Assembly: GCA_037446635.1 (NCBI GenBank) | Contig: JBBIIG010000004.1 | Coordinates: 18,943 to 82,942 of the forward strand | Direction of reading: 5' to 3' | Length of the DNA: 64,000 nt | DNA from: a bacterium | GTDB lineage: Bacteria; Zhuqueibacterota; Zhuqueibacteria; Oceanimicrobiales; Oceanimicrobiaceae | Part shown: positions 1 through 64,000 of the stretch, piece by piece | Numbering within the stretch: the stretch's first letter is position 1 | Layout: each line of letters starts with the position of its first letter | Position numbers and translations under genes: made by a program | The notes under the pieces: model-generated | What the model saw: the letters and a program-made list of their open reading frames with translations, nothing else | The model's database searches: none | What the model was told of the DNA's origin: nothing

Positions 1-1298
1 TTGATCTCGATGTTTTCCACCACCGCCTCGATGATGAAATCCATGGGCGTGAAGCCGGAGTAATCGGTAGTGCCAGAGATGAGCGACATTTTGCGCTGCA
101 TTTCGCGGCGGCTCATTTTTTTCTTTTCAACCGATTCCAGAAAAATCTGCTCGGCCTTTCGCAGCCCGAGGTTGACCATCTCCTGATGGATGTCTTTCAT
201 CCGTGACGGGATGTCGTTGTAGGCTAACAATTGCGCGATGCCGCCGCCCATGACGCCGGCGCCGAGGATGCCCACCTGCCGAATTTCGCGCGGGTGCACT
301 TTCGCTTTCTCGACGCCCGGATCTTTTTTCAGCGCCTCGGTGAGGAAGAATAGCGAGACGAGATTTTTGCAGACCTCGCCCGCGATCAGTTCTCCGAGGA
401 GTTTGGCTTCAATCTCCAACCCCTGTTCCAGCGGCAACCCGATGCCGCGCTGCACCGCCTCCAGCGCTTTGAGCGGCGCGGGATAGTGTCCGCGCGTCGT
501 CTTCAATGTTTGCTTGCGCGCCTGCTCGAAAATGAATTTGCGGCCGAAGCGGTTGCTTTCCAAAAAAATCCCGTGCAGCCGTTTGGCGTTGCGCTTTTGC
601 AGATACGCGCCGCGCTTGAAATTTTGCAACATCGCCAGCCCGAATTCTTCGGCGGCGGCTTTCATAAATGAAAACGGATAATCGGGCGGCAGCACTTTAT
701 CGACGAGGCCCATTTTGCTCGCGGTTCGTGCGTCCACCAAGTTGCCAGTGAGGATGAGTTTCAACGCGCGCTGAATGCCAATGAGCCGCGGCAGGCGCTG
801 GGTGCCGCCGAAGCCGGGGAGGATGCCTAACTTCACTTCGGGCAAACCGATTTTAGTTTTGGAGCTGATGCGCGCGATGCGGAAGTGACACGCCAGCGCC
901 AGTTCCAGTCCGCCGCCAACGCACGCGCCCTGAATGGCCGCCACCACGGGAAACGGCAAGTCGTGGATTTTTTGGAAAATCGTCTGACCCTGCCGCGCCT
1001 TTTCCGCGCCCTCGTTGGGATCGCTGATGTCGCGGATTTCGGAGACGTCGGCGCCGGCGATGAAGTTGTCCTCTTTGCCGCTGAGGAACACCAGCGCTTT
1101 GATGTCGCTGCGGCGAGCGAGGCCATCGAGCCAACCGTCCAGCTCCGCCATCACTTTGCTGGAAAGAATGTTGACCTTCTCGTTTTTGAGATCGAAAATG
1201 AGAAACGCGACGCCGTTGTCGCGCACTTCGAGATTAAACGCGCCGCCGCGTTTGGCGGTTTTCTGAGCAGGCATTTTTTCGGCAAGTGTCTCGGACAT
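1..1298 (-). CDS. Fatty-acid oxidation multifunctional enzyme (N-terminal enoyl-CoA hydratase + 3-hydroxyacyl-CoA dehydrogenase). The gene runs off the window start (3' end missing)
   Basis: Minus-strand frame is open to position 1. ATG at 1298..1296 is preceded by a GGGAGGA SD. The N-terminus has a crotonase fold ([40 protein letters not shown]). [14 protein letters not shown] Rossmann motif is encoded near 250..290. Confidence 0.85.
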
Positions 1299-1320
1299 TG
1301 TGGTTCCTCCCTTATCCTTC

Positions 1321-1500
1321 AAAATTGATTTGCTTTTCACGCAATTTCACATAAAATGTCATTTCGAGGTCGACGTTGTTTGTCGGCTGAGAAATCTGGC
1401 GGTGAACAGATCATAATTGCTTCCAACAGCCTGCGAGGCATTCGCTGAATCTTTCCTCCGTCAGGTTTCTGGACTCGCTAGCGCTCGCTCGAAACGACAG
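1321..1500. repeat. Imperfect direct repeat, copy A. It is a decayed 3' remnant of a GIY-YIG gene copy and shares an 18-nt exact match with the intact gene
   Basis: 1325..1342 TTGATTTGCTTTTCACGC is identical to 1584..1601 inside the GIY-YIG CDS. The minus-strand translation reads ..LEMTFYVKLREKQINF, like the ..FEMTEDV..AREKQIKRW tail of the intact copy. It shares GAGAAATCTGGCGGTG and GGTTTCT(G/C)GACTCGCTAGCGCTCGCTCGAAACGACA with copy B. Confidence 0.6.
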
Positions 1501-1504
1501 TCCC

Positions 1505-1792
1505 TTAGATCCCATAATACAAATCCCGCCACTGCGGATTTATTGACTCAATCAGCGCGATTTTCTTTTCGCGTCGCCAGCGTTTGATTTGCTTTTCACG
1601 CGCTATCGCACTCAAAACGTCTTCCGTCATTTCGAAATAAACCAGCTTTTTGATTTTGTATTGTTTGGTAAACCCATCAACAAATTCTTCTTTGTGTTGC
1701 CAGACTCTTTTCTTGAGATCACTGGTCACACCCACATAGAGCGTCTTGGTCAAACTCGAAAGAATGTAAACGAAATATTGCTTGCTCTGCAT
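1505..1792 (-). CDS. GIY-YIG nuclease superfamily protein (small, URI-domain only)
   Basis: 95 aa: YFVYILSS...LYVGVTSDLKKRVWQH. The GIY/YIG motifs, ~95-aa length and low GC are typical of multicopy GIY-YIG genes. Confidence 0.8.
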   Translation of the reverse strand: MQSKQYFVYILSSLTKTLYVGVTSDLKKRVWQHKEEFVDGFTKQYKIKKLVYFEMTEDVLSAIAREKQIKRWRREKKIALIESINPQWRDLYYGI

Positions 1793-1805
1793 TAAGACTG
1801 TTCCC

Positions 1806-1965
1806 GGAAAATGTCATTTCGAACGCGACGCTTTTTGTCGCGTGAGAAATCTGGCGGTGCACCGATCTTTGATCTACGCAATCACGCTTGTGCGAAATCG
1901 TTGCTTCTATTCTCCAACAGGTTTCTCGACTCGCTAGCGCTCGCTCGAAACGACAACTCGAGTTA
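1806..1965. repeat. Imperfect direct repeat, copy B, a decayed GIY-YIG-associated remnant
   Basis: AAATGTCATTTCGA, GAGAAATCTGGCGGTG and CTCGCTAGCGCTCGCTCGAAACGACA are shared with copy A. The minus translation again contains FEMTF. Confidence 0.55.
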
Positions 1966-2120
1966 GTTTTTCCTCAACCCACTAACAAAAATCTCCGCAA
2001 TCTGATTGGCGGATTCTTCCAAATCGTAACAGCCATTTTTCAGCAGCACCCAGTGAGTGGTAATTTCATCCAGCGCGCCGAAGAGAGCGCGCTTCGCCAG
2101 CTCATACTCGGTCAGGTTCT
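1963..2120 (-). pseudogene. C-terminal fragment of a TetR-family gene (paralogous to the 3' end of the intact tetR at 2823..3437)
   Basis: 1969..2103 is about 88% identical to 2864..3003. The minus strand encodes ..LAKRALFGALDEITTHWVLLKNGCYDLEESANQIAEIFVSGLRKN* versus ..LAKRALFGALDEIATHWVLLKNGRYDLEESANQIAEIFVGGL of the intact gene. There is no N-terminal HTH. Confidence 0.6.
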
Positions 2121-2140
2121 CAACTCCGCTTCGCCGCGTT

Positions 2141-2494
2141 TCATTTTGTTTTTATCAAACCCGACATCTCAAGCACGCGCTGTGACCACTCGTGCGACTT
2201 CGCGATGAACTGCTCTCGCCAGTTTTTATCCAGCCATTGCGTTTGAGATTGTCTCTGCCATTGAGCCATTTGTATTTGTAGGCTGACTAATTGCGCCGCA
2301 TCCGCAATTGCCAATTCAGCCGCAATCCATTCAATGAACCATTTGCTTTCCTGCAAAATCGCGAATACCACTTCGCGATGATCATCGTTTTTCGAGAAGC
2401 TGGCAACGCGGGCTAAATTTGCTGCCAGCCCGCCGAGGCGCACCGGGACGGGGTCGCACAAATAGCGCGAGCGGAGTTTATCCAATTTTGTCAT
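2141..2494 (-). CDS. Hypothetical protein (117 aa), second gene of a translationally coupled pair
   Basis: Long ORF. Its ATG overlaps the upstream stop (ATGA at 2491..2494). No recognisable motif. Confidence 0.55.
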   Translation of the reverse strand: MTKLDKLRSRYLCDPVPVRLGGLAANLARVASFSKNDDHREVVFAILQESKWFIEWIAAELAIADAAQLVSLQIQMAQWQRQSQTQWLDKNWREQFIAKSHEWSQRVLEMSGLIKTK

Positions 2495-2826
2495 ACGCCC
2501 TCCAAAAGCTGTTTCACTATTGCTTCCACTCTCTGCTTAATTGACGGGTCTTGTATGGTCATCGCCAGGTTGTTTCGATTGGGACGAATATTGATAAGGG
2601 CTTCAAACTCTACTGTCTGGGTGGCAGGAATCCAATTGGCTCCCCAAATATCTTCCTGCTGACTCCCATCGTCAAGCAGGATCGTTTCACAATCAGCGTG
2701 CATAACACCGCCGCCCGCCAAAATCTGACGATTTAAATCGACCGCCAACTTAATGATGGGATCCAATTCTTCGAGCATTTCGTCAACCTGCTGTTTTGTG
2801 GCCTTACTTCGAATGATATGTATCAC
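2491..2826 (-). CDS. Hypothetical protein (111 aa). It has a ..LAGGGVMHADCETILLDDGSQQEDIWGANWIP.. core and may belong to a DUF family (name uncertain)
   Basis: The GTG start (2826..2824) overlaps the TGA stop of tetR (2823..2825), so it is translationally coupled to tetR. Confidence 0.55.
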   Translation of the reverse strand: MIHIIRSKATKQQVDEMLEELDPIIKLAVDLNRQILAGGGVMHADCETILLDDGSQQEDIWGANWIPATQTVEFEALINIRPNRNNLAMTIQDPSIKQRVEAIVKQLLEGV

Positions 2827-3437
2827 GGAAGTAACCTTGCGTTTTGATCATTGAAACCCGGTCTTAGCCCACCAACAAAAATCTCCGCAATCTGATTGGC
2901 CGACTCTTCCAAATCGTACCGGCCATTTTTCAGCAGCACCCAGTGGGTGGCAATTTCATCCAGTGCGCCAAAAAGGGCACGCTTCGCCAGTCCGGGGTGA
3001 ATGTCACTGCGGAAGAGTCCCTCGCGCTGGCCCTGCTCGATCAAATTTCCCACGAGATTTAAATACTCTTTCAGCTTCGAACCGCTGTATTCTTTGATGA
3101 AACGATTGCTCTGCCGCAGCTCTAATTGAAACACCTGCGCCAGCTTGGGATTTTGTTTCACGAATCGCAAATGCGCGTGAATGTACTTGCGCACTTTGGC
3201 AATCAGGTCGGTTTCGGCCGCTATTTCCTCCTGCACTTCGGCAATGAATTTCCCCAGCTCCTCCTCAAAAATGGAGATGAGAATTTCGTCTTTATTTTTG
3301 AAATAGAGATAAATGGTGCCGTCCGCCACGCCCGCGCGTTTGGCGATTTCCGAAACCTTGGCGTGATAAAAGCCCTTTTGGGCAAACACCTTGACGGCGG
3401 ATTTGAGAATGCGAGTACGCTTGTCTTTTGTGGGCAT
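2823..3437 (-). CDS. TetR/AcrR-family transcriptional repressor, likely a FadR(YsiA)-type regulator of fatty-acid degradation
   Basis: N-terminal HTH: RTRILKSAVKVFAQKGFYHAKVSEIAKRAGVADGTIYLYFKNKDEIL. A TGAATGA-N4-TCATTCA palindrome sits 50 nt upstream. It lies on the same strand as, and upstream of, the fadJ-like gene. The ATG at 3437 is preferred over the GTG at 3506, which lies inside the operator. Confidence 0.8.
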   Translation of the reverse strand: MPTKDKRTRILKSAVKVFAQKGFYHAKVSEIAKRAGVADGTIYLYFKNKDEILISIFEEELGKFIAEVQEEIAAETDLIAKVRKYIHAHLRFVKQNPKLAQVFQLELRQSNRFIKEYSGSKLKEYLNLVGNLIEQGQREGLFRSDIHPGLAKRALFGALDEIATHWVLLKNGRYDLEESANQIAEIFVGGLRPGFNDQNARLLP

Positions 3438-3487
3438 CGTCCGTGAAAAGTTTGAGTTTGAAAACACAGAGAGACTGCAACAGCAAC

Positions 3488-3505
3488 TGAATGATGATTC
3501 ATTCA
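3488..3505. promoter_or_regulatory. Putative FadR-box operator TGAATGAtgatTCATTCA
   Basis: Perfect 7-bp inverted half-sites, 50 nt upstream of the tetR ATG. They match the Bacillus FadR/YsiA box half-sites TGAATGA/TCATTCA. Confidence 0.55.
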
Positions 3506-3648
3506 CAAAATAAAAAAATGATGCTGGAATGCAAGTTATTTTTCAGCAAAAACTTTGAACCACGAATTACACGAATTGCACGAATAAAAAACGCTTGATG
3601 CTTAGGTCGAAATCCGTTATCTTGCGCCAATTCATTTTCACGAGTGTA

Positions 3649-3680
3649 GCGGAGTGCAAAGCTTAAGCTTTGCACTCCGG
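3649..3680. repeat. Palindromic element GCGGAGTGCAAAGCTT|AAGCTTTGCACTCCGG. It shares termini with the element at 23623..23699
   Basis: 14-15-bp perfect stem, 30 nt upstream of the M28 peptidase start. Confidence 0.6.
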
Positions 3681-3711
3681 GCGTTAAGCAAATAAAACCC
3701 GGAGGGAGAAA

Positions 3712-5820
3712 ATGCGCATACGGCTTTGCCTATTTTTGTTGCTGACTTACGTTATCTCGGTCAATGCCCAATCCATAAGCGGATTCACCGCCAATTCCGC
3801 CGTCACTCAAAAACAACTCGAAGAAAAATTTCTCGCGCTGCCGCGGCCGGAGAACGCGGAAAAATATTTATTCAAACTCACCGAAGAGCCGCACATCGCC
3901 GGCAGTCCGGAAAGCAAAGCGGTGGCGGAATACATTAATTCAAAATATCTCGAATGGGGACTTGACTCAAAGCTGGTGGAGTATCACGTCTATCTCCCCT
4001 ATCCGAAATCGGTGCAAGTGAAAATGCTGGCGCCAGACACCGTCGCGCTGAATTTGGTGGAAGACTCGTGGCGATTCGACAAAGACAGTTATGACTCCCA
4101 CGCGGTGACGGCCTTCAACGCGTATTCACCGTCAGGCGATGTGACGGCGCAGGTGGTGTACGTCAATCGCGGGCTGCCGGATGATTACGAAGCGCTGGCG
4201 GAATTGGGCGTCGAAGTGCGCGGCAAAATTGCGCTGGCGCGCTACGGCGGCAGCTTCCGCGGCGTGAAAGCGCAAGTGGCGGAGGAACACGGTGCCGCGG
4301 GACTCATCATCTACTCCGATCCCGCGGACGACGGTTACATGCGCGGCGACATTTATCCCAACGGGCCGATGCGCCCAGAGAATGCCATCCAGCGCGGAAG
4401 TCTGCTCTACATTTTCAACTACCCCGGCGATCCACTGACGCCCGGCTTTGCATCCATCAAAACTGCCAAGCGCCTCAAAGCCGAAGAAGCCCGCAGCATC
4501 ACAAAAACGCCGACGACGCCGATTTCATACAGCCAAGCGAGTCTCATTTTAAAAAGTCTCGCCGGTCCGGAAGTGCCGGAGGGCTGGCAAGGCGGGCTGC
4601 CGTTTCGGTATCATGTGGGGCCGGGGCCGGCGACCGTCCATATCAAATTGGAAATGGATTATCAAGTGCGCCCGATTTACAACGTCATCGCGGAAATCAG
4701 AGGCAGCGCGGAGCCGGACAAATTGGTGATCATCGGCAATCACCACGACGCGTGGGTGCACGGCGCGGTCGATCCCAGCAGCGGCACGGCGACGGTGATG
4801 GAAATCGGCCGCAGCTTCGGCGAGCTGCTGAAAACCGGCTGGCGGCCGAAGCGCACAATCATCCTCGCGCACTGGGATGCCGAGGAATACGGACTCATCG
4901 GTTCCACCGAGTGGGTCGAAGAAAAGAAAGCGGATCTGACGAAAAACGCGGCGCTGTACATCAACATCGACTCCGCGGTGTCCGGAAAAAATTTCGACGC
5001 CGGTGCTGTGCCCTCGCTGGATCGATTCATTCAAGAAGTCACGAAAGATGTAACCGATCCCAAAACGCAGCAAACGGTTTTTCAGCGCTGGTGGGTTAAT
5101 CAAAACAAAAAAGAATACAAGCGGCTGAAGCAAACCGTCCCCGACACCGCAGAAACCAAACTCGATCGCCTCGGCAGCGGCTCGGATTACACCGCATTTT
5201 TGCAGCACGTGGGGGTGCCGTCGCTGAGCATGGGATTCGGCGGACGCTACGGCGTTTATCATTCCATTCTCGATAATTTTTATTGGATGAAGAATTGGGG
5301 CGACCCGACGTTCGAATACCACGCGGCAATGTCGAAAATCGGCGGACTGATGGCGCTGCGTTTTGCGCAAGCGGATGTATATCCGTTCAATTATGCCGAT
5401 TACGCGGAGGCCATTGTCAAGCACTTCGAGGAATTAGAAAAATCGTTGAAGGAAAAATTTCTGAAAGTCGAAATTGATCTCACCGTTGCGAAAGACAAAG
5501 CCAACGAGTGGAAAAAAGCTTGTGAGGGCTTGAATGAGAAAGTTAAATCTGCGCTGGACTCCGGGGCCGTTCCTCCAGAATTGAATAGTTTGCTGGTGCA
5601 AATAGAGAGAGAATTGTTGGTCGAACCCGGTCTGCCCGGCCGCGACTGGTTCAAGCATCGCATTTACGCGCCGGGATTTTACACCGGCTACGCCTCGAAG
5701 CCGCTGCCGGGAATTTCGGAGCCGGCGGATAAAGCGGATTGGGAGGCGGCAAAGCGGGAGTTGGCGGTATTGATTCAAATACTGGATAAAGTTATTCAGA
5801 CTACACAAACTGAATTTTAA
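3712..5820 (+). CDS. Secreted M28-family peptidase with PA domain and transferrin-receptor-like dimerisation domain (glutamate carboxypeptidase II-like)
   Basis: Signal peptide MRIRLCLFLLLTYVISVNAQ. Zn-ligand region: HHDAWVHGAVDPSSGTATVMEIGRSF...AHWDAEEYGLIGSTEW. SD is GGAGGGAG. Confidence 0.85.
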   Translation: MRIRLCLFLLLTYVISVNAQSISGFTANSAVTQKQLEEKFLALPRPENAEKYLFKLTEEPHIAGSPESKAVAEYINSKYLEWGLDSKLVEYHVYLPYPKSVQVKMLAPDTVALNLVEDSWRFDKDSYDSHAVTAFNAYSPSGDVTAQVVYVNRGLPDDYEALAELGVEVRGKIALARYGGSFRGVKAQVAEEHGAAGLIIYSDPADDGYMRGDIYPNGPMRPENAIQRGSLLYIFNYPGDPLTPGFASIKTAKRLKAEEARSITKTPTTPISYSQASLILKSLAGPEVPEGWQGGLPFRYHVGPGPATVHIKLEMDYQVRPIYNVIAEIRGSAEPDKLVIIGNHHDAWVHGAVDPSSGTATVMEIGRSFGELLKTGWRPKRTIILAHWDAEEYGLIGSTEWVEEKKADLTKNAALYINIDSAVSGKNFDAGAVPSLDRFIQEVTKDVTDPKTQQTVFQRWWVNQNKKEYKRLKQTVPDTAETKLDRLGSGSDYTAFLQHVGVPSLSMGFGGRYGVYHSILDNFYWMKNWGDPTFEYHAAMSKIGGLMALRFAQADVYPFNYADYAEAIVKHFEELEKSLKEKFLKVEIDLTVAKDKANEWKKACEGLNEKVKSALDSGAVPPELNSLLVQIERELLVEPGLPGRDWFKHRIYAPGFYTGYASKPLPGISEPADKADWEAAKRELAVLIQILDKVIQTTQTEF

Positions 5821-6269
5821 AAATCTTTTCCCTTTTTAATTCTAGCAATACCTTGTGTCGCCTTGATGAGATGCCAGACAGTTTCTAAAAGCTCTTTATC
5901 TTTGCTCAAGTATTCGATGACCTCTTTTAAAATGTCCTCTTCCTTTTTACCGTAGTTTTTTAAATTTTCATCTCGAACTCTTAAACCAGATGCGGCGGCA
6001 GACTCGCTTAAGTATTTAGGCTGGTCGCCGCCTTCCAGCAGCCAGAGGATATTGACATTATATTTTCTCGCAAATTCGAGAATAAATGAGAGCGTTGGCA
6101 AATACTTACCGTTTTCCCACTCCGATACCGTGCCTTTACCAACATTAAATTCTTTTGCTATAATTTCTTGATTTAAATTAAGTTCTTTTCTTAGCAACCG
6201 AAACCGTTTGCCAAACTCTGTACTAAAATCCAAAATTTTTCCTCGAATATTCGATTTTTTACTTGACAT
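5817..6269 (-). CDS. XRE-family (Cro/CI-type HTH) transcriptional regulator
   Basis: LRKELNLNQEIIAKEFNVGKGTVSEWENGKYLP HTH. Low-GC gene at the island edge. Confidence 0.75.
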   Translation of the reverse strand: MSSKKSNIRGKILDFSTEFGKRFRLLRKELNLNQEIIAKEFNVGKGTVSEWENGKYLPTLSFILEFARKYNVNILWLLEGGDQPKYLSESAAASGLRVRDENLKNYGKKEEDILKEVIEYLSKDKELLETVWHLIKATQGIARIKKGKDF

Positions 6270-6373
6270 TCTCGGAATAACGAATTATATGCAATTGAAA
6301 AAAGCCTAATGTATTCTCACAAATTAATATAAAAAGGCTTTCCAGAATGTCAACATAAAATCAGGAGGGGAAG

Positions 6374-6673
6374 ATGGCAACCGAAGCAACCATCATTAAA
6401 CAAATTGAGAAAACGGCGGCAGGTAAATATTCGGATTGGCTAATTGGCCTTACGGATGATCCGGCTGTTCGCAAAGCTCAGCTCGACAATCCGCTGAGTT
6501 TCTTGCAGTGGAAAGCGGATACTGAACGAGCAGCAAAAAATGTCGAACGTTATTTTCTCGCGAAAGGAATGCACAGCGCGGGTGCCGCCCCACAATCCGC
6601 ACTACATGTTTATATTCTGCTGGCCATTAATCCGGGCAATACCTCTTCAGGAAAGTTCTCCGCACATTTCTGA
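6374..6673 (+). CDS. Hypothetical small protein (99 aa), divergent from the XRE regulator
   Basis: Strong AGGAGGGG SD 6 nt upstream of the ATG. No recognisable motif. Confidence 0.55.
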   Translation: MATEATIIKQIEKTAAGKYSDWLIGLTDDPAVRKAQLDNPLSFLQWKADTERAAKNVERYFLAKGMHSAGAAPQSALHVYILLAINPGNTSSGKFSAHF

Positions 6674-6733
6674 CCTACGGTGTTAATTTTCCTTCAAATC
6701 TGAGAGAACATCCCCTTCAAAATTGTCTATGTA

Positions 6734-7525
6734 TTGCCAAGGGGAATCTCTCTGATGTCCAAACCAAAACTGCTTATCTATTCTGAGCAACTGGCCAATT
6801 GTAGCTGCTTTCACACTGTCTTTAACACCAAATTTGAAGCAGAGGTGACATACCAGGAAACGCATTTCTTAAAAAAGATTCAGGAAGAAAACGTTGATAC
6901 GGCGGTGGTCTGTTTCTGCTCCGCCCAAGAAAAAGATGTGGAGCGATTGCTGCGGCTGGACGCCCTCACCGGCCCGGTGCCGGTGCTCACTTGTTCCCGA
7001 ACCCTAAATGCCGATTTTGTTCAGATGGGAGCCAAGCAAGGGGTGGATCGCTTTCTACAGTGTACCATGGAAGCTGAAAAAATTCATGACCTCATTTTCG
7101 AAGCCATTCGCCGCGGCGGTTTGAAGGAATATCTGAAATCGTGCACCCCCGGTAGCCTCGAGGCTTCTCCTTACGTGCGGAAAATGGTAGACGAAATCAT
7201 TCATGCTTTTCCCCATCGGCTGAAAGCGGAAGAATTGGCCGAACGGCTGGGCATAACCCGCCGCTGACTGCATAAAATTTGCAGACAAGCCTTCGGTAAA
7301 CCTTTCTCCCTGGTCATGCGCCGTATCTGGGTTCATCAGGCTTTGCGAATGATGCAGCATACCAACCTCGATAACACGGAAATTGCTCTGCAGCTCAATT
7401 ACAGTGAGGAGAGCAACCTGGCTCGTGATTTCCGCAGCGAACTGGGTTATAGCCCCACCGAAGCACGCCGAAGGCTTATCCAACACACCCCAGAAGAGTT
7501 ACTCATTCCCAAGAATAGTCCTTAA
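6734..7525 (+). pseudogene. AraC-family regulator (degenerate receiver-like N-domain + AraC HTH) interrupted by an in-frame TGA at 7265..7267
   Basis: ORF 6734..7267 ends ..AEELAERLGITRR*. The same frame continues LHKICRQAFGKPFSLVMRRIWVHQALRMMQHTNLDNTEIALQLNYSEESNLARDFRSELGYSPTEARRR, the AraC HTH signature. The ORF track splits it into 177-aa and 69-aa pieces. Confidence 0.65.
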
Positions 7526-7754
7526 ACAATGATTCCTTTCGACTATTTCTGGTCTCCCACTCTCCTTTTCACTCTTTCTCGTTTCACTTTTCACCTCTCA
7601 CGTTTCACCTGAAAATCACTTCCCATTTTGAACGAAAAGTTCCCATTTTGATTTGACGGAAAGAACATTTTTTAGTATTTTTGTTTAGTTTTCAGTTTAA
7701 AATAAGGTTAAATAAGGTAAATAATTACAGAGAATAGATTGCGAGGCAAGCCTG

Positions 7755-8702
7755 ATGCAGATTATTCCATCTATCACTCTTATCTTTTTGTTTTGCTTTA
7801 CAATCGGCTGTAAGGAAGAGGATTTTTCGGTGAATATCCCAATCAATCGGCCGACACGCAATTATGGTGAGCCGGCATGGGGACCGTCAGATTGGATTAT
7901 GTTTTCTCATACTCCGTATGATGCGTCAGGTCAACCAGTGGATTCTTCCGGGTTATGGCTGGTTCATCCTGATGGTACGGGAAGACGGCCTTTTACACTT
8001 TTACGAGAAGTCCGTGACTTTGCAGCACCTGATTGGTCACCAGATGGAAAATGGATTGCAGCACATCAAGATGGCCAAATCTACAAAATTTCGGTTGAGA
8101 AGGACAGCTTGGTACAACTGACATTCCCTTCATTACGAAAATTTTATCCCACTTGGAACCCGGATGGTAAATGGATAGCATTTTCAATTACCGATGGTGA
8201 CCATAGTCAATGGGGCATCTGGGCTGTTAGAAGCGATGGTCTGGAGATGCGTCACCTCCGGCGAGTCGATGGCTTGAACCCCGACTGGTCGCCAGATGGT
8301 CAACGAATTGTTTTCCCTGGATGGCCAGAAGGCACCCAGAAGCAAAAGCTAATGATCATGGATGCAACCGGAGAAAATCTGAAGGTCGTTTTTGACCCCG
8401 CTCGGTATGGATTTAATTTTACCTGGAACGTTGACCATCCGCAGTTTTCTCCGGATGGCGCAAAAATCGTGTTTCAAATGGGACCCGCTGAGCAGAGGGA
8501 TGGACAAATTTGGATAGTGAATACCGATGGCAGCCATCCCCGCCAGTTGACTTCGGACGGGGGGCTGGAGCCCTCATGGAGTCCCGACAGCAGACAGATA
8601 GTTTATGTTAAGTTTTCAACCCGCCATGCTGAGCAAACAGGAAATGGCAAGCTGTGGATAATGGATGCCGAAGGTGGTAATAAGCGGCAGTTGACGTTCT
8701 AA
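7755..8702 (+). CDS. Lipoprotein with TolB-like/PD40 beta-propeller repeats
   Basis: Signal peptide plus lipobox (LFCFTIGC). Repeated DWSPDGKWIA / TWNPDGKWIAF / DWSPDGQRIVF / FSPDGAKIVF / SWSPDSRQIVY blades. Confidence 0.8.
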   Translation: MQIIPSITLIFLFCFTIGCKEEDFSVNIPINRPTRNYGEPAWGPSDWIMFSHTPYDASGQPVDSSGLWLVHPDGTGRRPFTLLREVRDFAAPDWSPDGKWIAAHQDGQIYKISVEKDSLVQLTFPSLRKFYPTWNPDGKWIAFSITDGDHSQWGIWAVRSDGLEMRHLRRVDGLNPDWSPDGQRIVFPGWPEGTQKQKLMIMDATGENLKVVFDPARYGFNFTWNVDHPQFSPDGAKIVFQMGPAEQRDGQIWIVNTDGSHPRQLTSDGGLEPSWSPDSRQIVYVKFSTRHAEQTGNGKLWIMDAEGGNKRQLTF

Positions 8703-8725
8703 ATTAAAACTCTCGTAATCAAAAA

Positions 8726-8765
8726 AGGCGTATCGGCCACCCGCCAAGGTATTTCCGATACGCCT
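8726..8765. terminator. Hairpin with 11-bp perfect stem (AGGCGTATCGG..CCGATACGCCT) preceded by an A6 run. Possible bidirectional terminator
   Basis: Read directly. The T-run is on the minus strand only, so its function as a plus-strand terminator is uncertain. Confidence 0.35.
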
Positions 8766-8975
8766 GTGAAATCGACAAAAGAAGCAAGGAGTTTAGGCTT
8801 TTTATTTCGGCCCATACGCCCTCTTTGTCTTGGGAAAGTTATGAATTAAAATGAAAAAGTCAATCAAAAATTTGTCGACACAGTTCATTTCCTTATCCCT
8901 CCGGTTTTACATAATTGCGATAGGAGAAAGAACTATCTGACAATTATCCAATTACTTAAAAAGGAGGATGCAAAC

Positions 8976-11276
8976 ATGCAGTGCAGAACCAATATCACTG
9001 TGTGGAAGGTCTTGTTTACCTTCCTGGTTCTTTCGATGGTCGTTTTTTCTAAAAAAACACTAGCCCAAGAAAATATAGATAATCAGATCGTGGTCATGTT
9101 CAAATCAGGCATAGTAAGCCTTCCCGATGGCCGCGATCGAGCGAATCTGGACGAGGCCACGCTTCCAACTCCACTTCGGACTTTACTAAAAGCCTTTGAT
9201 GCCCAGGAAATTGCAAAGGGAATCCCGGAATTCCAGCGTTCAGACACCTTACGCGTTCTACCAGATGGCCGATTGTTTAAGGTACCGGACTATACGAACC
9301 TGTTTGTCATTACATTGCCCACAGGATTACAACGAGAGGCATTGGTAGATTCCTTGGTGCGGTTCCCAATCGTGGTCAGTGCCGAAAAAAACCAGAGGGC
9401 CATTTTGCGGGAGACCATTCCCAATGATACACACTTCCAGGCCCGCCAATGGAATTTGAAAAACACGGGTCAATTTGGCGGCACGCCGGGCGCCGACGTC
9501 AAAGCAACTTTTGCGTGGGATATTACCAAAGGCAGTACTTCCGTTATCTTGGGTATTTTAGATTACGGAATACAATCAGGACATCTTGATTTGCAGGGCA
9601 AGGTTAGCGGTGACGCTGGTTATAGTGTTTCTCACGGAACCCATGTAGCGGGCATTGCTGGCGCACTTACAAATAACAACCGAGGCGTTGCCGGCGTAGA
9701 TTGGAATGCTCAGTTGGTTTCGCAACGAATAGATTTAGGCGGCATCCCAGAAATAGCACAGGCCGTCAACGATGCAGTAGCGGCAGGCGCACGGGTGTTG
9801 AACAATAGCTGGGGATTGCCAAGTTATTCTACGGTACTTTACAATGCGTTTCTATCCGCTTACCAAGCCGATGTCCTCTCCACTGTGGCCAATCCCGAAA
9901 CCGGCGCTACAGGTGAATTTCCAAACAGTTTCGGTACCTGGATTATGAATGTTGCTGCTACGACTAATGGAGATGCAAAAGCCAGCTATTCCTTCGATCG
10001 CAACTATACTGATGTTGGTGCACCTGGCGGCAATGCCGATGGAGTCTTAGAACGCAATATTTATTCTACAATTCCGGACAACACCTATGGTTATATGGCT
10101 GGCACTTCCATGGCTACTCCACACGTAACCGGCATTGCAGGACTATTGCTGGCCATCAATCCCAACCTGCACAATTATGATCTGGAGTGGATCATCAAAC
10201 GCTCTGCCAACGATATACCGCCTACGGGTCGAGACCCTAGCACCGGTTACGGTCGAGTTAACGCGTACGAGGCGGTGCGACATGTGGCTGCCCCGTATCA
10301 GATCACCCACGGCAATGCCACGTTGACGAAAACAAATAACAATATTCAGGTAACATTCTTAGCGCCACCGTTGCCGGAACTAGCGGCGGGGACTTACTGG
10401 GTAGATCGTTGGCAATTAGAAGCTGTTGTTAATTTCAATCCTATTTATTCTCAAACTCCATGGGCGTGGCTGAGCCAAACCGGCTATTCAGCAGCCAACC
10501 CCAACGATGCAAAAGAATACATGTATGAAAACTCCACGACATCTTCGACTACCATTAGAACCTTTTTCTATTATATAAGAACAAATCTCTTAGGACAAAC
10601 AATCAACAAATGGGCGCCGATGGATCCGAATATTTTATCTCGTCAATATGCTGTGTTAGGCACTCCGGCACCTCTGGCCGTCACCATCACCGGCCCGACC
10701 TCGCTGGGATACAAACAATCCGGCACGTGGACGGCCAATGCCTCCGGCGGCACGGGTTCGTACACTTACGAATGGCGGTTTCGTTACAATGGCACCGGCC
10801 CCTGGTCCAGTGTGGTGGGCACATCTCAAACCTATACCCGCACCATGTTAGACACCGATTTTGAGCTGCAGGTTAAGGTAACCAGTGGCGGTCAGAGTGT
10901 CTATGACACCCATTACGTTGATTACGGAGTGGCTAAAGAAGGCGTTGCTGATTCTGATGTGACGGTTCAAATCCCAGAACAATTTGCACTACATCAGAAT
11001 TATCCGAATCCGTTTAACCCGACTACCGAAATCAAATTTGAATTGCCAGAAAATGGCTACGTCACTGTAAGCATCTTTAACGCGGTGGGCCAAAGAATTC
11101 GTACTCTGGTAGATGAGCCCAAGACCGCCGGTTATCACAGCGTCGTCTGGGACAGCAAAGATGAGTCTGGTCACGAGGTGGCTTCGGGAGTGTATCTCTA
11201 CCGTATCTATGTCAGACCCGCTAATGCCAGCGGCCAACCATTCAAAGCGGTCAAAAAAATGACGCTTCTGCGATAG
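8976..11276 (+). CDS. Secreted subtilisin-like serine protease (peptidase S8) with T9SS C-terminal sorting domain
   Basis: Catalytic triad contexts: ILDYGIQSGHLDL (Asp), HGTHVAGIAGA (His), GTSMATPHVTGIAGLL (Ser). C-terminus LHQNYPNPFNPTTEIKFELPENGYVTVSIFNAVGQRIRTL...GVYLYRI. SD is AAGGAGG. Confidence 0.88.
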   Translation: MQCRTNITVWKVLFTFLVLSMVVFSKKTLAQENIDNQIVVMFKSGIVSLPDGRDRANLDEATLPTPLRTLLKAFDAQEIAKGIPEFQRSDTLRVLPDGRLFKVPDYTNLFVITLPTGLQREALVDSLVRFPIVVSAEKNQRAILRETIPNDTHFQARQWNLKNTGQFGGTPGADVKATFAWDITKGSTSVILGILDYGIQSGHLDLQGKVSGDAGYSVSHGTHVAGIAGALTNNNRGVAGVDWNAQLVSQRIDLGGIPEIAQAVNDAVAAGARVLNNSWGLPSYSTVLYNAFLSAYQADVLSTVANPETGATGEFPNSFGTWIMNVAATTNGDAKASYSFDRNYTDVGAPGGNADGVLERNIYSTIPDNTYGYMAGTSMATPHVTGIAGLLLAINPNLHNYDLEWIIKRSANDIPPTGRDPSTGYGRVNAYEAVRHVAAPYQITHGNATLTKTNNNIQVTFLAPPLPELAAGTYWVDRWQLEAVVNFNPIYSQTPWAWLSQTGYSAANPNDAKEYMYENSTTSSTTIRTFFYYIRTNLLGQTINKWAPMDPNILSRQYAVLGTPAPLAVTITGPTSLGYKQSGTWTANASGGTGSYTYEWRFRYNGTGPWSSVVGTSQTYTRTMLDTDFELQVKVTSGGQSVYDTHYVDYGVAKEGVADSDVTVQIPEQFALHQNYPNPFNPTTEIKFELPENGYVTVSIFNAVGQRIRTLVDEPKTAGYHSVVWDSKDESGHEVASGVYLYRIYVRPANASGQPFKAVKKMTLLR

Positions 11277-11426
11277 GTCAATTAAAAAGAGGCTGTTCAA
11301 AAAGTCGATTTTCGTTATGTGTCATGCTCGCATGCTTTAAGGGGCATCTACAAAATCAGCAGCTTATGGACTCCCGCTTAAAACCTGCGGGAGTGACAGC
11401 GGGGCTTTTGGGACAGCCTCTTTAAA

Positions 11427-12860
11427 TTAATACTTCGGCACACTCGGATCCACCTCATCCGACCAGGCCAGAATCCCGCCTTTCAAATTCTTGACCTTCT
11501 CAAAACCGGCTTCCCGCAAAAACTTCACGGCTTTGGCGCTGCGGCCGCCCATCTTGCAATGCACGACAATTTCCTGTGAGCGATCCAATTCGTGAATCCG
11601 CGTGGGCAATTCATTGAGCGGAATCAGCTTCGAACCAGGAATGCGGCAAATTTCATATTCATGCGGCTGGCGGACATCGAGGATGAAAACGCCGCGATTG
11701 TTGGACAAGCGCTCATGCAACTGTCGCACCGTGATCTCGTTTTCCTCCGGCAGCACCACGCGATCCGCCGGCGTGCCGATGCCGCAGAATTGCTCGTAGT
11801 CAATCAAGGCATGAATGGTTGGATTTTCACCGCAGATCGGGCACTTGGGATCTTTGCGCAATTTCAATTCGCGATACTTCATGGCTAACGCGTCGTATAA
11901 AAGCAGCCGGCCAATCAGCGGCTCGCCTTTGCCGATGATCAACTTCACCGCTTCCGTGGCTTGCATCAGCCCGACCGTGCCAGGGAGAATGCCCAGCACC
12001 CCGCCTTCGGCGCAGCTCGGCACCAATCCCGGCGGCGGAGGTTCGGGATAGAGACAGCGATAGCACGGGCCCTCTTTGGCGTAAAACACCGAGACCTGCC
12101 CTTCGAAACGAAAGATGCTGCCGTACACGTTGGGCTTGCCCAGCAGCACACAGGCGTCGTTCACCAGATAGCGGGTGGGGAAATTATCGGTGCCGTCGAT
12201 GATGATATCGTAGTTCTCGAAAATTTGCAGCGCGTTTTCGGAAGTCAATCGCGTCTCGTAGGTATCCACCTCGACGTAGGGATTGATGCCCTGAATACGT
12301 TCCTTCGCCGCCTGCAATTTCGGGCGGCCGACGTCATTCGTTGAATAAATCACCTGCCGCTGCAAATTAGTAAAATCCACCACATCAAAATCGACGATGC
12401 CAATTCGGCCCACGCCCGCGGCGGCTAAATACAGCGCCACCGGCGAACCCAGCCCGCCCATGCCCACCAGCAGCACCTTGGCCTCTTTGAGTTTCCGCTG
12501 TCCTTCGAGCGCCACCTCCGGCATAATGAGATGCCGGCTGTAGCGTTCGATTTCTGCTTTCGAAAATTCACCGTTGCTGTCGCTGCCGCCGGCCACCGAT
12601 GGCACGATGCTGATGACGTCGCCGGCTTTGATGTTGGTTTCTGTGCCGCGAAGATAGCGCACGTCGTCATCGTTGACATAAAGGTTGACGAAATTGCGCA
12701 GGCGACCGTCCTCGCTAAAGAGATGTTTGCGCAAGTCGGGGAATTTCTCAGTGAGGTTGTCCAGCAGTTCGCCAACATTCTTTCCCTCTATTTGAACGCT
12801 GTCCTGATTTTTTGCATACTGGCGCAGCGCCGTCGGGATCAATATTTTTGTAGTCATCAT
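11427..12860 (-). CDS. Fusion of a CysO/MoaD/ThiS-like sulfur-carrier domain (ending in GG) with a MoeZ/MoeB-type E1 adenylyltransferase and a rhodanese domain
   Basis: N-terminal ~93 aa: ..VNLYVNDDDVRYLRGTETNIKAGDVISIVPSVAGG, then LVGMGGLGSPVALYLAAAGVGRIGIVDFDVVDFTNLQRQ (ThiF/MoeB). Zn ribbon CYRC..CPIC. C-terminal rhodanese VHCKMGGRS. Confidence 0.85.
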   Translation of the reverse strand: MMTTKILIPTALRQYAKNQDSVQIEGKNVGELLDNLTEKFPDLRKHLFSEDGRLRNFVNLYVNDDDVRYLRGTETNIKAGDVISIVPSVAGGSDSNGEFSKAEIERYSRHLIMPEVALEGQRKLKEAKVLLVGMGGLGSPVALYLAAAGVGRIGIVDFDVVDFTNLQRQVIYSTNDVGRPKLQAAKERIQGINPYVEVDTYETRLTSENALQIFENYDIIIDGTDNFPTRYLVNDACVLLGKPNVYGSIFRFEGQVSVFYAKEGPCYRCLYPEPPPPGLVPSCAEGGVLGILPGTVGLMQATEAVKLIIGKGEPLIGRLLLYDALAMKYRELKLRKDPKCPICGENPTIHALIDYEQFCGIGTPADRVVLPEENEITVRQLHERLSNNRGVFILDVRQPHEYEICRIPGSKLIPLNELPTRIHELDRSQEIVVHCKMGGRSAKAVKFLREAGFEKVKNLKGGILAWSDEVDPSVPKY

Positions 12861-12874
12861 TTTCTCTCCTCAAC

Positions 12875-13308
12875 TTACTCGTTCACTACAATGATTTTTT
12901 CTTGTTTGAATTTTGAGCGATCGTCTTCGAGCGTCCAGGAGGTGACATCGCTCGCTTTGCTATTTTTTATTGAAACGATGATATAGGAATACCACGGCCA
13001 ACCATGTTCAACATCATAGGCGGAGGGCCGCGCTTCGGCATTTGGGTGCGAATGATAAAAACCAATGATGTCGAGATTCTTTTGCTTAGCGTACTTTTGG
13101 CATTCGAGATAAGCTTGCGGCGTAATTAGAAAGCGATGATACTTCTCGGCGCTTTCGCGAGCATTGAGCGCTGGCAGTGTTGCCACCACTACTTTGTCGC
13201 CGTTCACATTTCTGCCCAATAAAAATCCGCAGCACTCGTCCGGATACGATTCCTCGCCGTATGCTTTGATTAATTCCAAATGCTGTCGATCAATCTTAAG
13301 CGCCATAA
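12875..13308 (-). CDS. JAMM/MPN+ metalloprotease (Mec+-like)
   Basis: Motifs EsyPdECCGFLLG and FYHSHPNAEARPSAYD (HxHx7Sx2D). The ATG at 13308 is preferred over the upstream extension. Confidence 0.8.
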
Positions 13309-14273
13309 TTATTTTCACTCCAAAATTTCTGATCGAAATATTTGTGCGCGCTGTCCGGAAAAATAGTGACAATAACTCCGCAGCCGATCTCCTTCGCAAC
13401 CTGCAGTGCCACGGCCAAAGCCGCTCCCGAGGAAATTCCTACGAGCAGACCTTCTTCCTTTGCCAAAAGTTTCACCATGCGCTGCGCCTCTTCGGTGCTC
13501 ACGGTGCGATTGTCATCCGCTAAATCCGGCTGATAAAAACCCGGCACGATGGCGGTCTCCATGTGCTTCAAACCTTCAAGACCGTGGAATGGCGAATCGG
13601 GTTGCACCGAGATCAATTTAATTTCTTCGTTATATTCTCGCAAAAAAAGCCCCGAGCCCATAAACGTGCCGCTGGTGCCAAGCCCCGCAACAAAATGGGT
13701 AATGCGGCCTTCGGTTTGCCGGATAATTTCCGGGCCCGTACTATCATAATGCGCCAGCCAGTTGGCGCGATTGTTATACTGATCGGCATAAAAATAGCGC
13801 TCCGGCTCTGCCGCAAAAATTCGGCGCGCTTCGCGAATGGCGCCGTCGGAGCCTTGCTGGGGATCGGTCAAAATCAATTCCGCGCCATACGCTCGCAAAA
13901 TTTGCTGAAAGATGTTGCCGGAATTCTTTGGAATCGCCAACTTGACTTTGTATCCCAAATTCGCGCCGTACATGGCGTAGGCGATGCCGGTATTTCCAGA
14001 GGTGGCGTCGAGGATAATTTTATCCGGTGTGAGTTGCCCCGATTTTTCGCCTTCTAAGATAATGTTCAAAGCCGCGCGGTCTTTCACGGAGCCGCCGGGA
14101 TTGAACCACTCGGCTTTGGCGTAAATTTCCACTGGCGCCACACGCGCGGAAATTTTGGCAAGATAAATCAGCGGCGTGTTGCCAACGCGGCTGAGGATAG
14201 ATGGTTTGCGATCGCCGCCTTCAGAGAGCGTCTCCGCAAACGGCTCGAATATTGTCGCTGCTTCTGTTTGCAT
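13296..14273 (-). CDS. cysM: Cysteine synthase (PLP-dependent, CysM/CysK family), probably sulfur-carrier (CysO-thiocarboxylate) dependent
   Basis: ..KAEWFNPGGSVKDRAALNII.. PLP-lysine motif. Gene order cysM-mec-cysO/moeZ as in the mycobacterial CysM/CysO/Mec+ system. Confidence 0.85.
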   Translation of the reverse strand: MQTEAATIFEPFAETLSEGGDRKPSILSRVGNTPLIYLAKISARVAPVEIYAKAEWFNPGGSVKDRAALNIILEGEKSGQLTPDKIILDATSGNTGIAYAMYGANLGYKVKLAIPKNSGNIFQQILRAYGAELILTDPQQGSDGAIREARRIFAAEPERYFYADQYNNRANWLAHYDSTGPEIIRQTEGRITHFVAGLGTSGTFMGSGLFLREYNEEIKLISVQPDSPFHGLEGLKHMETAIVPGFYQPDLADDNRTVSTEEAQRMVKLLAKEEGLLVGISSGAALAVALQVAKEIGCGVIVTIFPDSAHKYFDQKFWSENNYGA

Positions 14274-14289
14274 TTTAAGCCTTTCTATT

Positions 14290-14520
14290 AAAACAAAAAA
14301 CCCACATCGTGTGAATGTGGGTTATGATTTTGGTATGCTAACTTGATTTAAGAATATCAAAACTTCAACATAACCCACCGCTCCATTTCATACAACAGAT
14401 GCACGCGCTGCACACCATCCAGAATTGATTGCAGGGGCCCATGAAGTTTTGCATTTGAATTTTCATCGCGTTGTTCAATTTTGACGAACAAATGTACGCC
14501 ATCGTTTATTTCAAGTCAAG
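14290..14520 (-). promoter_or_regulatory. Candidate transcription attenuator of the cysM operon: Cys-rich leader ORF plus mutually exclusive antiterminator and terminator hairpins
   Basis: On the minus strand: TTGACT-17-TACATT promoter-like hexamers (14519..14491). Leader ORF 14466..14365. Antiterminator arms are GTGGGTTATG (14378..14369) and CATAACCCAC (14326..14317). Terminator is AACCCACAT-TCACACG-ATGTGGGTT (14323..14299) plus TTTTGTTTT (14298..14290). It ends ~16 nt before the cysM ATG. Confidence 0.6.
14365..14466 (-). CDS. Putative cysteine-rich leader peptide MKIQMQNFMGPCNQFWMVCSACICCMKWSGGLC (6 Cys/33). The in-frame upstream ATG at 14502 would give 45 aa with 7 Cys
   Basis: ORF read from the sequence. 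No clear SD. The stop codon TGA abuts the antiterminator 5' arm. Confidence 0.45.
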   Translation of the reverse strand: MKIQMQNFMGPCNQFWMVCSACICCMKWSGGLC

Positions 14521-14543
14521 AAAAAGTTTTAGAAACTTAATGG

Positions 14544-14948
14544 TCAATTGGCGCGAGTTTTAGACCACTCTTTGATGTAGGCGATGATGTCGCTAGTGCT
14601 CGATCCCGGGCCGAAAATTTTGCCTGTGCCCATTTTCTCCAATGCCTCCACATCTTCCGGGGGGATGATGCCGCCGCCGGTGAGCAGCACGTCGGTCAAT
14701 CCCTTTTCGTCCATTAATTTTTTGATGCGCGGAAAGAGCGTCATGTGGGCGCCGGAGAGAATGCTGAGCCCGATAACGTCCACGTCTTCCTGCAACGCCG
14801 CCTCGACGATCATCTCCGGCGTCTGATGCAAGCCAGTGTAGATCACTTCAAAGCCGGCGTCGCGCAGGGCGCTGGCGATGACTTTGGCGCCGCGGTCGTG
14901 GCCGTCCAATCCGGGCTTGGCAATAAGTACGCGAATTTTACGTTCCAT
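14544..14948 (-). CDS. Methylmalonyl-CoA mutase small subunit (cobalamin-binding domain)
   Basis: B12-binding Rossmann fold: ..[34 protein letters not shown].. Confidence 0.85.
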
Positions 14949-15173
14949 AATTTACTGCTCAGTTTATCGGGTTAGTGCGACCGTTAATTTAGAATCCGTT
15001 CTGAAAAATGCAACTTAAAAAACGCATGGCGCATAGCGCCAAGAGCATAGCGCCGAGCGAAGAGCGAAAGAGCGTTAAGCGAAACATCGGCACAAACACC
15101 TCTGCCCGCAAACAACGCGGGCTGTCCCCTCAAGGGGACATTTTACGTTGGCGCTATGCACTTGCTCTCTGCG

Positions 15174-16831
<1,658 letters not shown>

Positions 16832-16835
<4 letters not shown>

Positions 16836-17794
16836 GATTTTTCTCCGAGTTTGCGTTTGAAATTCGCGATGAGTTCCTCAGCGATTTTATACGGGGACAA
16901 ACTTGAATCTTGATAATTTTCTAATTTCTCGTGCAACGTTTGGCGGGTGGCGTCATCCCAAAATGCTTTCTCAAATCGAAAGCGCACAATGTTATGAACT
17001 TTTTTGAGCAGCCGCGTTTTGCGTTTTTGCTGCAGAAGATTCTGTTCGATCAAAAATTTGCGATGCGCTTCGATGGCCTCGGCAATTTCGCCAATGCCGT
17101 CGCCCTGGCTGGCAATGGCGCGCAAAACTTTCGGCTGCCACGGCTGCCTTTCGCGGAGTTGCAAAATGGCTTGCAGCTCGGAAATGACGCGGTTTGAGCC
17201 TTCGCGGTCGGCTTTGTTGACCACGAACAAATCGGCGATTTCCATCAGGCCGGCTTTCATGGCTTGCACGGAATCGCCGGACTCCGGTACCAGGACGACA
17301 ATCGTCGTGTCGGCGCTCTCGGCGATGTCCAGCTCGGATTGTCCCACGCCCACGGTTTCGAGCATCACATAATGTTTGCCGGCGGCGTCGAGGATGTCAG
17401 CGGCGTCATCGGCTTTCTTCGAGAGCCCACCCAAGCTGCCGCGCGTGGCCATGCTGCGAATGAACACGCCGTCGTCGAGCGTTACATCCACCATGCGGAT
17501 GCGATCGCCCAACAGCGCGCCGCCCGTGAACGGACTCGTGGGATCCACCGCGATGATGCCCACGGTTTGGTTGCGGCGGCGATAAAGTTTGGTGAGCTGA
17601 TCCACCAGCGTGCTTTTGCCGGCGCCCGGCGGTCCGGTGATGCCAATACGATAAGCGTTACCAATCTTAGGATAAATCGCATCGAGCAAGTTAGCGGCAT
17701 CCGCGACCTCATCCTCCACCAGTGAGATGGATTTGGCGAGGGCGCGTTTATCGCCGCTGAACAGATTTTTGATTATTTGATGAGACACGTTCAT
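16832..17794 (-). CDS. meaB: Methylmalonyl-CoA mutase-associated GTPase MeaB/ArgK
   Basis: [14 protein letters not shown]-loop, ..NKADREG... The stop overlaps the start of the mutase large subunit. Confidence 0.85.
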
Positions 17795-17852
17795 TCATTA
17801 ACCTGTAAAGACGTTGGATGCAACATCTCTACGGGATAAACATTCATAAGTG

Positions 17853-18128
17853 TTAGTTGACGACCATTTCATCGACATCTTCAGCAGGAACAAATTCAAT
17901 TTTGGGCATGACAGACTCAATTTTGAAGACGACATGCTTTTTTCCTTCTCGTTTCAATCGCTCCAAGATTTGTAAATTTTCTTTGTAAAGTTCCGGATCA
18001 TTTGTGGGTAAGAGAACTAGCTGAGCATCTCGAGGAATTTTATCCAAAATTTCCGGCCTATCAATGGCATATTTCATGAAGTCGCTCAAAAGATCACAGT
18101 TTTTTTCAATAATCTTTTTTTCAGTCAT
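17853..18128 (-). CDS. Hypothetical small protein (91 aa), low GC, paired with the next gene
   Basis: 8-nt overlap with the upstream ORF. No recognisable motif. Confidence 0.5.
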   Translation of the reverse strand: MTEKKIIEKNCDLLSDFMKYAIDRPEILDKIPRDAQLVLLPTNDPELYKENLQILERLKREGKKHVVFKIESVMPKIEFVPAEDVDEMVVN

Positions 18129-18444
18129 TTTTAATCTCCGACAAATAATTTCTGAGATAATTTTCCCATGATAGTTTCAAATCCGAAAGGGCATAATTAA
18201 ATGCTTCATTGAAAGTAATAAAATACAAAGCTTGTTTACTTTGAGAACCATCGGGATGCAGTATATCTCGATGAGCAAAACTGTGCGCTGTATCATACCT
18301 GACGATTGGAATCCAAGTTTCATTAATTTCCGACTCATATTGAACGACAAAACTCAAGATTTGGCCGCTCTCTTTGAATGCTCTCACGCGAATGCGATGC
18401 CGCCCATCCGGAGTAAGATCGAACAAGAACGATAATTCATTCAC
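18121..18444 (-). CDS. Hypothetical small protein (107 aa) with an ..RIRVRAF..IVRYDTAHSFAHRDILHPDG.. motif (resembles a DUF/TA-associated family; name uncertain)
   Basis: Low-GC two-gene insert between accC and meaB. Confidence 0.5.
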   Translation of the reverse strand: MNELSFLFDLTPDGRHRIRVRAFKESGQILSFVVQYESEINETWIPIVRYDTAHSFAHRDILHPDGSQSKQALYFITFNEAFNYALSDLKLSWENYLRNYLSEIKND

Positions 18445-18470
18445 AAGTCTTTTTGATGTTGAAGTTGATG

Positions 18471-20003
18471 TTATTCAGAACGGGCGTACGCCTTTCTCCC
18501 CGCCGCCTTCCACTCACTGGTTCGATGATTCAACTCAGCGCCTCGCATTTTCGGCCGCTGATTTTTGAACTGAATTTCATACAGCGCCGCCGCCAGCGCC
18601 GCAATCTCTTTTTCATCACTTTCTGCTTCTAGCATTGCTTGCGGCTTGGATAAGAATTCTTTCTCAATAAAATGGGTATCGAAATCACCAGCCGCAAATT
18701 TGGGGTGGTTCATCACCAGCAGGCAAAATGGAATGGTGGTCTCGACGCCGTGGATTTGGTACTCCTCCAGCGCCCGTTTCATGCGCGCAATGGCTTCGCT
18801 GCGATTTCGTCCCCACACGATTAACTTCGCAATTAGCGGATCATAATAAACCGAAACCTCGGCGCCGGCGTAGTAGCCGTTGTCATCGCGCACGCCAAAG
18901 CCGCCGGGCGCGGACAGATGTTTGATTTTTCCAATCGAAGGCAGAAAATGGTTGGCGGGATCTTCGGCATAAATCCGGCACTCGAGGGCGTGGCCGTTGA
19001 ATCGAATTTCCTTTTGCTCGTAACCCAACGGCTCGCCGGCGGCAATGCGAATCTGTTCTTTCACGAGATCGATGCCGGTGATCATCTCGGTGACCGGATG
19101 CTCCACCTGCAGCCGGGTGTTCATCTCCAAAAAATAAAAATGGCGCTGTTGGTCCACCATGAACTCGATGGTGCCGGCGTTTTGATAGCCGCAGGCCTGC
19201 GCGGCTTTCACCGCGGCTTCGCCCATCTCGCGGCGCAGCTTGTCATCTAAAATGCACGAGGGCGATTCCTCGATTACTTTTTGATGGCGGCGCTGAATGG
19301 AACACTCGCGCTCGCCGAGGTGAACAACCTGGCCATGTTGATCCGCGAGAATCTGAAACTCAATATGCCGCGGCGCTTCGAGATATTTTTCAATGTAAAT
19401 GCGGCCGTCGCCAAACGCCGACTCCGCCTCCGAATGCGCCGCCCGCATCGCTGACGCCATTTCCCCTTCGGCTTTCACCACCCGCATCCCTTTGCCGCCG
19501 CCGCCCGCTGCCGCTTTCAACAACACCGGATAACCCAATTCTTTGGCGACCGAGATGGCTGATTTTTCATCCGTCAAAGCTTTGTCGGTGCCGGGAACAA
19601 TTGGAACATTCGCCGCCATCATGCGCTGCCGCGCCGCGGTTTTATCGCCCATGAGATTCATCGCTTCGGCCGGCGGCCCGATGAAAATTAGGCCGGCCTC
19701 TTTCACGCGGCGAGCAAACTCCGGATTCTCGGATAAAAATCCATAACCGGGATGAATGGCTTGCGCGCCCGATTCTTTGGCAGCGGCGATGATCTTCTGT
19801 TGATCAAGATAACTTTCACGGGAGGGGGCCGGACCAATCAAATAAGCTTCGTCGGCGAGACGGACGTGCAGCGCGAGATGATCCACTTCGGAATAAACCG
19901 CTACTGGGGAAATCCCCAGCTCACGGCAGGCGCGAATCACCCGCACCGCAATCTCGCCGCGATTGGCAATGAGAATTTTTTGAAACGGCTTGTTATTCAT
20001 CAC
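18471..20003 (-). CDS. accC: Biotin carboxylase (acetyl/propionyl-CoA carboxylase biotin carboxylase subunit) with a C-terminal extension and no BCCP domain
   Basis: ..KILIANRGEIAVRVIRACRELGI.., ATP-grasp motifs, ..MNTRLQVEHPVTE.. Confidence 0.85.
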   Translation of the reverse strand: MMNNKPFQKILIANRGEIAVRVIRACRELGISPVAVYSEVDHLALHVRLADEAYLIGPAPSRESYLDQQKIIAAAKESGAQAIHPGYGFLSENPEFARRVKEAGLIFIGPPAEAMNLMGDKTAARQRMMAANVPIVPGTDKALTDEKSAISVAKELGYPVLLKAAAGGGGKGMRVVKAEGEMASAMRAAHSEAESAFGDGRIYIEKYLEAPRHIEFQILADQHGQVVHLGERECSIQRRHQKVIEESPSCILDDKLRREMGEAAVKAAQACGYQNAGTIEFMVDQQRHFYFLEMNTRLQVEHPVTEMITGIDLVKEQIRIAAGEPLGYEQKEIRFNGHALECRIYAEDPANHFLPSIGKIKHLSAPGGFGVRDDNGYYAGAEVSVYYDPLIAKLIVWGRNRSEAIARMKRALEEYQIHGVETTIPFCLLVMNHPKFAAGDFDTHFIEKEFLSKPQAMLEAESDEKEIAALAAALYEIQFKNQRPKMRGAELNHRTSEWKAAGRKAYARSE

Positions 20004-20008
20004 GCCAA

Positions 20009-20347
20009 TTAAAAACTTTTCAGCGCTTCTTTTTCACTGGTGAATCCTTCCAACACGTCGTCCAGCTTGGCGATCTTGATCAGCGTACGGATTTTGGTGC
20101 TGAGGTGAACGAGTTTGAGCTTGCCCGAGTTGGATTTTAACTGCCGATGCCCAAAGAGCAGCGCGCCCAAACCGGAGCTGTCCACGTAATCAACCTTTTT
20201 CAGATCGATCAGAACCTTCTTGGTCTGTTTGTCCTCCAGCAAACCCAACAGGGCGGTCTTGAATTGCGGTGCAACCGTGCTATCCAATCTGGTTTCATCC
20301 ACACGCAAAATCAGTACGTCGCCAACTTTCTCTTGATTAATTTTCAT
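20009..20347 (-). CDS. STAS-domain anti-sigma-factor antagonist (SpoIIAA-like)
   Basis: 112 aa. ..VDYVDSSGLGALLFGHRQL.. with the phosphorylatable Ser context. Confidence 0.7.
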   Translation of the reverse strand: MKINQEKVGDVLILRVDETRLDSTVAPQFKTALLGLLEDKQTKKVLIDLKKVDYVDSSGLGALLFGHRQLKSNSGKLKLVHLSTKIRTLIKIAKLDDVLEGFTSEKEALKSF

Positions 20348-20369
20348 TAGTTACTCCATCAACCCTGTT

Positions 20370-20570
20370 TTATTCGAGAATAAAGGTTACCTGCATCGTC
20401 ACGCGGTATTCTGAAATTTCGCCATTTTCGATCTTAGCTTTTTGCGCGATGATTTCAGCCCCGGTGATGTTGCGCAGCGTGGAACTGGCGCGGTCGATGC
20501 CTTTTTGAAACGCATCCTGAAAACCTTTGGGCGACGACGCGGTGATCGTGGTTACTCTTGCAACTGCCAT
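20370..20570 (-). CDS. Dodecin-family flavin-binding protein
   Basis: 66 aa: ..ARVTTITASSPKGFQDAFQKGIDRASSTLRNITGAEIIAQKAKIENGEISEYRVTMQVTFILE, similar to the bacterial dodecin fold. Confidence 0.7.
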   Translation of the reverse strand: MAVARVTTITASSPKGFQDAFQKGIDRASSTLRNITGAEIIAQKAKIENGEISEYRVTMQVTFILE

Positions 20571-20611
20571 TTTAAATCCTCCTTTTATATGTTATATGTT
20601 TTGAATTAAAC

Positions 20612-22870
20612 TCAATTGAGTGCTTGAATTTCTATTTCAGCGTCAATGTAACGGCCATCATTTAGGTCCTGAACCTTGTTGCTGCTCGCGGCGCGGCGCA
20701 TCTCATCACTGACGACGCAGCGAATTTCATCATACGTAAAATCCTCCGGCAGCCGATCTTTGATAGGCTTGAGCGCCGCCGTTCCCACCTCACGAATCAC
20801 TTCGCGAATTTTCTGCATTTTTCCAACTGCTACAATTGCTGAAACCTGCACCAAATTTCGTCCAATCAGTTCGGCAAAATGGCCATACACGGTCGGCGCC
20901 GTCAACCCGCGGCGTGCGGCGATCTCCGGCGGCGACAAGCCCTGCCGAAACAGCGCGAGCGTTTGCTGCACCGTCAGCGGCATCTGCGAAATCTGCCGCA
21001 GCGGCGAACCGTACGGCGCCGGTGTGGGTGGCACGTTCAAATCCAACGGTATTGATTCTAAATTTTGCAAAGCCGCCGCACCTTTGGGGGTGAGATCGAG
21101 CACGGGGTAATCGGCACCCACCAGCGTGAGGTAGCGCATCTTCAAAAGCTGGTCGATGAAATCGCGGCACTGCGGCTGGGTGTATTGACTCAAGCGTCCG
21201 TAGGCTTTCGTTCGATTCCAACCGAACTCAAAAATTTCTTTCGCTTGCGAGCCGTTCAAAATTTCGATCAACCGCGACCGTCCCACTTCGCGTTTGAGGT
21301 GCTTCACCGCGTGTAAAATAATCAGCGCCACTTTTTCGGCTTCGCTGAAATCGCGGTCAGCATCACGCTGCGGCGGCGCCACGGCTTTTGCGGCCTCGTG
21401 CTCACGAGCAGCGAGACAATTATCGCAGCAGCGCTCGGCTTCGGCGCTGCCGGTGTCGCCGAAATGATCCAAAATGAAGCGCCGGCGGCAAAGATCGCCC
21501 TGGGCATAACCAATCATTTGCTCAAGCTGTTGATACTTGTATTCCAGCCGGCGCGCGATCTCCTGCAAAATGGGGACGAGGTTGGCCTGCTTGAGCGGCA
21601 GAATTTCGAAGTTCATGCTGTTGGCTTCGTCACCCAAATCCACCAGCGCCTGCGCTTTCACCAACTCGGCGAGGGCGACGCGCACTTTGGTTTCGTGCAG
21701 ACGCGCCGCCTTTTGCAGATAAACCGAGTTCGTTCTCACCCGGCCATCTTCGGCAATATTTTTGAGGAGGGCGTAAATCAGCTCCAATTCCTCGCGGGTG
21801 GGAAAACTATTTTTGATAAACCAGTATTGCAGGTCAATATCTTTCGGCGAGTACAGCAAAACCGCGCGCGCGGGCAGGCCATCGCGACCAGCGCGGCCGG
21901 CTTCCTGATAATAGGCCTCGAGGGTGCCGGGCAAATTATAATGAATGACGCTGCGAATGTCCGGCTTATCTACTCCCATGCCAAAGGCGTTGGTGGCGAC
22001 GATGACGGTGGTTTCATCTTTCATAAACGAATCTTGAATGCGGCTGCGCTCCGCGGCCTCAAGGCCGGCGTGGTAATGATCGGTTTTGACTTTGCTGGTG
22101 AGGCGGATAAACTCGGCCACTTCCTCGGCGCCGCGGCGGGTGGCCGTGTAAACAATCGCGCGGTGATTTTTATCCCCCAGGAGCTGTTTGAGCGCGTCTA
22201 ATTTGGAATCGTCATCCGGAGCGTACTCGACTTCAAACGCAAGATTGGGGCGATTGAAACCGGTGACGATGCGCTGGCAATTTTGCAGGCGCAATTGTTT
22301 GATGATATCGTCCTGCACTTTCAGTGTTGCGGTGGCGGTCAACGCGGCAACGGGCGGATGTTTCAGTTGCGCGATGACGTTTTTCAGAGTGAGATAATCC
22401 GGGCGAAAATCGTGGCCCCAGTGGGAGATGCAATGGGCTTCGTCCACCACAAACAGAGCGACGGCGACGCCATCAAGCGCGGACAGAAACGCCTGGCTGC
22501 GGAAACGTTCGGGCGCCACATACACCAGCCGCAATTTTCCGGCGCGCATGTCGCGAACCCGGCTCGACTGCTCCGAAGCCGAAAGCGAGCTGTTGATGAA
22601 GGTCGCGGCTTTGCCAATTTCGCGCAAAGCCTCGACCTGATCTTTCATCAAGGCGATCAGCGGCGAAACCACGATCGTGGTGCCGGATTGCAAAAGCGCC
22701 GGCAGTTGATAGCACAGCGACTTCCCCGCGCCGGTGGGCATCACCACCAGCAGGTTGCGCTTGTCGAGAATCGCGCGGATCGCCGCCTCCTGTCCGGGAC
22801 GGAAGCCGTCGAAGTGGAAGTGACGGCGAAGCTCGGTTTGCAGATTATTCATTGCTTCGATTTTCTTCAA
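20612..22870 (-). CDS. recQ: RecQ-family ATP-dependent DNA helicase with a C-terminal HTH-containing extension
   Basis: ..LLVVMPTGAGKSLCYQLPAL.., ..VVDEAHCISHWGHDFRPDY.., Zn-binding CxxC..C motifs. The start may be the internal ATG at 22852. Confidence 0.85.
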   Translation of the reverse strand: MKKIEAMNNLQTELRRHFHFDGFRPGQEAAIRAILDKRNLLVVMPTGAGKSLCYQLPALLQSGTTIVVSPLIALMKDQVEALREIGKAATFINSSLSASEQSSRVRDMRAGKLRLVYVAPERFRSQAFLSALDGVAVALFVVDEAHCISHWGHDFRPDYLTLKNVIAQLKHPPVAALTATATLKVQDDIIKQLRLQNCQRIVTGFNRPNLAFEVEYAPDDDSKLDALKQLLGDKNHRAIVYTATRRGAEEVAEFIRLTSKVKTDHYHAGLEAAERSRIQDSFMKDETTVIVATNAFGMGVDKPDIRSVIHYNLPGTLEAYYQEAGRAGRDGLPARAVLLYSPKDIDLQYWFIKNSFPTREELELIYALLKNIAEDGRVRTNSVYLQKAARLHETKVRVALAELVKAQALVDLGDEANSMNFEILPLKQANLVPILQEIARRLEYKYQQLEQMIGYAQGDLCRRRFILDHFGDTGSAEAERCCDNCLAAREHEAAKAVAPPQRDADRDFSEAEKVALIILHAVKHLKREVGRSRLIEILNGSQAKEIFEFGWNRTKAYGRLSQYTQPQCRDFIDQLLKMRYLTLVGADYPVLDLTPKGAAALQNLESIPLDLNVPPTPAPYGSPLRQISQMPLTVQQTLALFRQGLSPPEIAARRGLTAPTVYGHFAELIGRNLVQVSAIVAVGKMQKIREVIREVGTAALKPIKDRLPEDFTYDEIRCVVSDEMRRAASSNKVQDLNDGRYIDAEIEIQALN

Positions 22871-23264
22871 TCCATTTGTCGAGATAAGAAATCACTTCTT
22901 TGGCAAACTCATCGGCGTATTTCAGAACCAGTTCAGCATCTTCCTTGGTTTTGGAGATTTCAAAGTCATAGTCCGCTTCGTGCCGTTCTTCAAAGGCTTC
23001 TTTAATTTTCGCCGCCAATTCTTGGGGCAAAATACCGGTGTTCGCAAAATGCTCTCCAAATGCCGCTATCACCGCAGAGTGTTTTTGACGAGACAAATCT
23101 TTTGTGGCCAGAACCGCTTTTCCCAAGTAGAACATCGCATAATAAGCCCGTGAAATAGCCCCTTCGTAGAACCCTTGCTCAAATAGCAATTTGGCTTCAC
23201 CGAAACTTTTCTCTGATTTCCGCCGCAGCTTTTCAATAAATGTCAGTCGATTTTGAACGGTCAC
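22845..23264 (-). CDS. HEPN-domain protein (toxin-like partner of the adjacent nucleotidyltransferase)
   Basis: 139 aa, HEPN helical fold (..AISRAYYAMFYLGKAVL..). 4-nt overlap with the MNT gene. Low GC. Confidence 0.7.
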   Translation of the reverse strand: MTVQNRLTFIEKLRRKSEKSFGEAKLLFEQGFYEGAISRAYYAMFYLGKAVLATKDLSRQKHSAVIAAFGEHFANTGILPQELAAKIKEAFEERHEADYDFEISKTKEDAELVLKYADEFAKEVISYLDKWIEENRSNE

Positions 23265-23617
23265 AGCTCAATACCCTCTTTGCTGACATTTTCATAATAG
23301 TAAAAATACCGGTCTTCGGTAAAATTAGATAACTCGGCAGCAAAGGCAGTTATAACAACCGCATGCTTGTAGGAAATTTGGAATCCAATCTCGCGTAGTT
23401 TCTTCTTATCGCTGCTATGAAATGGCTCGAACAGCACCAAGAAATCATAATCCGATTCTTCGTCGGCATCGCCGCGGGCGCGGGAGCCATAAAGGATGAT
23501 GCGCTTCGCCCGCTCTTTGAACGTATCTCGCACCCGCGTTACGAATTCATCGATGATCTGCTGTTCTTTCGGATTCCATCTCTGCCCACTTTGAATTTTG
23601 ATATTTGCACTTTTCAT
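23261..23617 (-). CDS. Minimal nucleotidyltransferase (MNT) domain protein (antitoxin-like partner of HEPN)
   Basis: ..ILYGSRARGDADEESDYDFLVLF.. (GSxxRG..D.D motif). Confidence 0.75.
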   Translation of the reverse strand: MKSANIKIQSGQRWNPKEQQIIDEFVTRVRDTFKERAKRIILYGSRARGDADEESDYDFLVLFEPFHSSDKKKLREIGFQISYKHAVVITAFAAELSNFTEDRYFYYYENVSKEGIEL

Positions 23618-23622
23618 ATTGC

Positions 23623-23699
23623 ATGTCGGAGTGCCAAACTTCAGTTTGGCTTATTGAGCGTCAAGCTAATGTCAGGCTAAAGCTTGACACTCCGGACAT
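23623..23699. repeat. Structured palindromic element: outer stem ATGTCGGAGTG..CACTCCGGACAT enclosing two perfect 8-bp hairpins
   Basis: Inner hairpins GCCAAACTtcAGTTTGGC and GTCAAGCT..AGCTTGAC. The termini CGGAGTG..CACTCCGG match the element at 3649..3680. It lies between the pccB stop and the MNT start. Confidence 0.55.
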
Positions 23700-25276
23700 C
23701 ATAGCGGAATATTTCCGTGTTTCTTCTTGGGATTGGTATCCACCTTCGTGTCTAAAATTTCCAATGAGCGGATCAGCTTCGGGCGCGTTTCCTGCGGCTC
23801 AATGATCTCGTCCACGTAGCCGCGCTCCGCCGCTATGTAGGGATTGGCAAACTTCTCGCGATACTCGGCCACTTTCTGCTCCGTGGCTTTTTCCGGGTCC
23901 GCGGCGCGTTCGATCTCTTTTTTAAAAATGATCTCCACGGCTCCCTTCGGGCCCATCACCGCGATTTCCGCGGAGGGCCACGCGAAGTTGATGTCGCCGC
24001 GGATGTGTTTCGAACTCATGACGTCGTACGCGCCGCCGTAAGCCTTGCGAGTGATGACTGTAATTTTCGGGACTGTGGCCTCGCAGAACGCATACAGCAA
24101 TTTCGCGCCGTGTTTGATGATGCCGCGCCATTCCTGATCCGTGCCGGGCAAAAATCCCGGCACATCCACGAACGTGATGATGGGAATATTGAAGGCGTCG
24201 CAAAATCGCACAAAACGCGCGCCTTTGATGGAAGAATCGATGTCCAGCACGCCGGCCAGCACCGCCGGCTGATTCGCCACGATGCCCACCGAGCGGCCAT
24301 TGAGCCGCGCAAATCCCACCACTAAATTCTGGGCGTAGTTTTCGTGCACTTCAAAAAAATCGTGGTGATCGACCACGCGCGTGATGATTTCTTTGATGTC
24401 GTACGGTTTGTTGGGATTCTCCGGGACGATGGTCATCAACGCCTCGTCCATGCGGTTGACGTCGTCCGTACACTCCACGCGCGGGACGTCTTCTAAATTA
24501 TTTTGCGGGATGAAGCTCACCAGCCGGCGAATTCCCTGTAAACATTCCACTTCATTTTCCGAAATAAAATGCGCCACGCCACTTTTGCCGGCGTGCGTCA
24601 TCGCCCCGCCCAATTCTTCAAACGTCACTTCTTCATGGGTGACGGTCTTCACCACCTCGGGACCGGTAACAAACATGAAACTGGTATTTTTCACCATAAA
24701 AATAAAATCGGTGATCGCGGGCGAATAAACCGCGCCGCCGGCGCACGGCCCCATGATGGCGGAAATTTGCGGGACCACGCCGGATGCGAGGGTATTTCGC
24801 AAAAAAATCTCCGCATAGGCCCCGAGGCTCACCACGCCCTCTTGAATGCGCGCGCCGCCGGAGTCATTGAGTCCAATCACCGGGGCGCCCACCTTCATAG
24901 CCATATCCATGATTTTGCAAATCTTCTTGCCGTACGCTTCGGAAAGCGAGCCGCCCAGGACGGTAAAATCCTGCGAGAACACAAACACCAGTCGGCCGTC
25001 GATGGTGCCGTGGCCGGTCACCACGCCGTCGCCATAAAAGCGCTGTTTATCCAGTCCAAAATCGCGGTACTGGTGGCGCACCAGCATATCCACTTCCTGA
25101 AAGCTGCCCTCGTCCAGCAACAAGTCGAGGCGTTCGCGGGCGGTGAGTTTGCCCTTTTGGTGTTGTGCCTCGATGCGCTTTTGGCCGCCACCCAACTGGG
25201 CTTCGGCTTTCTGTTGGCGAAGATGTTCTATTTTTGGAGGTAATGCCATTTGTTTATTAGGCGCAGGCGCCCGCAC
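23699..25276 (-). CDS. pccB: Acyl-CoA carboxylase carboxyltransferase subunit (propionyl-CoA carboxylase beta / methylmalonyl-CoA carboxyltransferase)
   Basis: Two carboxyltransferase halves. ..[32 protein letters not shown].., ..[37 protein letters not shown].. Confidence 0.85.
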
Positions 25277-25421
25277 CGGTCGGTTTCAAAGTGCAAAATA
25301 ATAAACAAACCAAACTCAAAAAGCAATAGCTTTTTCAGAGCCGAACTTGTGCAGTGGAATATTTTTATTGAGTTTTTGGCAACTTTCTCTAACTTGTCAA
25401 CCTGACCCGGAGGAGATAAAG

Positions 25422-26681
25422 ATGAGATCTCATTTCGTACTGATAGCCGCACTCGCCGTGTTGCTCGCGCCCGAAACAACGCTAGCACAACCGGATGAGT
25501 TGGGTTTATGGCTCAGCCGGGCGCCGCTGCCTACGCCGCGACAGGAGATGCCCCAGGTGTTTTTGAACAACCGAATTTATATTCCCGGCGGGTTACTCCA
25601 AAACACGCTGGCGACCACCATTGTTGAAGTGTTCGAGCCTGCTGCCAATCGCTGGACAGCCGCCGCGAATTTGCCGGCGGCCATGCACCATCTCCATCTC
25701 ACCACGGCTAACCTGCGTCTTTATGTTTTGGGTGGATTTGAAGGATCGGGTTTCACGCCCTCCAATCTCGTGTTTGAATACAATCCTAGCAATAACGAGT
25801 GGACACAACTGGCCACCATGCCGACGCCCCGCGGCGCCGGCGTCGCCGCGGCACTGGATGGCAAAATTTTTGTGATTGGCGGAGTCAGTTCATTTCAATT
25901 AGCCGTCGGAACGAATGAAATGTTCGATCCGGTTGCCAACACATGGAACTCGCGTCGTGCCATGCCGACCCGGCGCGAACATCTCGCCGCCGCGGTGATC
26001 GATTCTCTCATTTATGTCGTCGGCGGCCGGGAATTCGGAGTGAACAAAAATACCTTAGAGGCTTATTCGCCCCGAAGCGATACCTGGTACACGCTGGCAC
26101 CGATGCCCACCGCGCGCGGCGGACTGGCGGCAGCCGCGCTGCACGGAAGGCTTTACGTCTTCGGCGGCGAGTTTTTTGATTCCGGCGGCTCCGGTGTCTT
26201 TGCAGAAGTAGAAGAATATAATCCCGTCACCAATACTTGGCGAGAATTGACTCCCATGCCGGTTCCGCGCCACGGCATGGGCGCCGCTGCCGTAGGCGAT
26301 TCGATCTTTGTCATCGGCGGCGGACCAGTTGCGGGCTTCGGAGTTTCCAATGTCAACTCCCTGTTTGTGCCGCCGGCCATTCCCAGCGCTGTGATTGACG
26401 CGCCGCAACGACCGGAACCGTTCATACTTCTGCAAAATTATCCCAACCCGTTTAATCCGGCAACCACCATCCGCATTACACTCGCCCATGAAAGCGAAGT
26501 GGTACTTAACATTTTTGACGTTACCGGACGCGTCGTGACCACCCTGCTCTCGCAAAAAATGCCAAAAGGGGAGCACTCCGTTGAGTGGAATGCACACCCG
26601 CAAGCGAGCGGCGTGTACGTGGGCACGCTTTGGGCAGGCAGCCGGCTCATCGCCACCAGAAAAATGCTGCTGTTGCGATGA
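25422..26681 (+). CDS. Secreted Kelch-repeat beta-propeller protein with T9SS C-terminal sorting domain
   Basis: Signal peptide MRSHFVLIAALAVLLAPETTLA. Six kelch-like blades (..LYVLGG.., ..IFVIGG.., ..IYVVGG.., ..LYVFGG..). C-terminus ..LLQNYPNPFNPATTIRITL..GVYVGTL.. SD is GGAGGAG. Confidence 0.82.
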   Translation: MRSHFVLIAALAVLLAPETTLAQPDELGLWLSRAPLPTPRQEMPQVFLNNRIYIPGGLLQNTLATTIVEVFEPAANRWTAAANLPAAMHHLHLTTANLRLYVLGGFEGSGFTPSNLVFEYNPSNNEWTQLATMPTPRGAGVAAALDGKIFVIGGVSSFQLAVGTNEMFDPVANTWNSRRAMPTRREHLAAAVIDSLIYVVGGREFGVNKNTLEAYSPRSDTWYTLAPMPTARGGLAAAALHGRLYVFGGEFFDSGGSGVFAEVEEYNPVTNTWRELTPMPVPRHGMGAAAVGDSIFVIGGGPVAGFGVSNVNSLFVPPAIPSAVIDAPQRPEPFILLQNYPNPFNPATTIRITLAHESEVVLNIFDVTGRVVTTLLSQKMPKGEHSVEWNAHPQASGVYVGTLWAGSRLIATRKMLLLR

Positions 26682-26712
26682 ACCGCTGCCAGGTTTTCGC
26701 TTTAGAAAAATC

Positions 26713-26741
26713 TTGCCTTTCAAACCCAATCGAGCTATAAT
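26713..26741 (+). promoter_or_regulatory. Sigma70-like promoter TTGCCT-17-TATAAT upstream of the DUF4383 operon
   Basis: Hexamers and 17-nt spacer read directly, about 70 nt upstream of the 26814 ATG. Confidence 0.4.
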
Positions 26742-26813
26742 TACAGCCGATAGACGCTTTGTTAACCTTACCCGGGGGATCAAATCAATTTTGTCTCAAG
26801 GGAGGAATAAAAC

Positions 26814-27173
26814 ATGGCCAAGCAATTCACGCAAATCGTGGGGGTAGCACTCCTTGTTGTGGGTATTCTTGGTTTTCTCATGCCGGGTATCGGTTCACTG
26901 TTAACCTTTCACGCCCATCATAATCTCATTCACATCGTTTCCGGCGCAGTTCTGGCCTATCTTGGCTTCAAGGGCTCGGCCAACAGTCAGCGCCTGGGGG
27001 CACAAGTGTTTGGTGTCGTCTATGGTTTAGTCACCTTGTGGGGATTTATGGGTAATCAAAACTTAGGGCCGCTTACCTTGCATCTCAATATGACTTACAA
27101 TCTCATCCACCTCGTAATAACTGCGTGGGGATTGTGGGCTGGTTTCGGAAAAAAACCGGCAGCGGCCAGTTAA
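26814..27173 (+). CDS. Small membrane protein (DUF4383-like; repeated H-rich TM hairpins)
   Basis: 119 aa, 4 predicted TM helices, LLVVGILGFLMPGIGSLLTFHAHHNLIHIVSGA. SD is GGGAGGA. Confidence 0.65.
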   Translation: MAKQFTQIVGVALLVVGILGFLMPGIGSLLTFHAHHNLIHIVSGAVLAYLGFKGSANSQRLGAQVFGVVYGLVTLWGFMGNQNLGPLTLHLNMTYNLIHLVITAWGLWAGFGKKPAAAS

Positions 27174-27390
27174 CGATTTCCAAAGAAATAAACCACGCGC
27201 TCCCCGGGTGAGGGCAGTCGCCAGGCGTCTACCGCCGGTCCCGTATAGTCGGGATCGGCGTTTTGTTTTCGGATGGCTACAAGCCAGTTCTGCAAGTTTG
27301 TGCTTGCTATTTTTTCTTCATTCGTTTAATTTCGACCGAACTTTCCATAAATCATTCTTCCGCATCATTATTAAAGCGAGGTTTGATCGC

Positions 27391-27777
27391 ATGTCAGAAT
27401 CAAGTGAACTTCAGGCGCGCAACTGGGGCATCTTCTGTCATTTGTCCGCATTGGCCTTATGGGTGGGCGTGCCATTTGGCAATATCGTAATTCCACTTTT
27501 GATTTGGTTGATCAAAAAAGATGAAATGCCACTAGTTAATGCCGAGGGCAAAGAATCGCTTAATTTTCAAATTTCGATATCGATTTATGCACTCATCATC
27601 AGTATCGTAGGGATAGCGACCATTTTCATCGAGTATGAAAGTGAATTTCTGTGGCCTTTCGCCTTGTTGCTGTTTGTGCTCGCACTTTCACAAATCGTGC
27701 TCGTCATCATTGCCGCCGTCAAAGTAAGCCGCGGCACGCCATTCAAATACCCGCTGACGATGCGCTTCATTAAATGA
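27391..27777 (+). CDS. Small membrane protein (DUF4870-like)
   Basis: ..NWGIFCHLSALALWVGVPFGNIVIPLLIWLIKKDEMPLVNAEGKESLNFQ.. The start at the ATG 27391 with SD GAGG is preferred over the 27208 extension. Confidence 0.6.
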   Translation: MSESSELQARNWGIFCHLSALALWVGVPFGNIVIPLLIWLIKKDEMPLVNAEGKESLNFQISISIYALIISIVGIATIFIEYESEFLWPFALLLFVLALSQIVLVIIAAVKVSRGTPFKYPLTMRFIK

Positions 27778-28562
27778 AAATAACTAATAAGATCGCTCTA
27801 ATTACCGGCGCCGCGCGCGGTATTGGGCAAGCCATTGCGCAGGAACTAGCGCAAGCCGGCGCGCACATCATTGGTGTGGATTTACGCGCGGAAGACCTGC
27901 AGGAAACAGCCGCGCTGGTGCAAAGCTGCGGACGCGATTTTTCGTCACTTGCCTGCAACGTTGCCGATGAAAACGCCATCCGCCAACTGCTGGCAAATTT
28001 AATGCAGAGCGGCGGCTTCGATATTCTTATTAACAACGCTGGCGTGTTGCCCAGCGGGCCGTTTGCCGAACGCAAGTTTGACGATTGGCGCAAGGTGATC
28101 GACATCAACCTCACCGGGCTCATGTCGCTCACCCACGCGGCGCTGCCCATTTTAAAATCGCGCGGCGAGGCACACATCGTAAACATGGCCAGCGTGGCCG
28201 GGAAATTCGGCACCGAGGGCGTGGCGGCGTATGCGGCGTCCAAGCACGGTGTGGTGGGATTTAGCTCGGCGCTGCGGTTCGAGCTGGCGAAGTTCAACAT
28301 CGGCGTCAGTTGGATTTGTCCCAGCATGGTAAACACCCGCATGGCCGCCGGTGTGCCACCCAATTTTTTCACGCCGTTGATGCAGCCCGCGGACGTGGCG
28401 CGCGCCGTACGCCGAGCCATCGAATCCAACGCCGCAGAAGTGTACGCCCCGCGAAGAATGGGATTTCTGGTTTCGATTATGCCGAGTCTGCTGCCGGGTT
28501 TTTCGCGCTGGCTCTCGTGGCACGGCAAGGCTTCGCGCGGATGGCTTACCCGTGAAACGTAA
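27774..28562 (+). CDS. SDR-family short-chain dehydrogenase/reductase
   Basis: ..IALITGAARGIGQAIAQELAQAGAHI.. (TGxxxGxG), ..YAASKHGVVGFS.. (YxxxK). The start overlaps the previous stop (ATGA). Confidence 0.85.
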   Translation: MKITNKIALITGAARGIGQAIAQELAQAGAHIIGVDLRAEDLQETAALVQSCGRDFSSLACNVADENAIRQLLANLMQSGGFDILINNAGVLPSGPFAERKFDDWRKVIDINLTGLMSLTHAALPILKSRGEAHIVNMASVAGKFGTEGVAAYAASKHGVVGFSSALRFELAKFNIGVSWICPSMVNTRMAAGVPPNFFTPLMQPADVARAVRRAIESNAAEVYAPRRMGFLVSIMPSLLPGFSRWLSWHGKASRGWLTRET

Positions 28563-28596
28563 GAACGCGGGAGAGCTTTCGAGCTAAGATAAGAAA

Positions 28597-29892
28597 ATGA
28601 CTGAGCGAATCGACAAATACTGCATCGTCGGCGCCGGATCGTCCGGACTGGCGGCGGCCAAAAACCTGAAGGCGCTTGATATCCCTTTCGATGTTTTAGA
28701 AAGGGAAGACGACGTCGGCGGCTTGTGGAATTTCGGCAAACCCTTCAGCGCCGTCTATCGTTCAACTCATCTGATATCATCGAAGCCGCTCACCGAATAC
28801 ACGGACTTCCCCATACCAGCCGAGTATCCGGATTATCCCAACCATTGGCAGGTTTTGGAATACCTGCGGAATTATGCGCGGGCGTTTGATCTTTATCCCC
28901 ACATTCAATTCAAAACCGTAGTGGAGGAAATACATCCCGCCGAGAATTTTTGGGAAGTGACGCTCAACAGCGGCGAAACGAGGCGCTACCGCGGGGTCAT
29001 CATTGCCAATGGCCATTTGTGGGATCCAAAATTTCCGGACTATCCCGGCCGCTTCGATGGCGTCGCCCTGCACTCTAAAAATTACAAAACCCCGGAGGTG
29101 CTGCGAGACAAGCGCGTACTCGTGGTTGGCGCCGGCAACTCTGGCTGCGACATCGCGGTGGAGTCGGCGCAAAACGCCGCGCGCACGTTCCACAGTGTGC
29201 GGCGAGGTTATTACTACATTCCTAAATATCTCTTCGGGAAACCGGCGGATCAAATTGGTGAAGTTGCGCTGAAACTGCGGCTGCCGGTTTCCGTGCGCCG
29301 CGCCATCAACGGCGCGCTGCTGCGGCTGCTGCACGGCCAGCCGGAAAATTTCGGCCTGCCCAAGCCGGATCATAAATTATTTGAAACCCATCCCATCATC
29401 AATTCGCAGATTTTTTATTATCTCGGCCACGGCGACATCATCCAGAAGCCGGACGTAGCAGAACTGCGCTGTAAGCGCGTGCGCTTCAAAGAGGTCAGGG
29501 AAGAGCAGATCGACGTCATCATCTACGCCACCGGCTTTAACATCACAATTCCATTTCTCGACAAAGCCCACTTGAACTGGCGCAACGGCCACCCGGCGTT
29601 TTATTTGAACGTGTTTCATCCGCAATATGATAATTTGTTTTTGGCAGGATTCATTCAGCCGGACAGCGGCCAGTGGGGGCTGGTGGATTATCAAACGCAG
29701 CTCATCGCCAAATTCATTCGCGCGCAAACTCACGCGCCGCAGAAGGCCGCGGCGTTTCGAAAATTGAAGGCGGGGCCGCTGCCCTATCTCGGCGGCCGGA
29801 TTCGATATGTCAATTCCACGAGGCATTATTTGGAGGTGGAGCATTTCAGCTACCGGCAGCGGCTCAAGAAACTGGCCAAAAAGCTCGCTTAG
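28597..29892 (+). CDS. Flavin-containing monooxygenase (FMO-type, FAD/NADPH-dependent)
   Basis: ..YCIVGAGSSGLAAAKNL.. (FAD GxGxxG), ..DVGGLWNF.. FMO motif, ..VLVVGAGNSGCDIAVE.. (NADPH GxGxxG). Confidence 0.8.
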   Translation: MTERIDKYCIVGAGSSGLAAAKNLKALDIPFDVLEREDDVGGLWNFGKPFSAVYRSTHLISSKPLTEYTDFPIPAEYPDYPNHWQVLEYLRNYARAFDLYPHIQFKTVVEEIHPAENFWEVTLNSGETRRYRGVIIANGHLWDPKFPDYPGRFDGVALHSKNYKTPEVLRDKRVLVVGAGNSGCDIAVESAQNAARTFHSVRRGYYYIPKYLFGKPADQIGEVALKLRLPVSVRRAINGALLRLLHGQPENFGLPKPDHKLFETHPIINSQIFYYLGHGDIIQKPDVAELRCKRVRFKEVREEQIDVIIYATGFNITIPFLDKAHLNWRNGHPAFYLNVFHPQYDNLFLAGFIQPDSGQWGLVDYQTQLIAKFIRAQTHAPQKAAAFRKLKAGPLPYLGGRIRYVNSTRHYLEVEHFSYRQRLKKLAKKLA

Positions 29893-29966
29893 ATTTATTC
29901 TTGCTTCTACTTTTTTTCGCGAGTCAGAAACTTTGATTATTGTAAACCCAATTTACAAAGGAGCAT

Positions 29967-29995
29967 GTAGGGAACGCATAGTATGCGTTCCCTAC
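29967..29995. other. 29-nt perfect palindrome GTAGGGAACGCATA-G-TATGCGTTCCCTAC
   Basis: Read directly: 14-bp arms, 1-nt centre, no flanking T-run. Confidence 0.7.
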
Positions 29996-30048
29996 GTAAG
30001 TTAAGAACCCCCTGATTTGCTTTAGTTTGAAAATATTTTGCGCCATAC

Positions 30049-30086
30049 AAAAAGCCGCCGGCTCTTGGTCCAGCGGCTTTTCTGTT
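30049..30086 (+). terminator. Intrinsic terminator: AAGCCGC..GCGGCTT stem followed by TTCTGTTT
   Basis: AAAAAGCCGCCGGCTCTTGGTCCAGCGGCTTTTCTGTTT downstream of the FMO gene. Confidence 0.55.
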
Positions 30087-30156
30087 TAAAAAAAATTGGG
30101 ATGGGAACGGGACTCAAATCCTGTTTGATATTTTGATAGATAGCGGGAACGACGCC

Positions 30157-32754
30157 ATGATCGGTGACACCATTTCACATTACAAAATCGAAGAAAAGTT
30201 AGGCGCCGGCGGGATGGGCGTGGTGTACAAAGCCCGCGATGTTCTGCTGGATCGCTTCGTGGCGCTCAAGTTTTTGCCGGCCCAAGTTGGCGGCAACGGC
30301 GAAGAAAAGCAGCGTTTCATTCTGGAGGCCAAAACCGCGTCGTCCCTCGACCACACCAACATCTGCACCATTTACGAAATCGACCAAACAGTTGATGGCC
30401 AGATGTTCATCGCCATGGCCTACTACGACGGCGAAACGCTGAAAGAAAAAATCGCGCGCGGGGTGCTCACCACCAACGCCGCCATCGACCTCGCCATGCA
30501 AATCGCGCAGGGGCTCGCCCGCGCCCACAAAGCCGGCATCATTCACCGCGATATTAAACCGGAGAACATCATCGTCACCAAAGAGGGCGCGGCCAAGATT
30601 GTGGATTTCGGATTGGCGAAACTGGCGTCCTCAACTAAAATCACCGAAAGCGATACCACGATGGGCACCCTCGCCTACATGTCCCCCGAACTTTTACACG
30701 GCGAGAACAGCGACCATCGCGCTGACATCTGGTCGCTGGGCGTGGTGCTGTATGAAATGCTCACCGGCCGCCTGCCCTTTCATGGCGAGCCGAACGCCGC
30801 CATGTCGTTGGCCTACGCGATTCTGAACCATGAGCCGGAGCCGCTGGCGCGCTATAAAGCCGGCCTCTCGGCGGAGATGCAGCGCATCATGGATAAAGCG
30901 CTGGACAAAGATCCCGAGACCCGTTTCCAAAGCGCTGATGAATTTTTAGCAGATTTAAAACGCGAACGCAAAACCACCTCGCAAAAAATCAATCTCATCC
31001 CCTCTGTTCCAAAAATCAAAAAGCGGACAAAATTATCCTGGCTGCTGGCGCTGCCGGCGGCCGTGCTCGCCGCCTGGGCCGTTTATCAATTCAGTACGAA
31101 ACCGGTTCCGCCCGATCCCGCGATGCACAAGCAGGTGACGTTTGTGGGCGACGCCGCCCTGCCGGCCATTTCTCCCGACGGCCAGTTTATCGCCTACGTG
31201 GTGGGCAAAAGCGGCGAGCAACGGGTGATGGTGCAAGACCTGCTGAGCGGCAAAGTTTTGGAGGTGTACCCGGCAACCACCCGCATCGGCTCGCTGCTGT
31301 GGTCCTCGGATGGAGCCGAGCTGATGTTTTGGATTATGGCAGTGGATTCGATTTTTAAAACGGTCATCGTGCCGCGATTGGGCGGCCCGGCGCGCACCTT
31401 GATGGCTGCCGGCGACCTGAGTTGGTCGCCGGATCGCCGCCGCATCGCCAGTCTCAATTGGTACACCAAAAAAATTTTCCTGACCACCGTTGGCACCGAG
31501 CACACCTCTGCCATTGATGTTGCTGGCGATTTCATCTGGATGCATGAACTCGAATGGTCGCCGGCTGGCGATCGCCTGCTGTTTCTCACCGAGGACGGGG
31601 ACGGCCAGTACACCATTTGGACGATCAAAGTCGATGGTAGCCAGCAGCAGCCGGTCATCAGCGACAGCGTGATGCTGCCGTCGCCGCGCTGGTCCGCGGC
31701 CAGCGACGCCATTTACTTTCTGCGCTGGAACGGACAAACCAAAGATTTGATGAAAATCAACATTGACCGCGCCAGCGGCAAAGCCGTCCGCGGCCCGCGG
31801 GTGCTGCACAGCGGCTTGCAGGCCGGCAACTACTTCACGATCTCCAAAGACAATCGCCGCATGTTATACACCCGGGAATCGATGGCGTCAAACCTTTGGC
31901 TGGTTCAGCTTGATCGTTCGCAAAAAACGACTTCTTTAAAAACCACCAAGCTCACCACCAGCACCTCGAGTCTGGGGCCAGCGCGTATTTCTCCGGATGG
32001 CCAATGGCTGGCGTTCAGCATGGGCGACCCTTCGGTGAGCAACCTTTTTGTGATACCCTTGGCCGGCGGCGCGGCGCAGCAGCTCACGTTTCTCAGCTCA
32101 TTTAACACCAGTGCGGTGTGGAGTCCGGATGGAAATGAGATCGCCTTTGGCTCCAATCAAAATGGCAAATTTCGAGTTTGGAAAATTCCGGCGCGGGGCG
32201 GCACGCCGCAGCCGTTTGCTCAAAGCGAGTTAAGCTCGAACTCCATTGGACTCAGTTGGGCGCCGGGAAAACATATTTTGTACCAACGTCCGGGAAACCG
32301 CAATTTCCACTTCATCAATCCCCAAACCGGCGAGGAGACGCCGCTGCTCCGCCACCCCGAACTGGGCTGGACGTTTATCCCCCGCTACTCGCCCGACGGC
32401 TCGCAAGTGGTGCTGTTTTGGAATCGCAAAGGCACGCGCGAAGACGGCTTGTGGGTGCTGTCGCTGGCGGACTCTTCACAAACTCTGATTTACCGCGGCA
32501 GCCTTCTGCCAATCGAATGGTCGGCTGATGGCCGGTGGATCTTTGCGTGGGACCCCAACCACAAGCCTTTTGAAATCCGCATGATTCCCGTTCACGGCGG
32601 CCCGGCCAAAACCCTCGTGACGCTGCCGTTCGAAAACATCTCCCCAGACAACGGCATCGCCATGACCCCGAACAGCCGCCAGATCGTCTGCACGGTCGTG
32701 GCCAGCCAATCTGACATTTGGGTGATGGAAACATTTGATCCGGAAATAAAATAG
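30157..32754 (+). CDS. Serine/threonine protein kinase with a TM segment and a C-terminal TolB-like beta-propeller (PD40 repeats)
   Basis: ..LGAGGMGVVYKA.. (G-loop), VALK, HRDIKPEN, DFGLA, ..MSPE.. Followed by repeated ..SPDG.. propeller blades. The ATG at 30157 is preferred over the TTG at 30133. Confidence 0.85.
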   Translation: MIGDTISHYKIEEKLGAGGMGVVYKARDVLLDRFVALKFLPAQVGGNGEEKQRFILEAKTASSLDHTNICTIYEIDQTVDGQMFIAMAYYDGETLKEKIARGVLTTNAAIDLAMQIAQGLARAHKAGIIHRDIKPENIIVTKEGAAKIVDFGLAKLASSTKITESDTTMGTLAYMSPELLHGENSDHRADIWSLGVVLYEMLTGRLPFHGEPNAAMSLAYAILNHEPEPLARYKAGLSAEMQRIMDKALDKDPETRFQSADEFLADLKRERKTTSQKINLIPSVPKIKKRTKLSWLLALPAAVLAAWAVYQFSTKPVPPDPAMHKQVTFVGDAALPAISPDGQFIAYVVGKSGEQRVMVQDLLSGKVLEVYPATTRIGSLLWSSDGAELMFWIMAVDSIFKTVIVPRLGGPARTLMAAGDLSWSPDRRRIASLNWYTKKIFLTTVGTEHTSAIDVAGDFIWMHELEWSPAGDRLLFLTEDGDGQYTIWTIKVDGSQQQPVISDSVMLPSPRWSAASDAIYFLRWNGQTKDLMKINIDRASGKAVRGPRVLHSGLQAGNYFTISKDNRRMLYTRESMASNLWLVQLDRSQKTTSLKTTKLTTSTSSLGPARISPDGQWLAFSMGDPSVSNLFVIPLAGGAAQQLTFLSSFNTSAVWSPDGNEIAFGSNQNGKFRVWKIPARGGTPQPFAQSELSSNSIGLSWAPGKHILYQRPGNRNFHFINPQTGEETPLLRHPELGWTFIPRYSPDGSQVVLFWNRKGTREDGLWVLSLADSSQTLIYRGSLLPIEWSADGRWIFAWDPNHKPFEIRMIPVHGGPAKTLVTLPFENISPDNGIAMTPNSRQIVCTVVASQSDIWVMETFDPEIK

Positions 32755-32933
32755 TTTATATTACTCTCCGCAAAACCTGCCGTTTTTAACAAAGCTGTCA
32801 TCGCGAGCGTTTTTTGCGAAGTGATCTGGTGATTTTGAGCGTGGAGACTGCTTCGGCAAACAACGGCCCGCGCAGTGACATTGGCTTTTTAAACAGCCCC
32901 CTACGTACAAATCTTATTCGAGGAGGGAAAGCG

Positions 32934-33947
32934 ATGAACTCAAAAAAAATTTTTGTTTCTGCGCTTATCTTGCTGATGGTGGTCATCTTTGGCATCATCA
33001 TTTCTTCGCGCTATGAAAACGTCAGCGGCTCCACCACGCCGGAGCCGAAATATTTTCTCACCGCCGATCAAAGCCACAACAAATTCAGCGCTAGCATTCC
33101 GCCAGTGTTGACCGTGCCATCGGGCGCGGTGATTGAAGTGCACACCGAAGAAGCCACCGACGGCCAACTCAACATCAACTCCACTTCCGCCGATGTGCCG
33201 AATGTCAAATTCGATCCCATTCACCCACTCACCGGCCCGGTATTTGTGGAGGGCGCCGAACCCGGCGACGTGCTGGCGGTGAAGCTTCATAAAATTGAAA
33301 TTGGCGATTGGGGCTGGGCCGGCATTTTTCCCGGCTTCGGATTTTTGGCGGAGGAATTCAGCGAGCCGCTTTTGAAAACCTTCAAACTCGGCAAAGACGC
33401 CGCCGTGGCGCATTTCAATGACAAAATCAAAATTCCACTGAAGCCGTTTGCCGGCGTGATGGGCGTGGCGCCGGCCACTGACTCCCTCCTCTCCACCATT
33501 CCGCCGCGCGCCAACGGCGGCAACATGGATGATCCCAATCTCGTGGAAGGCACCACGGTTTACTTCCCGGTGTTTGTCAAAGGCGCGCTGTTTTCCATCG
33601 GCGACACCCACGCCGCTCAGGGACTCGGCGAAGTGTGCGGCACCGCCATCGAAGCGCCGATGCGCATTGTTTATCAGGTGGACGTCATCAAAAATAAAAA
33701 GATGGCCGAGCCGCAGTACGAAACCGCCGACTACTACGCGGTGACCGGCTTCGCCACCACCATCGATGAAGCCGCGAAAAAAGCCACGCGCTACATGATC
33801 GATTACCTCGTCAATGAGCACGGTCTCACGCGCAACGAGGCCTACGTTCTCTGCTCACTGGCGGCCGATCTGAAAATCGCGGAGGTGGTGGATGTGCCGC
33901 ACGTGCTGGTGACGATGCACATCTCGAAGAAGGTGCTGGGAATGTAA
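32934..33947 (+). CDS. Acetamidase/formamidase-family (FmdA/AmdA) protein with an N-terminal membrane anchor
   Basis: ..LTGPVFVEGAEPGDVLAVKLHKIEIGDWGWAGIFPGFGFL.. SD is GAGGAGGG before the ATG 32934. Confidence 0.75.
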   Translation: MNSKKIFVSALILLMVVIFGIIISSRYENVSGSTTPEPKYFLTADQSHNKFSASIPPVLTVPSGAVIEVHTEEATDGQLNINSTSADVPNVKFDPIHPLTGPVFVEGAEPGDVLAVKLHKIEIGDWGWAGIFPGFGFLAEEFSEPLLKTFKLGKDAAVAHFNDKIKIPLKPFAGVMGVAPATDSLLSTIPPRANGGNMDDPNLVEGTTVYFPVFVKGALFSIGDTHAAQGLGEVCGTAIEAPMRIVYQVDVIKNKKMAEPQYETADYYAVTGFATTIDEAAKKATRYMIDYLVNEHGLTRNEAYVLCSLAADLKIAEVVDVPHVLVTMHISKKVLGM

Positions 33948-34116
33948 ACTTATTATAGGTGCATCTATCATTTGAAGGTAGAGGAGGTAATCTAATGAAA
34001 ACGAAACTTCGTCTAGCAAAAATGTTCTTTGCCCTTTTGAACAGAATGAATTAATCGCGATTGTCGAAGGCACCAAAGGGGATATCGTCGTCGCGACGAC
34101 CCAGAAATAATAAACG

Positions 34117-34156
34117 GCGCGCTGGGCCGCAAGCCTGCGCGCTGGGCCGCAAGCCT
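34117..34156. repeat. Perfect 2 x 20-bp tandem repeat (GCGCGCTGGGCCGCAAGCCT)
   Basis: Read directly. The adjacent 14-nt palindrome GTCGTCGCGACGAC is at 34087..34100. Confidence 0.8.
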
Positions 34157-34225
34157 GGAACCCGTGCCGCCGAATTTTTTGCTCAGGTTTGCGGCTCTCC
34201 CCTTTAACAATAAATATTTCACCGC

Positions 34226-35296
34226 TTAGTAAAAAATATCCCAAATCGATCCGCTTTTCCGGCCATACTTTCTAAACCAGTCTTTGTAGCGCTTCTGAGT
34301 GATGATCCCGATGGGGCCGTCGTAAATTCCGCCGCCAATCAGCCCATCAAACACCCGCACCGCGATGACGTTTTCTCCGTCAAATTTGAGATGCTCACGC
34401 GGGATGTAATAAGCTCGCAGCTCCAACCACTCATCCCCGCGAATGGAGATGCGGCTGCGATTTTGGTAGATGCGTCCAGTGCGGCCGATGTGCTCGCCGT
34501 TGAGATAGACTTCGTCCAAATCATCAATTTTTCCAAGCAGTAGAATCAGATTTTCGTTTCCGTACTCTTTGCTGAGCCGGAATTTTTTACGATACCAGGC
34601 AAAGCCATCGTAGTCCGGATATCCCTGGGTTTCCCAATTTAACGGCACCAGGATCGGGCGCCAATTATTGTCATTGAATTCCGGCTTTTTCCACGTCATG
34701 TCATCGCCAGGTGAAAATTTCCACAAACCAGCAAGCGGGGTGTCCGGAGTTAACGGATTCTTTTGCTCGAACAATCCCACCTGACCTCGCACAATTCCCC
34801 CTTCCAACTGTTCATCAAACACGCGCACCGCGATGAGGTTCTCCCCCGAAAAATTAAGATACTCGGTGGGCAGAATATAAATGCGATTAACGTGGTAGGC
34901 TGTGAAATATTCCGGCGGAAAGCTGCCGCTGAAGCCAATGAAATGGCCGTTCAAAAAAATTTGATCCACGTCATCGATATACCCTAAGTGTAAATAGAGG
35001 GTTTTTCCCCGAATATCGGGAGACAGGGTGAAACGTTTACGATACCAGGCATAGCCGTCGTAGCCGGGGAAGCCCTCGTCTTCCCAACTGGAGGGCACGA
35101 AAATGTTCTGCCAATTGCGATCGTCCAAATTCGGCTGCGCCCACTGCGGGTTGTCGCCGATTTCAAATTTCCATTGTCCGCGTAAATCCAGCAGGCGAAT
35201 CCAATCGTCCCCCTGTGCAAAGTTTGGAAATATCGCCCCCGTTAAAAGTAAAATTAGAAACCCACGAATTTTCAAATGTCCAGGGAGCTTAATCAT
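34226..35296 (-). CDS. Secreted protein with two tandem GH2-type galactose-binding-like (sugar-binding) domains
   Basis: Two repeats of ..W(K/E)F..GD.......P..DD..W..I.VP..WE..G(F/Y)P.YDG.AWYRK.F.L... Signal peptide from MIKLPGHLKIRGFLILLL. The upstream 55 codons are unlikely to be coding. Confidence 0.7.
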   Translation of the reverse strand: MIKLPGHLKIRGFLILLLTGAIFPNFAQGDDWIRLLDLRGQWKFEIGDNPQWAQPNLDDRNWQNIFVPSSWEDEGFPGYDGYAWYRKRFTLSPDIRGKTLYLHLGYIDDVDQIFLNGHFIGFSGSFPPEYFTAYHVNRIYILPTEYLNFSGENLIAVRVFDEQLEGGIVRGQVGLFEQKNPLTPDTPLAGLWKFSPGDDMTWKKPEFNDNNWRPILVPLNWETQGYPDYDGFAWYRKKFRLSKEYGNENLILLLGKIDDLDEVYLNGEHIGRTGRIYQNRSRISIRGDEWLELRAYYIPREHLKFDGENVIAVRVFDGLIGGGIYDGPIGIITQKRYKDWFRKYGRKSGSIWDIFY

Positions 35297-35509
35297 CCTT
35301 GCACCTTCTGAGAAAAGTATCAAAATTAGCAGGGAGCGCTTTTTCGAAAACCGCTCCCTGCATCGCGACTGTTGAAAAAGGTCTTTGTCACTCCCGAACG
35401 CTTTTGTCGGGAGTCCATAAGCCGTTGTTTTCGTGGATGCCCGCCAAAGGCATGCGGGCATGACAGCTACTGTTTTTGGACTTTTTCAACAGTCGCTTCG
35501 GGGAGGCCA

Positions 35510-35971
35510 TCAGTTTTCATATACAAAAAACTTCGATTGCAGCGTTTCCGCGAGGAGGATGAAAAACTGATCCGCATCTTTATAATCGGACTTCTTTATC
35601 GTTGAAAGCCATTCGTTATTGTGCATGAAATTGCTGGCGAGCTGCGCTTTGTAACGGATGCGCGGCGTGGGGCCGGTTATCGCCAAACGGTCCAATTCCG
35701 CTGCTATTTCTTCGCAATCCTGCTGGGGATAAAACAGCCTGAATTTCACCACATAAAAAACCGTTGATTCGAGAACGCCAAGATTGTTGGATTTCAGGCT
35801 GTGCAGATAATTCTTTTTAACGGCGTCGAGCATGGATTCGGAGACGCCGTTTGGGTAGCTCAGTTTCGCCGCATCCAGCGTCGGCTTTCCCGACACCTGC
35901 AGTTGCGCGCTGCAATTCGCGAAAAACATTCCCCCAACAATCAGAACGAGAATAAACAAATGCTTTGCCAT
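35510..35971 (-). CDS. Hypothetical secreted protein (153 aa)
   Basis: N-terminal signal peptide MAKHLFILVLIVGGMFFANCSA. No recognisable motif. Confidence 0.5.
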   Translation of the reverse strand: MAKHLFILVLIVGGMFFANCSAQLQVSGKPTLDAAKLSYPNGVSESMLDAVKKNYLHSLKSNNLGVLESTVFYVVKFRLFYPQQDCEEIAAELDRLAITGPTPRIRYKAQLASNFMHNNEWLSTIKKSDYKDADQFFILLAETLQSKFFVYEN

Positions 35972-36078
35972 GACTAAGCCTCCAGTTTATTGGTTCAAAA
36001 TTCTGACTCAATATACTGGCTTAAAATATCACAGATGTCATGGCTGTGTTTGAGATTGTAAAAAATTGTCAAAGAAAA

Positions 36079-36759
36079 TTATAGCACCAGCTTGTAGCCG
36101 ACGCCGTGAACGGTTAGAAGGTGGCGTGGGTGCGCCGGGTTGGCCTCGATTTTCTGGCGCAATCGCACAATAAAATTGTCCACTGTGCGGGTGGTGGGAA
36201 ACTCATCGTAGCCCCACACTTCGGTCAAAAGCTGGTCGCGGCTGACGGTCTGATTTTGATTCCGCCAGAGAAATTTGAGCACCTCAAATTCCCGGTGAGA
36301 CAACGAAACCGATTGACGATCGCGGAAGGCTTCGAAGGTTTTGAAATTCACCTCCAATTGGCCAATCGTCAATTTCGTTTCAGAAACTGGCGCATCGGAT
36401 TTTCTGCGCAAAATCGCTTTAATTCGCGCCAGCAGCTCCCGCAGACCGAACGGCTTGGTAACATAATCGTCGGCGCCCAATTCCAGTCCCAGAACCTTGT
36501 CAATCTCCTCGCCTTTGGCAGTGAGCATCAAAATCGGAGTTTTTACTCCCTTTTCACGAGCGGCTTTACAAACATCGAATCCGAACATTCCTGGCAGCAT
36601 GACGTCGAGAATAATCAAATCATACGTTTGCTCCAACATTTTTTGGAGTCCGCTCTGGCCGTCCTCGGCAAAGTCCACATCGTAGCCTTCGAACTCCAGG
36701 TTATCCTTCAGGCCCAGCCGCATCTGAGGTTCGTCTTCAACAATCAGAATTCGAGGCAT
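36079..36759 (-). CDS. OmpR-family two-component response regulator
   Basis: ..RILIVEDEPQMR.., D in ..LIILDVMLPG.., winged-helix C-terminus ..LTVHGVGYKL. Confidence 0.88.
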   Translation of the reverse strand: MPRILIVEDEPQMRLGLKDNLEFEGYDVDFAEDGQSGLQKMLEQTYDLIILDVMLPGMFGFDVCKAAREKGVKTPILMLTAKGEEIDKVLGLELGADDYVTKPFGLRELLARIKAILRRKSDAPVSETKLTIGQLEVNFKTFEAFRDRQSVSLSHREFEVLKFLWRNQNQTVSRDQLLTEVWGYDEFPTTRTVDNFIVRLRQKIEANPAHPRHLLTVHGVGYKLVL

Positions 36760-36762
36760 CGT

Positions 36763-38370
36763 TCATTTATCCTCATTTTGTGTTTGCGCAGCATTTCGGA
36801 AAACCAGCCGAAAACAACTGCCTTCGCCCGGGCGGCTCTTGACGATCACATCGCCGCCATGCGCCTCCATAATATGCCTCACCAGCGTCAGACCCAAACC
36901 GCTGCCTTTGGTGTTGTGAACCAACCCCGTCGAGACGCGATAGAATTTATCAAAAATTTTATCGTGCTGCTCCGGCGCAATCCCGATTCCATGATCTTCC
37001 ACCTCAAGGAAGAGGTCGCCTTGATCAACGCCCGTTTTGATGGCGATAAACTTCCGGCTGTTGGAATACTTAACGGCATTATCCAGCAGGTTGAGGAGAG
37101 CTTCGGAAATCGACTCGGCGTCAACAGCGGTCTCAGGAAGATCTTCAGATAGTCGCAGCGAAACATCAAAACCCTGTTCCTGCAAATGAACGCGATAATT
37201 TTTCAACACTTTCTCAACCACGGTATTTAAATTGGCCATCTCCAATTGGTACTGTTTTTTGCCCGCTTCCATTCGTGAAAAATTCAAAAGATTGTTGACC
37301 AGGTGAGTCAAGCGCTCAGTCTCCTGGCGGATGATGTGGTAATATTCTTTCTTTTTGCGTTCGGAACGTGCTCTGCCCATTTCCAACGTTTCGGCAAACA
37401 TGCGAATCAAGGAAAGGGGCGTTTTGAGTTCATGGGAAACGTTGGAGACGAAATCCGACTTCAATCGCGATAATTCCATCTCTCGTTTTATATTGCGATA
37501 CACCACCCAGGCGCTCAAAATTAACACGAAATCTAAAATAATGATCAGCAGCAAACTGCGGTAAAATCGGCTGCGGGCAAGCTCCTCGAACGTTTCACCC
37601 TGCGGGCGGATGCCCAAAAAATGGTTGGGAAAAAGCCAGAGGTTTTTTTGTTGCTTGCTCTCTTGCACTTGAATCGGCGCCGTTGAAAATATCGGCTGCG
37701 AACGGTTCTCTTGAAAAACCGCCAGAATAAACTCCTGGCCCGCCGCCTCCTGCAGCTTCGGCGACAGCACCTGCTGCACGAATGAGTCGCTATTCAAAAC
37801 CAGGCCCGCAATATCAGCACGGCTTAGATCAGAAACAAAAATCAATGCCAGGTTCTCGCTGTCTTGTTCGTCGAAAGCGGGCAACATAATTGACTCGATC
37901 TTGCGATAACCAGAGCGTTTCATTCTTTCCAATCGCGCTGTAGTTTCTTGCTGGGTCTCGAAAGCTTCCGTGAGAATCTGGCGCAGAGCGGCGTCCTCTC
38001 CACCAACTTGCACCAAAACAAAACTCTGAGTTTGAGTATTCAAAAGAAACGCCGCTAAGAGGTTTCGGTTTTCCGACAAGAATTTTTGCAACATGAATTG
38101 AATTGTCCGATCGGAGTGATCGCGCGCTTCAATGAACGCCAGGTTGAGTTTGCTGACCCAGTTGTTCACACGGTCCCAGGCGTACTGGTTGACGGAAAAA
38201 AGAATCGCATCCAATTGCCGGCGATAAATTTCGCTGAGCAATTTTTCGTTTGCGGATAGAGAGTTGAGCTCGTAACCGGTAAAGAATAGTGCAGGCAGAA
38301 GAATGATCAAAAGCAGGATCAGCGTAATTTTTTTTAATGGCATGGTTACCTTAATTTCAAGACGGCCCAA
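36763..38370 (-). CDS. Membrane sensor histidine kinase (HisKA + HATPase_c)
   Basis: N-terminal TM, H-box ..VSHELKTPLSLIR.., N/G boxes ..LLDNAVKYS.., ..GSGLGLTLV... Adjacent to the response regulator. Confidence 0.85.
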   Translation of the reverse strand: MGRLEIKVTMPLKKITLILLLIILLPALFFTGYELNSLSANEKLLSEIYRRQLDAILFSVNQYAWDRVNNWVSKLNLAFIEARDHSDRTIQFMLQKFLSENRNLLAAFLLNTQTQSFVLVQVGGEDAALRQILTEAFETQQETTARLERMKRSGYRKIESIMLPAFDEQDSENLALIFVSDLSRADIAGLVLNSDSFVQQVLSPKLQEAAGQEFILAVFQENRSQPIFSTAPIQVQESKQQKNLWLFPNHFLGIRPQGETFEELARSRFYRSLLLIIILDFVLILSAWVVYRNIKREMELSRLKSDFVSNVSHELKTPLSLIRMFAETLEMGRARSERKKKEYYHIIRQETERLTHLVNNLLNFSRMEAGKKQYQLEMANLNTVVEKVLKNYRVHLQEQGFDVSLRLSEDLPETAVDAESISEALLNLLDNAVKYSNSRKFIAIKTGVDQGDLFLEVEDHGIGIAPEQHDKIFDKFYRVSTGLVHNTKGSGLGLTLVRHIMEAHGGDVIVKSRPGEGSCFRLVFRNAAQTQNEDK

Positions 38371-39356
38371 ACCGGCACGTGATCCGAAGCCAAATCCCGG
38401 CGCTCGGTGTACTGCAGCTTGCCATCAACAAATTCTACCCGCGAGGGTTTGCCTGTGATCGCAACCGAGCGATTAAAAATTCCCACCGCCACCACTTTGG
38501 ATTTTAAATTCTTCGAAAGTAAAATCTGATCGAAGAGGATGGTTTTGATTTTGACGTCGTTCATAAAATCGTGCGGCTTGTCGCGCCACTTGTTGTTTTC
38601 GGCGCGGGAACCGGCAACCACTAAGTCGAAGGTGTCGGGGAGCGCGGTGGAGTCGAAGAGATAATTATAGCCGTAGGAACAATAATCTTTTTCTAACAGC
38701 CTTTCGGTTGCGTTAAACAAAAACGTGTCCTCGCGAACGTCGATTCCGCCCGCTGCGCTGGCGCTGCCGTATTCGAGAATGTTGAGCGAACGATCGTCCG
38801 GGTTATCGTTAAAATCGCCCAGTAAAATAACGTTGCGTTTTTTCAATTTTGACTTGATGTAATCTACCATCAATTTTGAGGCCGCCTCCCGCCGGCTGGC
38901 GGTTTCGTTGCGGCCGCCGCGTCGGGACTTGGCGTGGTGAACGAGAAACACAAAATTTTTGCCGTATCCGTCAACTCGCACTTCCAGCAAATCGCGCTTG
39001 CGCGGAAACGCGTGATCATAAATCGTATCCGGAAAAACCGAGCGAAAGGAGCGAATTTTTAGCGGCGGGCGCACAGCCAGCGCCAATTCCTGCACCTCTT
39101 CGGGATCGTCCGCCATGGCGATGTCATACTCCGCGGGCAGGATATTCCTTAAGCCGGCGCGGGTGTTGATTTCCTGAAAGCCAATCACGTCCGCATCCAA
39201 TCCGGCGAGGACTTGCTGCAAACGCTGTTTGCGCGTCGGCGTGATGCCTTCATCGAGAAAATAAATATTGTACGTCGCCACTTTGATTTCCTGCGCCGCT
39301 GCGCCGGCGATCGATAGAAACACCAACAAAAAAAGCCCAGAGAATTTCTTCATCAT
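38346..39356 (-). CDS. Secreted endonuclease/exonuclease/phosphatase (EEP)-family protein
   Basis: Signal peptide, then ..KVATYNIYFLDEG..DVIGFQEIN.. Confidence 0.7.
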   Translation of the reverse strand: MMKKFSGLFLLVFLSIAGAAAQEIKVATYNIYFLDEGITPTRKQRLQQVLAGLDADVIGFQEINTRAGLRNILPAEYDIAMADDPEEVQELALAVRPPLKIRSFRSVFPDTIYDHAFPRKRDLLEVRVDGYGKNFVFLVHHAKSRRGGRNETASRREAASKLMVDYIKSKLKKRNVILLGDFNDNPDDRSLNILEYGSASAAGGIDVREDTFLFNATERLLEKDYCSYGYNYLFDSTALPDTFDLVVAGSRAENNKWRDKPHDFMNDVKIKTILFDQILLSKNLKSKVVAVGIFNRSVAITGKPSRVEFVDGKLQYTERRDLASDHVPVWAVLKLR

Positions 39357-39365
39357 GCCATCCTT

Positions 39366-40091
39366 TCACATTTGTTGTGCAAATTTGCGCAATTCTTTGT
39401 TCGCAGCTTTGGCGTTCGGATAAACCGATTCCAACAGTTTCCAGAAATCCGCACTGTGATTTGGGACGCGGGTGTGCGCCAATTCATGCAGCAAAACATA
39501 ATCGACCAAATGATCGGGCAAGCGCATGAGGTGTAAACTCAGGTTGATGTTGTTGCGGGACGAGCAGCTTCCCCAGCGCGATTTGTGATTTTTGATGAAT
39601 ACCCGGTTAAAAGAGAAGCCGTGCAGCTGCGCCAGCCATCGTAATCGTTCGGGCAAATAGCCCTGCGCTTCAATGCGATAGGCCGCGATCAAACCGCGCT
39701 GAATGGCCGACTGCACGCGCGGATGGCGCAGCGGCAGCTTGCGCGGGTAGCGCACGCGAACGACTCCTTTCGCCAGTTGGACGTGAATCGCCCCCACCTC
39801 TGCGGCGCGAGCATCCAGCTTGTGGCGGCGAGTGCGCAGCTCGCCGCGGCCGTCGTAAACCACCGCCTGCTTCTCGGCTTCGCGAATTTTTTGCAGGTGT
39901 TTGGCGATCCATTTTTTGTGACGCTGGACAAAGTCCTGCGCGGCGGAAAGGCTCACCCCCACCGGCACCGAAACGCACACGCCTGCAAACGGCTTGATGC
40001 GAATGCGCAAATGCCGGGCGCGCCGGCTGCGTTTGAACGTCACCATCCCAACTTCCGGAATTTGCAATGCAACGGCTTTCGTTGTTTTCAT
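39366..40091 (-). CDS. YgjP-like zinc metallopeptidase (DUF45/M48-like, HExxH)
   Basis: ..LVDYVLLHELAHTRVPNHSADFWKLL.. The ATG at 40091 is preferred. Confidence 0.7.
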   Translation of the reverse strand: MKTTKAVALQIPEVGMVTFKRSRRARHLRIRIKPFAGVCVSVPVGVSLSAAQDFVQRHKKWIAKHLQKIREAEKQAVVYDGRGELRTRRHKLDARAAEVGAIHVQLAKGVVRVRYPRKLPLRHPRVQSAIQRGLIAAYRIEAQGYLPERLRWLAQLHGFSFNRVFIKNHKSRWGSCSSRNNINLSLHLMRLPDHLVDYVLLHELAHTRVPNHSADFWKLLESVYPNAKAANKELRKFAQQM

Positions 40092-40513
40092 TTTCGATCC
40101 TGGCGGCGATAGACGAATTTCAATCCCGACCACACTTCGTCCACCGCGCAAACTTTGACATCGACAAGATGATTTTTCAAACCGATTTCGCGAACGCGGT
40201 TTTCATTGAGATCGGTTTTAACTTTGGATGAGCCTTTCGGCCAGGAAATCCACAGCGCGCCGTCCTGCGCCAGCGATTTTTTCAAATCAGGAAAATGCTT
40301 TTGCAGCTCGGCGCGCTGCGTCGTAAAAAATTGAATAAAATCCAGTGCCTCAGCCCCCGCAGGCTTGAGGCCTCCGGGGGTTGCGATTCGGACGTTTTGT
40401 GGGAGCGGCCCTAAAATTACAAAATAATTTTCGGGCGCGTTCAAAAAAAGGACGGCGCTGCCGGCTTTGATTCCGAGTTTCTCCACCAACGATCGTTTTG
40501 AATAACCGGCCAC
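40088..40513 (-). CDS. DUF3052-like protein
   Basis: MAGYSKRSLVEKLGIK..DVKVCAVDEVWSGLKFVYRR. Confidence 0.6.
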   Translation of the reverse strand: MAGYSKRSLVEKLGIKAGSAVLFLNAPENYFVILGPLPQNVRIATPGGLKPAGAEALDFIQFFTTQRAELQKHFPDLKKSLAQDGALWISWPKGSSKVKTDLNENRVREIGLKNHLVDVKVCAVDEVWSGLKFVYRRQDRK

Positions 40514-40514
40514 T

Positions 40515-41726
40515 TCAGTTCAAACCTTTGGAGGTAAAATGGCGGAGGTGATCGCTCGGGATCAAGTGGTTGTCAACAATATAACCGGCGAACAACTTTG
40601 CCATCAAGCGCGCGCCCTGCTCGTTGACGTGGCGGCCATCGTGGTAGTATTTTTTGTCGACGGGAAAAAGACTGGCGAAGTCAAACAAGTGGGCGCCCTT
40701 TTGTTTGGCAACCGTTTTAAGCACGTCATTCATTTCTTGATAGGCCGCGATGTACTCCTCCGAAGCCACCCGCGGCTCGTTTTCAAAAAGCGGAGAAAAG
40801 GCGAAAGTCGCCAGCACGGCGGTGATGTTGCGGGCCTGCGCCGAGAGCACGATGTTTTCGACGTTGCGCTGAAAATAAATCGGACGGTTGATTTCCAACA
40901 TGCGCCTGGCGCTTACGTCTTCGAAGGCGCCGCTGGGGTAGCTGTGGTTCATTTTCTGTCTTTGAAAATTATCGCCGTAGTAGGTTTTGGCGTGGCGGTC
41001 GATGGTTTTGGTGATATCGGCGTGCGGCTGGGTGACGCCGGCGCGCACCAGAAAGAAGCGAATGATGGCGCTGTATTCAAAAATGCTGGGCATGAAAACA
41101 TTGGTCACCGCAGGCATAGTGGCGCCGGAGTTGTCGCCGCGGTAGGCCTCCGGCGGCCACACCAGGCGGGTGTGGATATCGTTAATGGCTTCGTAAAAAA
41201 TAATCAAGTCCGGTTCTAAATCCAACACACGGAATTGAAAATTAATCAAACATTCAAAGCTGGTCCAGCCCGGCACGCCGGCGTTGATGACGTTGACGTT
41301 CGCGTACCCCCGCTGCAAAATCTCCTGCTCCAGCAACTCCGGGTAGGAAAGATTGTAGTCCTCCACGCCAGAGGTGTAGGTGGTGGAACCACCCAGGCAA
41401 ACGATACGGAATTCGTTCGCCGGTTTCGGCAGCGCGATCTCCTCGCCGCGATATCCCAACGAATTGTGCTTGTTTTTGCCGCTTTGATAATTCGGGGTGA
41501 GATAGTAACCGAGATAGCGGTGAAACGATTTTTTGAAATAAGCCTGGCCTTTTTTCTTAAGCCGATCTTCTAATTGCTGCAGGGAGGCGTAGCGGAAAAA
41601 AATATCCTCGTCGGCGAAATTCACCAGATAGATGCGGGCGGCGATTTCCAATACGACAAAACAAACCACCAACGTGGCCAGCGACAGCGCCAGGTTGGGA
41701 AGCAATGATTTCTTTGATTCATTCAT
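40515..41726 (-). CDS. Membrane-anchored SGNH/GDSL-family hydrolase
   Basis: N-terminal TM, ..IVCLGGSTTY.. (GDS-like block I), ..HDGRHVNEQG.. (DxxH block V). Confidence 0.65.
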   Translation of the reverse strand: MNESKKSLLPNLALSLATLVVCFVVLEIAARIYLVNFADEDIFFRYASLQQLEDRLKKKGQAYFKKSFHRYLGYYLTPNYQSGKNKHNSLGYRGEEIALPKPANEFRIVCLGGSTTYTSGVEDYNLSYPELLEQEILQRGYANVNVINAGVPGWTSFECLINFQFRVLDLEPDLIIFYEAINDIHTRLVWPPEAYRGDNSGATMPAVTNVFMPSIFEYSAIIRFFLVRAGVTQPHADITKTIDRHAKTYYGDNFQRQKMNHSYPSGAFEDVSARRMLEINRPIYFQRNVENIVLSAQARNITAVLATFAFSPLFENEPRVASEEYIAAYQEMNDVLKTVAKQKGAHLFDFASLFPVDKKYYHDGRHVNEQGARLMAKLFAGYIVDNHLIPSDHLRHFTSKGLN

Positions 41727-41731
41727 AGCGA

Positions 41732-43672
41732 CTATTTTTCAGAAAGCGCGGCGTTGGTGGGCAGGGTGATGCGAAACTCCGTGCCCTTCCCCACCTCGCT
41801 TTCAAATTCGATCTGGCCGCGGTGGCGTTGAATGATGTTGTAAGCGTTGTGCAGCCCCATCCCTAATCCCACCCGCGAGCTCTTGGTAGTAAAATTAAGC
41901 TGAAAGAGCGACGCCCGGATTTCCGGCGGAATGCCGCGGCCAGTGTCGCGGATGCGAATGAAAATGTTGCCGTTTTCCGCGCCGGTTTGAATGGTGATGC
42001 GGCCCTCCTTTTCGATGGCCTGGGCGGCATTGCGCAGCAGGGTCATAAAAACCTGATTGAGCTGATTGGGGTAACAATAAATCGGCGAGACCTTTCCAAA
42101 TTCTTTGTGGATGGTAACGCCCTTTTTGAATTCATGCTGAATGAGCGTCAAGGTGCTTTCGAGGCCCTGGTGAATGTCGGCCATTTTGAAATCGGCCTCG
42201 TCGAGGCGCGCAAAATTTTTCAGGCTCTCAACGATGCCGGCGATGCGGTCCGAAGCCGCTAGCAAAGTTTTGGAGTTGAGTTCGAGAACTTCGACGGCCT
42301 TTTGAAAACGCGCGTTTTCGGCCAGCGTCTTCGCGGACTCGCTGCCTTCCACCAACTGCTGGATTTTGGAAATGCTGCGCAGCAAAATATCTGCAGAGCT
42401 TTTGATGGCGCCGATGGGATTGTTGATCTCGTGGGCAATCCCGGCCGTGAGCTGGCCCAGCAGCGCCATCCGCTCCGACTGCACCAAATGGGATTGCGTT
42501 TCGCGCAGCTCGCGGTTGACTTTTTCTAAATCGTCCAGCGCCTTTTTAAGCTCGATATTTTTCAAGCGATGAATTTCGGCTTCTTTCTCGGTCTTCTCCA
42601 CCTCGAAATGAATTTGCAAATTTTTCAGCCGCGTCTTCGCTTCATCGCTGAAGACTTCTTCTTTGATTTGTTGATAGCATTTCAAATGTTTGAGCGCGCT
42701 GTGAAGATCGCCCTGCAGCTCATAGGCATCGGCCAGGGCGTGGTGGATTTGGTAGAGCTTGGGCCGCACATCGATTTCTTCCGCGCACTTTAACGCCTTG
42801 GACAACACCTCCAGCGCTTTCGCCGGCTCACGTTTTTGGTTGTACGTGCGCCCGATATTTAATAAGCTGGTGATCTCGGCGTTGCGGTTGGCCAGCTTTT
42901 CTCGAATCCGCAGACTGCTTTGATGATAGGAAAGCGCTTCGTCTAATTGATTGAGCGCCTGATACACCACACCCATGTCATTCAACGCCCGCGCCTCGCC
43001 CAACGAATTGGAAATGTCGCGGAAAATCTTGAGGCTCTCATCATGGTGCAGCAGCGCTTTCTCGTAGTCTCCCAAACCCTCATAAACATTACCAATACCA
43101 GAGAGCGCACGGGCAACGCCGAGGGGGATGTCATAATTTTTGAACATCTCTAAGCTTTTTTGGTGATACGACAGCGACTTCTCTAAATCGCCGAGATCGC
43201 GATAAACCCCACCAAGAGTTGTAAGAACCCAGGGCAGGCGATATTCGTAATCGCTGCCCTGCAGCTCGCGCTCGGCTTTGTGGAGATAATCCAACGCCAG
43301 GTCGAAATTTCCCAGGTTCCAATAAGTGATGCCAATGATGGTGAGCGCGCTGGAAAGCTCGATCCTATCGCCAATCAATTCAAAGTGGTTCAAGGCGGCG
43401 TAAGCGTAGCGTAAAGCCGAGTTATAATCGCTCAGATTGCAATAAACCAGCCCCAAGTTGCGGCTGCTGCTCGCTAAGCCGTGCTCATAAGATAACTTCT
43501 CGGATAAGGCATAGGCCTCCTGGCTCATTTCCAAAGTGGGCATCGATTCCAGAAACGTAGTCTCCCACGCCAACTCAGTCATCACATCGACTCGTTCGGT
43601 AGTTTGGGCGTCGCCGAGCTCGGCCAGCCGTTTTTTGAGAGCTTGAATTCTTTTTTTGACTTCTTTGGTCAT
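41732..43672 (-). CDS. Cytoplasmic TPR-repeat sensor histidine kinase (orphan)
   Basis: Multiple TPR units (..LGLVYCNLSDYNSALRY.. etc.), then H-box ..GIAHEINNPIGAI.. and HATPase ..GLGMGL.. Confidence 0.8.
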   Translation of the reverse strand: MTKEVKKRIQALKKRLAELGDAQTTERVDVMTELAWETTFLESMPTLEMSQEAYALSEKLSYEHGLASSSRNLGLVYCNLSDYNSALRYAYAALNHFELIGDRIELSSALTIIGITYWNLGNFDLALDYLHKAERELQGSDYEYRLPWVLTTLGGVYRDLGDLEKSLSYHQKSLEMFKNYDIPLGVARALSGIGNVYEGLGDYEKALLHHDESLKIFRDISNSLGEARALNDMGVVYQALNQLDEALSYHQSSLRIREKLANRNAEITSLLNIGRTYNQKREPAKALEVLSKALKCAEEIDVRPKLYQIHHALADAYELQGDLHSALKHLKCYQQIKEEVFSDEAKTRLKNLQIHFEVEKTEKEAEIHRLKNIELKKALDDLEKVNRELRETQSHLVQSERMALLGQLTAGIAHEINNPIGAIKSSADILLRSISKIQQLVEGSESAKTLAENARFQKAVEVLELNSKTLLAASDRIAGIVESLKNFARLDEADFKMADIHQGLESTLTLIQHEFKKGVTIHKEFGKVSPIYCYPNQLNQVFMTLLRNAAQAIEKEGRITIQTGAENGNIFIRIRDTGRGIPPEIRASLFQLNFTTKSSRVGLGMGLHNAYNIIQRHRGQIEFESEVGKGTEFRITLPTNAALSEK

Positions 43673-43677
43673 AATAA

Positions 43678-45105
43678 TTATTTAAACCGTAAAACCAACA
43701 AACGAATCTCCGTCATTTCTGCCATGGCGAAACGGATGCCCTCACGCCCGAGGCCGCTGTCTTTGACGCCGCCGTAGGGCATGTGATCGACGCGCCAGGA
43801 GGGCACGTCGCCGATGATGACGCCCCCCACTTCCAATTTGTCCCAGGCTCTGTGGGCTTTGTAAATGTCGCGGGTGAACACGCCGGCCTGCAAGCCAAAG
43901 GCGCGGTCGTTCACTTCATCCAGCGCCTGATCAAAATCGTTAAATTTTGAAAGAAGCGCCACCGGGCCGAACGCCTCCTGCGCACACACCTTTTGATTCT
44001 TGGGAACATTTTCCAGCAGCGTCGCCTCTAACATTGCGCCGTCGCGGCGGCCGCCACACAGCAGCTTGCCGCCGGCCGCCAGCGCCTCTTCGATCCACTG
44101 CTGGAGGCGCGCGGCTTCGGCTTCCGAGATCATCGGGCCGATGAACACGCTTTCGTCTTTGGGGTCGCCCATTTTTAATTTGCGAGTCGCGGCGACCAGC
44201 TTGTCTTTGAATTCATCATAAATTTTTTCATGCGCGAAAATGCGCTGCACGCTGATGCAGCTTTGTCCGGATTGATAGAACGCGCCAAACACGATGCGCT
44301 GCACGGCGTCCTCCAGGTCGGCGTCCTCATCCACAATGCAGCCGGCGTTGCCGCCCAATTCCAAAACTACTTTCTTTTTTCCGGCTTTCGCCTTCAGCTC
44401 CCAGCCCACGGCCGGCGAGCCGGTGAAGCTCAGCAGCTTCAAACGCTCATCGGTGGTGAACAATTCGGCGCCGTCGCGGCGGCAGGGCAGGATCGAAAAC
44501 GCGCCCTCCGGCAGATCGGTTTCCGCCAGCACCTCGCCGATGATCAGCGCGCCGATTGGAGTGAGACTGGCCGGCTTGAGTACAAACGGGCAGCCCACCG
44601 CCAGCGCCGGCGCCACTTTGTGCGCCGCTAAATTCAATGGAAAATTAAATGGCGAGATGAACGAGCACGGGCCGATGGGGACGCGCTTCCACATCCCAAA
44701 GTAGCCCTGGGCGCGGGCGGAAATATCCAGCGGCAAAACTTCGCCAGTGAGGCGCACCGATTCCTCGGCGGCGATGCGAAAGGTGTCGATGAGGCGGGTT
44801 ACTTCGCCGCGGCTGTCTTTGATGGGCTTGCCGGCTTCGATGCACAGCGTCATCGCCAGCTCGTCGAAGCGTTCGCGGAAACGCTCCACGCAGTGATTCA
44901 AAATTTCCTGGCGGCGGAAGGCCGGCATGTGCCGCAGCGCCTCCTGCGCCGCCACCGCTTTGGCGATCGCGTGATCGATGGCCTTGGCGTCGGCCATGGC
45001 CACGCGGGCGACAATTTCGCCGGTGTATTTATCCGCGACCTCGAGATCGGCATTGGGCATCACCGGGCGGTTAGCTAAAAAATAGGGGTAACGATCTTTC
45101 AACAT
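43678..45105 (-). CDS. NAD(P)-dependent aldehyde dehydrogenase
   Basis: ..VVLELGGNAG.., catalytic Cys in ..QSGQSCISVQR.. Confidence 0.85.
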   Translation of the reverse strand: MLKDRYPYFLANRPVMPNADLEVADKYTGEIVARVAMADAKAIDHAIAKAVAAQEALRHMPAFRRQEILNHCVERFRERFDELAMTLCIEAGKPIKDSRGEVTRLIDTFRIAAEESVRLTGEVLPLDISARAQGYFGMWKRVPIGPCSFISPFNFPLNLAAHKVAPALAVGCPFVLKPASLTPIGALIIGEVLAETDLPEGAFSILPCRRDGAELFTTDERLKLLSFTGSPAVGWELKAKAGKKKVVLELGGNAGCIVDEDADLEDAVQRIVFGAFYQSGQSCISVQRIFAHEKIYDEFKDKLVAATRKLKMGDPKDESVFIGPMISEAEAARLQQWIEEALAAGGKLLCGGRRDGAMLEATLLENVPKNQKVCAQEAFGPVALLSKFNDFDQALDEVNDRAFGLQAGVFTRDIYKAHRAWDKLEVGGVIIGDVPSWRVDHMPYGGVKDSGLGREGIRFAMAEMTEIRLLVLRFK

Positions 45106-45216
45106 GGCTGTTCAAAATTGAATTGTCAAAATATAATCATTTTTAGAAAAATTAGAAAGATTTATCTAACCTGACGCGGACGAGCCGCCCGCCGGCGCAG
45201 GCAACCAAACAAGTGA

Positions 45217-45378
45217 CCACACGGATTTAAGAAACACTGATAAAGCTTTTGAAAAATCCGTGTGATTCCTTCCGCCAAAGCGGATCCGCCAGGCGGACAA
45301 TCCGTGTGGACTTTCAGTGATTTTGATAAGCTCTGCGTTCTCGGCTCTCTCTGCGGTGAATGATTCAGGCTCACGGAT
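45217..45378. promoter_or_regulatory. Array of four copies of a 10-11-nt motif (CACACGGATT / AATCCGTGTG) in mixed orientation upstream of the ALDH gene
   Basis: 45217..45226 CACACGGATT, 45254..45263 AATCCGTGTG, 45298..45307 AATCCGTGTG, 45369..45378 CTCACGGATT. Confidence 0.5.
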
Positions 45379-45379
45379 T

Positions 45380-48010
45380 TTAAAACGCCGCGCGATAGAA
45401 CGGCAAATAATCGAACAGGGCGTAGCGCTGGTCGATGTACCACCAGGCGCCGCCTAAAATCAACAGCCCTAAAATCACCGCCGTGAAAAGGGCGTTGAAC
45501 AACGTCAAATTAAAAACCACCCGGCTGCCGCGAAAAATGCGGATGGCGGTCCAAACCGCAAACAGCAGAACCAGCAGGATGGCATAACTCGCGGCGCCGG
45601 TCTGACTGATGATGCGATAATAGATGGGAACGATCGGCAGCAGCCAGAGAAAGTTCGCGCTGTCCCAAACCACCATCGTATAAAACTGGGTCGCGGGCGT
45701 ATTTTCACCGATAACCAAATCAAGCGTTCTCAAAAAAATCGTGACAACGATACCAAGAAGGATCAGCGCCAAAAAACATACGGGGATGAAGAGCAGCGGA
45801 TTCCAAATCAAGCGAATCACCATCAGCTTCAGCGGCGGCGAGGCGAAAAAAAGATCCAGCAATGAGTTGAAAAGCAAGTGGTCGCGAAATCGAAAAGCGA
45901 TGCTGGAAAGGATGATGCTGATCAACAAACTAATGACAAAGCTCAACAGGATGGTGTGAAAAAAAGGCGTCTTTCTGCGCTCGCGCAGCTCAACGTAAAA
46001 ACCGTGAGGATACAAAAATACCCGGCGCAGGTTCGCCCGCAAACGGGAATCGCGATTGAGATTGAAAAGAAAAATCAGGATGCTTGCGATTCCCGCAATT
46101 GGATAGATGATGGGATAATGAGCTTCGGCCGCGGTGACAGAAACAGCTTTCGCCGGCGCTTTTGCAAAAAACGACCGCGCGATTTCATAAGCCAGACGCG
46201 ATTCCACGGCGCCAGCCGCGATGCCAGAGCGATGCACATCCGGCGCCGGCTCGCGGGCAAAAAGCAGATTGGGACGCGCCTCGCGCCAGTCGCTAAAAGT
46301 ATGAAACAAGACGCCCGCGGCGCGGTGAGTAGAATCCATTCGCGCCAGCGTACTCCGCAGCATCTCGGCCTGGACTTGCTGGGCTTTGCGATACTTGGAT
46401 ATCATCACGGAATTGCGCGGCGCGTCCATCGCCCGCGCAACGCCGCCGCTTTCATGGTGAATGAGCAAAGGAGATCCCAGCGACAACAAGAGCGGACGCG
46501 GCCCGGTTACCGCCGCCAAAGAATTCGACATATCGATGATGTGCTCGGCGGAACGATAATAGCCCTCGACGATGGCAAACTCGAACCCGGAAAATGGTGC
46601 GATTTTTTTTACAAAACGAAAAGAAAGGTAGGCCGGCAGAGACGATCGCTTGCGCAACCGCTCCCGCAGTTCATTTAAAAAGTTGACCGTGGCTGGACGT
46701 TCCGTCAACAAATCCGTTCCCAGCCCCCAGCCCGCCGTGGCGACGTGCAGCGCATCCCGCTTCAGCATTTCCTCAAAATAGTTTTGAGCCAGATCGACAA
46801 ACTCCGGATTGAGAAAAAAATTATCCGGAATCGTGTGCAGCGGCATTTCCTGAAAAACCAACAGGCCGATCTCGTCGCAGGCGTCTAAAAAAAACGGCGG
46901 CGCGGGCGTCCCGAAAATCCGCACCAAGTTGGCGCCGCTCTCTTTGATTCGCCGCACTTGCCGGCGGGCTTCGGCGGCGCTGAAAATCGCGCCGGCGTCC
47001 ACGGCGGTCTCGGCCCAATCGAATCCTCTGATCTCGAAAGGCTGGCCGTTTAACATGAAGCGCCCGCCGGCAATCCTGAAAGCTTTAAAACCGATCCGCT
47101 TCACCACTTCATCGATGATTTCCGAATTTCGCGTTAAGAAAAGCCGAAGCTGATACAGGGCTGGCCGCTCGGGAGACCACAATGCTGGCTGTGGAATTTC
47201 CAGATCGATCGTGCAGTTCGCCGCGCCCACAGTGAAGATCAAATCATGCGCTGGCGAGCGACTAATTAAACCTTTGCCGGCGGCATCCCATAACTCAACC
47301 CGGCAGGCAACGGGGTCTTCCAGATCGCGCAGACGATTTTGAATGTGCGTTTCCACAATCAGATCGCAGCGGGTGTAATCTGTCGCAAACGTTTCCGCGA
47401 TACGCACATCTTCGATGGCAACCGCCGCGGAAATTTGTAAAAAGATATCTCGGAAAATCCCGCCGTAGTTGAATGGAAAATGCAAGCGATGGCGCGGCGG
47501 CAAGCTGGCGCGGGGGTGCAGCCGGTTGTCCACCACAACACGAATCTCATTTTCAGCAAGCGGGCGCAGCGCCTCCGTGGGAATTTCCAACTCAAAAGAA
47601 GTGTGGCCGCCGTTGTGCAGGCCAACGTAAGAATCATTGACATAAATCTCGCAGCGATTGTTTATGCCGAGAGCAATTAAGTGGACCGCTTTGCTCGCCA
47701 AGTTAGCGCCCACTGAAAACACCCGCCGAAATTCAACCTCGCCCTCGAATTCATACACCCCCGGCACGGAGACGGAATTCCACTGAGCTTCGCCCTTGAG
47801 CCGCGCCTCCCAAGGTCCGTTTAAATTGATGATGCTGCGCGCAGCCGAGGATGCGCGCAGCAGCGAGTCGGCCAAAGAGGCTTCAGCAGGGGGACGAGCA
47901 ACGTAGCGCGTTCGCCAGTCGTTGGTGGAAAGCGCACTCGCGGAATAAAGCAGATTAAATGTGCACAGGGCGCAAATAAACATCGCCCTCGCCGGCGGAT
48001 GGCGTCTCAT
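45380..48010 (-). CDS. Glycoside hydrolase family 2-like protein (sugar-binding, Ig-like and TIM-barrel domains) fused to a C-terminal polytopic membrane domain
   Basis: ..SVSVPGVYEFEG..IYVNDSYVGLHNGGHTSFE.., ..FNYGGIFRDIFL.., ..FMLNGQPFEIRGFDWAE.., then ~7 hydrophobic helices at the C-terminus. The ATG at 48010 is preferred. Confidence 0.7.
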   Translation of the reverse strand: MRRHPPARAMFICALCTFNLLYSASALSTNDWRTRYVARPPAEASLADSLLRASSAARSIINLNGPWEARLKGEAQWNSVSVPGVYEFEGEVEFRRVFSVGANLASKAVHLIALGINNRCEIYVNDSYVGLHNGGHTSFELEIPTEALRPLAENEIRVVVDNRLHPRASLPPRHRLHFPFNYGGIFRDIFLQISAAVAIEDVRIAETFATDYTRCDLIVETHIQNRLRDLEDPVACRVELWDAAGKGLISRSPAHDLIFTVGAANCTIDLEIPQPALWSPERPALYQLRLFLTRNSEIIDEVVKRIGFKAFRIAGGRFMLNGQPFEIRGFDWAETAVDAGAIFSAAEARRQVRRIKESGANLVRIFGTPAPPFFLDACDEIGLLVFQEMPLHTIPDNFFLNPEFVDLAQNYFEEMLKRDALHVATAGWGLGTDLLTERPATVNFLNELRERLRKRSSLPAYLSFRFVKKIAPFSGFEFAIVEGYYRSAEHIIDMSNSLAAVTGPRPLLLSLGSPLLIHHESGGVARAMDAPRNSVMISKYRKAQQVQAEMLRSTLARMDSTHRAAGVLFHTFSDWREARPNLLFAREPAPDVHRSGIAAGAVESRLAYEIARSFFAKAPAKAVSVTAAEAHYPIIYPIAGIASILIFLFNLNRDSRLRANLRRVFLYPHGFYVELRERRKTPFFHTILLSFVISLLISIILSSIAFRFRDHLLFNSLLDLFFASPPLKLMVIRLIWNPLLFIPVCFLALILLGIVVTIFLRTLDLVIGENTPATQFYTMVVWDSANFLWLLPIVPIYYRIISQTGAASYAILLVLLFAVWTAIRIFRGSRVVFNLTLFNALFTAVILGLLILGGAWWYIDQRYALFDYLPFYRAAF

Positions 48011-48104
48011 TTTTCTGAAAGGTTGTTCGGAGCAATAATTTAATTTAGGATAATTTGAAGTAAAAGCAAGTTTGTGCTTTACTTTTTTAAGACGGTTTCT
48101 TATA

Positions 48105-50126
48105 ATGAGGCTCAAAAAATCCTCTATGACAACTTTCCCTCTAACCCACCGGCGACTCGTCGCTGCCCTGGCGGTTTGGTTTGGAATTTTGGCGAGCAGC
48201 CTTTCAGCGCAGACATCCGAAGCGCCGGTCGATGGAATCGCCTACCTGAAATTGAACCTCCCAAAACTGGTTTTGAAGGACGCCAGTTTCGAGGTGAACA
48301 TTCAGGCGATGACCGGCGACAGCGCCCTCGCGCGGGCTTTTTCGGGAATCGCTCTCGTCTCCGGATTAGAAATCAAAACTTCCGCAAAAATTTATAAACG
48401 AATCGAGGGCATCGAATTTCGCGACGGCCGCGCAACGATTTCCAATGCCGCTATTCGCAAGACCGGCAGCCAGGCCGTAACGGTTGTACTTGATGGAATT
48501 CGCGCCGAGGCGCAAACGCGGGTCATCCCCGGCATCTTGAGCCTGCTGCCGCCGATCCTCGCTATTGCGCTGGCGTTCATCGCGCGGCAGGTGCTGCTCT
48601 CGCTGTTTTGCGGCGTCTGGTTAGGCAGCATGTTTGTTTTTGACTACAACCCGCTGCAGGGCTTTATCAAAACCGTTGACACCTATCTCGTGAAAGCGCT
48701 GGCCGATTCCAGCCACGCCTCGATTCTGATTTTTAGCATGACGTTGGGCGGGATGGTGGGCGTGATCTCCAAAGCCGGCGGCACGCAAGGCATCGTGCAG
48801 AAACTTTCGAAATTTGCCAAGAACCAGCGCGGCGGCCAACTGGCGACCTGGGCCATGGGGGTGCTGATTTTTTTTGATGATTACGCCAACACGCTCATCG
48901 TCGGCAACACCATGCGCCCGTTCACCGATCGCCTGCGCGTTTCTCGTGAAAAGCTTTCGTACATCGTGGACTCCACCTCGGCGCCCATCGCTTCGATTGC
49001 GTTGATTTCCACCTGGATCGGATTTCAAATCGGCCTGATCGATCAAGCGTTCGATGCCCTGAAAATCGAGCACAACGCCTACAATATTTTTCTGGAGTCG
49101 ATTCCGTTTTCTACTTACAGCATCCTGGCCGTTCTATTTGTGTTGGTCATCGCGTTGGCGCAGCGCGATTTTGGCCCTATGTATCGCGCCGAGATACGGG
49201 CGCTGCGCTTTGGCAAAGTTTTACGCGACGGCGCGCAACCCCTCACCGACAGCGCGGCGCTGGATATGACCGCCGACGAGCGCACGCCGCTGCGGTGGTA
49301 CAACGCCCTCATTCCAATCATAGTTGTGATCGGGGTGACCCTGGTGGGTTTGTATTTAGATGGCAGAACGTCGCTGGGAGAAGCAGCGGCCACGGCAAAA
49401 TTAGGAGATATCTTTGGGGCGGCGAACTCGTTTTCGGTTTTGATGTGGGCCGCCTTCACCGGCCTACTCACGGCGATGGCGTTGAGCGTGTCTCAAAAAA
49501 TTTTGACGCTCAACGAAACTCTCAACGCCGCGGTCAACGGCTACAAGTCGATGTTGATGGCCGCCATGATCTTGATCCTGGCGTGGGCCATCGGGGAGAT
49601 TTGTAAAGACCTGCACACCGCCGACTACGTCATCGAATTTAGCAAAGGCATTCTATCCCCCCACATCATTCCGTTCGTGACCTTCATCGTCGCGGCGTTC
49701 ATCAGTTTTTCCACCGGCACCTCGTGGGCGACCATGGCCATCCTGACGCCCATCGTCATTCCCATCGCCTACCAGCTTCCGTTGGAGGCCGGGCTCAACA
49801 GCACGTTGAGCCACGAAATTCTCATCGGCACGGTTGGCGCCGTGTTGTCAGGCTCGGTCATGGGCGATCACTGTTCTCCCATTTCCGATACCACGATTCT
49901 TTCTTCCATGTCGTCCGCTGCGGACCACGTGGATCATGTGCGCACGCAACTACCCTACGCCATTTTGGTGGGAATGGTAGCTTCGTTGAGCGGTTATCTT
50001 CCCAACGGCTGGGGCTTCAACACCTACCTGTCGCTGCTGGCTGGCGCGATCGCGCTCACGGCGATCGTTTTCATTTTTGGCAAACCTTCCGACCGAATTA
50101 CAGAGGGCGTCCAACCAAAAGCTTAA
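48105..50126 (+). CDS. NhaC-family Na+/H+ antiporter with an N-terminal extracytoplasmic extension
   Basis: Signal/TM, then ~12 TM helices with NhaC-like ..GGMVGVISKAGGTQGIV... The start is uncertain (48105 or 48126). Confidence 0.7.
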   Translation: MRLKKSSMTTFPLTHRRLVAALAVWFGILASSLSAQTSEAPVDGIAYLKLNLPKLVLKDASFEVNIQAMTGDSALARAFSGIALVSGLEIKTSAKIYKRIEGIEFRDGRATISNAAIRKTGSQAVTVVLDGIRAEAQTRVIPGILSLLPPILAIALAFIARQVLLSLFCGVWLGSMFVFDYNPLQGFIKTVDTYLVKALADSSHASILIFSMTLGGMVGVISKAGGTQGIVQKLSKFAKNQRGGQLATWAMGVLIFFDDYANTLIVGNTMRPFTDRLRVSREKLSYIVDSTSAPIASIALISTWIGFQIGLIDQAFDALKIEHNAYNIFLESIPFSTYSILAVLFVLVIALAQRDFGPMYRAEIRALRFGKVLRDGAQPLTDSAALDMTADERTPLRWYNALIPIIVVIGVTLVGLYLDGRTSLGEAAATAKLGDIFGAANSFSVLMWAAFTGLLTAMALSVSQKILTLNETLNAAVNGYKSMLMAAMILILAWAIGEICKDLHTADYVIEFSKGILSPHIIPFVTFIVAAFISFSTGTSWATMAILTPIVIPIAYQLPLEAGLNSTLSHEILIGTVGAVLSGSVMGDHCSPISDTTILSSMSSAADHVDHVRTQLPYAILVGMVASLSGYLPNGWGFNTYLSLLAGAIALTAIVFIFGKPSDRITEGVQPKA

Positions 50127-50648
50127 ACCGGCTTGCAACTGCCGTTAAAATAATTTTGCTTGTACCCGACGTAACGCTCCGCGGAGCGTTTGATTAAAGT
50201 AATCTCCTCCAAAGTCAGCGAGCGCTTGACAATTGCCGGTACCCCAGCCACTAACGAGTGCTCAGGAATGTTCTCGCCTTCGCGAATGAGCGCGCCAGCC
50301 GCCACCAGCGAAAATCTCCCGATGCGCGCGCCATCTAAAATTCGCGCCCCCATCCCGATCAAACAATCATCCTCGATGGTACAGCCGTGCAAGATGGCGG
50401 CGTGTCCGATCGTCACCCGGTTGCCAATTGTTAGTATGGACCTTTGATAAGTTACGTGCAGAGTGGCGTTGTCCTGAATGTTGGAGCGCTGGCCGATGCG
50501 GATGGGGTTGACGTCGCCGCGCGCGACAACATTAAACCAAACGCTGGAATCTTCGCCAATCTCCACGTCGCCGATAATGGTGGCGGTGGCGGCAATAAAA
50601 ACAGAGGGGTGAATTTTAGGGTGGGCGCCGTTATATGAAAAAAGCATG
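50123..50648 (-). CDS. Gamma-carbonic-anhydrase-like hexapeptide-repeat protein (YrdA/PaaY-like)
   Basis: ..IHPSVFIAATATIIGDVEIGEDSSVWFNVVARGDVNPIRIGQRSNIQDNATLH.. Left-handed beta-helix repeats. The ATG at 50648 is preferred. Confidence 0.75.
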
Positions 50649-50795
50649 GTTCCCTCCAGTTCGTGAACTCTTTGCAAAAAAGTCTCACGCAAATCCGCAA
50701 AGGCGCTAAGAAGCATAAAAAAAATCTTTGCGTCTCCGCGTCTTTGCGTGCGCTCTTTTTTGGTAGCGGCTTGGACTCTATTGTTGAAAATTGTT

Positions 50796-51755
50796 TCAGT
50801 CGAGGTTGTTGGCGATTTTAACCGCGCGCACCATGGCGTCCGCCACCAGTTCCGCAGCCGCGCTTCCGATGGTGGTAACGTTGCCCCGTTTCTGGCCAAC
50901 GGAAAGGCAAAACACCAGGTCGCCATCGAACGGGGTGTGCGCCGGCCGCGTCGCGCGGCCCAGCCCATCTTGCGCCATCTCCGCAATTTTAATGGCTTCT
51001 TCTTTTGTCAGCAAGGCATCGGTCGCGACGACCGCTAAGGTGGTGCTGCTGGCCGCGCGGAAGGGTTCCACCGCAAATGGCTCGATGGCGTGGGTTTTCA
51101 AATAGCGCTCGCAATTGATGAACTCGCCGGATTGCGGGTCGCGCGCGCCGGCGATAATTTCTCCGGAATAGGGGTCAACCACATCGCCGAACGAATTCAC
51201 CACCACCAGGCTGCCAACATACATCTCGCCCAATTTAAGGGAGTTGGTTCCCACTCCTCCTTTCATGCGAAATTCGTAGCCCGCTGCCTTTCCCACAGTG
51301 GCGCCGCAGCCCGCGCCGACTCGGCCCTCTTGTGGAGCTTTGGAACTGGCGTGCGCCGCGGCGGCGTATCCCATTTGCTTATCCGGGCGAATTTTAGCAT
51401 CGCCCTCCCGCAAATCAAAAATAACCGCCGCCGGCACAATGGGCACTTTAGTGATGCCCACGTCGTAGCCGATATTGCGCTCTTCGAGAAATTGCTGCAC
51501 CCCACCGGCGGCGTCCAGTCCAAAGGCGCTGCCCCCAGTCAGCAGAATCGCATGAATTTTAGGAACCAGCCGCACCGGCCGCAAAGTCTCGACTTCCCGG
51601 GTGCCGGGCGCGGAGCCGCGGATATCGACGCCAGCGACTGCGCCGTTCTCCGGCAAAATCACCGTGCAGCCGGTCATGCCGGCTTCGTTCTGGGCATGTC
51701 CGACTTTGACGCCGGGAACATCGCAAATGGAGCCGGTTTTGTTGATCTTATTCAA
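50796..51755 (-). CDS. DmpA/S58 (P1-family) Ntn-hydrolase peptidase (L-aminopeptidase/D-esterase-like)
   Basis: ..ICDVPGVKVGHAQNEAGMTGCTVILPE.., ..LLTGGSAFGLDAAGGV.., ..STTLAVVATDALL.. TTG start at 51755..51753 overlaps the ATPase stop. Confidence 0.75.
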   Translation of the reverse strand: MNKINKTGSICDVPGVKVGHAQNEAGMTGCTVILPENGAVAGVDIRGSAPGTREVETLRPVRLVPKIHAILLTGGSAFGLDAAGGVQQFLEERNIGYDVGITKVPIVPAAVIFDLREGDAKIRPDKQMGYAAAAHASSKAPQEGRVGAGCGATVGKAAGYEFRMKGGVGTNSLKLGEMYVGSLVVVNSFGDVVDPYSGEIIAGARDPQSGEFINCERYLKTHAIEPFAVEPFRAASSTTLAVVATDALLTKEEAIKIAEMAQDGLGRATRPAHTPFDGDLVFCLSVGQKRGNVTTIGSAAAELVADAMVRAVKIANNLD

Positions 51756-52909
51756 GACTCTTTCTCGGGATGGGATCGGAAAAGTTGGAACCGTTTCCTG
51801 AGAGGAGTTTTGCGGGAGGGCACTTCCAAGATCAAGCTGCTGTCGTTGAAGAAAAACAAATCGCCGATGACCAGACCGATGGATCGCCGCAGCGGCTTCC
51901 AGTTTTCGCGATAGGCGTAGGCATCGACTTTGGTGCCTTCGCGGCCTTTGGTGACCAGCCGCACGCGCTGGGGAAACTCGCGATTGATCATAAACGGCGA
52001 ATGGGTGGTGAAAATCAACTGATTTTTGATGGCGAGGTCTTCGATGACGCGCGTTAAATCTTTCTGGCCAGCGGGATGCAGATGGATGCCGGGCTCATCC
52101 AGCAGAAAAAAATATTCATTGGCTTTGGCCTCGAACGTTTGCGCGATAAAATTGATGTAAAAAGACAAGTACCAGCGGAAGCCCAGGCTGCGCGACTCCG
52201 GCGTGTCATACACGGTCGTGCCGTCGGAAATGTCGATGTACAAAACTTTGCCGTTGACGTTGAGCTTGATTTCGATGGTGGGTTCCTGCGACCAGACGCG
52301 GCGGATTTGCTGGGTGATGAGCCGGCCGGCTTCTTCGCTGGCGCGGCGGCCGCGCGTCGAATCTTCAAAGATGATTTCAAAATTATTTTGCAGCCCGCCG
52401 ATCTTGAGCAAATTTCTTTCGGTGAGAAAATTCTTGTCGCCGTTCAACAACGTCTCCAGCTCCACCCGATTCTTGATCAACGAAATGCTTTCGAAGTACA
52501 AAATTTTCGGCAGCAGCTCCAAAAATCGCCGCATGTTGAGAATTTTGATCTCTTCGTTGTTGGCGTAAACATGATAGTTCGAAAGTTCGGGGCCATCCTT
52601 TTTCACCAGGAATTTTTCCACGTCTTTAAACGCCTCGGAAATCGGCATCAAATTTCTTTTGTTGTCGCGCGAAAGCTGAGTGAACTCAAACGTGATTTCC
52701 GGACATTTGCCTTGATAGTAGTAATCGGAGTATTGGCAGGTGAGGTGGTTGGTAAATGGGAAATCCGGGCGAAACGACTCGAGGGCGCGCAGGAGATTGG
52801 TTTTGCCGCTTTCGTTGGCGCCAATCAGCACGCTCACTTTTGGATCCACGGGCAGAGTTAATTCAAAAATCGACCGAAAAGCTTTGACGTGCACACTGCT
52901 TATTAACAT
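51752..52909 (-). CDS. OLD-family-like ABC ATPase (AAA_15/AAA_21 type) lacking a Toprim/nuclease domain
   Basis: ..VHVKAFRSIFELTLPVDPKVSVLIGANESGKTNLLRALE.. (Walker A), ..FFLLDEPGIHLHP.. (Walker B/D-loop), ..FTTHSP.. (H-loop). 385 aa. Confidence 0.7.
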   Translation of the reverse strand: MLISSVHVKAFRSIFELTLPVDPKVSVLIGANESGKTNLLRALESFRPDFPFTNHLTCQYSDYYYQGKCPEITFEFTQLSRDNKRNLMPISEAFKDVEKFLVKKDGPELSNYHVYANNEEIKILNMRRFLELLPKILYFESISLIKNRVELETLLNGDKNFLTERNLLKIGGLQNNFEIIFEDSTRGRRASEEAGRLITQQIRRVWSQEPTIEIKLNVNGKVLYIDISDGTTVYDTPESRSLGFRWYLSFYINFIAQTFEAKANEYFFLLDEPGIHLHPAGQKDLTRVIEDLAIKNQLIFTTHSPFMINREFPQRVRLVTKGREGTKVDAYAYRENWKPLRRSIGLVIGDLFFFNDSSLILEVPSRKTPLRKRFQLFRSHPEKES

Positions 52910-53083
52910 GAATCATCCTTAATTAACGCGAGCTTAATATAAAGACGGGGCAAAACCAAAGCAAGAAAAATTCTTAAACCGCGATCGGTGGGAGCCAGCA
53001 GAATCGTTTAAACCCGCCTACGAAATTTAACACCGAAATACACCGAAAATATTTTTTGACTGGGTTCTGCTAACCTGAATGAT

Positions 53084-53131
53084 TTACCACGAAGATCATG
53101 AAGCTTTTATTTTTCGTGATCTTCGTGGTAA
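53084..53131. other. Long hairpin (19-bp stem with one T.G position, 10-nt loop) in the clpC / ATPase intergenic region
   Basis: TTACCACGAAGATCATGAA-gcttttattt-TTCGTGATCTTCGTGGTAA. No adjacent U-tract on either strand. Confidence 0.55.
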
Positions 53132-53192
53132 CATTCCGGCTCACGTCAATTCTGCGCTTCCAGTGTCATTCGGTGTTTTATTAAAAATGACG

Positions 53193-55682
53193 TTATCCTT
53201 CGATCTCTTGTTCTTTGGGTTTTTGTTTATTGCGGTTCGGGGCAACTTTGGTGATCTTTTTGCGCTCCACTTCCACAAACTCCAGCTCCTCGCCTTTTTT
53301 GCGCACCTGTATGCGGCTGCCTTCGGAGAATTTATTTTTGAGAATTTCTTCCGCAATCGGATCTTCCACATACTTTTGGATGGTGCGGCGCAGCGGCCGC
53401 GCGCCATACACCGGATCGAATCCGCGTTCCACCACGAATTCTTTGGCGCTCTTGGTGAGCTCCACTTCGATGGACATGTCTTCGACTTTCTTCAAAGTCT
53501 CGGCAATCACCACGTCCACGATTTGCAGCATGTGTTCTTTGGCCAGCGAACGGAAGACCACAATTTCATCGACGCGGTTGATGAATTCCGGATTAAAAAT
53601 GCGCTTGACCTCGTCCATGATTTTGTGGCGCATAGCCTCGTAGTCGATGTCGTCGCGGATGGCTGCGAACCCGATGCCGCCGCCTTTGCGGATTTCGCGC
53701 GCGCCGATGTTGGAGGTCATGATCAAAATAGTGTTGCGGAAATCCACGCGGCGGCCGAGGCCGTCGGTCAATTGGCCGTCATCCAAAATTTGCAGCAGGA
53801 TATTGAATACATCCGGATGGGCTTTTTCGATTTCATCAAACAAGACCACGCTGTAGGGGTGGCGGCGCACTTTTTCGGTGAGCTGCCCGCCCTCTTCGTA
53901 ACCGACGTATCCCGGAGGCGCGCCGGTCAAACGCGACACGGAGAATTTCTCCATGTACTCCGACATGTCGATGCGCACCAATGAATCTTCATCTTCAAAC
54001 AACGCGATTGCCAATTCTTTTGCCAATTGGGTTTTACCCACGCCGGTGGGGCCGAGAAAAATGAAGGAGCCGATGGGGCGATGCGGGTCTTTCAAGCCCG
54101 CGCGAGTGCGGCGGATGGCTTTGCTCAACAGCTTGATGGCGTCGTCCTGGCCAATGATGTGCCGCTTGAGGACGTCTTCCAAATTTAAAATCTTTTCCGA
54201 TTCCGATTGCGCCACTTTCTTCACCGGGATGCCGGTCATCATCGAAACTACTTCCGCGATATCATCTTCGGTGACGGTTGCGAGATAATCTTCTTCGGAA
54301 TCTTTCCACCTTCGCTTGGCGGCGTCCAATTTGCGGTTAAGCCGCTTTTCCTGATCACGCAAAATGGCGGCGCGCTCGAACTCCTGGGCTTTGATGACCG
54401 CGTCTTTGTCGCGGCGTACTTTTTTAATTTCTTCCTCCAGCTCGGTGATCTCTTTTGGCACCACAATGTTGGCAAGATGCACGCGCGCGCCGGCCTCGTC
54501 CAACACGTCGATGGATTTGTCGGGTAAAAAGCGATCGGTGATGTAGCGCTCCGAAAGTTTGACCGCGGCTTTGATGGCGCCGTCATCGTAGTAAACTTTG
54601 TGGTGTTTTTCGTAGCGATCTTTCAGTCCTTCCAAAATTTGCAGCGTCTCATCGGCGGAGGGCGGATCGACCATAATTTTCTGGAAGCGGCGCTCGAGCG
54701 CTCCGTCTTTTTCAATGTACTGGCGGAACTCGTCGAGGGTGGTGGCGCCGATACATTGCAGCTCGCCGCGCGCCAACGCCGGCTTGAACATATTGGAAGC
54801 ATCCAACGAGCCGGAAGCGCCGCCAGCGCCAACGATGGTGTGCAGCTCGTCAATAAACAAAATGACGTCTTTGGCGCGCTGCAGCTCGTTCATAATCGCC
54901 TTCATGCGTTCTTCGAACTGGCCGCGGTACTTGGTACCGGCGACGATGGCGCCCAGGTCTAGCGTCACCACGCGCTTGTTGTGAAGTATGCGCGGCACTT
55001 TGCGCTCGACGATTCGCAGCGCCAAGCCTTCGGCGATGGCGGTTTTGCCAACGCCCGGCTCGCCGATCAGCACCGGGTTGTTTTTCTTCCGGCGGCTGAG
55101 AATCTGCGCCACGCGCTGAATTTCATTGTCGCGGCCGATGATGGGATCGAGTTCGCCCTTGCGCGCCAGCTCGGTGAGATCGCGGCCAAAATGATCGAGG
55201 GCCGGGGTTTTTGATTTTTGTGGGTTGGATTCGCGGTTGCTGGGAGCGCCGCGCAAAATGTTTTCCAATTCTTCGCGCACGGTGTCGTAGGTCACGTCGT
55301 AGCTCATCAGCACTTGCGCGGCCACGCCGTCTTTTTCTTTCACCAATGCCAGCAGCAGGTGCTCGGTGCCGATGATATCGGATTTGTATTTTTCCGCTTC
55401 CACGTAAGCCATTTTCAAAATCTTTTCCGCGCGCTTGGTAAACGGGATGTTGCCAATGGTCATGGTATCGCCGCTCGACTTCACTGAGTCTTCGATGGAG
55501 CGTTTAATTTCATCGAGATCGCACCCCAGGTTGCGGAGAATTTCAACAGCGATGCCCTCCCCTTCCCGGATCAAACCCAATAACAAGTGCTCCGTCCCGA
55601 TATAATCGTGGCCTAAACGCAGCGCCTCCTCGCGGGAAAATTGAATGACCATTTGCACTCGGCTCGAAAAGTTATTCTTCAT
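53193..55682 (-). CDS. clpC: ATP-dependent Clp protease ATP-binding subunit ClpC
   Basis: 829 aa, Clp N-repeats, two AAA+ modules (..[10 protein letters not shown].., ..GPTGVGKT..), UVR-like middle domain. Confidence 0.9.
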
Positions 55683-55756
55683 AGGTTAAGACTCCATGGC
55701 TAAAAATCATTAAATCGCTTCTGACAACAACAATATTAAAATAATTTTGCTTCCAG

Positions 55757-56824
55757 TCAATTAATTTTATCTTTTAAAAATTCTCGGATAAATCGCGCGC
55801 GATAAACGTCGCGTTCTTCCGATTGCAAATTCCTTTTAAACACTTTTTGCAAATGCGCCGGCTGAACCAGCACCGTCAACTGATTTAAAGCGGCGCGGGT
55901 AATCTTTTTTAGAATTCCTGATTCCTTCCCCAGGCGAATCGCGGAAATTAGGTTCAGAGATTCCAACGTGCTCATCATGCGGGCGTTGGTCAAAAGTCCG
56001 ATCGCCCGATAAACGGAATCTTCCAATTTGAGCTTGTCGTTGGCGGCCAAATCTGCGCGCGCCGCCCGCTCCATCGCAACGATTTTTTCGGAGACGTCGA
56101 GCATGCGTTTGATGACCCCCTTTTCCGTCAACCCCAGGGTGAGCTGGTTGGAGATTTGAAAAATGTTTCCCACGGAATCGCTGCCCTCGCCGTAAAATCC
56201 GCGCACGGCAATTTCCGAGGTGGGCAAATCATTCAAAACTTTGTTGATTTTTTCGCTGAGCGCCAGCGCCGGCAAATGAATGAAGATCGAGACCCGCAGG
56301 CCGGTTCCGAGATTGGTGGGGCAGGCCGTCAGGTAACCAAATTGATTCGAGAAGGAAAATTCTAATTGTGCTCCCAATTCATCATCCACGGCGCTGATGA
56401 GCTTCCAGGCTTTCTGAATGCCCAAGCCGGCTTCCAGGGCCTGGATGCGCAGATGGTCTTCTTCGTTTACCATGATGCTGACCGCCTCTTCTGCAGACAC
56501 GATCAACAACGCCGGCTTTTTGCTGGCGACGAACTGCGGGCTGGCGAGGCGGCGTTCCACCAAAAATCGCGCCTCCAATTCCGTGAAGCGCCCGATCTCC
56601 AGGAAGCGGGCGCCGTCTAAAAGCTTGGAGTGATCGCAGGCGGACTTCACTTTTTCAATCACCCGATTCAACACGTCGCGATTGGCGCGGTTGGGAAAAG
56701 GCAGGCCTGCGAGGTTACGCGCCAGGCGGATGCGCGAAGAAATGATGACGTCCGAATACGCATCCTCATCGCTTAACCAATTTCCAAAATTAAATAAATC
56801 TTCTTTTGAGGTAGCCGGCTTCAT
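55757..56824 (-). CDS. mcsB: Protein arginine kinase McsB (ATP:guanido phosphotransferase)
   Basis: ..VIISSRIRLARNLAG.PFP.., phosphagen-kinase C-domain motifs. Directly upstream of clpC. Confidence 0.85.
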   Translation of the reverse strand: MKPATSKEDLFNFGNWLSDEDAYSDVIISSRIRLARNLAGLPFPNRANRDVLNRVIEKVKSACDHSKLLDGARFLEIGRFTELEARFLVERRLASPQFVASKKPALLIVSAEEAVSIMVNEEDHLRIQALEAGLGIQKAWKLISAVDDELGAQLEFSFSNQFGYLTACPTNLGTGLRVSIFIHLPALALSEKINKVLNDLPTSEIAVRGFYGEGSDSVGNIFQISNQLTLGLTEKGVIKRMLDVSEKIVAMERAARADLAANDKLKLEDSVYRAIGLLTNARMMSTLESLNLISAIRLGKESGILKKITRAALNQLTVLVQPAHLQKVFKRNLQSEERDVYRARFIREFLKDKIN

Positions 56825-57351
56825 CGCAACATTCCATTTTCCAGGTCGCTTTTATCGATCTCGCGCTCGGCGTCGCGAATAATATCCCGCAGCTGCGCCG
56901 CCTTTTCAAAATTTTCGGATTTGATCGCCCGTTCCAATTGCGTCCTGAAATTTTTAATCTTAGAATGATCGACGACGCGCCGAAACGATTTCGGGCAACT
57001 GCCGATGTGCTGGTTGCTGCCGTGAATGCGCCGCAATACCAGGTTTAAATCTTCCAAGAAAATATCGTAGCATTGGCCGCAGCCGAGGAGTCCGGTTTTC
57101 TCAAACGTTTCCCAGCTCGTGCCGCAGCCCGGACAGCGCCGCTTATCATTCGATTGTTCGCGCCGCAGAGTATACTCTCCCAGCAACTCGGCGATAAAAT
57201 TTCCAAACATCTGCGGCAGGGCGCTGAAGGGATTATCGACGCCCTTCTGTTCCGCGCAGTCCTTACACAAATTCACTTCGATTTTTTTGCCATTAATCGT
57301 GTGCGCGATTTTGATGGCCGCGCTGTTGACATGGCAGACCTGACACAGCAT
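56821..57351 (-). CDS. mcsA: McsA (activator of McsB; zinc-finger and UVR domain protein)
   Basis: ..CQVCHVN..CKDCAEQ.., ..CPGCGTSW..CGQCY.. Cys4 fingers. C-terminal UVR ..FEKAAQLRDIIR.. Confidence 0.8.
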   Translation of the reverse strand: MLCQVCHVNSAAIKIAHTINGKKIEVNLCKDCAEQKGVDNPFSALPQMFGNFIAELLGEYTLRREQSNDKRRCPGCGTSWETFEKTGLLGCGQCYDIFLEDLNLVLRRIHGSNQHIGSCPKSFRRVVDHSKIKNFRTQLERAIKSENFEKAAQLRDIIRDAEREIDKSDLENGMLR

Positions 57352-57352
57352 C

Positions 57353-58057
57353 TCAAACGATCTGATTTAGTTGTTCCCGTTTAATTTGGCCGTCAAACAA
57401 CTCAATTACTTTATCGGCATTTTCCGCCAGTTCAAGATTATGAGTTACAATTATGAATGTTCGATTATCCTTGCGGCTCAATTTCCACAGCAAATCGTGC
57501 AGCGCCTGGCTGTTGGCCTGATCAAGATTGCCCGAGGGCTCGTCGGCCAGCACAATTTTGGGATTGTTCATTAGCGCCCTGGCCACGGCCACGCGCTGCA
57601 GCTCGCCGCCGGATAACTCCCCGGGGCGATGGCTTAAACGGTGCTCCAAACCCACTTCACTCAATAAAAACCGCGCACGCACGCTAATTTCTTCCTTCGG
57701 TTTGCCGGCGATTAGAGCCGGCATCATCACGTTTTCCAACGCGCTGAACTCCGGCAGCAGATGATGAAACTGAAAAACGAAGCCCACGGTCTGGTTGCGA
57801 AAATGGGATAACTCGCTATCGCTAAAACCGTCGAGACTCGTGCCGTCGATCATCACGGCGCCGCTGGAGGGCCGATCTAATGCGCCGAGAATATGCAGCA
57901 GCGTGCTTTTACCCACGCCAGAGTGTCCGACGATGGCGACGATCTGGCCCTGGTTCACTTCCAAATTTATACCTTTAAGAACATGCACCCGGCGCGTTCC
58001 GGACTGATAAACTTTGTGGAGCCCGCGGGCCACCAAAATTGCGCCATTTGCTCTCAT
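57353..58057 (-). CDS. lolD: Lipoprotein-release ABC transporter ATP-binding protein LolD
   Basis: ..GHSGVGKSTLL.., ..LSGGELQRVAVARAL.., ..LADEPSGNLD.. Adjacent to LolC/E. Confidence 0.85.
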   Translation of the reverse strand: MRANGAILVARGLHKVYQSGTRRVHVLKGINLEVNQGQIVAIVGHSGVGKSTLLHILGALDRPSSGAVMIDGTSLDGFSDSELSHFRNQTVGFVFQFHHLLPEFSALENVMMPALIAGKPKEEISVRARFLLSEVGLEHRLSHRPGELSGGELQRVAVARALMNNPKIVLADEPSGNLDQANSQALHDLLWKLSRKDNRTFIIVTHNLELAENADKVIELFDGQIKREQLNQIV

Positions 58058-58058
58058 G

Positions 58059-59300
58059 CTACTCGTAACGGATGGCCTCCACCGGATCGAGCCGGGCGGC
58101 GCGGCGCGCCGGGTAAACCGTCGCCAGAAAACACAACGCAATAGCCGCCGCTGCGATCATAATAAAATCGCTTTGCTTCATTAAAATCGGCAGCGCGCTG
58201 ATAATATATACATCCGGCGGCAGCGAAAAAAACTGGTATTTTTCCTGCGCCCAACAGAGGGCGAACCCGATAGCACACCCCAGCGCCGTGCCCACCACGC
58301 CGCCAATCAACCCCTCGAACATAAAAATTTTCATGATGCTGGCAGAGGACGCGCCCATCGATTTTAAGATGCCGATCTCTTTGGTTTTCTCCAGCACGAT
58401 CATGATCAGCGTGCTCACAATGTTGAACGCCGCCACCATGATGATCAAACTAAGAATAATAAACGCCGCCCACTTTTCGATTTTCATCCACGAGAAAAGA
58501 TTTTTATTCATATCAAACCAAGTAATCGTGGCGTAAGGGTACCCTAACAATTGCTCGATGCGTTTTGAAACCGCTTCGGCCTGGTCGAGATCATCCAACT
58601 TGATTTCCAAACCGGTGACGGCGTCTTTCATATCGAACAGCTTCTGTGCTTCACGAAGCGAAATATAAGCAAAGACATCGTCAAATTCAAATATGCCAGT
58701 TTCAAAATAACCGGCGACCTCGAAGGTCTTCAAATTAGGAATTTTCGACATGATGGGCGAGATGCCGCTGGGGCTGAGAATTTGCACGCGGTCGCCCAAA
58801 CCCACCGTTAACTTGTCTGCCAGATACCGCCCTAACACAATGCCGGGCAGGGTGCGCTGTCCATTCGCGCCTTCGATTTCGCCGATGTTAAACGCGCCAA
58901 ACACCACGTCCTCTTCGATATCCGAAACCTCGCCGACGGTTTGAGGATCGACGCCCTTTATTACTACCCCCGATTTCTTGTTTTTGGAGATGATGAGGCC
59001 TTTTTCGTTGACGTACGGAGAAACGCCGATGATGTGCGGGAGATGGCGAATCCGCTCGCGCAGATTTTCGTGATCTTCCAGGCTTTCATAATGATATTTG
59101 CGCAGCTCGATGTGCGCGCCAAACCCGATGATGCGCGACCGCACTTCGCTTTCAAAGCCATTCATGATCGAGAGCACGACAATCAGCGCGGCCACGCCGA
59201 TCATCACCCCCAAAATGGAAATGTAATTAATCAAAGAGATGAAGCCGGTGCGGCGCTTGGAACGCAAGTAGCGATTGGCAATAAATAATTCGTAAGACAT
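58059..59300 (-). CDS. Lipoprotein-release permease LolC/LolE (FtsX/MacB-like)
   Basis: 413 aa. N-terminal TM, periplasmic MacB-like domain, C-terminal FtsX 3-TM bundle. Confidence 0.85.
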   Translation of the reverse strand: MSYELFIANRYLRSKRRTGFISLINYISILGVMIGVAALIVVLSIMNGFESEVRSRIIGFGAHIELRKYHYESLEDHENLRERIRHLPHIIGVSPYVNEKGLIISKNKKSGVVIKGVDPQTVGEVSDIEEDVVFGAFNIGEIEGANGQRTLPGIVLGRYLADKLTVGLGDRVQILSPSGISPIMSKIPNLKTFEVAGYFETGIFEFDDVFAYISLREAQKLFDMKDAVTGLEIKLDDLDQAEAVSKRIEQLLGYPYATITWFDMNKNLFSWMKIEKWAAFIILSLIIMVAAFNIVSTLIMIVLEKTKEIGILKSMGASSASIMKIFMFEGLIGGVVGTALGCAIGFALCWAQEKYQFFSLPPDVYIISALPILMKQSDFIMIAAAAIALCFLATVYPARRAARLDPVEAIRYE

Positions 59301-59308
59301 AATTTGCG

Positions 59309-60829
59309 CTATAAATTTTCCGGCCGCATGTGCGGAAATAAAATCACGTCGCGAATCGACGGCTGGTCGGTCAAAAGCATCACCAGGCGATCGACGCCAA
59401 TTCCCAGGCCCGCGGTGGGCGGCATGCCGTATTCCAGGGCGCGCAGGTAATCGTCGTCCAACATTTGCGCTTCCTCGTCTCCCAATTCCAACAGCTTTTT
59501 TTGCTCGAGAAAACGCTGGCGCTGATCCAGCGGGTCGTTCAATTCCGAAAAGGCGTTGCCGATTTCGCCGCCGGCGATGAACGGCTCGAAGCGCTCCACC
59601 AGCCGCGGATCGTCGCGGTGGCGCTTGGCCAGCGGCGACAACTCCACCGGGTAGTCCATCACGAACGTCGGCTGAATTAAATTGGGCTCGACTTTCTCGC
59701 TGAAAATCTCATCGACAATTTTGCCTTCCCGCCAAAACGGCTCGACTTTTATGCCCAGTTCTTCGGCGGCCTTTTTTAATTCAGCAAAATTTTTGCCGTA
59801 CAAATCTTTACCCGTGAATTCTTTGATCAAATCAAAAAGTTTGGCGCGCCGCCACGGCGGAGTTAAATCAATTTCCCGGCCCTGGTGGGTGATCTTCGCG
59901 GCGCCGCTGATCTGTTTTACAATATAACTGATCATCTCTTCCACCAAATTCATCATGAAGTGATAATCCTGGTACGCCACGTACAGCTCCATCATGGTGA
60001 ACTCGGGGTTGTGAAATCGATCCATGCCCTCGTTGCGAAAATCTTTGGAAATTTCGTACACGCCGTCGAAGCCGCCGACGATCAGCCGCTTCAAATACAG
60101 CTCGTCGGCGATGCGCAGGTACAAATTCATGTCGAGGGCGTTGTGGTGGGTGATGAACGGGCGCGCCGAGGCGCCGCCGTAAATCGGCTGCAGCACTGGC
60201 GTTTCCACTTCGAGATAGCCGCGTTCGTCCAAAAATTTTCTCATGGCGGAGACGATTTTCGCGCGCGTCACAAACACGCTGCGGACTTGTGGATTCACCA
60301 CCAAGTCCACGTAGCGCTGGCGGTAGCGCAGCTCTTTATCGGAAAAGGGATCGAACACGATTTTCTCGCCGCCCGCAATTTTTTCTTTGACGATGGGCAG
60401 CGGCCGCAGGGTTTTGGCCAGCAGTTTGAGATCGGAGGTTTTGATGGTCACTTCGTTGGTGCGGGTGAGAAAAACTTCGCCGCTCACGCCGACGATGTCG
60501 CCGATATCCAACAGGCCGAACAACTCGAAATTTTTCTCCCCCACTTCATCCTGGCGGACGTAAATTTGGATTTTGCCCTGGGCGTCCATCACGTGGCCAA
60601 AATAGACTTTGCCGTGCCCGCGGATGGACATCAGCCTGCCGCACACCGCAACGGTTTTGCCGAGAAAATTGGCAGAGTCGTCCAAGATATCTTTTGAAAA
60701 ATGGGTGCGCTCAAAATTGTAGGGATAGGGATTGACGCCGGCTGCCTGCAGTTGCTCCAGCTTGCGCCGGCGCGTGCGCATGACTTCGTTGAGGTCGTCG
60801 GTTTCGATGGGTGGTTTATTTTCTTGCAT
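59309..60829 (-). CDS. lysS: Lysine--tRNA ligase (class II)
   Basis: N-terminal OB anticodon-binding domain, class II motifs ..FRNEG.. and ..[13 protein letters not shown].. Confidence 0.9.
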
Positions 60830-60913
60830 GATTTACTTTCGAATATGTGCGAATATAAAGACATTCGTATCGCTAACAGCACGTAATTTGTGCCGCAACC
60901 CAGTCCCTTCTAT

Positions 60914-61081
60914 CTATGTTTTTTGTTTTTGCTTTCTTTCTCTTTCCTTAACGCTGCAACCGTCTGGATAACTTTGATTTAATTTGCTCGATCTCTTCAA
61001 CAAGCTCTCCGTAGTTCTTTCGCTTCGGATCTGTTCCAAATCATTCCAAGCAGATACCGTCCAGATTACTCTTTTAGCCAT
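60914..61081 (-). pseudogene. Remnant of a RelE/ParE-family toxin gene (N-terminal ~16 codons recognisable, then degraded)
   Basis: MAKRVIWTVSAWNDLEQI.. then non-homologous low-complexity sequence and early stop. The ATG overlaps the stop of the upstream antitoxin by 16 nt, a typical TA arrangement. Confidence 0.35.
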
Positions 61082-61266
61082 TTGGCCATCCTTTGCTCAA
61101 CTTCCTCTTGGGTGAGCACACGGCCATCTTCAATATCCTTGATACCCTGCTCTATTTTGGCGCGCACAAAGATATGATACTGAATATCCTCAAATGAGGA
61201 ATCATCTGGGATACTGTCGGGTATTCTTCGGACTTCATCTTTTGCAGTACTCATTTTCGTCCTCAC
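61066..61266 (-). CDS. Orphan type II antitoxin-like protein (small helical addiction-module component)
   Basis: ..IFVRAKIEQGIKDIEDGRVLTQEEVEQRMAKWLKE. The start may be the ATG at 61254. Confidence 0.5.
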   Translation of the reverse strand: MRTKMSTAKDEVRRIPDSIPDDSSFEDIQYHIFVRAKIEQGIKDIEDGRVLTQEEVEQRMAKWLKE

Positions 61267-62399
61267 ACATTATTTTTAAAAACCCGCGGCACCCGCTCCG
61301 AAACCCAGCACGTCACCTCGTAGGGAATCGTATTCAGCCTTTCGGTGATTTCGTAAATGGTGATCTCCTCGCCGCCCTGCTGGCCCAGCAACACCACTTC
61401 GTCGCCAATTTGAATTTCGCTGCCAGTTCCGATATCCACCATGATTTGATCCATCGTTACCCGGCCAATCACCGGCCAGCGCCGGCCGCGAATCAAAACC
61501 TCCCCGCGATTGGAGAGCAGGCGATTGTAGCCGTCGGCGTACCCAATTGCTACCGTCGCAACCCTGGTTTTTTGACGGGCCTGGTACGTGCGATTATAAC
61601 TAATAAATGCGTCTTTTTCAACTTCTTTTATAAAAATCACCCGCGACTTGATGGACATCGCCGGGCGCAGGGAAAGGCTGCGGGCGGTTTCCGCGGCCGG
61701 ATAGTAACCGTAAAGACTGACGCCCGGCCGCACCATGTCAAAATAGGATTCCGGCAAATTCAAAATCGCGCCGCTGTTGGCCGCGTGTTTGAGCGGAATG
61801 CGGAGGCCCCGGTTTTCCAATTCCAAAATGATTTCTCGAAACCGCGCCAACTGGGTGTGCGAGTACGTAGGGTCGGCTTCGTCGGCGGAGGAGAGATGTG
61901 TATAAATTCCAACGATTTCGATATTCGTCAATTCACTCACCCACTCCACAAATTGCGGCGCCTCCTGCCAGGGCGCTCCCACCCTTCCCATGCCGGTATC
62001 GATTTTGATGTGCACGCGAGCGGGTTGGCTAGGGCTTGCCCGTTTAGAAAGAACGGCCGCGAGGCCGAGATCGTACAACGTCAACTCTAAATTATATTTC
62101 AGCGATTCGGCGATTTGATCTTCAAAAAATCCGCCGAGCACAAGGATGGGTTTTTCGATGCCCGCTTCCCGTAATTCCACCCCCTCTTCCACTCGCGCCA
62201 CTCCAAAATAATCGGCGCCGTGCGCGACCGCCGTTTTCGCCACCGCCGCGGCGCCGTGGCCGTAGGCGTTCGCTTTCACCACGGCCATCACTCCTGCCGG
62301 CGCGACCCGCTTTTTGATTTCTGTCAAATTATGAGCAATCGCGCCCAGGTCGATTTCTGCAATGGCTGCCCGGCTTTCAAACGGGAATTTCGTCTTCAA
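61263..62399 (-). CDS. alr: Alanine racemase
   Basis: ..VMAVVKANAYGHGA.. (PLP Lys), C-terminal beta-domain. Confidence 0.88.
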   Translation of the reverse strand: MKTKFPFESRAAIAEIDLGAIAHNLTEIKKRVAPAGVMAVVKANAYGHGAAAVAKTAVAHGADYFGVARVEEGVELREAGIEKPILVLGGFFEDQIAESLKYNLELTLYDLGLAAVLSKRASPSQPARVHIKIDTGMGRVGAPWQEAPQFVEWVSELTNIEIVGIYTHLSSADEADPTYSHTQLARFREIILELENRGLRIPLKHAANSGAILNLPESYFDMVRPGVSLYGYYPAAETARSLSLRPAMSIKSRVIFIKEVEKDAFISYNRTYQARQKTRVATVAIGYADGYNRLLSNRGEVLIRGRRWPVIGRVTMDQIMVDIGTGSEIQIGDEVVLLGQQGGEEITIYEITERLNTIPYEVTCWVSERVPRVFKNNV

Positions 62400-63511
62400 A
62401 AGAAATGGCCGCTTTGTTGTCTTTTTGTGAGAGAAACGCCAAAATAAAATCGTCGAGGTCGCCGTCCATCACCCGCTGAATGCTGCTGGTTTCGTGACCA
62501 GTGCGGTGATCCTTCACCAGCGTGTAGGGCTGAAAAACATACGAGCGGATCTGGCTGCCCCAGGCGATCTCCTTTTTGTTTTTCTCGAACTCCGAAAGCT
62601 TCGCTTCTTCCTCTTCCTTTTTCTTCTGATACAACCGCGCCGACAAAATTTTCATGGCGCTGCTTTTGTTTTTGTGCTGCGAGCGCTCGCTCTGGCACTG
62701 CACCACGATGCCGGTCGGAATGTGGGTGATGCGCACCGCGGAGCTGGTTTTGTTGACGTGCTGGCCGCCGGCGCCGCTGGCGCGGTAGGTGTCGATGCGC
62801 AAATCGTTGGGATCGATTTTGATTTCGACGTCGCTTTCGAGCTCCGGATAAACGAACACCGACGCAAACGAAGTGTGCCGCCGGGCGTTGGCGTCAAACG
62901 GGGAAATGCGCACGAGGCGGTGAACGCCGGCCTCGGCCTTCAAATAGCCATAAGCATATTTGCCGACGACTTCGATGGTCACGCTTTTGATGCCGGCCTC
63001 TTCGCCGTATTGCAGATCGAGAATATCGCTTTGGAAGCCTTTGTTTTCGATCCAGCGCAAGTACATGCGCATCAGCATCTGCGCCCAATCCTGCGATTCG
63101 GTACCGCCGGCGCCGGGGTGAATGGTCAGCAGCGCATTGCTGGCGTCGTCCTCGCCGTTCAACATATTTTCAAACTCGATCTCGTCGATACGCTTTTCGA
63201 GCTGGTTCAGATCGTCGGCAATTTCGGCAAAGGTTTTTTGATCGTTTTCCTGCTGGGCCAGTTCCAACAAAATTTGCAAATCCGAAAATCTCGAGGCCAA
63301 CTCGTTGTAAGTGTTCACGTGCTCGCGGTGGCCGCTGATTTCGCGCATCACCTGCTGGGCTTTTTCGTTATCGTCCCAAAAATTGGGTTCGGTTGATTTC
63401 TTTTCTAATTTCTGGATGATGGACGCGCGCGCCGCGACGTCAAAGACGCTCCTTTAAATGAGCGATGCGCTCGTCCAGTTGGTCTAATTTTTCTTTTAGC
63501 TCAGAATACAT
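62377..63511 (-). CDS. prfB: Peptide chain release factor 2 with a programmed +1 ribosomal frameshift
   Basis: Frame 0 gives MYSELKEKLDQLDERIAHLKERL. The CTT TGA C shift site is at 63445..63439, with an internal SD AAGGAG at 63454..63449. The +1 frame continues DVAARASIIQKLEKK...GGQHVNKT (GGQ), SPF-like motif. Confidence 0.88.
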
Positions 63512-63635
63512 AATTCCTCCGAAGGCTTCAGTTGAAAATTTTTGCGGTGAAATATACGACAAAATAAGCAGCTTGTCAAGCAGGTTGCGGAGGGGAGAAG
63601 GTTGGAGTAAAATTTGAGAAAATTTGATCGGAGTT

Positions 63636-64000
63636 CTACCCCACCAGCAGATCGCTCATCATCTTTTGCACCAATTGGATTTCATCGAAGTTGATGGTGT
63701 GCCCCAAGTTCGGATACAACCGCGCGGTTACCTCCGCGCCCAACTTTTTGAAAACTTCAGACGTTTCTAAAAAACGTTCTCGCGGAATATGAAAATCGGG
63801 ATCGCTGCAGCCGAGAAAAACCGGCGTGCCCGCGAAGGCGCCGGCGTAATCGCGCGGCGTTCCCGCCGGCCCAATCAGCCCGGCGCTCAAACCAACGAGC
63901 CCACCGTAGCGCTGCGCATGGCGGGCCGCAAATTCCAACGCCAAACATCCACCCTGAGAAAATCCCAGCAGCATCACCCGCTGAGGTGGAATGCCGGCAG
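63636..64000 (-). CDS. Alpha/beta-hydrolase (phospholipase/carboxylesterase family). The gene runs off the window end (5' end missing)
   Basis: The frame is open to the window end. Nucleophile elbow ..LLGFSQGG.. Confidence 0.7.
   Translation of the reverse strand, partial: AGIPPQRVMLLGFSQGGCLALEFAARHAQRYGGLVGLSAGLIGPAGTPRDYAGAFAGTPVFLGCSDPDFHIPRERFLETSEVFKKLGAEVTARLYPNLGHTINFDEIQLVQKMMSDLLVG

Follow-up and report, generated by a model that had tools for sequence, protein, structure and literature searches.

Variable insertions between conserved genes have been described in several forms. The minimal mobile elements of Neisseria are small cassettes, varying between strains, which lie between conserved genes without any mobility genes and are presumed to be exchanged when the flanking sequences recombine. 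Free-standing GIY-YIG homing endonuclease genes are exemplified by seg of T4. In E. coli K-12 the 3' end of icd is supplied by the inserted element e14 (also by phage 21), and the displaced end remains as the C-terminal pseudogene icdC; the two copies differ mainly at synonymous sites, and if they recombined with each other, one gene of chimeric sequence would be regained (PMC13626634). Homology-facilitated illegitimate recombination (HFIR) is the process to which the displacement arrays of the V. cholerae T6SS effector-immunity loci and orphan Rhs/CDI 3' ends have been attributed; it joins incoming DNA through a homologous anchor at one side and an illegitimate end at the other (PMC5361080). 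The locus presented here shares features with each of these systems and differs from each of them.

The locus lies in a 64-kb stretch of bacterial DNA, which we call the window. Along the minus strand the order is FadR box, tetR, DUF5674 gene, 117-aa gene, repeat piece, copy A, repeat, GIY-YIG gene, repeat, fadJ. Copy A is a second 3' end of tetR, and copy B is the corresponding block within the intact gene. The coordinates are collected in Table 1.

Table 1. Features of the tetR-fadJ region, in window coordinates
Feature	Position	Strand	Remarks
fadJ-like gene, 5' part (enoyl-CoA hydratase / 3-hydroxyacyl-CoA dehydrogenase)	1..1298	-	runs off the window
fadJ leader and ribosome-binding site AAGGGAGG	1299..1352	-	
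Repeat element copy 1	1353..1500	-	covariance model 138.5 bits, minus strand
GIY-YIG gene, 95 aa, catalytic domain only	1505..1792	-	PF01541, E = 2.6e-13, 50.5 bits
Repeat element copy 2, ~150 nt, structured	1808..1956	-	covariance model 158.8 bits
Copy A, displaced tetR 3' end (ELAKRAL...SGLRKN)	1966..2103	-	TAA stop at 1966-1968
Repeat-element piece (positions ~17-50), 32 nt, spacer between cassette and tetR fragment	2103..2134	-	
117-aa partner gene	2141..2494	-	4-nt overlap (ATGA) with DUF5674 gene
DUF5674 gene, 111 aa	2491..2826	-	GTG start overlaps tetR stop; Pfam 2.6e-33
Bacillus-type FadR (TetR family) gene, 204 aa, intact	2823..3437	-	NF053878, Pfam
Copy B, tetR 3' block (codons LAKRA...GGLR) within the intact gene	2856..2990	-	89% identical to 1973-2100
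FadR operator box TGAATGA-TGAT-TCATTCA	3488..3505	.	51 nt upstream of tetR ATG

The product of tetR has the N-terminal TetR helix-turn-helix (TetR_N, E = 4e-17) and the YsiA-like C-terminal domain (TetR_C_4, E = 4e-31) of a Bacillus-type FadR, and with 214.1 bits it scores above the cutoff of 200 for the NCBIfam FadR equivalog NF053878. It also has the operator in its own promoter and the linkage to a beta-oxidation gene which are typical of FadR; the downstream gene product matches ECH_1 and 3HCDH_N in Pfam, and its best NCBIfam matches are FadJ/FadB. The operator TGAATGATGATTCATTCA at 3488-3505 is the sole perfect TGAATGA-N4-TCATTCA (zero mismatch) in the window and matches the FadR operator of B. 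halodurans, GATGAATGAATACTCATTCAT (PMC5397183). A FadR of this type would be expected to leave its operator when long-chain acyl-CoA is bound. The coding part of tetR covers 2826-3437; in the sequence GTGA its stop codon, TGA (2823-2825), shares two nucleotides with GTG (2824-2826), the start codon of the DUF5674 gene.

The relatives used for comparison are all metagenome assemblies; they are designated by L numbers. Adjacent tetR and fadJ genes behind one conserved FadR box are found in at least 19 related KSB1/Calditrichota-like loci, with a spacing of 40-230 nt in L001-L012, L018 and L092-L095. Exactly one perfect box, 54-166 nt upstream of tetR, is present in 19/19 relatives checked, and a perfect box before fadJ in none of these 19. 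An adjacent tetR-fadJ pair, probably autoregulated, is therefore the ancestral state. In L089, which has a TetR 94% identical at the amino acid level, and in L172/L173, a GIY-YIG gene with repeat(s) on both sides lies between tetR and fadJ, while the cassette and the tetR fragment are absent. Since repeats and GIY-YIG gene occur there without cassette or fragment, the insert of the window consists of at least two layers. Among the loci compared only the window has the DUF5674 pair and the tetR fragment complete.

A sequence-only reading of the window had proposed much of this anatomy, and the analysis agrees with it on the former adjacency of tetR and fadJ, the FadR box as the promoter site, the two-gene cassette which starts on the tetR stop, the low-GC GIY-YIG gene flanked by repeats, and the separation of fadJ from its operator by about 1.5 kb of inserted DNA. 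The alternative it had allowed for, that the tetR fragment stems from a paralog, is not borne out; the fragment derives from the orthologous tetR. The 135-bp repeat it had described is real, but the partner segment, placed at 2864..3003, overshoots by about 13 nt. Its integration into the 3' end of tetR holds as far as inserted material is concerned, but not as a single event, the repeats and the GIY-YIG gene being present alone in L089 and L172/L173.

The same site is filled differently in different relatives: it may be empty, or hold repeats, a GIY-YIG gene, the DUF5674 pair, a Zn-ribbon gene together with the 117-aa gene, or VapBC. In close relatives every such insert, VapBC for example, has at its border a diverged duplicate of the end of a neighbouring gene. 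Thus the VapBC pair of L171 is flanked by a 128-nt duplicate of the fadJ 5' end (80% identical), and L172 has a 37-nt duplicate of the fadJ start ahead of the GIY-YIG gene. The tetR gene of L172 has a recombination breakpoint at about nt 430-450, where the direct repeat of the window has its 5' edge; the gene is L169-like before this point and L171-like after it. L170, a contig of 1.1 kb, lacks the repeat piece, and its 117-aa gene meets a tetR fragment at a point shifted slightly from that in the window, which would mean either that the event has recurred or that the contig is chimeric. Four other contigs (L090, L169, L174, L175) break at the locus. The varied inserts mark the site as an unusually busy insertion hot spot in one KSB1/Calditrichota-like clade. 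As at the Neisseria sites, the tetR-fadJ site holds different cassettes or none depending on the strain; unlike there, the inserts leave diverged duplicates of gene ends and sit within an operon, between a repressor and its target.

The two repeats next to the GIY-YIG gene are about 79% identical, and 2-4 copies are present per locus. The repeat has 12-bp inverted repeats at its termini (TGTCGTTTCGAG/TTCGAAATGACA), and its consensus fold covaries, with compensatory changes in 10/34 predicted pairs. The covariance score is strand-specific (for copy 2, 158.8 bits on the minus strand vs 31 on the plus strand). In its inverted termini, its conserved fold and its copy number the element resembles MITE/REP-like repeats. 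The repeat is absent from Rfam, no cognate transposase was identified, and the covariance model finds no further full copy in the window; weaker relatives of it lie in L011 (15667-15773, 47 bits), L004 (10621-10741) and L171 (375-480).

The GIY-YIG gene between the repeats has a GC content of about 0.42, compared to 0.55-0.60 in fadJ and only 0.48-0.52 in tetR. A gene 91% identical is found at the same position in L172/L173, the gene is frameshifted in L089, and in L171, where two repeats are adjacent, it is missing at the repeat-repeat junction. It shares with the seg genes the bare GIY-YIG open reading frame, the clean insertion into conserved surroundings, and the presence, absence and pseudogene states among close relatives. 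The catalytic domain and this polymorphism are those of a free-standing GIY-YIG homing endonuclease, but unlike seg the 95-aa protein is catalytic domain only (residues 5-77), with no separate DNA-binding domain recognisable in Pfam.

The DUF5674 gene and its partner are conserved as a pair with the 4-nt overlap in L081-L088, in at least five unrelated contexts, e.g., in L084 amid HicAB, PIN, ParE and MqsA genes and in L088 inside an operon; at these other loci no gene-end repeats flank the cassette. DUF5674 has more than 3000 homologs, the 117-aa protein 300. The pair is a portable module. Small, adjacent, co-oriented genes which overlap by 4 nt, move together into varied contexts and occur in HicAB/VapBC/ParE/MqsA islands resemble type II toxin-antitoxin systems, and in L171 the hot spot holds a genuine VapBC pair. 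It should be noted that, unlike type II systems, neither cassette protein matches a known toxin or antitoxin family or fold by sequence and fold comparison, and that the 117-aa partner has no family match at all. At other loci the pair behaves in the manner of a toxin-antitoxin cassette, and such a function is putative. The 890-nt unit encodes only these two genes and has no room for a recombinase. No integrase or transposase domain is found in about 9 kb of genes beyond tetR (3.7-12.9 kb); on the fadJ side the window ends at position 1.

The direct repeat formed by copies A and B (1973-2100 vs 2863-2990) is 89% identical over 128 nt without gaps, and there is no other repeat of this kind in the window. 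On the codon level the homology comprises 43 codons, from LAKRA... to ...GLR (1966/1972-2100 vs 2856-2990). The translation of copy A corresponds to the last 41 positions of Pfam TetR_C_4 (positions 94-133, E = 1.5e-5). Copy A is without a start codon and out of frame with the upstream gene, and the minus strand has no open reading frame of at least 30 aa across it. Its tail, ...GLRKN*, is the C-terminus of the relatives' proteins P0242, P0244 and P0361, and the 39 nt of this tail and the downstream CTCGAGT-repeat junction, GGGTTGAGGAAAAACTAACTCGAGTTGTCGTTTCGAGCG, are identical in L171 and L172. The tail and the junction show copy A to be the displaced native 3' end of tetR. The intact gene ends in a 13-codon tail, RPGFNDQNARLLP* (last codons, 2826-2855). 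The TetR proteins of the closest relatives end in ...GGLRKN* or in other short tails directly after GGL (at least six different ones among close relatives), and about 12 nt upstream of the cassette start are homologous to the flank of the cassette in L084. These varied tails and the L084 homology indicate that the 13-codon tail was created at the insertion junction.

All divergence counts for the two copies come from 126 nt. Copies A and B differ at 14/126 sites, while each of them differs from the ortholog in L089 at 12/126; 7 changes fall on branch A and 7 on branch B, mostly synonymous. The copies thus differ more from each other than either does from L089, which argues that they are not young duplicates. 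The 7 changes unique to copy A consist of 5 synonymous and 2 non-synonymous ones, though it is untranslatable, and it has no indels. The spacer between the cassette and copy A (2103-2134) is 28/32 identical, with one gap, to repeat b of L089.

The sequence-only reading had explained the fragment by target duplication followed by divergence. This is the less fitting reading, the two copies being further from each other than from L089 and the non-coding copy having changed no more than the functional one. In addition the spacer is a piece of the repeat, while copy A precedes an intact repeat, which suggests that a cassette-bearing allele has been joined to a cassette-free one.

The model we consider probable, though far from certain, postulates that nested selfish DNA split the fadR-fadJ operon and that the present structure arose by recombination between strains at the conserved tetR 3' block. 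In an older layer, common with the relatives, the ~150-nt repeats would have settled in the tetR-fadJ spacer, and a bare 95-aa GIY-YIG gene would then have landed between two of them. In the second layer a promoterless module of DUF5674 and the 117-aa helical-bundle protein would have inserted at the extreme end of tetR, in place of the last two codons and stop of tetR and of the ~16 nt with which the neighbouring repeat begins; a new 13-codon tail would arise, with its stop overlapping the cassette start codon. This cassette-bearing allele would later have recombined with the cassette-free allele of a related strain. The exchange would have been homologous on one side, within the strongly conserved tetR 3' block, and illegitimate on the far side, where repeat position ~50 would have been joined to tetR nucleotide ~447. 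The process may have been HFIR or, equivalently, an unequal inter-allelic crossover or the re-integration of an excised circle, and it would have pushed the recipient's tetR 3' end downstream as a dead fragment, like icdC behind e14. The intermediate allele, with new-tailed tetR, cassette and truncated repeat and no duplicate, was not found in any collection.

The locus has the homologous tetR anchor on one side and the novel joint (repeat ~50/tetR nt ~447) on the other which are characteristic of HFIR. Such a process would also need a means of DNA uptake or transfer and integration dependent on RecA. As in the HFIR arrays the old 3' part was shifted and not deleted, an orphan fragment is left, and the events recur at a single locus with different outcomes in closely related strains. 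Unlike these arrays, the modules are not effector-immunity pairs, the anchor gene is a metabolic repressor, and both edges of the hot spot have duplicates (tetR 3' end in the window, fadJ 5' end in L171 and L172).

The main competing model is an origin in place. It assumes a short tandem duplication of the segment from tetR nt 447 to the end, the spacer and the first ~50 nt of the repeat, insertion of the cassette into the first copy, and occasional gene conversion from the functional copy which keeps the dead one coding-like. Direct repeats at a distance of 890 nt lend themselves well to conversion. Three derived states (65T, 107G and 119T) are common to copies A and B and absent from L089, L171, L172, L175 and the L170 fragment; sister copies in one lineage or gene conversion explain them as well as does import from a sister strain. 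Along the 14 sites, those unique to A and those unique to B alternate in 5 runs, a mosaic compatible with conversion tracts. The synonymous excess does not reject a model with A drifting and B selected (P = 0.17-0.29; the test on branch A alone is marginal, P = 0.013-0.06), so that one neutral and one selected copy would fit. However, the spacer piece is nearer to the b repeats of L089 and L172 (28/32) than to the adjacent repeat of the window, the dead copy has no indels and as many unique changes as the selected one, and close relatives at ~90% tetR identity have no trace of a duplicate. Tandem duplications are also usually lost quickly. We therefore regard an origin in place as unlikely, but worth keeping in mind.

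A more far-reaching hypothesis, to which we give a small chance, is that in this clade small promoterless modules (DUF5674 pair, VapBC, GIY-YIG gene) spread recombinase-free by carrying a copy of ~40-135 nt of a host gene end, i.e., as an integrase-free, homology-guided cassette system. The carried end would be the tetR 3' block or the fadJ ribosome-binding site and first codons. A circle or fragment of cassette plus homology would be set free when the diverged repeats on its two sides recombine, and would re-enter the same operon of a related cell in a RecA-dependent manner. If this were true, entry would restore the host gene and place the cassette under the host's transcription and translation signals, with one operon as the target.

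The architecture is that of icd-e14-icdC, in that tetR runs intact into the insert and a displaced 3' pseudogene lies at the far end. One could accordingly imagine a decayed integrative element with its own tetR 3' end as attP and an integrase which acted in trans or has since been deleted, the two-gene module being the remnant. Toxin-antitoxin-like modules often persist as the rest of an element decays; the copies share identical cores of 27 and 24 nt, and L089, which is B-like at sites 26-86 and A-like at sites 89-125, would fit a reciprocal crossover near site 87. But e14 is 15 kb with its own integrase and a defined att core, while the insert here is 0.9 kb and has neither integrase, excisionase nor any other element gene, in the 890-nt unit or in the ~9 kb beyond tetR. 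The far junction is within a repeat and not at the end of an element, the gene end is a novel tail and not a faithful replacement, and the same cassette occurs elsewhere without flanking gene-end repeats. Since the duplicates at the hot spot differ in gene (tetR 3' or fadJ 5') and in length (37-135 nt), a single att site cannot explain them. A decayed element is for these reasons quite improbable. A chimeric joining of strain variants in the metagenome-assembled genome, suggested by the nature of all the sequences, the contigs of relatives which break here and the partly chimeric look of L170, is the least credible explanation of all. With only 89% identity and no identical run above 27 nt, the copies offer too short and too divergent a match to confuse an assembler. 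The window is part of a 164,858-nt contig, the reading frames and both overlaps are intact, and in L170, an ENA assembly made independently, the tetR 3' fragment and repeat likewise come after the 117-aa gene.

Whatever its origin, the inserted DNA separates fadJ from its only recognisable operator. There is no second FadR operator in the window, and scans of the insert gave no convincing internal promoter or terminator, the counts not being above those of shuffled controls. The fadJ leader contains an exact 18-nt piece of the GIY-YIG gene (1331-1348 = 1590-1607). With no second operator and no convincing promoter or terminator, fadJ would depend on read-through from the FadR-box promoter across 1.5 kb, a stretch made up of the cassette, the dead tetR fragment, the GIY-YIG gene and both structured repeats; tetR through fadJ would then be co-transcribed.

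As a whole the locus is an instance of a known phenomenon, ordinary genome plasticity, and leaves current concepts unchanged. It is a clean natural example of selfish cassettes that have lodged between a repressor and its target gene and destroyed neither of them. The regulator appears to have acquired a new tail on being rebuilt, its former end persists as a fossil, and the catabolic gene would now need read-through across foreign DNA. Several of the items involved recur widely and are uncharacterised, namely the DUF5674 and 117-aa pair, the structured 150-nt repeat and the minimal 95-aa GIY-YIG genes. The series of states at this one hot spot (empty, repeats only, GIY-YIG, VapBC, DUF5674 pair) is unusually complete and could serve for studies of how recombination drives the turnover of cassettes in an uncultured phylum.

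Searching representative genomes and metagenomes with the TetR protein gave many KSB1/Calditrichota-like loci. At loci L001-L012, L018 and L092-L095 of related metagenome assemblies a divergent M28 peptidase gene comes first, and tetR and fadJ follow as direct neighbours, 40-230 nt apart. One perfect FadR box lies 54-166 nt upstream of tetR in 19/19 relatives checked, and none of these has a box between tetR and fadJ. This box matches the operator crystallised with the FadR of B. halodurans (PMC5397183). The adjacency in the relatives and the single upstream box indicate that the ancestral unit was an autoregulated fadR-fadJ operon (tetR being the Bacillus-type fadR) and that the 1.5 kb now found in the window is an insertion, as the sequence-only reading had proposed. 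All elements of interest at the locus are on the minus strand, and the box ahead of tetR is the sole zero-mismatch FadR box within 64 kb in a pattern scan. Exact-sequence context look-ups gave no record of the window's own proteins.

Features of the tetR-fadJ locus in order of transcription, and copies of the repeat element in related loci
Feature	Position	Strand	Remarks
FadR box TGAATGA-TGAT-TCATTCA	3488-3505		perfect
tetR, TetR-family, 204 aa	2826-3437	-	214 bits vs NCBIfam Bacillus-type FadR cutoff 200
DUF5674 gene, 111 aa		-	GTG start 2826-2824 overlaps tetR TGA stop 2825-2823
117-aa gene	2141-2494	-	without family match; 4-nt overlap with DUF5674 gene
Spacer, 37 nt	between 117-aa gene and tetR 3' fragment	-	
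tetR 3' fragment (copy A), 138 nt	1966-2103	-	TAA at end
Repeat, ~150 nt	1808-1956	-	
GIY-YIG gene, 95 aa	1505-1792	-	
Second repeat copy	1353-1500	-	
fadJ leader, 54 nt		-	holds ribosome-binding site
fadJ-like gene	start at 1298	-	
Repeat copies, L089	5627-5771, 6139-6290		
Repeat copies, L171	1831-1976, 1982-2129		
Repeat copies, L172	5595-5739, 5745-5896, 6283-6422, 6482-6623		

The splitting of the operon by inserted material is thus real, but it was not one event. The closest relative, L089 (TetR 94% identical in amino acids), has the order tetR, repeat, GIY-YIG (frameshifted), repeat, fadJ, and neither the DUF5674 pair nor the tetR fragment is present at this locus. L172 and L173 have two repeats on either side of an intact GIY-YIG gene (91% amino acid identity) between tetR and fadJ, and in L171 (tetR ~90% nucleotide identity) two repeats abut directly without GIY-YIG. 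These arrangements show at least two insertion layers at the site: an older one, common to the relatives, consisting of the repeats and a GIY-YIG gene that seems to have been inserted cleanly between two of them, and a separate one consisting of the DUF5674 pair and the tetR fragment. The L089 GIY-YIG gene (5790-6064) is broken up over two overlapping frames, which cover residues 1-48 and 33-92, and is probably a pseudogene. An 18-nt piece of GIY-YIG coding sequence, GCGTGAAAAGCAAATCAA, occurs exactly at both 1590-1607 and 1331-1348 of the window; the latter occurrence, which lies between the adjoining repeat copy and the ribosome-binding site of fadJ, may be what is left of another GIY-YIG copy. 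A literature search on GIY-YIG and MITE associations gave nothing relevant.

The ~150-nt repeat ends in 12-bp terminal inverted repeats, and consensus folding shows that nine copies share one fold on the operon sense strand. The fold is closed by a 12-bp stem, in which two G.U pairs are invariant and would become A.C mismatches if the opposite strand were read. It also contains a 9-bp inner stem and a 3' hairpin, whose stem comes in three fully compensatory versions (CGCGAC/GTCGCG, CCCGAT/ATCGGG and CCCCGC/GCGGGG). With a covariance model the sense strand scores 140-160 bits and the antisense strand 25-45; the model detects no additional copy in the window and weaker relatives in L011 (15667-15773), L004 (10621-10741) and L171 (375-480). 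Rfam has no match for the repeats or the spacer at E <= 1 in window 1-6000.

The duplicate of the tetR 3' end noted earlier (1969..2103 against 2864..3003) is confirmed by alignment with slightly corrected coordinates: 1973-2100 and 2863-2990 are 89% identical over 128 nt without gaps, which at the codon level is 43 codons, LAKRA...GLR. The displaced fragment (copy A; copy B is the same block inside the intact tetR) terminates ...IFVSGLRKN*, and the TetR proteins P0242, P0244 and P0361 (88-94% identity) terminate ...IFIGGLRKN*. Furthermore, copy A, L171 and L172 agree at all 39 nt from GGG TTG AGG AAA AAC TAA via CTCGAGT into the repeat. Because of this tail and this junction, copy A is the original tetR 3' end, still on its original downstream DNA. 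The intact tetR departs after GGLR into RPGFNDQNARLLP*, and ~12 nt ahead of the cassette start (the cassette being the DUF5674 gene with its 117-aa partner) have a homologous counterpart upstream of the cassette in locus L084. The residues after GGL are hypervariable among close relatives (RKN, VKCAEHG, LTMPKTLAHSTK, MRNVL, SRP, LQPGRFV), which marks this point as a recurrent junction.

Part of the spacer, 2103-2134, aligns with positions ~17-50 of the repeat element; it is identical to L089 repeat b at 28/32 positions and matches the window's adjacent repeat less well. The simplest reading is a history in two steps. The cassette would first have replaced ~30 nt at the tetR/repeat boundary, a stretch running from the codons KN and the stop through CTCGAGT to about nt 16 of the repeat. 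The cassette allele would then have been joined at repeat position ~50 to nt ~447 of tetR in another allele, in which the native tetR end and an intact repeat were still present. The joining requires two different alleles and points to exchange between strains, either by homology-facilitated illegitimate recombination (HFIR), by unequal inter-allelic crossover or by re-integration of an excised circle. The L172 tetR (5001-5588) is itself a recombinant, being L169-like from nt 1 to ~430 (83-95%) and 98-100% identical to L171 from ~450; it switches at nt ~430-450, where the repeated block of the window has its 5' edge. The conserved block GATGAAATTGCCACCCACTGGGTGCTGCTGAAAAA has the longest identity runs available for such exchanges. 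No integrase or transposase was found in the cassette-fragment unit nor in the genes at 3.7-12.9 kb.

A live rival is duplication in place followed by gene conversion between the copies. Copies A and B have 14 differences over 126 aligned nt, and each has 12 when compared with L089. With the relatives as reference, ~7 changes are unique to copy A (5 synonymous) and ~7 to copy B (6 synonymous); the two non-synonymous changes in copy A, A->T and R->C, are at conserved residues. Translation of copy A by read-through or fusion was rejected, since its frame is not that of the 117-aa gene and no start codon in it would give at least 30 aa. Such an untranslatable fragment should evolve several-fold faster than a selected copy and without synonymous bias. 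That copy A nevertheless has few and mostly synonymous changes argues that it spent most of its history within a working gene, and this counts against duplication in place. On the other hand, 65T, 107G and 119T are common to A and B against all close relatives, and these shared states fit import from a sister strain and conversion between the repeats equally well. The statistics are weak: the synonymous excess rejects a model with both copies neutral (P ~1e-4 to 1e-3) and leaves standing the one in which a single copy is neutral and the other selected (P = 0.17-0.29), as the rival would have it, and the A branch alone gives P = 0.013-0.06. The synonymous/non-synonymous test was therefore dropped as an arbiter between an in-place and an imported origin. 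Considering both the statistics and the shared states, we prefer the inter-allelic model and keep duplication in place as its rival. A tetR paralog as source of the fragment, which the sequence-only reading had named as an alternative, is rejected since the window has no other copy and the tail and downstream junction match the orthologous native arrangement; a diversity-generating retroelement with template and variable repeats is dismissed, the 14 mismatches being mixed transitions and transversions, not adenine-specific, and reverse transcriptase being absent.

The cassette itself is widespread, with >3000 homologues of DUF5674 and 300 of the 117-aa partner, the closest ones (70-79% identical) coming from KSB1, Zixibacteria, Calditrichota, Marinimicrobia and others. 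The two genes adjoin with the same 4-nt overlap in every locus examined, in unrelated surroundings: after an RsmB gene, between genes for a solute-binding protein and an alpha-amylase, or among successive HicAB, PIN, ParE and MqsA genes that break up a heterodisulfide-reductase-like operon. It behaves as a putative toxin-antitoxin-like selfish pair. Long flanking repeats are not a general trait of the cassette, being missing in L081, L082 and L084. In L084 (1-10336) the pair is found among co-oriented small TA-type genes (PhdYeFM, PIN, HicAB, MqsA, DUF4258, ParE) interleaved with FlpD and ferredoxin/heterodisulfide-reductase-like genes, a run which resembles a cassette array. Sequence and fold comparison gave nothing specific on the function of the cassette proteins, and no literature on DUF5674 was found.

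The site is an insertion hot spot and carries other inserts in the relatives. In L171 a VapB-VapC(PIN) pair (2332-2987) separates the repeats from fadJ. On either side of the pair lies one copy of a 128-nt direct repeat (2140-2267 and 3053-3180, 80% identical, 913 nt apart) made up of the fadJ ribosome-binding site and the first 96 nt of fadJ, an arrangement that mirrors the tetR duplicate of the window. In L172, 37 nt of the fadJ start region recur ahead of GIY-YIG, and in L090/L169 fadJ is directly preceded by a 572-aa Zn-ribbon membrane gene, a ~25-nt DUF5674 remnant and the 117-aa gene. In the short ENA contig L170 (1-1094), a fadJ 5' fragment and vapB are followed by another fadJ start, of which 19 codons are fused in frame to the 117-aa gene, and then by a frameshifted piece of the tetR 3' end and the repeat. 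The junction in this contig is unlike the window's, so the contig would be the product of another event or rearrangement, unless it is chimeric. From these variants, inserts bounded by diverged copies of the flanking gene ends are typical of this site. The PIN gene of L171 is followed (2990-3050) by an imperfect palindrome of ~60 nt (GGTAGCCGC...GCGGCTACC) that encloses a GCAGGC/GCCTGC hairpin, a possible terminator or recombination site. Another variable region of the window is 5817-11276, where ~5.6 kb of extra genes (XRE/CI-like HTH, a 177-aa unknown, a PD40 beta-propeller and an S8 subtilase with FlgD-Ig domain) separate the M28 peptidase gene from the ThiS-ThiF-rhodanese gene; in L172 these two are neighbours.

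Promoter- and terminator-like matches inside the insert are not above shuffled controls, and a second FadR box ahead of fadJ or in the insert is absent from the scans of the window and the relatives. Thus fadJ would depend on read-through from the FadR-controlled promoter over the cassette, the fragment, two structured repeats and GIY-YIG, and the cassette is predicted to be translationally coupled to fadR. An imperfect FadR-box-like site at 18426-18443 (AGAACGATAATTCATTCA, 2 mismatches) may mark another regulon member; such matches are no commoner than chance.

The tetR-cassette-fragment architecture equals that of icd-e14-icdC in E. coli, where the displaced icdC pseudogene sits beyond the e14 prophage, but the window locus is without an integrase. 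The process is akin to the HFIR-type displacement proposed for T6SS and Rhs arrays, and the locus also to variable cassette sites between conserved genes. With its well-documented series of related alleles, the locus adds a new case to kinds of genome plasticity that are already known, and its general interest is modest.

Follow-up and report, generated by a model that had tools for sequence, protein, structure and literature searches.

The minus strand of the window, a stretch of 64 kb of DNA, encodes a three-gene cysteine operon whose order, from ORF and domain searches, is cysM, a JAMM peptidase gene and a gene for a 477-aa protein in which a CysO-like sulfur carrier is fused to an activating enzyme (E1). 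Judged from sequence, the locus is confirmed as a variant of the CysO/CysM/Mec+/MoeZ-type operon with the carrier fused to its own E1. It is probably a cysteine-regulated operon for protein-thiocarboxylate-dependent cysteine synthesis, in which the carrier is made as a precursor joined to the E1 and is released by the JAMM peptidase. A preliminary description had proposed this gene order, and every element was found on the minus strand at the position claimed for it. The novelty implied there was too strong: the operon type, fusions of ubiquitin-like proteins (Ubls) with E1s and JAMM maturation of sulfur carriers have each been published, which makes the locus a variant of a known system.

The first gene (13296..14273, minus strand) encodes a cysM-like, PLP-dependent cysteine synthase of 325 aa (PF00291, 1e-66), which scores 334 bits against the TIGR01138 cysM model, under the model cutoff of 394. 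Its nearest solved structures are those of enteric CysM (2jc3/2bhs, 1e-66), and its match to the CysO-dependent CysM of M. tuberculosis (3dwg_A) is weaker, at 4e-54. Because the enzyme lies nearer to the enteric one, a protein thiocarboxylate as sulfur donor and a serine-derived substrate (O-phosphoserine or O-acetylserine) are both assumed for it. The link between cysM and the carrier is their place in one operon, with junctions that overlap or span 14 nt. The second gene (12875..13306, minus strand) encodes a JAMM/MPN+ metallopeptidase (Prok-JAB, 6e-22; JAB, 1e-8), with 2kcq_A as the nearest solved structure (1e-27). The ORF as listed opens at TTG 13399; its plausible start is ATG 13306, served by a GGAG-like ribosome-binding site. 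Counted from there, the gene shares 11 nt with the end of cysM and encodes a protein of 143 aa. The gene is taken to be translationally coupled to cysM. The metal site is intact, E24 (YPDECCG) together with HSHPNAEARPSAYD giving the HxHx7Sx2D motif that the preliminary description had read, and at least 76 of the 77 neighbouring JAMM proteins of related loci keep it as well.

Between the JAMM stop and the third gene (11427..12860, minus strand) lie 14 nt that include a GGAG ribosome-binding site, and NCBI contains a protein identical to the 477-aa product of this gene. The domain search agrees with the composition first suggested for this protein: a beta-grasp, a ThiF/MoeB domain and a rhodanese (PF02597, PF00899 and PF00581). 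The beta-grasp carrier, of CysO/MoaD type, occupies residues 1–92 (12585..12860, minus strand; PF02597 over residues 6–92, 1e-14); it scores above the cutoffs of the SAMP1 and moaD_arch models, and AF2 predicts a confident beta-grasp for residues 1–87. The ThiF/MoeB-type adenylation domain, which is the E1 domain, spans residues 101–341 (11838..12560, minus strand; PF00899 over residues 107–341, 1e-88) and contains RYSRH, GxGxxG, CxxC...CxxC and an SCAEGG loop. The rhodanese domain follows at residues 378–468 (11457..11729, minus strand; PF00581, 1e-21), with active-site Cys435 in the motif HCKMGGRS. This cysteine and the CxxC pairs are invariant among the aligned homologues. MoeB and MoeZ models match the fusion with 527–576 bits (527 for PRK07878, the MoeZ model, and 576 for PRK07411, both under their equivalog cutoffs), the MoeZ alignment beginning at residue 96, and the Uba4 structure 6yub_A matches it at 1e-66.

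The carrier domain ends at a precise point. Its match to PF02597 (ThiS/MoaD) finishes at the last profile position, residue 92, and residues 4–92 align with residues 3–93 of the 93 in M. tuberculosis CysO (3dwg_C) and with residues 3–90 of the 90 in A. orientalis CysO (4n6e_B). In these sequence alignments G92 falls on the last glycine of both crystallised CysO chains. An alignment of 61 homologues shows no change at P87, A90, G91 or G92, and the pattern P-x-x-A-G-G is likewise invariant in all 120 clusters listed. A carrier of about 93 residues ending in GG had been proposed; the GG does sit exactly at the domain boundary, but it is G91-G92, one residue short of that length. The expected alignment of the N-terminal domain to CysO/MoaD was recovered too, the fold being a CysO-type beta-grasp with its GG invariant at the boundary. 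With the JAMM metal site intact as well, none of the refuting conditions open to computation was borne out.

The codons of G91-G92 occupy 12585..12590 (minus strand), where the invariant AGG places the predicted scissile bond at G92/S93. A further 385 in-frame residues follow G92 without a stop, so the Gly-Gly carboxylate of the translated carrier is not free and a free end would need proteolysis. An internal start that would yield a separate E1 was ruled out, since the linker offers no Met or other plausible start and the homologues conserve no Met. The linker itself, SDSNGEFS (residues 93–100; 12561..12584, minus strand), is hypervariable in sequence and length: homologues carry 97 distinct linkers, with 11–35 residues between the GG and RYSRH, and at P1' they take S, N, A, R, L, T, K, V and others without constraint. 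AF2 gives residues 90–97 a pLDDT below 50, which predicts a disordered linker.

The features of the locus point to a cycle with one peptidase acting twice. The 477-aa protein is translated with the carrier GG buried in a peptide bond, as its sequence shows directly, and the adjacent JAMM peptidase would be the obvious trimming enzyme for a carrier blocked in this way, its M. tuberculosis counterpart cutting the bond past the GG of CysO-Cys once per cycle. Cutting after G92 in the flexible linker, it would give a 92-residue carrier whose Gly-Gly carboxylate is free and a 385-residue E1-rhodanese. By analogy with the MoeZ and Uba4 families, the E1 would then adenylate G92, and a persulfide on the rhodanese Cys435 would convert it to the thiocarboxylate. 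CysM would add this thiocarboxylate to aminoacrylate, as in M. tuberculosis, and an S-to-N shift would produce carrier-GG-Cys. The same JAMM peptidase would finally cut once more after the GG, freeing cysteine and recycling the carrier. Since maturation and recycling would be one and the same hydrolysis of one bond, any sequence past the GG should be tolerated.

A different fate for the beta-grasp is that it stays attached as a docking or regulatory module of the E1, sulfur being transferred by a separate free carrier encoded elsewhere. The accessible text of Iyer et al. 2006 reaches this verdict for the Ubl-fused ThiF of thiamine operons, where the Ubl is judged a non-carrier because a stand-alone ThiS co-occurs, and the search for a free carrier at the present locus covered 64 kb of the genome. 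Within that window there is no second ThiS-like, E1, JAMM or CysM gene, and neither the operon nor the window contains thiamine genes; none of thiG, thiH and thiC adjoins the fusion gene, whose neighbours are cysM and the JAMM gene. Against permanent attachment, the domain also aligns end to end with CysO, it has orthologues in the stand-alone carriers that split operons of this family encode, and AGG never changes at the boundary itself, the residues beyond being free to vary. Permanent attachment is thus very unlikely.

Fusion of the carrier to the E1 is a recurrent arrangement. The full-length form is found in more than 120 protein clusters (66–100% identity). Of the 80 species genomes that match best, 65 have it, with cysM and the JAMM gene almost without exception immediately before it. 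This recurrence rules out a sequencing or assembly artefact such as a lost stop codon. These 80 loci were picked by similarity to a fused query, and their ratio of fused to split genes is biased accordingly. In 77 of the 79 assessable loci the gene immediately upstream is a same-strand JAMM gene, with a gap of at most 202 nt in 75 and often an overlap. Close relatives bear the labels Caldithrix, Calditrichaeota, KSB1 or Nitrospinae. The clade as a whole extends to Acidobacteriota, Gemmatimonadota, Armatimonadota, Chloroflexia, Kryptoniota, relatives of KSB1/Calditrichota and some archaeal-labelled loci, among them one labelled Nitrososphaerales that has cysM, JAMM and fusion genes in this order.

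The relatives in which carrier and E1 are separate genes carry the same message about the GG. In each of the 15 genome loci with a split gene the stand-alone carrier keeps 1–24 residues past it. The 150 best representatives at 50% identity were classed by the residues after the GG motif and not by protein length, many of them being fragments from short contigs: 72 are fused, 66 are tailed and only 2 end at GG. Post-GG trimming therefore appears to be a general need of a clade whose carriers, as far as their sequences tell, are made blocked and must be trimmed. Tandem di-carrier proteins also occur in this clade. The E1 tree contains at least eight switches between fused and split states, and tolerance of anything encoded after the GG would account for the ease with which tails, fusions to a whole E1 and in-frame splits replace one another. 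All 15 split pairs share one frame, and an origin by recent nonsense mutations was considered for them and dropped: the shared frame is probably a ranking bias of tblastn retrieval, since a split operon found otherwise is out of frame.

The need for trimming does not by itself name the peptidase. Adjacency of a JAMM gene is not diagnostic of processing, since M. tuberculosis Mec+ adjoins a CysO that already ends at GG. A housekeeping protease or self-cleavage might free the carrier, the JAMM peptidase serving only to recycle carrier-Cys adducts as Mec+ does. The predicted disorder of the linker would open it to any protease, two related loci have a carrier/E1 gene without an adjacent JAMM gene, and cleavage of M. 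tuberculosis MoaX is needed for its activity (PMC4326299). Adenylation, however, needs an exact Gly92 end, and unspecific cleavage of so variable a linker would produce ends of differing length. The peptidases HvJAMM1, PfJAMM1 and DR0402 recognise the Ubl body and cut past the last Gly regardless of sequence, a mode of recognition that fits the unconstrained P1' residue. For MoaX, we know of no protease identified as responsible. The fusion contains no autoprocessing motif, and release by something other than the neighbouring JAMM peptidase seems distinctly improbable.

The region upstream of cysM suggests how the operon may be controlled. A leader ORF of 33 aa, MKIQMQNFMGPCNQFWMVCSACICCMKWSGGLC* (14365..14466, minus strand), is enriched in Cys codons, with 7 Cys and 5 Met. 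As in amino-acid leader-peptide attenuators of the poly-Cys uORF type, this short ORF stands ahead of the first biosynthetic gene, downstream of a candidate promoter. It is followed by an intrinsic-terminator-like hairpin with a 10-bp stem, a 5-nt loop and a T tract (14289..14323, minus strand), ending 16 nt before the cysM ATG. At its end the leader ORF overlaps a candidate antiterminator segment of 10 nt, GTGGGTTATG (14369..14378, minus strand), whose sequence complements the terminator's 5' arm. This segment pairs in the fold of a transcript truncated before the 3' arm of the terminator; with both arms present the terminator remains the minimum-energy fold. A sigma-70-like promoter, TTGACT-17-TACATT (14491..14519, minus strand), is a consensus match only, such sites being no more frequent in the region than expected by chance. 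An Rfam scan of the whole window at gathering thresholds returned no match, including upstream of cysM. Leader ORFs with Cys runs stand at the same position in seven loci of the set (at least six besides the present one, from different lineages), and the combination of leader and terminator recurs in several phyla. A leader peptide with Cys codons and a terminator appear to gate transcription of the operon, and the place of this leader upstream of cysM would tie the operon to cysteine supply.

This leader also bears on whether the operon makes cysteine at all. Its main role might instead be conjugation of the SAMP, Urm1 or TtuB type, or another thiocarboxylate product, with the JAMM peptidase as a deconjugase and cysM only loosely associated. 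The carrier domain does exceed the cutoff of the SAMP1 model (61.4 bits against 60), and the single NCBIfam match of the JAMM protein above noise is desampylase (69 bits, under the cutoff of 130). A leader rich in Cys codons, however, is what end-product control of cysteine synthesis would lead one to expect. Moreover, cysM is coupled to the JAMM gene and is kept upstream of the JAMM and carrier genes in most of the 80 related loci, and no E2-like or other target-related gene is present. A conjugation system, or one that feeds another thiocarboxylate product, is accordingly the reading we hold least probable.

Cysteine synthesis from a JAMM-released carrier is also compatible with a further role for the blocked GG, as a control device and not an accident that the system puts up with. 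It would act as an auto-inhibited zymogen and as a second cysteine sensor, although we consider this role unlikely. In the zymogen, the tethered beta-grasp would occupy the E1's binding site for the Ubl, either in cis or on the other subunit of the dimer, without being adenylated, and the JAMM peptidase would license each newly made pair of E1 and carrier. The sensor would lie in the poly-Cys tails that recur in split carriers just upstream of moeZ (GG-CCCCCCL, GG-CCPCGCCCCPR and others). Such tails past the GG would couple synthesis of the E1, or maturation of the carrier, to cysteine supply.

The fusion operon is a widespread variant of a known pathway, and release of its carrier by the JAMM peptidase is what we infer from it. 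If this is correct, the carriers of a large CysO-type clade are without exception precursors when made and are matured by a deubiquitinase-like JAMM peptidase, a bacterial sulfur-transfer counterpart of ubiquitin precursor processing. The free swapping of fusions, tails and splits would then be explained by a protease of the catalytic cycle that removes whatever trails the GG. Current understanding is not overturned, each ingredient having a published precedent. For annotation, proteins of this kind bear the plain label 'MoeB', from which neither the carrier nor the cysteine pathway can be recognised. The three genes form a compact, easily reconstituted system for the interplay of a Ubl, its E1 and a deubiquitinase (DUB).

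The closest known system is the CysO/CysM/Mec+/MoeZ(R) pathway of M. tuberculosis (Burns et al. 2005, in the summary given in PMC3227635), where Mec+ hydrolyses CysO-Cys (PMC3227635). The locus has the same four activities and families, with a cysteine synthase adjoining the JAMM peptidase. It differs in gene order, here cysM-JAMM-(cysO::moeZ), and in a CysM that is closer in sequence to the enteric enzyme than to Rv1336. Where M. tuberculosis CysO ends at GG, the carrier of the locus is the N-terminal domain of the E1 and its GG is not free. The moeZ gene of M. tuberculosis is not known to be linked to its mec-cysO-cysM genes.

Carriers with residues encoded past the GG and a JAMM peptidase in the same cluster have precedents in other pathways, HcyS/HcyD among them. 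QbsE ends in GG-CF and is reportedly trimmed by QbsD; for CxnE, whose GG is followed by 10 residues, CxnF is the proposed trimming enzyme (PMC5925218). In these two, hydrolysis past the GG is likewise the proposed first step, and the split relatives of the locus carry tails like those of QbsE and CxnE. The locus differs from QbsE, CxnE and HcyS in that its 'tail' is a whole activating enzyme of 385 residues, and its product is cysteine where those pathways lead to a siderophore, an antibiotic or homocysteine.

Fusion of a carrier upstream of a pathway enzyme is also found in the MoaD-MoaE proteins, namely DR2607 of D. radiodurans, which DR0402 cleaves to expose the Gly (PMC8832034), SAMP1-MoaE of H. 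volcanii with HvJAMM1, and MoaX. Cleavage past the GG is required for activity in these fusions, and a JAMM peptidase has been demonstrated as the cleaver, a role that at the locus is only predicted. Their fusion partner is the sulfur-accepting synthase subunit of the molybdopterin pathway, while that of the locus is the E1. Fusions to an E1 adenylation domain have been recorded as well. The accessible text of Iyer et al. 2006 (PMC1779556) catalogues this operon type and proposes release of fused ThiS/MoaD by JAB peptidases. That of Makarova and Koonin 2010 (PMC2948915) describes a 'Ubl-E1-TBP in Thaumarchaeota', a fusion 'shared with bacteria'. The N-terminal beta-grasp of the locus resembles this Ubl-E1-TBP and the Ubl-ThiF of Iyer et al. 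as those texts present them. The Ubl-ThiF of thiamine operons, as described there, has a separate ThiS and no JAMM peptidase, whereas the locus has a JAMM peptidase and no second ThiS. In the accessible text of both papers, neither a CysO-type fusion with a rhodanese nor an obligatorily blocked GG as a system was found, and the searchable literature contained no description of named CysO-MoeZ, MoaD-MoeB or ThiS-ThiF fusions and no experiment on a CysO-E1 fusion.

The broader parallel is with ubiquitin itself. As at the locus, the precursors of ubiquitin hold the Ubl with its GG in a peptide bond. In polyubiquitin and the ubiquitin-ribosomal protein fusions it is freed by deubiquitinases, and at the locus a peptidase of a DUB family is proposed to release the carrier. 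The two differ in the partner, which at the locus is the E1 itself, and in the fate of the freed Ubl, which here would serve as a sulfur carrier and is not a known protein modifier.

Three closely packed minus-strand genes make up the operon in the window, and Pfam and NCBIfam matches confirm the set of cysM, JAMM and 477-aa fusion proposed in the preliminary description. The first (13296-14273) encodes a 325-aa PLP enzyme (PF00291 at 1e-66) whose closest resemblance is to cysM, although its TIGR01138 score of 334 bits lies under the model's cutoff of 394. The second encodes a JAMM/MPN+ peptidase (Prok-JAB at 6e-22); among solved structures its closest relative is 2kcq_A, determined by NMR (1e-27). 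The ORF list starts this gene at a TTG at 13399; the ATG at 13306, served by a ribosome-binding site, gives a 143-aa protein and an 11-nt overlap with the cysM stop. The metal site is intact, comprising a catalytic Glu in YPDECCG and the motif HSHPNAEARPSAYD, which is the HxHx7Sx2D pattern originally described. The third gene (11427-12860) starts 14 nt past the JAMM gene, is preceded by GGAG, and encodes the fusion. Its three Pfam domains are ThiS/MoaD at residues 6-92, reaching the last profile position, ThiF at 107-341 and Rhodanese at 378-468, the latter two bearing out the proposed adenylyltransferase and rhodanese parts. No second carrier, E1, JAMM or cysteine synthase look-alike was found elsewhere in the 64-kb window. 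Judging from its translation, the convergent gene at 8976-11276 on the plus strand presumably encodes a 766-aa secreted subtilisin-like protease. Upstream of the operon, the minus-strand genes at 14544-14948, 15174-16835 and 16832-17794 we take, again from their translations, to encode methylmalonyl-CoA mutase, as its B12-binding and its catalytic subunit, and a MeaB-like GTPase. No link between these flanking genes and the sulfur operon is evident.

The boundary between carrier and enzyme is sharply defined. Fusion residues 4-92 align with residues 3-93 of the 93 in Mycobacterium tuberculosis CysO (3dwg_C) and with residues 3-90 of the 90 in Amycolatopsis CysO (4n6e_B). These end-to-end alignments make G92 the counterpart of the C-terminal glycine at which these CysO proteins are thiocarboxylated and, together with the domain search, uphold the assignment of a MoaD/ThiS/CysO β-grasp. 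The Gly-Gly does stand at the domain boundary as first proposed, but it is G91-G92 rather than a terminus at about residue 93, the sole correction to that observation. The NCBIfam SAMP1 and archaeal-MoaD models exceed their cutoffs over residues 13-92, and the MoeZ model takes over at residue 96, its own position 12, and continues to the end. In essence, the 477-aa protein consists of a whole carrier and an almost whole MoeZ-type enzyme, separated by a few linker residues. In the AF2 model (pLDDT 83.9), the β-grasp (residues 1-87), the E1 and the rhodanese are all confident, while pLDDT falls below 50 at residues 90-97, which are the GG and linker.

This arrangement is widely conserved. A word-indexed search returned at least 120 clusters of 66-100% identity, with full coverage of the query in nearly all; the three partial proteins cover 86-93%. 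All 120 clusters listed contain ThiS and ThiF domains, and all except one partial contain Rhodanese; their commonest names are 'MoeB' or 'adenylyltransferase/sulfurtransferase'. Each of the 120 carries P-[SA]-[VI]-A-G-G, followed by a stretch free in sequence and length and then by the E1 helix ...E-[IV]-x-R-Y-S-R-H. The linkers are of 97 distinct kinds and place 11-35 residues between the GG and the Arg of R-Y-S-R-H, and the residue directly after the GG may be S, N, A, R, L, T, K, V, G, M, Q, C or I. Invariant alignment columns include P87, A90, G91, G92, the zinc-site cysteines, the SCAEGG loop and the rhodanese Cys435. No Met is conserved within the linker among the aligned homologues, so the E1 can be made solely as part of the fusion. 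A different domain order occurs in the 634-aa relative P0237, where an N-terminal region precedes the carrier (160-252, ending PAISGG), the rhodanese and the E1.

A scan with one genome per species yielded the 80 best-matching loci, mostly from Acidobacteriota but also from Gemmatimonadota, Armatimonadota, Chloroflexia, Kryptoniota and a few other labels, including two archaeal ones. The carrier domain is present in all 80, as is the E1-rhodanese. With the window's own proteins as probes, a same-strand JAMM gene is seen directly upstream of the carrier/E1 gene in 77 of the 79 assessable loci, within 202 nt in 75 and frequently overlapping, and at least 76 of these JAMMs keep an intact metal motif. 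Most of the 80 loci have cysM upstream of the JAMM gene. A fused locus (L062, 5992-7452), whose neighbours on both sides are on the opposite strand, and a split one (L036, 5932-7620) have neither JAMM nor cysM adjoining. In locus L029 (57-1457), CysM and JAMM domains share a single 467-aa ORF followed by a CysO-MoeZ fusion. This would place four activities on two polypeptides; the short MAG contig may instead carry an assembly or frameshift artefact.

The most telling relatives are those with carrier and E1 as separate genes, which still have an extension beyond the GG. A stop codon parts carrier from E1 in 15 of the 80 loci, and every one of these carriers runs on past its GG, with the tails MY, ARDRV, NGDR, AGNKRAR, LRGENIGD, CVNRAG, VAVVR, CCPCGCCCCPR, CSALNK, D, AA, V, R, VTMVIHDA and one of 24 residues. 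Fusion residues 1-135, searched exhaustively with HMMER against 1.84 billion representatives, gave 6173 hits. Among the best 150, 72 run on into E1, 66 have other sequence after the GG (a mix of short tails and truncated fusions), 10 lack a recognisable motif and 2 end at GG. A rough neighbour-joining tree built from the E1 domain has at least eight changes between the fused and split states. Judged from these sequences, the whole clade, fused or split, appears to make a carrier with a blocked C-terminus, the kind of block being evolutionarily labile. All 15 split pairs from genomes (L003-L078, junctions ~6274-6400) keep one reading frame, even across several stop codons. A split operon found independently has its carrier and E1 out of frame, so the shared frame is probably a retrieval bias rather than biology.

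Stand-alone carriers of this operon type often end in Cys-rich tails: CCPCGCCCCPR, CCALI, CCCCCCL, ACACYCPCRMNA, ACCRSKHLAR, CCVMTCGT and ...SCCCPSCCCR (L030 ~5547-5585; P0177, P0178, P0239, P0243, P0245, P0261; L081 599-940). They make up about 6-7 of roughly 22 short tails, and the operon of P0178 reads 328aa-JAMM-ThiS-ThiF/Rhodanese. Such tails might serve as another sensor of Cys codons, placed ahead of moeZ, or might mimic the carrier-Cys product. Three other relatives, P0195 (L082, 6-524), P0207 and P0226, contain two tandem CysO-like β-grasps with GG at the end of each, resembling polyubiquitin-type precursors; the C-terminus of P0195 is exactly the second GG. These poly-Cys tails and tandem carriers, and the CysM-JAMM fusion, are side features.

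Adenylation needs a free glycine carboxylate, as established for ThiS, MoaD and CysO (PMC3227635), so a cut after G92 is necessary. The JAMM of the operon is predicted to make this cut, trimming the encoded extension. The freed carrier would be thiocarboxylated at its GG, CysM would act on the thiocarboxylate, and the JAMM would recycle the carrier. The bond in the CysO-Cys adduct, which Mec+ of M. tuberculosis hydrolyses (PMC3227635), is a peptide bond after GG; trimming the extension is the same reaction at the same bond. Published precedents are several. D. radiodurans DR0402 splits a MoaD-MoaE fusion, exposing the terminal Gly, and HvJAMM1 and PfJAMM1 cut after the Ubl whatever comes next (PMC8832034). 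QbsD reportedly takes CF off QbsE, and removal of ten residues from CxnE has been proposed for CxnF (PMC5925218), while MoaX is inactive unless cleaved (PMC4326299). This shared chemistry and these precedents make release of the carrier by the JAMM, the model of the preliminary description, the best explanation; domains, motifs, boundary, conservation and context support it, and we infer its biochemical steps. We add one refinement: these lineages probably tolerate the fusion, and acquire or lose it freely, because the peptidase that already serves the cycle strips anything after the GG. Making carrier and E1 in equimolar amounts may be a further advantage.

The 270 nt upstream of cysM suggest how the operon is controlled. 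On the minus strand, a promoter-like site (TTGACT-17-TACATT, 14519-14491) precedes a leader ORF of 33 codons (14466-14365), MKIQMQNFMGPCNQFWMVCSACICCMKWSGGLC, with 7 Cys and 5 Met, and a putative intrinsic terminator, a 10-bp hairpin and T tract (14323-14289) that stops 16 nt short of the cysM start. A candidate antiterminator, a 10-nt segment overlapping the end of the leader ORF, is the complement of the terminator's 5' arm, with which it pairs in the fold of a truncated transcript. An Rfam scan of the whole window at gathering thresholds matched no family. Small ORFs with Cys runs (CCCC, CCCCC or CCC-containing) lie upstream of cysM in loci L001, L021, L022, L046, L055, L069 and L073, and are followed by a strong hairpin and T run in L001, L021, L022, L069 and L073. 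The leader and terminator look like a cysteine-sensing leader-peptide attenuator; folding supports its alternative-structure logic only in part. The likeness favours placing the operon in cysteine synthesis. In mycobacteria, upstream ORFs with poly-Cys runs are known to attenuate cysteine operons (bioRxiv 10.1101/834739), and such attenuators were predicted for Actinobacteria in 2005 (PMC1262725).

Known systems offer several points of comparison. Table 1, row 4c of Iyer et al. 2006 describes a neighbourhood of ThiS/MoaD, E1 fused to rhodanese, JAB and cysteine synthase that includes an acidobacterium. The same work describes N-terminal Ubl-ThiF fusions in thiamine operons alongside a separate ThiS, a defining context not found for this locus within the 64-kb window. 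Makarova and Koonin list 'Ubl-E1-TBP in Thaumarchaeota' as a fusion that bacteria share. A CysO-MoeZ fusion as such was not found described or tested in the literature searched. The locus departs from the CysO-type pathway in a single defining feature, a precursor standing where a free GG would be, and this groups it with the carrier precursors that a JAMM matures. We regard it not as a new kind of system but as a variant of a known one, widespread and under-annotated. It would be a bacterial analogue of ubiquitin-precursor processing, and it is a compact system for experiments.

Follow-up and report, generated by a model that had tools for sequence, protein, structure and literature searches.

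Introduction

Is the synthesis of cysteine under the control of a leader peptide at the locus described here? The question arises from a gap of 270 nt that separates the end of the gene for the small subunit of methylmalonyl-CoA mutase (MCM) from cysM in the window, the 64-kb stretch of DNA on which this study is based. Classical attenuators are found at the head of enterobacterial amino-acid operons (trpL, hisL, leuL, thrL, pheL, ilvL), where an upstream open reading frame (uORF) rich in codons for the end product is combined with RNA segments that pair in three mutually exclusive ways (1:2, 2:3 and 3:4) and with a terminator lying before the first gene. Cysteine is a notable absentee among the amino acids whose biosynthesis is subject to classical leader-peptide attenuation.

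An earlier note on this DNA had read the gap as a trp/his-type attenuator that senses Cys codons. The analysis reported below supports this reading, the uORF, the 5′ arm of the antiterminator (arm 2), segment 3 and the terminator being conserved together upstream of cysM in related genomes. As far as sequence comparison can tell, the leader is a real and conserved element of a well-known regulatory kind, and we consider it likely that it works as a four-segment, ribosome-mediated transcription attenuator responding to the supply of charged tRNA-Cys.

Results

Organization of the locus

The features of the locus are collected in Table 1. Homologues of the cysM product go by the names of cysteine synthase B or cysteine synthase family protein. 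The start of the JAMM gene (an ATG at 13306, overlapping the 3′ end of cysM) is a probable one, picked by analogy with the genes of 142-143 aa called in relatives. The ThiS, ThiF and Rhodanese domains of the third gene are fused in the same make-up in the relatives, where the protein measures 477-482 aa.

Table 1. Genes and leader features of the cysM locus, in window coordinates
Feature	Coordinates	Strand	Basis or remark
MeaB, methylmalonyl-CoA mutase large subunit and B12-binding small subunit genes	end at 14544	(-)	
Sigma-70-type promoter	14491..14519	(-)	consensus scan; predicted
Leader-peptide uORF	14365..14466	(-)	33 codons + TGA; 6 Cys codons
Segment 1 (anti-antiterminator 5′ strand)	14431..14455	(-)	uORF nt 12-36
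Cys-codon cluster (C-S-A-C-I-C-C)	14392..14412	(-)	codons 19-25; putative regulatory
Segment 2	14358..14381	(-)	last four sense codons, stop (14367..14365) and 7 nt past the stop
Variable spacer, antiterminator loop	14327..14357	(-)	poorly conserved in the five closest leaders
Segment 3	14315..14326	(-)	CATAACCCACAT
Segment 4 and U-tract	14290..14307	(-)	ATGTGGGTT (14307..14299) and TTTTGTTTT (14298..14290); terminator scan, fold
cysM-type PLP-dependent cysteine synthase	13296..14273	(-)	Pfam PALP, E 1.3e-66; first gene under proposed control
JAMM/Mec-type deubiquitinase-like peptidase	12875..13306	(-)	Pfam Prok-JAB, E 6e-22
CysO/ThiS-like sulfur carrier + MoeZ/ThiF-like E1 + rhodanese fusion	11427..12860	(-)	Pfam ThiS, ThiF, Rhodanese

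A predicted promoter and a Cys codon-rich uORF

The promoter is made of a -35 box, TTGACT (14519..14514), and a -10 box, TACATT (14496..14491), separated by a 17-nt spacer. Both boxes, the latter as TAnnTT, and their spacing are kept in the leaders of relatives. Transcription is predicted to start near 14484, which would leave a 5′ UTR of about 18 nt ahead of the uORF; 24 nt separate the end of the conserved -10 box from the uORF ATG. The uORF itself extends from the ATG at 14466 to the TGA codon at 14367..14365 and has no clear Shine-Dalgarno sequence. Its translation product reads MKIQMQNFMGPCNQFWMVCSACICCMKWSGGLC. This is the 33-codon frame with six Cys codons and a tandem TGT TGT that the earlier note had described, and both its coordinates and its sequence were confirmed. 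The tandem (codons 24-25) closes the Cys cluster, while two more Cys codons are found at 14433..14431 and 14370..14368. In all 10 leader-bearing relatives for which gene calls were returned, the gene callers had overlooked the uORF.

An in-frame ATG at 14502 had been proposed as an alternative start giving 45 aa and 7 Cys. The longer reading exists but is unlikely, as this ATG sits between the conserved -35 and -10 boxes, inside the promoter. Nor is it kept in relatives: an in-frame stop interrupts it in two of them (L001 and L161) and in a third (L162) it is out of frame.

Mutually exclusive antiterminator and terminator

The core of the antiterminator 5′ arm (arm 2), GTGGGTTATG (14378..14369), is the exact complement of CATAACCCAC (14326..14317), with which it can form a perfect helix of 10 bp, as previously proposed. 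The arm had been said to abut the uORF stop. The position is right, but the arm does more than abut: it is made of the last four sense codons, GGT GGG TTA TGT. Segment 3 is common to the antiterminator (14326..14317) and to the 5′ arm of the terminator (14323..14315). In the latter, AACCCACAT (14323..14315) pairs with ATGTGGGTT (14307..14299), giving a 9-10-bp stem followed by a run of U residues and a hairpin energy of -12.9 kcal/mol. A pattern scanner calls this intrinsic terminator independently, and its U-tract lies 16 nt ahead of the cysM ATG (14273), so that the terminator part of the earlier description also stands. Three base-pairs of the antiterminator, formed by ATG and CAT, are conserved even though the terminator has no need of them; in the CAT immediately 5′ of the terminator stem the A is invariant, the C is present in 11/12 and the T in 8/12 of the aligned leaders.

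Conservation of the leader upstream of cysM

Representative genomes and metagenomes were searched with CysM and the closest homologues were followed to their contigs. This brought to light 13 other distinct leaders upstream of cysM that share the architecture (L174, L001, L161, L162, L164, L081, L166, L167, L170, L171, L002, L024 and L093; L168 is a near-duplicate of L167 and L102 a duplicate of L024). One of them comes from a relative (L174) whose CysM is more than 90% identical to that of the window. No relative above 68% came out of the CysM scan of metagenome contigs, which contributed two new leaders, L081 and L093; the closer relatives were obtained through the protein search and contig look-ups. 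The source genomes are labelled KSB1, Calditrichota, Cytophagia or unclassified, with L167 from candidate division KSB1, L170 from Calditrichaeota, L002 from Caldithrix sp. and L024 from a Cytophagia-labelled metagenome-assembled genome (MAG). The host, which the earlier note could place in the FCB group at best, now has candidate division KSB1 and Calditrichota as its nearest named relatives.

The cysM-JAMM-cysO/moeZ genes follow the leader in nearly every locus long enough to show them; in L166 the sequence covers cysM and the JAB gene. The usual upstream neighbour is the MCM small-subunit gene. In L002, L166 and L167, a different gene occupies this place and the leader is still present, indicating that the leader belongs to cysM. 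Three sampled relatives are devoid of the complete leader: L172 (L172/L173, P0064) and L176 (P0089) have no leader, and in L169 (P0036) the uORF is lost. One member, L093, keeps the order of the four segments although its sequences are unrelated to those of the others.

The uORFs of the 14 other leaders (13 distinct) are 29-37 codons long and contain 4-9 Cys codons. Taking the 15 uORFs together, with L168 a near-duplicate of L167, Cys accounts for 108/494 codons (21.9%), and the 108 Cys triplets in frame compare with 17 and 8 in the other two frames. TGT was counted 74 times and TGC 34 times. The enrichment of Cys triplets in one frame, combined with the use of both codons, points to selection on Cys codons in the uORF frame. 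At the 3′ end of the uORF, arm 2 encodes G-G-L in some members, (P/M)-G-Y-E in others, and W-V-V or W-A-M in yet others. Its conservation in spite of being read in three different frames argues for a constraint at the RNA level.

The five closest leaders are nearly invariant in three blocks (promoter; Cys cluster and arm 2; segments 3 and 4) but vary freely in the 30 nt that separate arm 2 from segment 3. An alignment of 12 leader sequences (A1), in which CTGTTGT is invariant, was used to examine the helices. The terminator is 99.1% paired across the 12 leaders and includes one compensatory A-U to G-C pair, in L167. The antiterminator is 92.5% paired; variation in it is of the wobble type only, and the scarcity of covariation in helix 2:3 is explained by the near invariance of segments 2 and 3. 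The earlier note had proposed a search upstream of cysM orthologues for conserved uORFs with compensatory changes in both stems; the uORF and the stems are conserved and the terminator has a compensatory pair, but the antiterminator offers wobble changes alone.

The last tandem Cys codon precedes the GGG of arm 2 by 10-16 nt in the sequence-related members and by 22 nt in L093 (the distance to the start of arm 2 is about 2 nt shorter than that to the GGG core), and the uORF stop comes 0-6 nt after arm 2 across members. This spacing of cluster, arm and stop fits the footprint of a ribosome. Within the window, each of the four motif strings occurs once, and the small ORFs of comparable Cys content all lie out of frame inside real genes. 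One of these, at 27635..27727 (+), was rejected as a chance occurrence inside a DUF4870 gene. On these sequence comparisons, the arrangement of the leader is beyond what chance would produce, its recurrence in relatives being the decisive evidence.

A fourth segment pairs with arm 2

Minimum free energy (MFE) folds showed a further helix, absent from the earlier note, joining the 5′ third of the uORF to arm 2 and the stop-codon region. In the window, this helix 1:2 consists of CAAAACTTCA (14451..14442) paired with TGAAGTTTTG (14367..14358) and of GGCCCCTGC (14439..14431) paired with GCGG-T-GGGTT (14381..14372). RNAalifold, run on the plain alignment of the uORF region, gave no consensus pairs; the helix was found in single-sequence folds and then tested on the unmodified MAFFT alignment. 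Columns 12-23 and 107-118 of A1 are 80% paired, as against 34-44% in slid controls; four pairs have changes on both sides, and the covariation score exceeds those of all 500 shuffles. When cognate arms were compared with swapped ones, the leader's own arm ranked first in 7/12 cases, and the observed sum was matched in 0/20000 permutations. The existence of helix 1:2 implies that RNA left untranslated would terminate by default. Judging from this pairing and its conservation, the fourth segment completes the classical four-segment layout, with the Cys codons placed between segments 1 and 2.

Folding states and proposed mechanism

The free RNA folds as helix 1:2 plus terminator. With the RNA masked as far as the last tandem Cys codon, as by a stalled ribosome, and with segment 4 still to be made, helix 2:3 formed in the MFE structure of 13/14 leaders, the exception being L171, for which the script had misplaced the truncation point. 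In the window under these conditions, helix 2:3 has an energy of -18.0 kcal/mol, compared with -12.9 for the terminator. Masking by a ribosome at the stop codon leaves the terminator to form alone. The masked folding proposed in the earlier note thus yields the three expected states, with one reservation: with the uORF masked in the full-length leader of the window, the equilibrium fold keeps the terminator and arm 2 pairs into the spacer. Equilibrium folding reproduces the switch for L161, L162 and L170 and not for the window. Since the equilibrium fold of the window favours the terminator, the antiterminator would have to win kinetically, as in trp.

The following scheme accommodates these results. 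Transcription would start from the conserved promoter, some 18 nt before the 33-codon uORF, and yield an RNA whose segments 1-4 can pair alternatively as 1:2, 2:3 or 3:4. With ample Cys-tRNA, the translating ribosome would reach the stop codon and cover segment 2, allowing pairing 3:4 to form and transcription to end 16 nt before cysM. If the uORF were not translated, helix 1:2 would form, again followed by 3:4 and termination. Under Cys-tRNA scarcity, the ribosome would stall in the Cys cluster, 10-16 nt before the GGG of segment 2, and hold segment 1 away from segment 2, which would emerge free and pair with segment 3 as soon as the latter is made; no terminator would form and cysM-JAMM-cysO/moeZ would be transcribed. 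The operon is most likely switched on, in terms of this sequence-based scheme, when charged Cys-tRNA is short. Four points of the scheme are inferred: that the uORF is translated, that ribosomes stall at its Cys codons, that folding follows this kinetic order, and that the operon responds to cysteine. In particular, the proposal that the stalled ribosome would block pairing 1:2 is argued from geometry, the Cys codons lying outside segment 1.

Discussion

Relationship to known regulatory leaders

The resemblance to the classical attenuators is extensive: a uORF rich in codons for the end product, four segments, a terminator, and a stop codon placed so as to mask segment 2. At the level of sequence, the window leader shows all the defining features of a leader-peptide transcription attenuator. 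It differs in its amino acid, cysteine, and in the position of the regulatory codons, which lie in the 1-2 loop instead of within segment 1. The hosts differ too, the classical leaders belonging to Proteobacteria and the present one to the FCB group (KSB1/Calditrichota-like), as does the pathway, here the sulfur-carrier route (CysO/MoeZ/JAMM/CysM). The leader is unrelated in sequence to the classical ones and matches no Rfam leader family. The tRNA-Cys T-box leaders of Firmicutes also read the charging of tRNA-Cys and act on the choice between terminator and antiterminator; in these, the RNA binds the uncharged tRNA directly and no translation is needed. The signal proposed here would be the same, and no T-box match was obtained in the leader at E values up to 10.

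Cys-codon uORFs have been described before in other settings. In mycobacteria, leaderless small ORFs (sORFs) with polycysteine tracts are cysteine-responsive attenuators that operate through ribosome stalling (Canestrari et al. 2020, 10.1101/834739; Mol Microbiol 114:93). In that system the downstream Shine-Dalgarno region is paired with the Cys tract and regulation takes place at translation, a reporter of transcription being insensitive to cysteine (10.1101/834739); to these authors' knowledge, uORF-mediated cysteine attenuation had not been described previously (10.1101/834739). The mycobacterial sORFs share with the window leader a Cys-rich uORF upstream of genes of cysteine metabolism. 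They differ in that a 5′ UTR is predicted for the window uORF and in that the window leader has a canonical terminator and an antiterminator in which the cysM ribosome-binding site takes no part; the hallmark of the mycobacterial class, pairing of Cys tract and Shine-Dalgarno region with no terminator, is not found in the window leader. In Rhodobacterales, uORFC-8-2, upstream of cysS, has been predicted to be a ribosome-mediated attenuator; its two tandem Cys codons, around positions 14-15, fall within the first stem (Brewer et al. 2021, PMC8632094). Compared by its published description, this alphaproteobacterial leader resembles ours in the tandem Cys codons and in the terminator stem with its U-run, but it is unrelated in sequence and structure, controls the tRNA synthetase gene cysS and not biosynthesis, and has two Cys codons where the present family has 4-9, in the 1-2 loop. 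Finally, short ORFs in which runs of Cys codons come near the stop were noted as candidate leader peptides ahead of cys or cbs operons in Actinobacteria (Seliverstov et al. 2005, PMC1262725). That study found neither terminators nor alternative hairpins and did not settle how the leaders act, suggesting Rho dependence (PMC1262725); the window leader, by contrast, has a complete terminator/antiterminator set. The earlier statement that the leader is without precedent needs to be narrowed in the light of the published mycobacterial and Rhodobacterales cysS uORFs, but it holds for the architecture, as full-text searches of the literature turned up no leader-peptide attenuator of the terminator type ahead of an operon for cysteine biosynthesis.

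Alternative explanations

Some of the data would also be expected if the uORF were a small gene in its own right, encoding a functional peptide rich in Cys (metal-binding, redox-active or a RiPP-like precursor), endowed with its own terminator and found next to cysM on account of co-function rather than sensing. The motifs C-x-x-C-x-C-C and, at the N-terminus, [QH]-N-[FL] are conserved as amino acids, and an independent role is left possible for the mycobacterial Cys-rich sORFs (Canestrari et al. 2020, 10.1101/834739). The N-terminal motif, however, falls on segment 1, whose sequence covaries with that of arm 2, and the C-terminal end shows no amino-acid conservation, the same nucleotides being read in three frames. 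In every member, moreover, the 3′ end of the uORF is complementary to the 5′ arm of the terminator. The leader peptides have no Pfam or NCBIfam match, and no modification or export genes lie alongside, so we regard this explanation as highly improbable. Even harder to sustain is the idea that the hairpin terminates the upstream MCM operon and that the Cys-rich frame is a fortuitous ORF in its 3′ UTR. No other terminator is present from the MCM small-subunit stop (14544) to the hairpin, and the synteny of MCM and cysM is frequent. Against this stand the conserved promoter between the MCM stop and the uORF and the persistence of the leader with cysM beside a PAS protein, a divergent TetR or another upstream gene; a frame-specific enrichment of Cys codons in 14 distinct leaders cannot be fortuitous. 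The chances of this reading appear minimal.

Other alternatives accept the switch and question what sets it or where it acts. A protein, a small RNA or a metabolite could take the place of the ribosome, making the Cys codons secondary. The existence of a switch does not by itself prove what sets it, and some features of the leaders are unexplained, namely the conserved GGAG and the invariant AUG at arm 2 and, in three members, a conserved box after the terminator. Yet the spacer, the sole room for an aptamer or a binding site, is not conserved. Rfam 15 reported no family at gathering score in the 64-kb window or in 12 related loci; at E values up to 10, matches between 13800 and 15000 were at chance level, with no T-box or SAM family across the leader. 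Besides the arms, the strongest conserved feature is the in-frame Cys cluster at a fixed distance from arm 2. We would give this possibility little credence. Control could also be exerted on translation, as in mycobacteria, with stalling in the uORF unmasking the cysM ribosome-binding site; this is the sole mechanism shown by experiment for Cys-codon uORFs (10.1101/834739). In the present family, the cysM ribosome-binding region (14283..14274) is outside all conserved helices, and every member has a canonical hairpin with a U-run between the uORF and that region, which makes translational control exceedingly unlikely here. The evidence taken as a whole argues for transcription attenuation by a ribosome reading the Cys codons.

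Implications

If this reading is correct, the leader family would provide the first classical attenuator of the terminator type for cysteine on a biosynthetic operon, a complete and conserved candidate in a poorly studied, mostly uncultured lineage. A broader reading is that Cys-codon uORFs ahead of cysM-type operons are a recurrent feature, probably convergent across phyla and differing in output mechanism. We hold it tentatively, at somewhat less than an even chance. The output would be a terminator switch in the KSB1/Calditrichota-like genomes and the Cytophagia-labelled MAG; in Acidobacteria, a uORF of about 20 codons with the ending ...CCCC-stop overlaps the probable start of cysM, and mycobacteria make use of Shine-Dalgarno sequestration. 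Were this so, cysteine synthesis outside model organisms would widely have tRNA-Cys charging as its primary signal, in place of protein sensing of the O-acetylserine/CysB or CymR type.

On the practical side, the leader provides a testable regulatory hypothesis and a compact, putative cysteine-responsive genetic part, whose promoter and terminator look usable in E. coli. Its pattern can serve as a search aid for annotating the overlooked uORF in metagenomic assemblies.

Sequence features of the leader in the window and its relatives

In the window and its relatives, the -10 boxes conform to TAnnTTTG, a sequence similar to the Bacteroidetes -7 motif, and are preceded at 17-nt spacing by a canonical TTGAC -35 element. 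Further downstream, at the 3′ end of the Cys-rich uORF, a purine-rich GGAG or AGGAG lies approximately 9 nt 5′ of a near-invariant AUG within the 5′ strand of the antiterminator (arm 2), in the window as well as at the equivalent site in relatives. The combination gives rise to mini-ORFs of 3-8 codons, the window version reading AUG UUG AAG UUU UGA. The motif and its AUG could be a by-product of the pairing constraints or else a pause or re-initiation signal.

In one relative, L169, whose CysM is 71% identical, the promoter is retained together with a hairpin resembling a terminator (AATCCAC...GTGGGTTTTTT), and the leader region contains no Cys-rich uORF. This leader looks like a decayed or rewired version. 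A box, ATAAA(T/G)(A/G)CGAC-N7-(GTCTT/AGTCC), is conserved directly 3′ of the terminator U-run in L169 and in two other cysM loci, L166 and L171, these being the three members with a long gap (90-230 nt) between terminator and cysM. The box, absent in the window, may represent a second regulatory site.

Cys uORFs in Acidobacteria

The cysM loci of Acidobacteria (Blastocatellia and related) carry a Cys uORF of a different type, 16-30 codons long and usually ending in ...(D)TRCCCC(C)-stop. Besides the two examples in the table, it occurs in L031, L038, L079, L097, L098, L100, L120, L122, L124, L149 and L153; the uORF of this type has no terminator 3′ of it. In the dominant form, the probable cysM ATG sits, in another frame, within the conserved C-Y-A codons (TGT TAT GCC), so that uORF and cysM would overlap by about 38 nt.

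Other features of the window

The entire 64-kb window contains no tRNA gene and yields no Rfam match at gathering score. A small ORF with six Cys codons, CCC included, was considered as a second leader and rejected as a chance ORF because it falls within a DUF4870 gene, in a different reading frame. The two proteins closing the table are consistent with an organism of the FCB group.

Locations of the features discussed
Feature	Location	Strand
Promoter (-35 to -10), window	14491..14519	-
Purine-rich motif and arm-2 AUG, window	14357..14385	-
L169 leader region	L169:1707-2000	
Acidobacterial Cys uORF	L058:2922-2987	
Acidobacterial Cys uORF	L065:999-1064	
Small Cys ORF (rejected)	27635..27727	+
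DUF4870 gene	27208..27777	
Kelch-repeat protein with Por_Secre_tail (type IX secretion) sorting domain	25347..26681	+
Subtilase with FlgD-Ig-like C-terminus	8976..11276	+

Follow-up and report, generated by a model that had tools for sequence, protein, structure and literature searches.

To our knowledge, proteins of the OLD family have been studied almost entirely as anti-phage nucleases, and in the only housekeeping member that we found described, Cran1 from archaea, the nickase domain is still required. In Class 1 OLD proteins, such as phage P2 Old and the Thermus scotoductus enzyme (TsOLD; PDB 6P74), an N-terminal ABC ATPase of the AAA_15/AAA_21 type, with an inserted domain, is followed by a linker and a Toprim domain. 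In PARIS, the ATPase AriA (Class 4) is split from the Toprim/DUF4435 nuclease AriB; AriA sets a precedent in that an OLD-type ATPase lacking Toprim keeps hold of an effector (PMC11464382). Cran1, a member of OLD clade U11, is a vertically inherited ATPase-nickase of the Sulfolobales with a non-defence function (PMC12796447).

The window considered here is a stretch of bacterial DNA of 64,000 nucleotides. It contains a 385-aa ORF with an ATG start (51752..52909), encoding a Toprim-less OLD-family ABC ATPase of the AAA_15/AAA_21 type, followed by a 319-aa ORF with a TTG start (50796..51755), encoding an S58/DmpA ('P1 family') Ntn amidohydrolase of the NylC/ThnT subgroup. Both genes, and all features given with coordinates below, lie on the minus strand. 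The ATPase belongs to a family of proteins of about 380 aa, 59–100% identical, which occurs in the genomes of 119 species that carry the label KSB1, Calditrichota or Zhuqueibacterota; the 80 loci compared come from 80 different assemblies, each with a single copy. We favour, with a probability of roughly 0.55, the view that this is an OLD ATPase that has lost its nuclease and been domesticated, sharing an operon peculiar to the lineage with an ordinary amidohydrolase, and not a defence module.

The ATPase domain of the window protein, with its inserted domain, resembles that of Class 1 OLD proteins, and the linker and first strand of the Toprim domain are still discernible. It differs from them in having no Toprim domain past this strand and no DxD motif, in its occurrence in one lineage only, in its seemingly vertical inheritance and slow evolution, and in being usually followed by an S58 gene. 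In comparison with PARIS, the partner is an Ntn amidohydrolase instead of a nuclease, no Toprim ORF lies near the ATPase, and the gene is absent from phages and defence islands. PADLOC matches to the ATPase were of the generic ATPase-domain kind only; the match named 'AriA' stems from models that are 373 and 304 positions long and, by their length, look like copies of the generic Pfam profiles AAA_15 (374) and AAA_21 (304). Unlike in Gabija (Class 2; GajA–GajB), the downstream gene encodes a Peptidase_S58 protein, and no helicase occurs among the recurrent neighbours at the 80 loci. The family also differs from the Class 3 OLD proteins and retron effectors, with no reverse transcriptase among its neighbours and no Rfam match in the window, and from Septu (PtuA–PtuB), where the neighbour is the HNH protein PtuB instead of an S58 hydrolase. 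The NCBIfam models for the retron Eco8 effector and for PtuA gave 53 bits (cut-off 250) and 44 bits (cut-off 500), respectively. No known system fits, in agreement with the sequence-only reading, made before any database search, which had recognized no defence system with such a pairing. Cran1 and the window ATPase have in common that each is conserved in a single lineage, with inheritance that looks vertical, and seems to have been recruited for a cellular function instead of defence. Cran1, however, is archaeal and an active nickase with a Toprim domain, whereas the window ATPase is bacterial, nuclease-less and outside clade U11; no KSB1 or Calditrichota entries occur in the accessible part of the Cran1 supplementary files (PMC12796447).

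Motifs and predicted structure of the ATPase

In a Pfam scan, the ATPase matched AAA_15 (3.8e-26) and AAA_21 (1.2e-16), and neither Toprim nor HNH nor any further effector domain was detected. The Walker A motif (P-loop), GANESGKT at residues 30–37 (52799..52822), includes K36, which is present in 79 of the 79 family members covering this position. The Q-loop, CQYS (52727..52738), has its Q59 in all 79 covering members as well, and the surrounding stretch T57–S61 is invariant in the family alignment. S241 and G243 of the ABC signature-like motif SLGFR (52175..52189) are conserved in 80/80 members, and this serine and glycine are almost invariant in the full-length OLD relatives too. The Walker B motif and D-loop, FFLLDEPGIHLHP (residues 267–279; 52073..52111), contain D271 and E272 in all 80 members and form the stretch of the ATPase that best matches TsOLD and PtuA. 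Finally, the H-loop TTHSP (residues 301–305; 51995..52009) carries H303 in 80 of 80. Judged by these motifs, the protein retains all the residues for ATP binding, for engagement of a second head through the signature motif and for ATP hydrolysis. The two ORFs, the Walker A, FFLLDEPGIHLHP and H-loop motifs of an OLD-type ATPase and the lack of an effector domain on it had all been recognized correctly from the letters of the DNA.

A further patch that is invariant in the family alignment, TRGRR (residues 185–189; 52343..52357), is located within FEDSTRGRRASEEA in the helical insertion. R188 and R189 are present in 80/80 and R186 in 79/80 members; in the AF2 model the patch falls in helices 177–205, and it may have a role in binding. 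The model (pLDDT 88.8) shows an SMC/Rad50-type head. Fold searches returned generic heads of the SMC, Rad50, PtuA and OLD kinds, and none of the matches was specific enough to explain the insertion domain. The confidence of the model is low from residue 345 onward, and the conserved C-terminal peptide is predicted to be flexible.

The spacer between clpC and the ATPase gene is 283 nt long and AT-rich (43–46% GC). A candidate expression signal, TATATT (52941-52936), and a candidate Shine–Dalgarno-like element, AAGGA (52920-52916), the latter 6 nt before the ATG, can be read in the sequence upstream of the ATPase. No sigma-70 consensus site was detected on the coding strand of the spacer, nor was any terminator on that strand from clpC through the ATPase and S58 genes to gamma-CA, both scans being uninformative for an FCB-type lineage. 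Searches gave no RNA elements or tRNAs in the region or the window, nor any Rfam match in the latter; a single sub-threshold miRNA match is noise.

Truncation within the Toprim domain

The closest solved relatives of the ATPase by sequence are TsOLD (6p74; 1.3e-12, the best PDB match) and GajA. Outside the family, the nearest relatives, with 30–42% identity, are stand-alone OLD proteins of 580–700 aa with an OLD-like_TOPRIM domain. Clustering at 50% reduced the family to a single full-length representative, the next matches being already OLD proteins of that larger size. In the OLD relatives, the sequence runs on from LLVEGxSD, which includes the catalytic Glu, to the DxD metal motif (DSD/DGD). 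The ATPase family ends just past the first Toprim strand: LILEVPS, L359–S365 (51815..51835), aligns with LLVEGxSD as a vestige of this strand, with E362 in 74/80 and P364 in 73/80 members, and the C-terminus follows 20 residues later, DxD being absent. Since both the Toprim domain past strand 1 and the DxD motif are missing, no nuclease activity would be expected. By its architecture, the protein is an OLD-derived ATPase and not an OLD nuclease.

A split Toprim partner encoded near the ATPase was looked for and not found. An HMM of 54 OLD Toprim regions gave no match at E≤1 in the six frames of the window and of 85 family loci, although, the model being OLD-type, a very divergent DUF4435 could escape it.

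Conservation of the gene pair

At the junction, TCTTGAATAAG, the TGA stop of the ATPase gene (51754..51752) and the TTG start of the S58 gene (51755..51753) have 2 nt in common within a 4-nt TTGA (51752..51755), as the sequence-only reading had noted. No other start in this frame preserves the conserved N-terminus of the S58 protein, whose Pfam match sets in at residue 9, the first alternative after the TTG being M27; the same TTG start is called in the 95%-identical homologue P0121. The two genes would be co-transcribed and, in this genome, are probably translationally coupled. In other species (n=54 measured), the stop-to-start distance is ≤0 in 18 cases, 1–15 nt in 21 and 16–159 nt in 15.

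Whether the two genes stay together in other genomes had been put forward as a check. An S58 gene lies directly downstream of the ATPase in 62/80 species, across at least 10 different contexts on the upstream side and 12 on the downstream side, and wherever it is present in the locus it occupies this position on the same strand. In the remaining 18 of the 80 species it is missing from the locus, these genomes being mostly MAGs that may encode it elsewhere. Identical flanks occur with and without it (nadB to an M20 peptidase gene; spoIID to a sigma-54 activator gene), and at least three clean deletions of S58 have left the ATPase in place. The anticipated neighbourhood is therefore conserved only in part, most species keeping the pair and others the ATPase alone. 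The retention of the ATPase after deletion of S58 indicates that it does not rely on having an S58 gene next to it.

Conserved gene pairing through rearrangements often marks interacting proteins. The pair might accordingly be an obligate two-protein machine, in which the ATPase is a scaffold or a gate for the S58 enzyme or keeps it sequestered, by the logic of PARIS AriA–AriB, with an Ntn amidohydrolase as the enzyme under control. Release or activation would then follow ATP binding, ATP hydrolysis or a bound ligand, and the role could be cellular, for example in peptide or cofactor turnover under stress. This is a possible but rather unlikely explanation. It would account for the invariable position of the S58 gene across these contexts, for the overlap or gap of ≤15 nt in 39/54 cases, and for the presence of the ATPase upstream of three out of three S58-clade proteins sampled from the S58 side. 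The near monophyly of the ATPase-linked S58 proteins (62 linked and 2 unlinked) and the AriA precedent (PMC11464382) point in the same direction, and the hydrolase could dock on the conserved C-terminal peptide of the ATPase, for which low order is predicted. The tail motif, like all the others, is nevertheless unchanged in species without an adjacent S58 gene, so that the idea of a C-terminal tail tracking the presence of S58 was rejected. An interface signature in the linked S58 proteins was rejected likewise, as these show no more clade-specific constraint than orthologues without an ATPase (clade-specific conserved columns, 2 in each group; conserved columns, 94 in the linked and 89 in the unlinked proteins). 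It also speaks against an obligate machine that the ATPase is more conserved than the S58 protein and that a deletion removing the Toprim domain can account for the tight junction.

A physical complex of the two proteins, with the amidohydrolase controlled by ATP-driven head engagement or by a sensed ligand, is unlikely. If it existed, it would join an SMC/OLD-type ABC ATPase to a self-processing hydrolase in a way not known before, and the sequester-and-release logic of PARIS would have been turned to an enzyme other than a nuclease, in a function that is cellular or cryptically immune. We found no description of the ATPase–S58 gene pair in the searchable literature.

Inheritance and genomic setting

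The best 120 homologues of the ATPase are all 324–412 aa long (most 376–392) and 65–100% identical. Mean pairwise identity is 0.66–0.71 for the ATPase, 0.57 for S58, 0.48 for McsB and 0.79–0.83 for ClpC; the ATPase family thus evolves at a lower rate than both McsB and S58. The dN/dS ratio is 0.029 for the ATPase versus 0.084 for the S58 gene, values that are approximate because dS is near saturation. The pairwise identities of the ATPase and of ClpC show a rank correlation of 0.85. A mirror-tree comparison was not discriminating (ATPase–S58: Pearson 0.63, Spearman 0.29; ATPase–ClpC: 0.59 and 0.85). Recurrent neighbours are clpC/mcsAB, nadB, spoIID, prfB, alr, Tex and glycosyltransferase genes, and none of the about 90 ATPase neighbourhoods looked at contains defence genes; the suggestion that the pair might sit in defence islands elsewhere is not borne out. 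The ATPase is under strong purifying selection, amid housekeeping genes, with no nuclease in cis or nearby. Its inheritance looks vertical and non-mobile in the genomes that carry it. IMG/VR viral contigs yielded no member of the family, the matches being generic OLD proteins of 24–35% identity and a single fragment match of 45 residues.

A foreign origin of the gene pair was also considered on the basis of GC content, which the sequence-only reading had placed 5–8 points below the flanks. The estimate proved wrong: GC is 50.3% in the ATPase gene and 60.2% in the S58 gene, the latter above both clpC (54.2%) and gamma-CA (53.8%). With 0.67 and 0.69, the GC3 of the two genes falls within the range of the neighbouring genes (0.62–0.70), equal to that of the flanks, so the GC difference reflects amino-acid composition, and foreign origin was rejected.

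These data bear on the explanation that the pair is a fixed anti-phage or abortive-infection module, with the OLD-type ATPase as sensor and the S58 peptidase as effector. The closest sequence relatives of the ATPase are indeed those of OLD, Gabija, Septu and retron systems, and one of the nearest full-length OLD relatives, P0246, adjoins HEPN/NTase, MazE and TIR genes. Moreover, Lamassu-type systems are known to pair SMC-like ATPases with a range of effectors, proteases among them. The explanation is nonetheless improbable. Apart from the lack of defence genes in the neighbourhoods, the housekeeping synteny with its vertical, single-copy look and the absence of the family from viral contigs, PADLOC has neither a match nor a model for the S58 protein, the NCBIfam scores fall far below their cut-offs, a dN/dS of about 0.03 is unlike that of arms-race genes, and the S58 orthologues elsewhere are metabolic by context. 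Accordingly, of the novel two-gene system proposed earlier, the conserved, tight operon stands, whereas its role as a defence or stress module is not supported, in view of the restriction to one lineage, the slow evolution, the native codons, the absence from viral contigs and the housekeeping flanks. The truncated architecture, ending inside the Toprim domain, might suggest an ATPase ORF in decay, left over from an OLD nuclease gene and without a function of its own; this is highly improbable given the uniform length (most about 376–392 aa), the 59–100% identity over 80 species, the invariant catalytic residues and the dN/dS of about 0.03.

A probably domesticated OLD ATPase

The retention of the ATPase under strong selection in a housekeeping setting argues for the reading that we prefer, namely that a protein of defence origin has been domesticated, as opposed to a defence system of a new kind. 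An ancestor resembling a stand-alone (Class 1) OLD nuclease would have lost its Toprim domain just past strand 1, and the ATPase half would then have become fixed and vertically inherited in the KSB1/Calditrichota-type lineage. The tight ATPase–S58 junction may be a scar of this deletion. The protein might dimerize in an ATP-driven manner and serve as a clamp or sensor, bound to a nucleic acid or protein partner that it does not cut, by a logic like that of SMC, Rad50 or RecF heads, or of Cran1, in a cellular and not an anti-phage role. The operon could persist because the hydrolase relies on the expression signals of the ATPase, and perhaps because both operate in the same physiological setting, while the ATPase would need no adjacent hydrolase gene. 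An unrelated metabolic coupling, which the sequence-only reading had allowed for, is a live option.

The loss of the nuclease, with the ATPase half nearly unchanged across a bacterial lineage, implies that the OLD ATPase module has a useful activity alone. The family would thus offer a natural minimal system for asking what an OLD ATPase senses or binds, as well as a clear bacterial case of a domesticated defence-type protein. The conserved operon with an S58 amidohydrolase provides a concrete partner candidate for an OLD-type ATPase.

The S58 hydrolase and its relatives

The S58 protein matches Pfam Peptidase_S58 over residues 9–317 (8.9e-47; 160.5 bits versus a cut-off of 23.9), and its PDB matches are nylon hydrolase 9cxr (3.8e-65), ThnT (4e-54) and NylC (2.5e-31). 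The predicted autoprocessing site, S237-T238 (51042..51047), with a threonine nucleophile, aligns with the N-T site of ThnT and 9cxr. T238 is present in 59/59 S58 relatives, and the preceding residue is N in 57 of these 59. In its full-length S58 match and in the Thr nucleophile at the homologous site, the window protein thus resembles the NylC/ThnT/nylon-hydrolase subgroup, from which it differs by having Ser before the nucleophile, a position at which its sister sequence P0121 carries the usual Asn, and by following an OLD-type ATPase in this lineage. The downstream gene would encode an ordinary NylC/ThnT-type self-processing amidohydrolase.

The S58 family is currently known mostly from the hydrolysis of nylon and β-peptides. 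That the hydrolase might belong to a metabolic family lacking ATPase neighbours, a possibility raised at the outset, holds in part: orthologues with 48–58% identity are common elsewhere without the ATPase, and 22 of 76 such unlinked orthologues adjoin pantothenate/CoA genes, a connection of which we found no mention in the searchable literature. The genes beside S58 orthologues elsewhere are panB/panC/panD, DUF2520, coaX or that of an ECF S-component. This operon context suggests a physiological role for a large family of S58 enzymes.

The two genes and their association

The window protein is a Toprim-less, lineage-fixed OLD ATPase. The reading we favour, with a probability of roughly 55%, is that of a domesticated, nuclease-less OLD protein serving as a cellular clamp or sensor and encoded in an operon with an S58 hydrolase. 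The ATPase ORF (51752..52909, minus strand; 385 aa, ATG start) and the S58 ORF (50796..51755, minus strand; 319 aa, TTG start) are both present as described in the sequence-only reading, and the ATPase motifs GANESGKT (residues 30–37), FFLLDEPGIHLHP (residues 267–279) and TTHSP (residues 301–305) can be read from the sequence. In a Pfam scan, the ATPase matched AAA_15 (3.8e-26) and AAA_21 (1.2e-16) and, as had been claimed, contained no Toprim, HNH or other effector domain; the S58 protein matched Peptidase_S58 (8.9e-47, residues 9–317). The proposed overlap was likewise borne out: at the junction, TCTTGAATAAG, the TGA stop of the ATPase and the TTG codon share two bases in a 4-nt TTGA. No in-frame start other than this TTG retains the conserved N-terminus of the S58 protein, and P0121, a 95% identical homologue, is called from the same TTG.

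The two genes are indeed conserved as neighbours: in 62 of 80 species the gene immediately downstream of the ATPase, in the same orientation, is an S58 homologue. The distance from ATPase stop to S58 start, measurable in 54 cases with S58 starts that are mechanical first-start calls, was 0 or less in 18, 1–15 nt in 21 and 16–159 nt in 15. Upstream of the pair at least 10 different contexts were counted, and downstream of it at least 12; the ATPase was upstream of all three S58-clade proteins picked from the S58 side, each in a different setting; the adjacency has therefore survived many rearrangements. In 18 of the 80 species S58 is absent from the locus, and in several of these the flanks equal those of relatives with the pair (nadB–ATPase–(S58)–M20 peptidase; spoIID–ATPase–(S58)–sigma-54 activator), which implies that S58 was cleanly deleted at least three times while the ATPase was kept. 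The ATPases of S58-less species retain all motifs and the same C-terminal peptide. The genes thus form an operon in which the dependence is one-way: the ATPase persists without an adjacent S58 gene. No description of an AAA_15-plus-S58 pair was found in the searchable literature.

The S58 hydrolase

The best solved relatives of the S58 protein are the nylon-6,6 hydrolase 9cxr (3.8e-65), ThnT (4e-54) and NylC (2.5e-31). ThnT of thienamycin biosynthesis is a pantetheine-cleaving hydrolase. The Thr nucleophile is invariant at the predicted self-cleavage site homologous to N|T. The residue preceding it, S237 (51045–51047, minus strand), is Ser here and Asn in 57 of 59 relatives, including P0121; this single-base change from Asn might slow self-processing, or may be an assembly error.

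A metagenome scan with an S58 alignment gave 80 loci (47–65% identity), only four of which, all KSB1-type, had the ATPase upstream. Pantothenate/CoA genes lay alongside S58 in 22 of the 76 ATPase-less loci, typically in the order S58–DUF2520–panD–panB–panC (loci L118, 258–4210; L168, 2–3915; L141, 4001–6882; also L126, L119, L131, L172 and L190), others with an ECF S-component and/or coaX, the type III pantothenate kinase gene (both in L149, L153 and L164). These ATPase-less orthologues belong to other lineages and show 48–58% identity. Together with the similarity to ThnT, this neighbourhood suggests a role of the S58 subgroup in pantothenate or pantetheine metabolism, a link for which no report was found in the literature searched. 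Neighbour joining placed the ATPase-linked S58 proteins in one clade (62 linked plus 2 unlinked). As compared with unlinked orthologues they show no extra constraint, with 2 clade-specific conserved columns in either group and, overall, 94 conserved columns in the linked and 89 in the unlinked proteins. The S58 gene thus looks like an ordinary orthologue, proper to this lineage, of an amidohydrolase that is widespread and probably metabolic.

The main rival explanation, that the two proteins form a true complex after the manner of PARIS, with the ATPase holding and releasing the hydrolase, sits well with the preserved adjacency and poorly with the one-way dependence and the ordinary constraint on the hydrolase; we consider it unlikely, although it is the strongest competitor.

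Constraint and inheritance of the ATPase

When one genome per species was scanned, 119 genomes had a family member; 80 loci were retained, each from a different assembly and each the single copy there. The Walker A Lys and the Q-loop Gln occur in every member that covers the position in question (79 for each), 80 of 80 members have the Ser and Gly of the signature, the Asp and Glu of Walker B and the H-loop His, and the RGRR patch of the helical insertion is essentially invariant. The catalytic and head-engagement apparatus is complete, and the protein has no nuclease. Relative to the closest relative, dN/dS was 0.029 for the ATPase and 0.084 for the S58 gene, approximate values as dS is near saturation. 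Within the same loci the ATPase (mean pairwise identity 0.66–0.71) is more conserved than the S58 protein (0.57) and McsB (0.48) and less so than ClpC (0.79–0.83), and its pairwise identities correlate in rank with those of ClpC (0.85), as expected for vertical co-inheritance. Strong purifying selection acts on the ATPase, which is inherited vertically, is functional and resembles a core gene in its behaviour.

The sequence-only reading had placed the GC content of the pair 5–8 points below its flanks. This proved wrong. Compared with the flanks, GC is lower by about 4 points in the ATPase gene and higher by about 6 in the S58 gene; since GC3 of the pair (0.67 and 0.69, respectively) falls among that of neighbouring genes (0.62–0.70), composition gives no sign of foreign origin.

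A fixed defence module, which the kinship with OLD nucleases might recall, is improbable. Recurrent neighbours are mcsA–mcsB–clpC, lolCD, lysS, nadB, spoIID, prfB, alr, Tex, glycosyltransferases, a gamma-carbonic-anhydrase-like gene and an NhaC-type antiporter, with no defence gene seen among them; IMG/VR held no family member, its matches being generic OLDs (24–35% identity) and one 45-residue fragment match. That the ATPase is a decaying remnant, as the missing nuclease could suggest, is essentially excluded in view of its selection and intact motifs. We would rather see the domesticated protein as an ATP-driven dimerising clamp or sensor whose partner would be a nucleic acid or a protein and whose role would be cellular and not anti-phage.

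Truncation and relation to known OLD systems

The best 120 of 791 homologues returned are of 324–412 aa (mostly 376–392), 65–100% identical, and of MAG origin with KSB1, Calditrichaeota or Zhuqueibacterota labels. A library clustered at 50% identity held a single full-length family representative (60% identity); the matches ranking next were of 580–700 aa and 30–42% identity, and eight of nine longer relatives scanned matched Pfam OLD-like_TOPRIM at E ≤ 0.001. When aligned with 56 full-length relatives, which read GDSFF..LLVEGxSDxIY and continue to a DSD/DGD metal-binding motif, the family has GDLFFFNDSxLILEVPSRK in this place and ends about 20 poorly conserved residues further on; it is thus an OLD protein cut off just past the first Toprim strand. 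An HMM from 54 Toprim-containing C-terminal regions of OLD relatives gave no match when all frames of the window and of 85 family loci were searched; a split Toprim partner is therefore absent from the vicinity. Past the EVPS motif, residues 366–385 (51752–51814, minus strand) form a basic, poorly conserved stretch whose length differs from species to species, and the end of the ORF mostly lies no more than a few bases from the S58 start. These last ~20 residues would fit a tail arising by read-through after a Toprim-removing deletion, of which the tight gene junction may be the scar; the hydrolase might then have become dependent on the expression signals of the ATPase, which would preserve the adjacency itself.

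Neither P0255 (Chloroflexota) nor P0246 (Bathyarchaeota), both among the nearest full-length relatives, has a helicase or a retron gene next to it, which makes the two Class-1-like. P0246 (locus L193, 2566–12179) adjoins HEPN/nucleotidyltransferase, MazE-like and TIR_2 genes, a defence-island-like setting, unlike the housekeeping surroundings in which the Toprim-less family is found.

In ancestry and ATPase architecture the window ATPase agrees with OLD nucleases; it lacks, however, their defining Toprim domain, and its context is not that of Classes 2, 3 or 4 (PMC10568477, PMC12796447). Like AriA, it is nuclease-less and followed by a second gene, which, however, does not encode a Toprim nuclease. 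Cran1 of Sulfolobales shows that OLD proteins can be recruited to cellular roles (PMC12796447); the window ATPase resembles it in evolutionary behaviour and differs in architecture and host.

Flanking genes

Upstream of the ATPase, at 53193–58141 (minus strand), the genes, all in one orientation, are a lolD-like ABC ATPase gene and then mcsA, mcsB (protein arginine kinase) and clpC, an arrangement found directly upstream in 37 of 80 species. The 283-nt clpC–ATPase spacer (52910–53192) is AT-rich (43–46% GC) and has a putative TATATT box and, 6 nt ahead of the ATPase ATG, a Shine–Dalgarno-like AAGGA; its coding strand shows no terminator-like hairpin. Downstream, the gamma-carbonic-anhydrase/hexapeptide ORF (50123–50986, minus strand; 287 aa) is over-extended at its 5′ end by first-start calling, and its apparent overlap with the S58 3′ end is therefore an artefact; homologues are of ~175–180 aa and start at the equivalent of MLFSYNG, which places the start near 50647. 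The McsAB–ClpC arginine-phosphorylation quality-control module, best known from Firmicutes, is conserved here in an FCB-type lineage.
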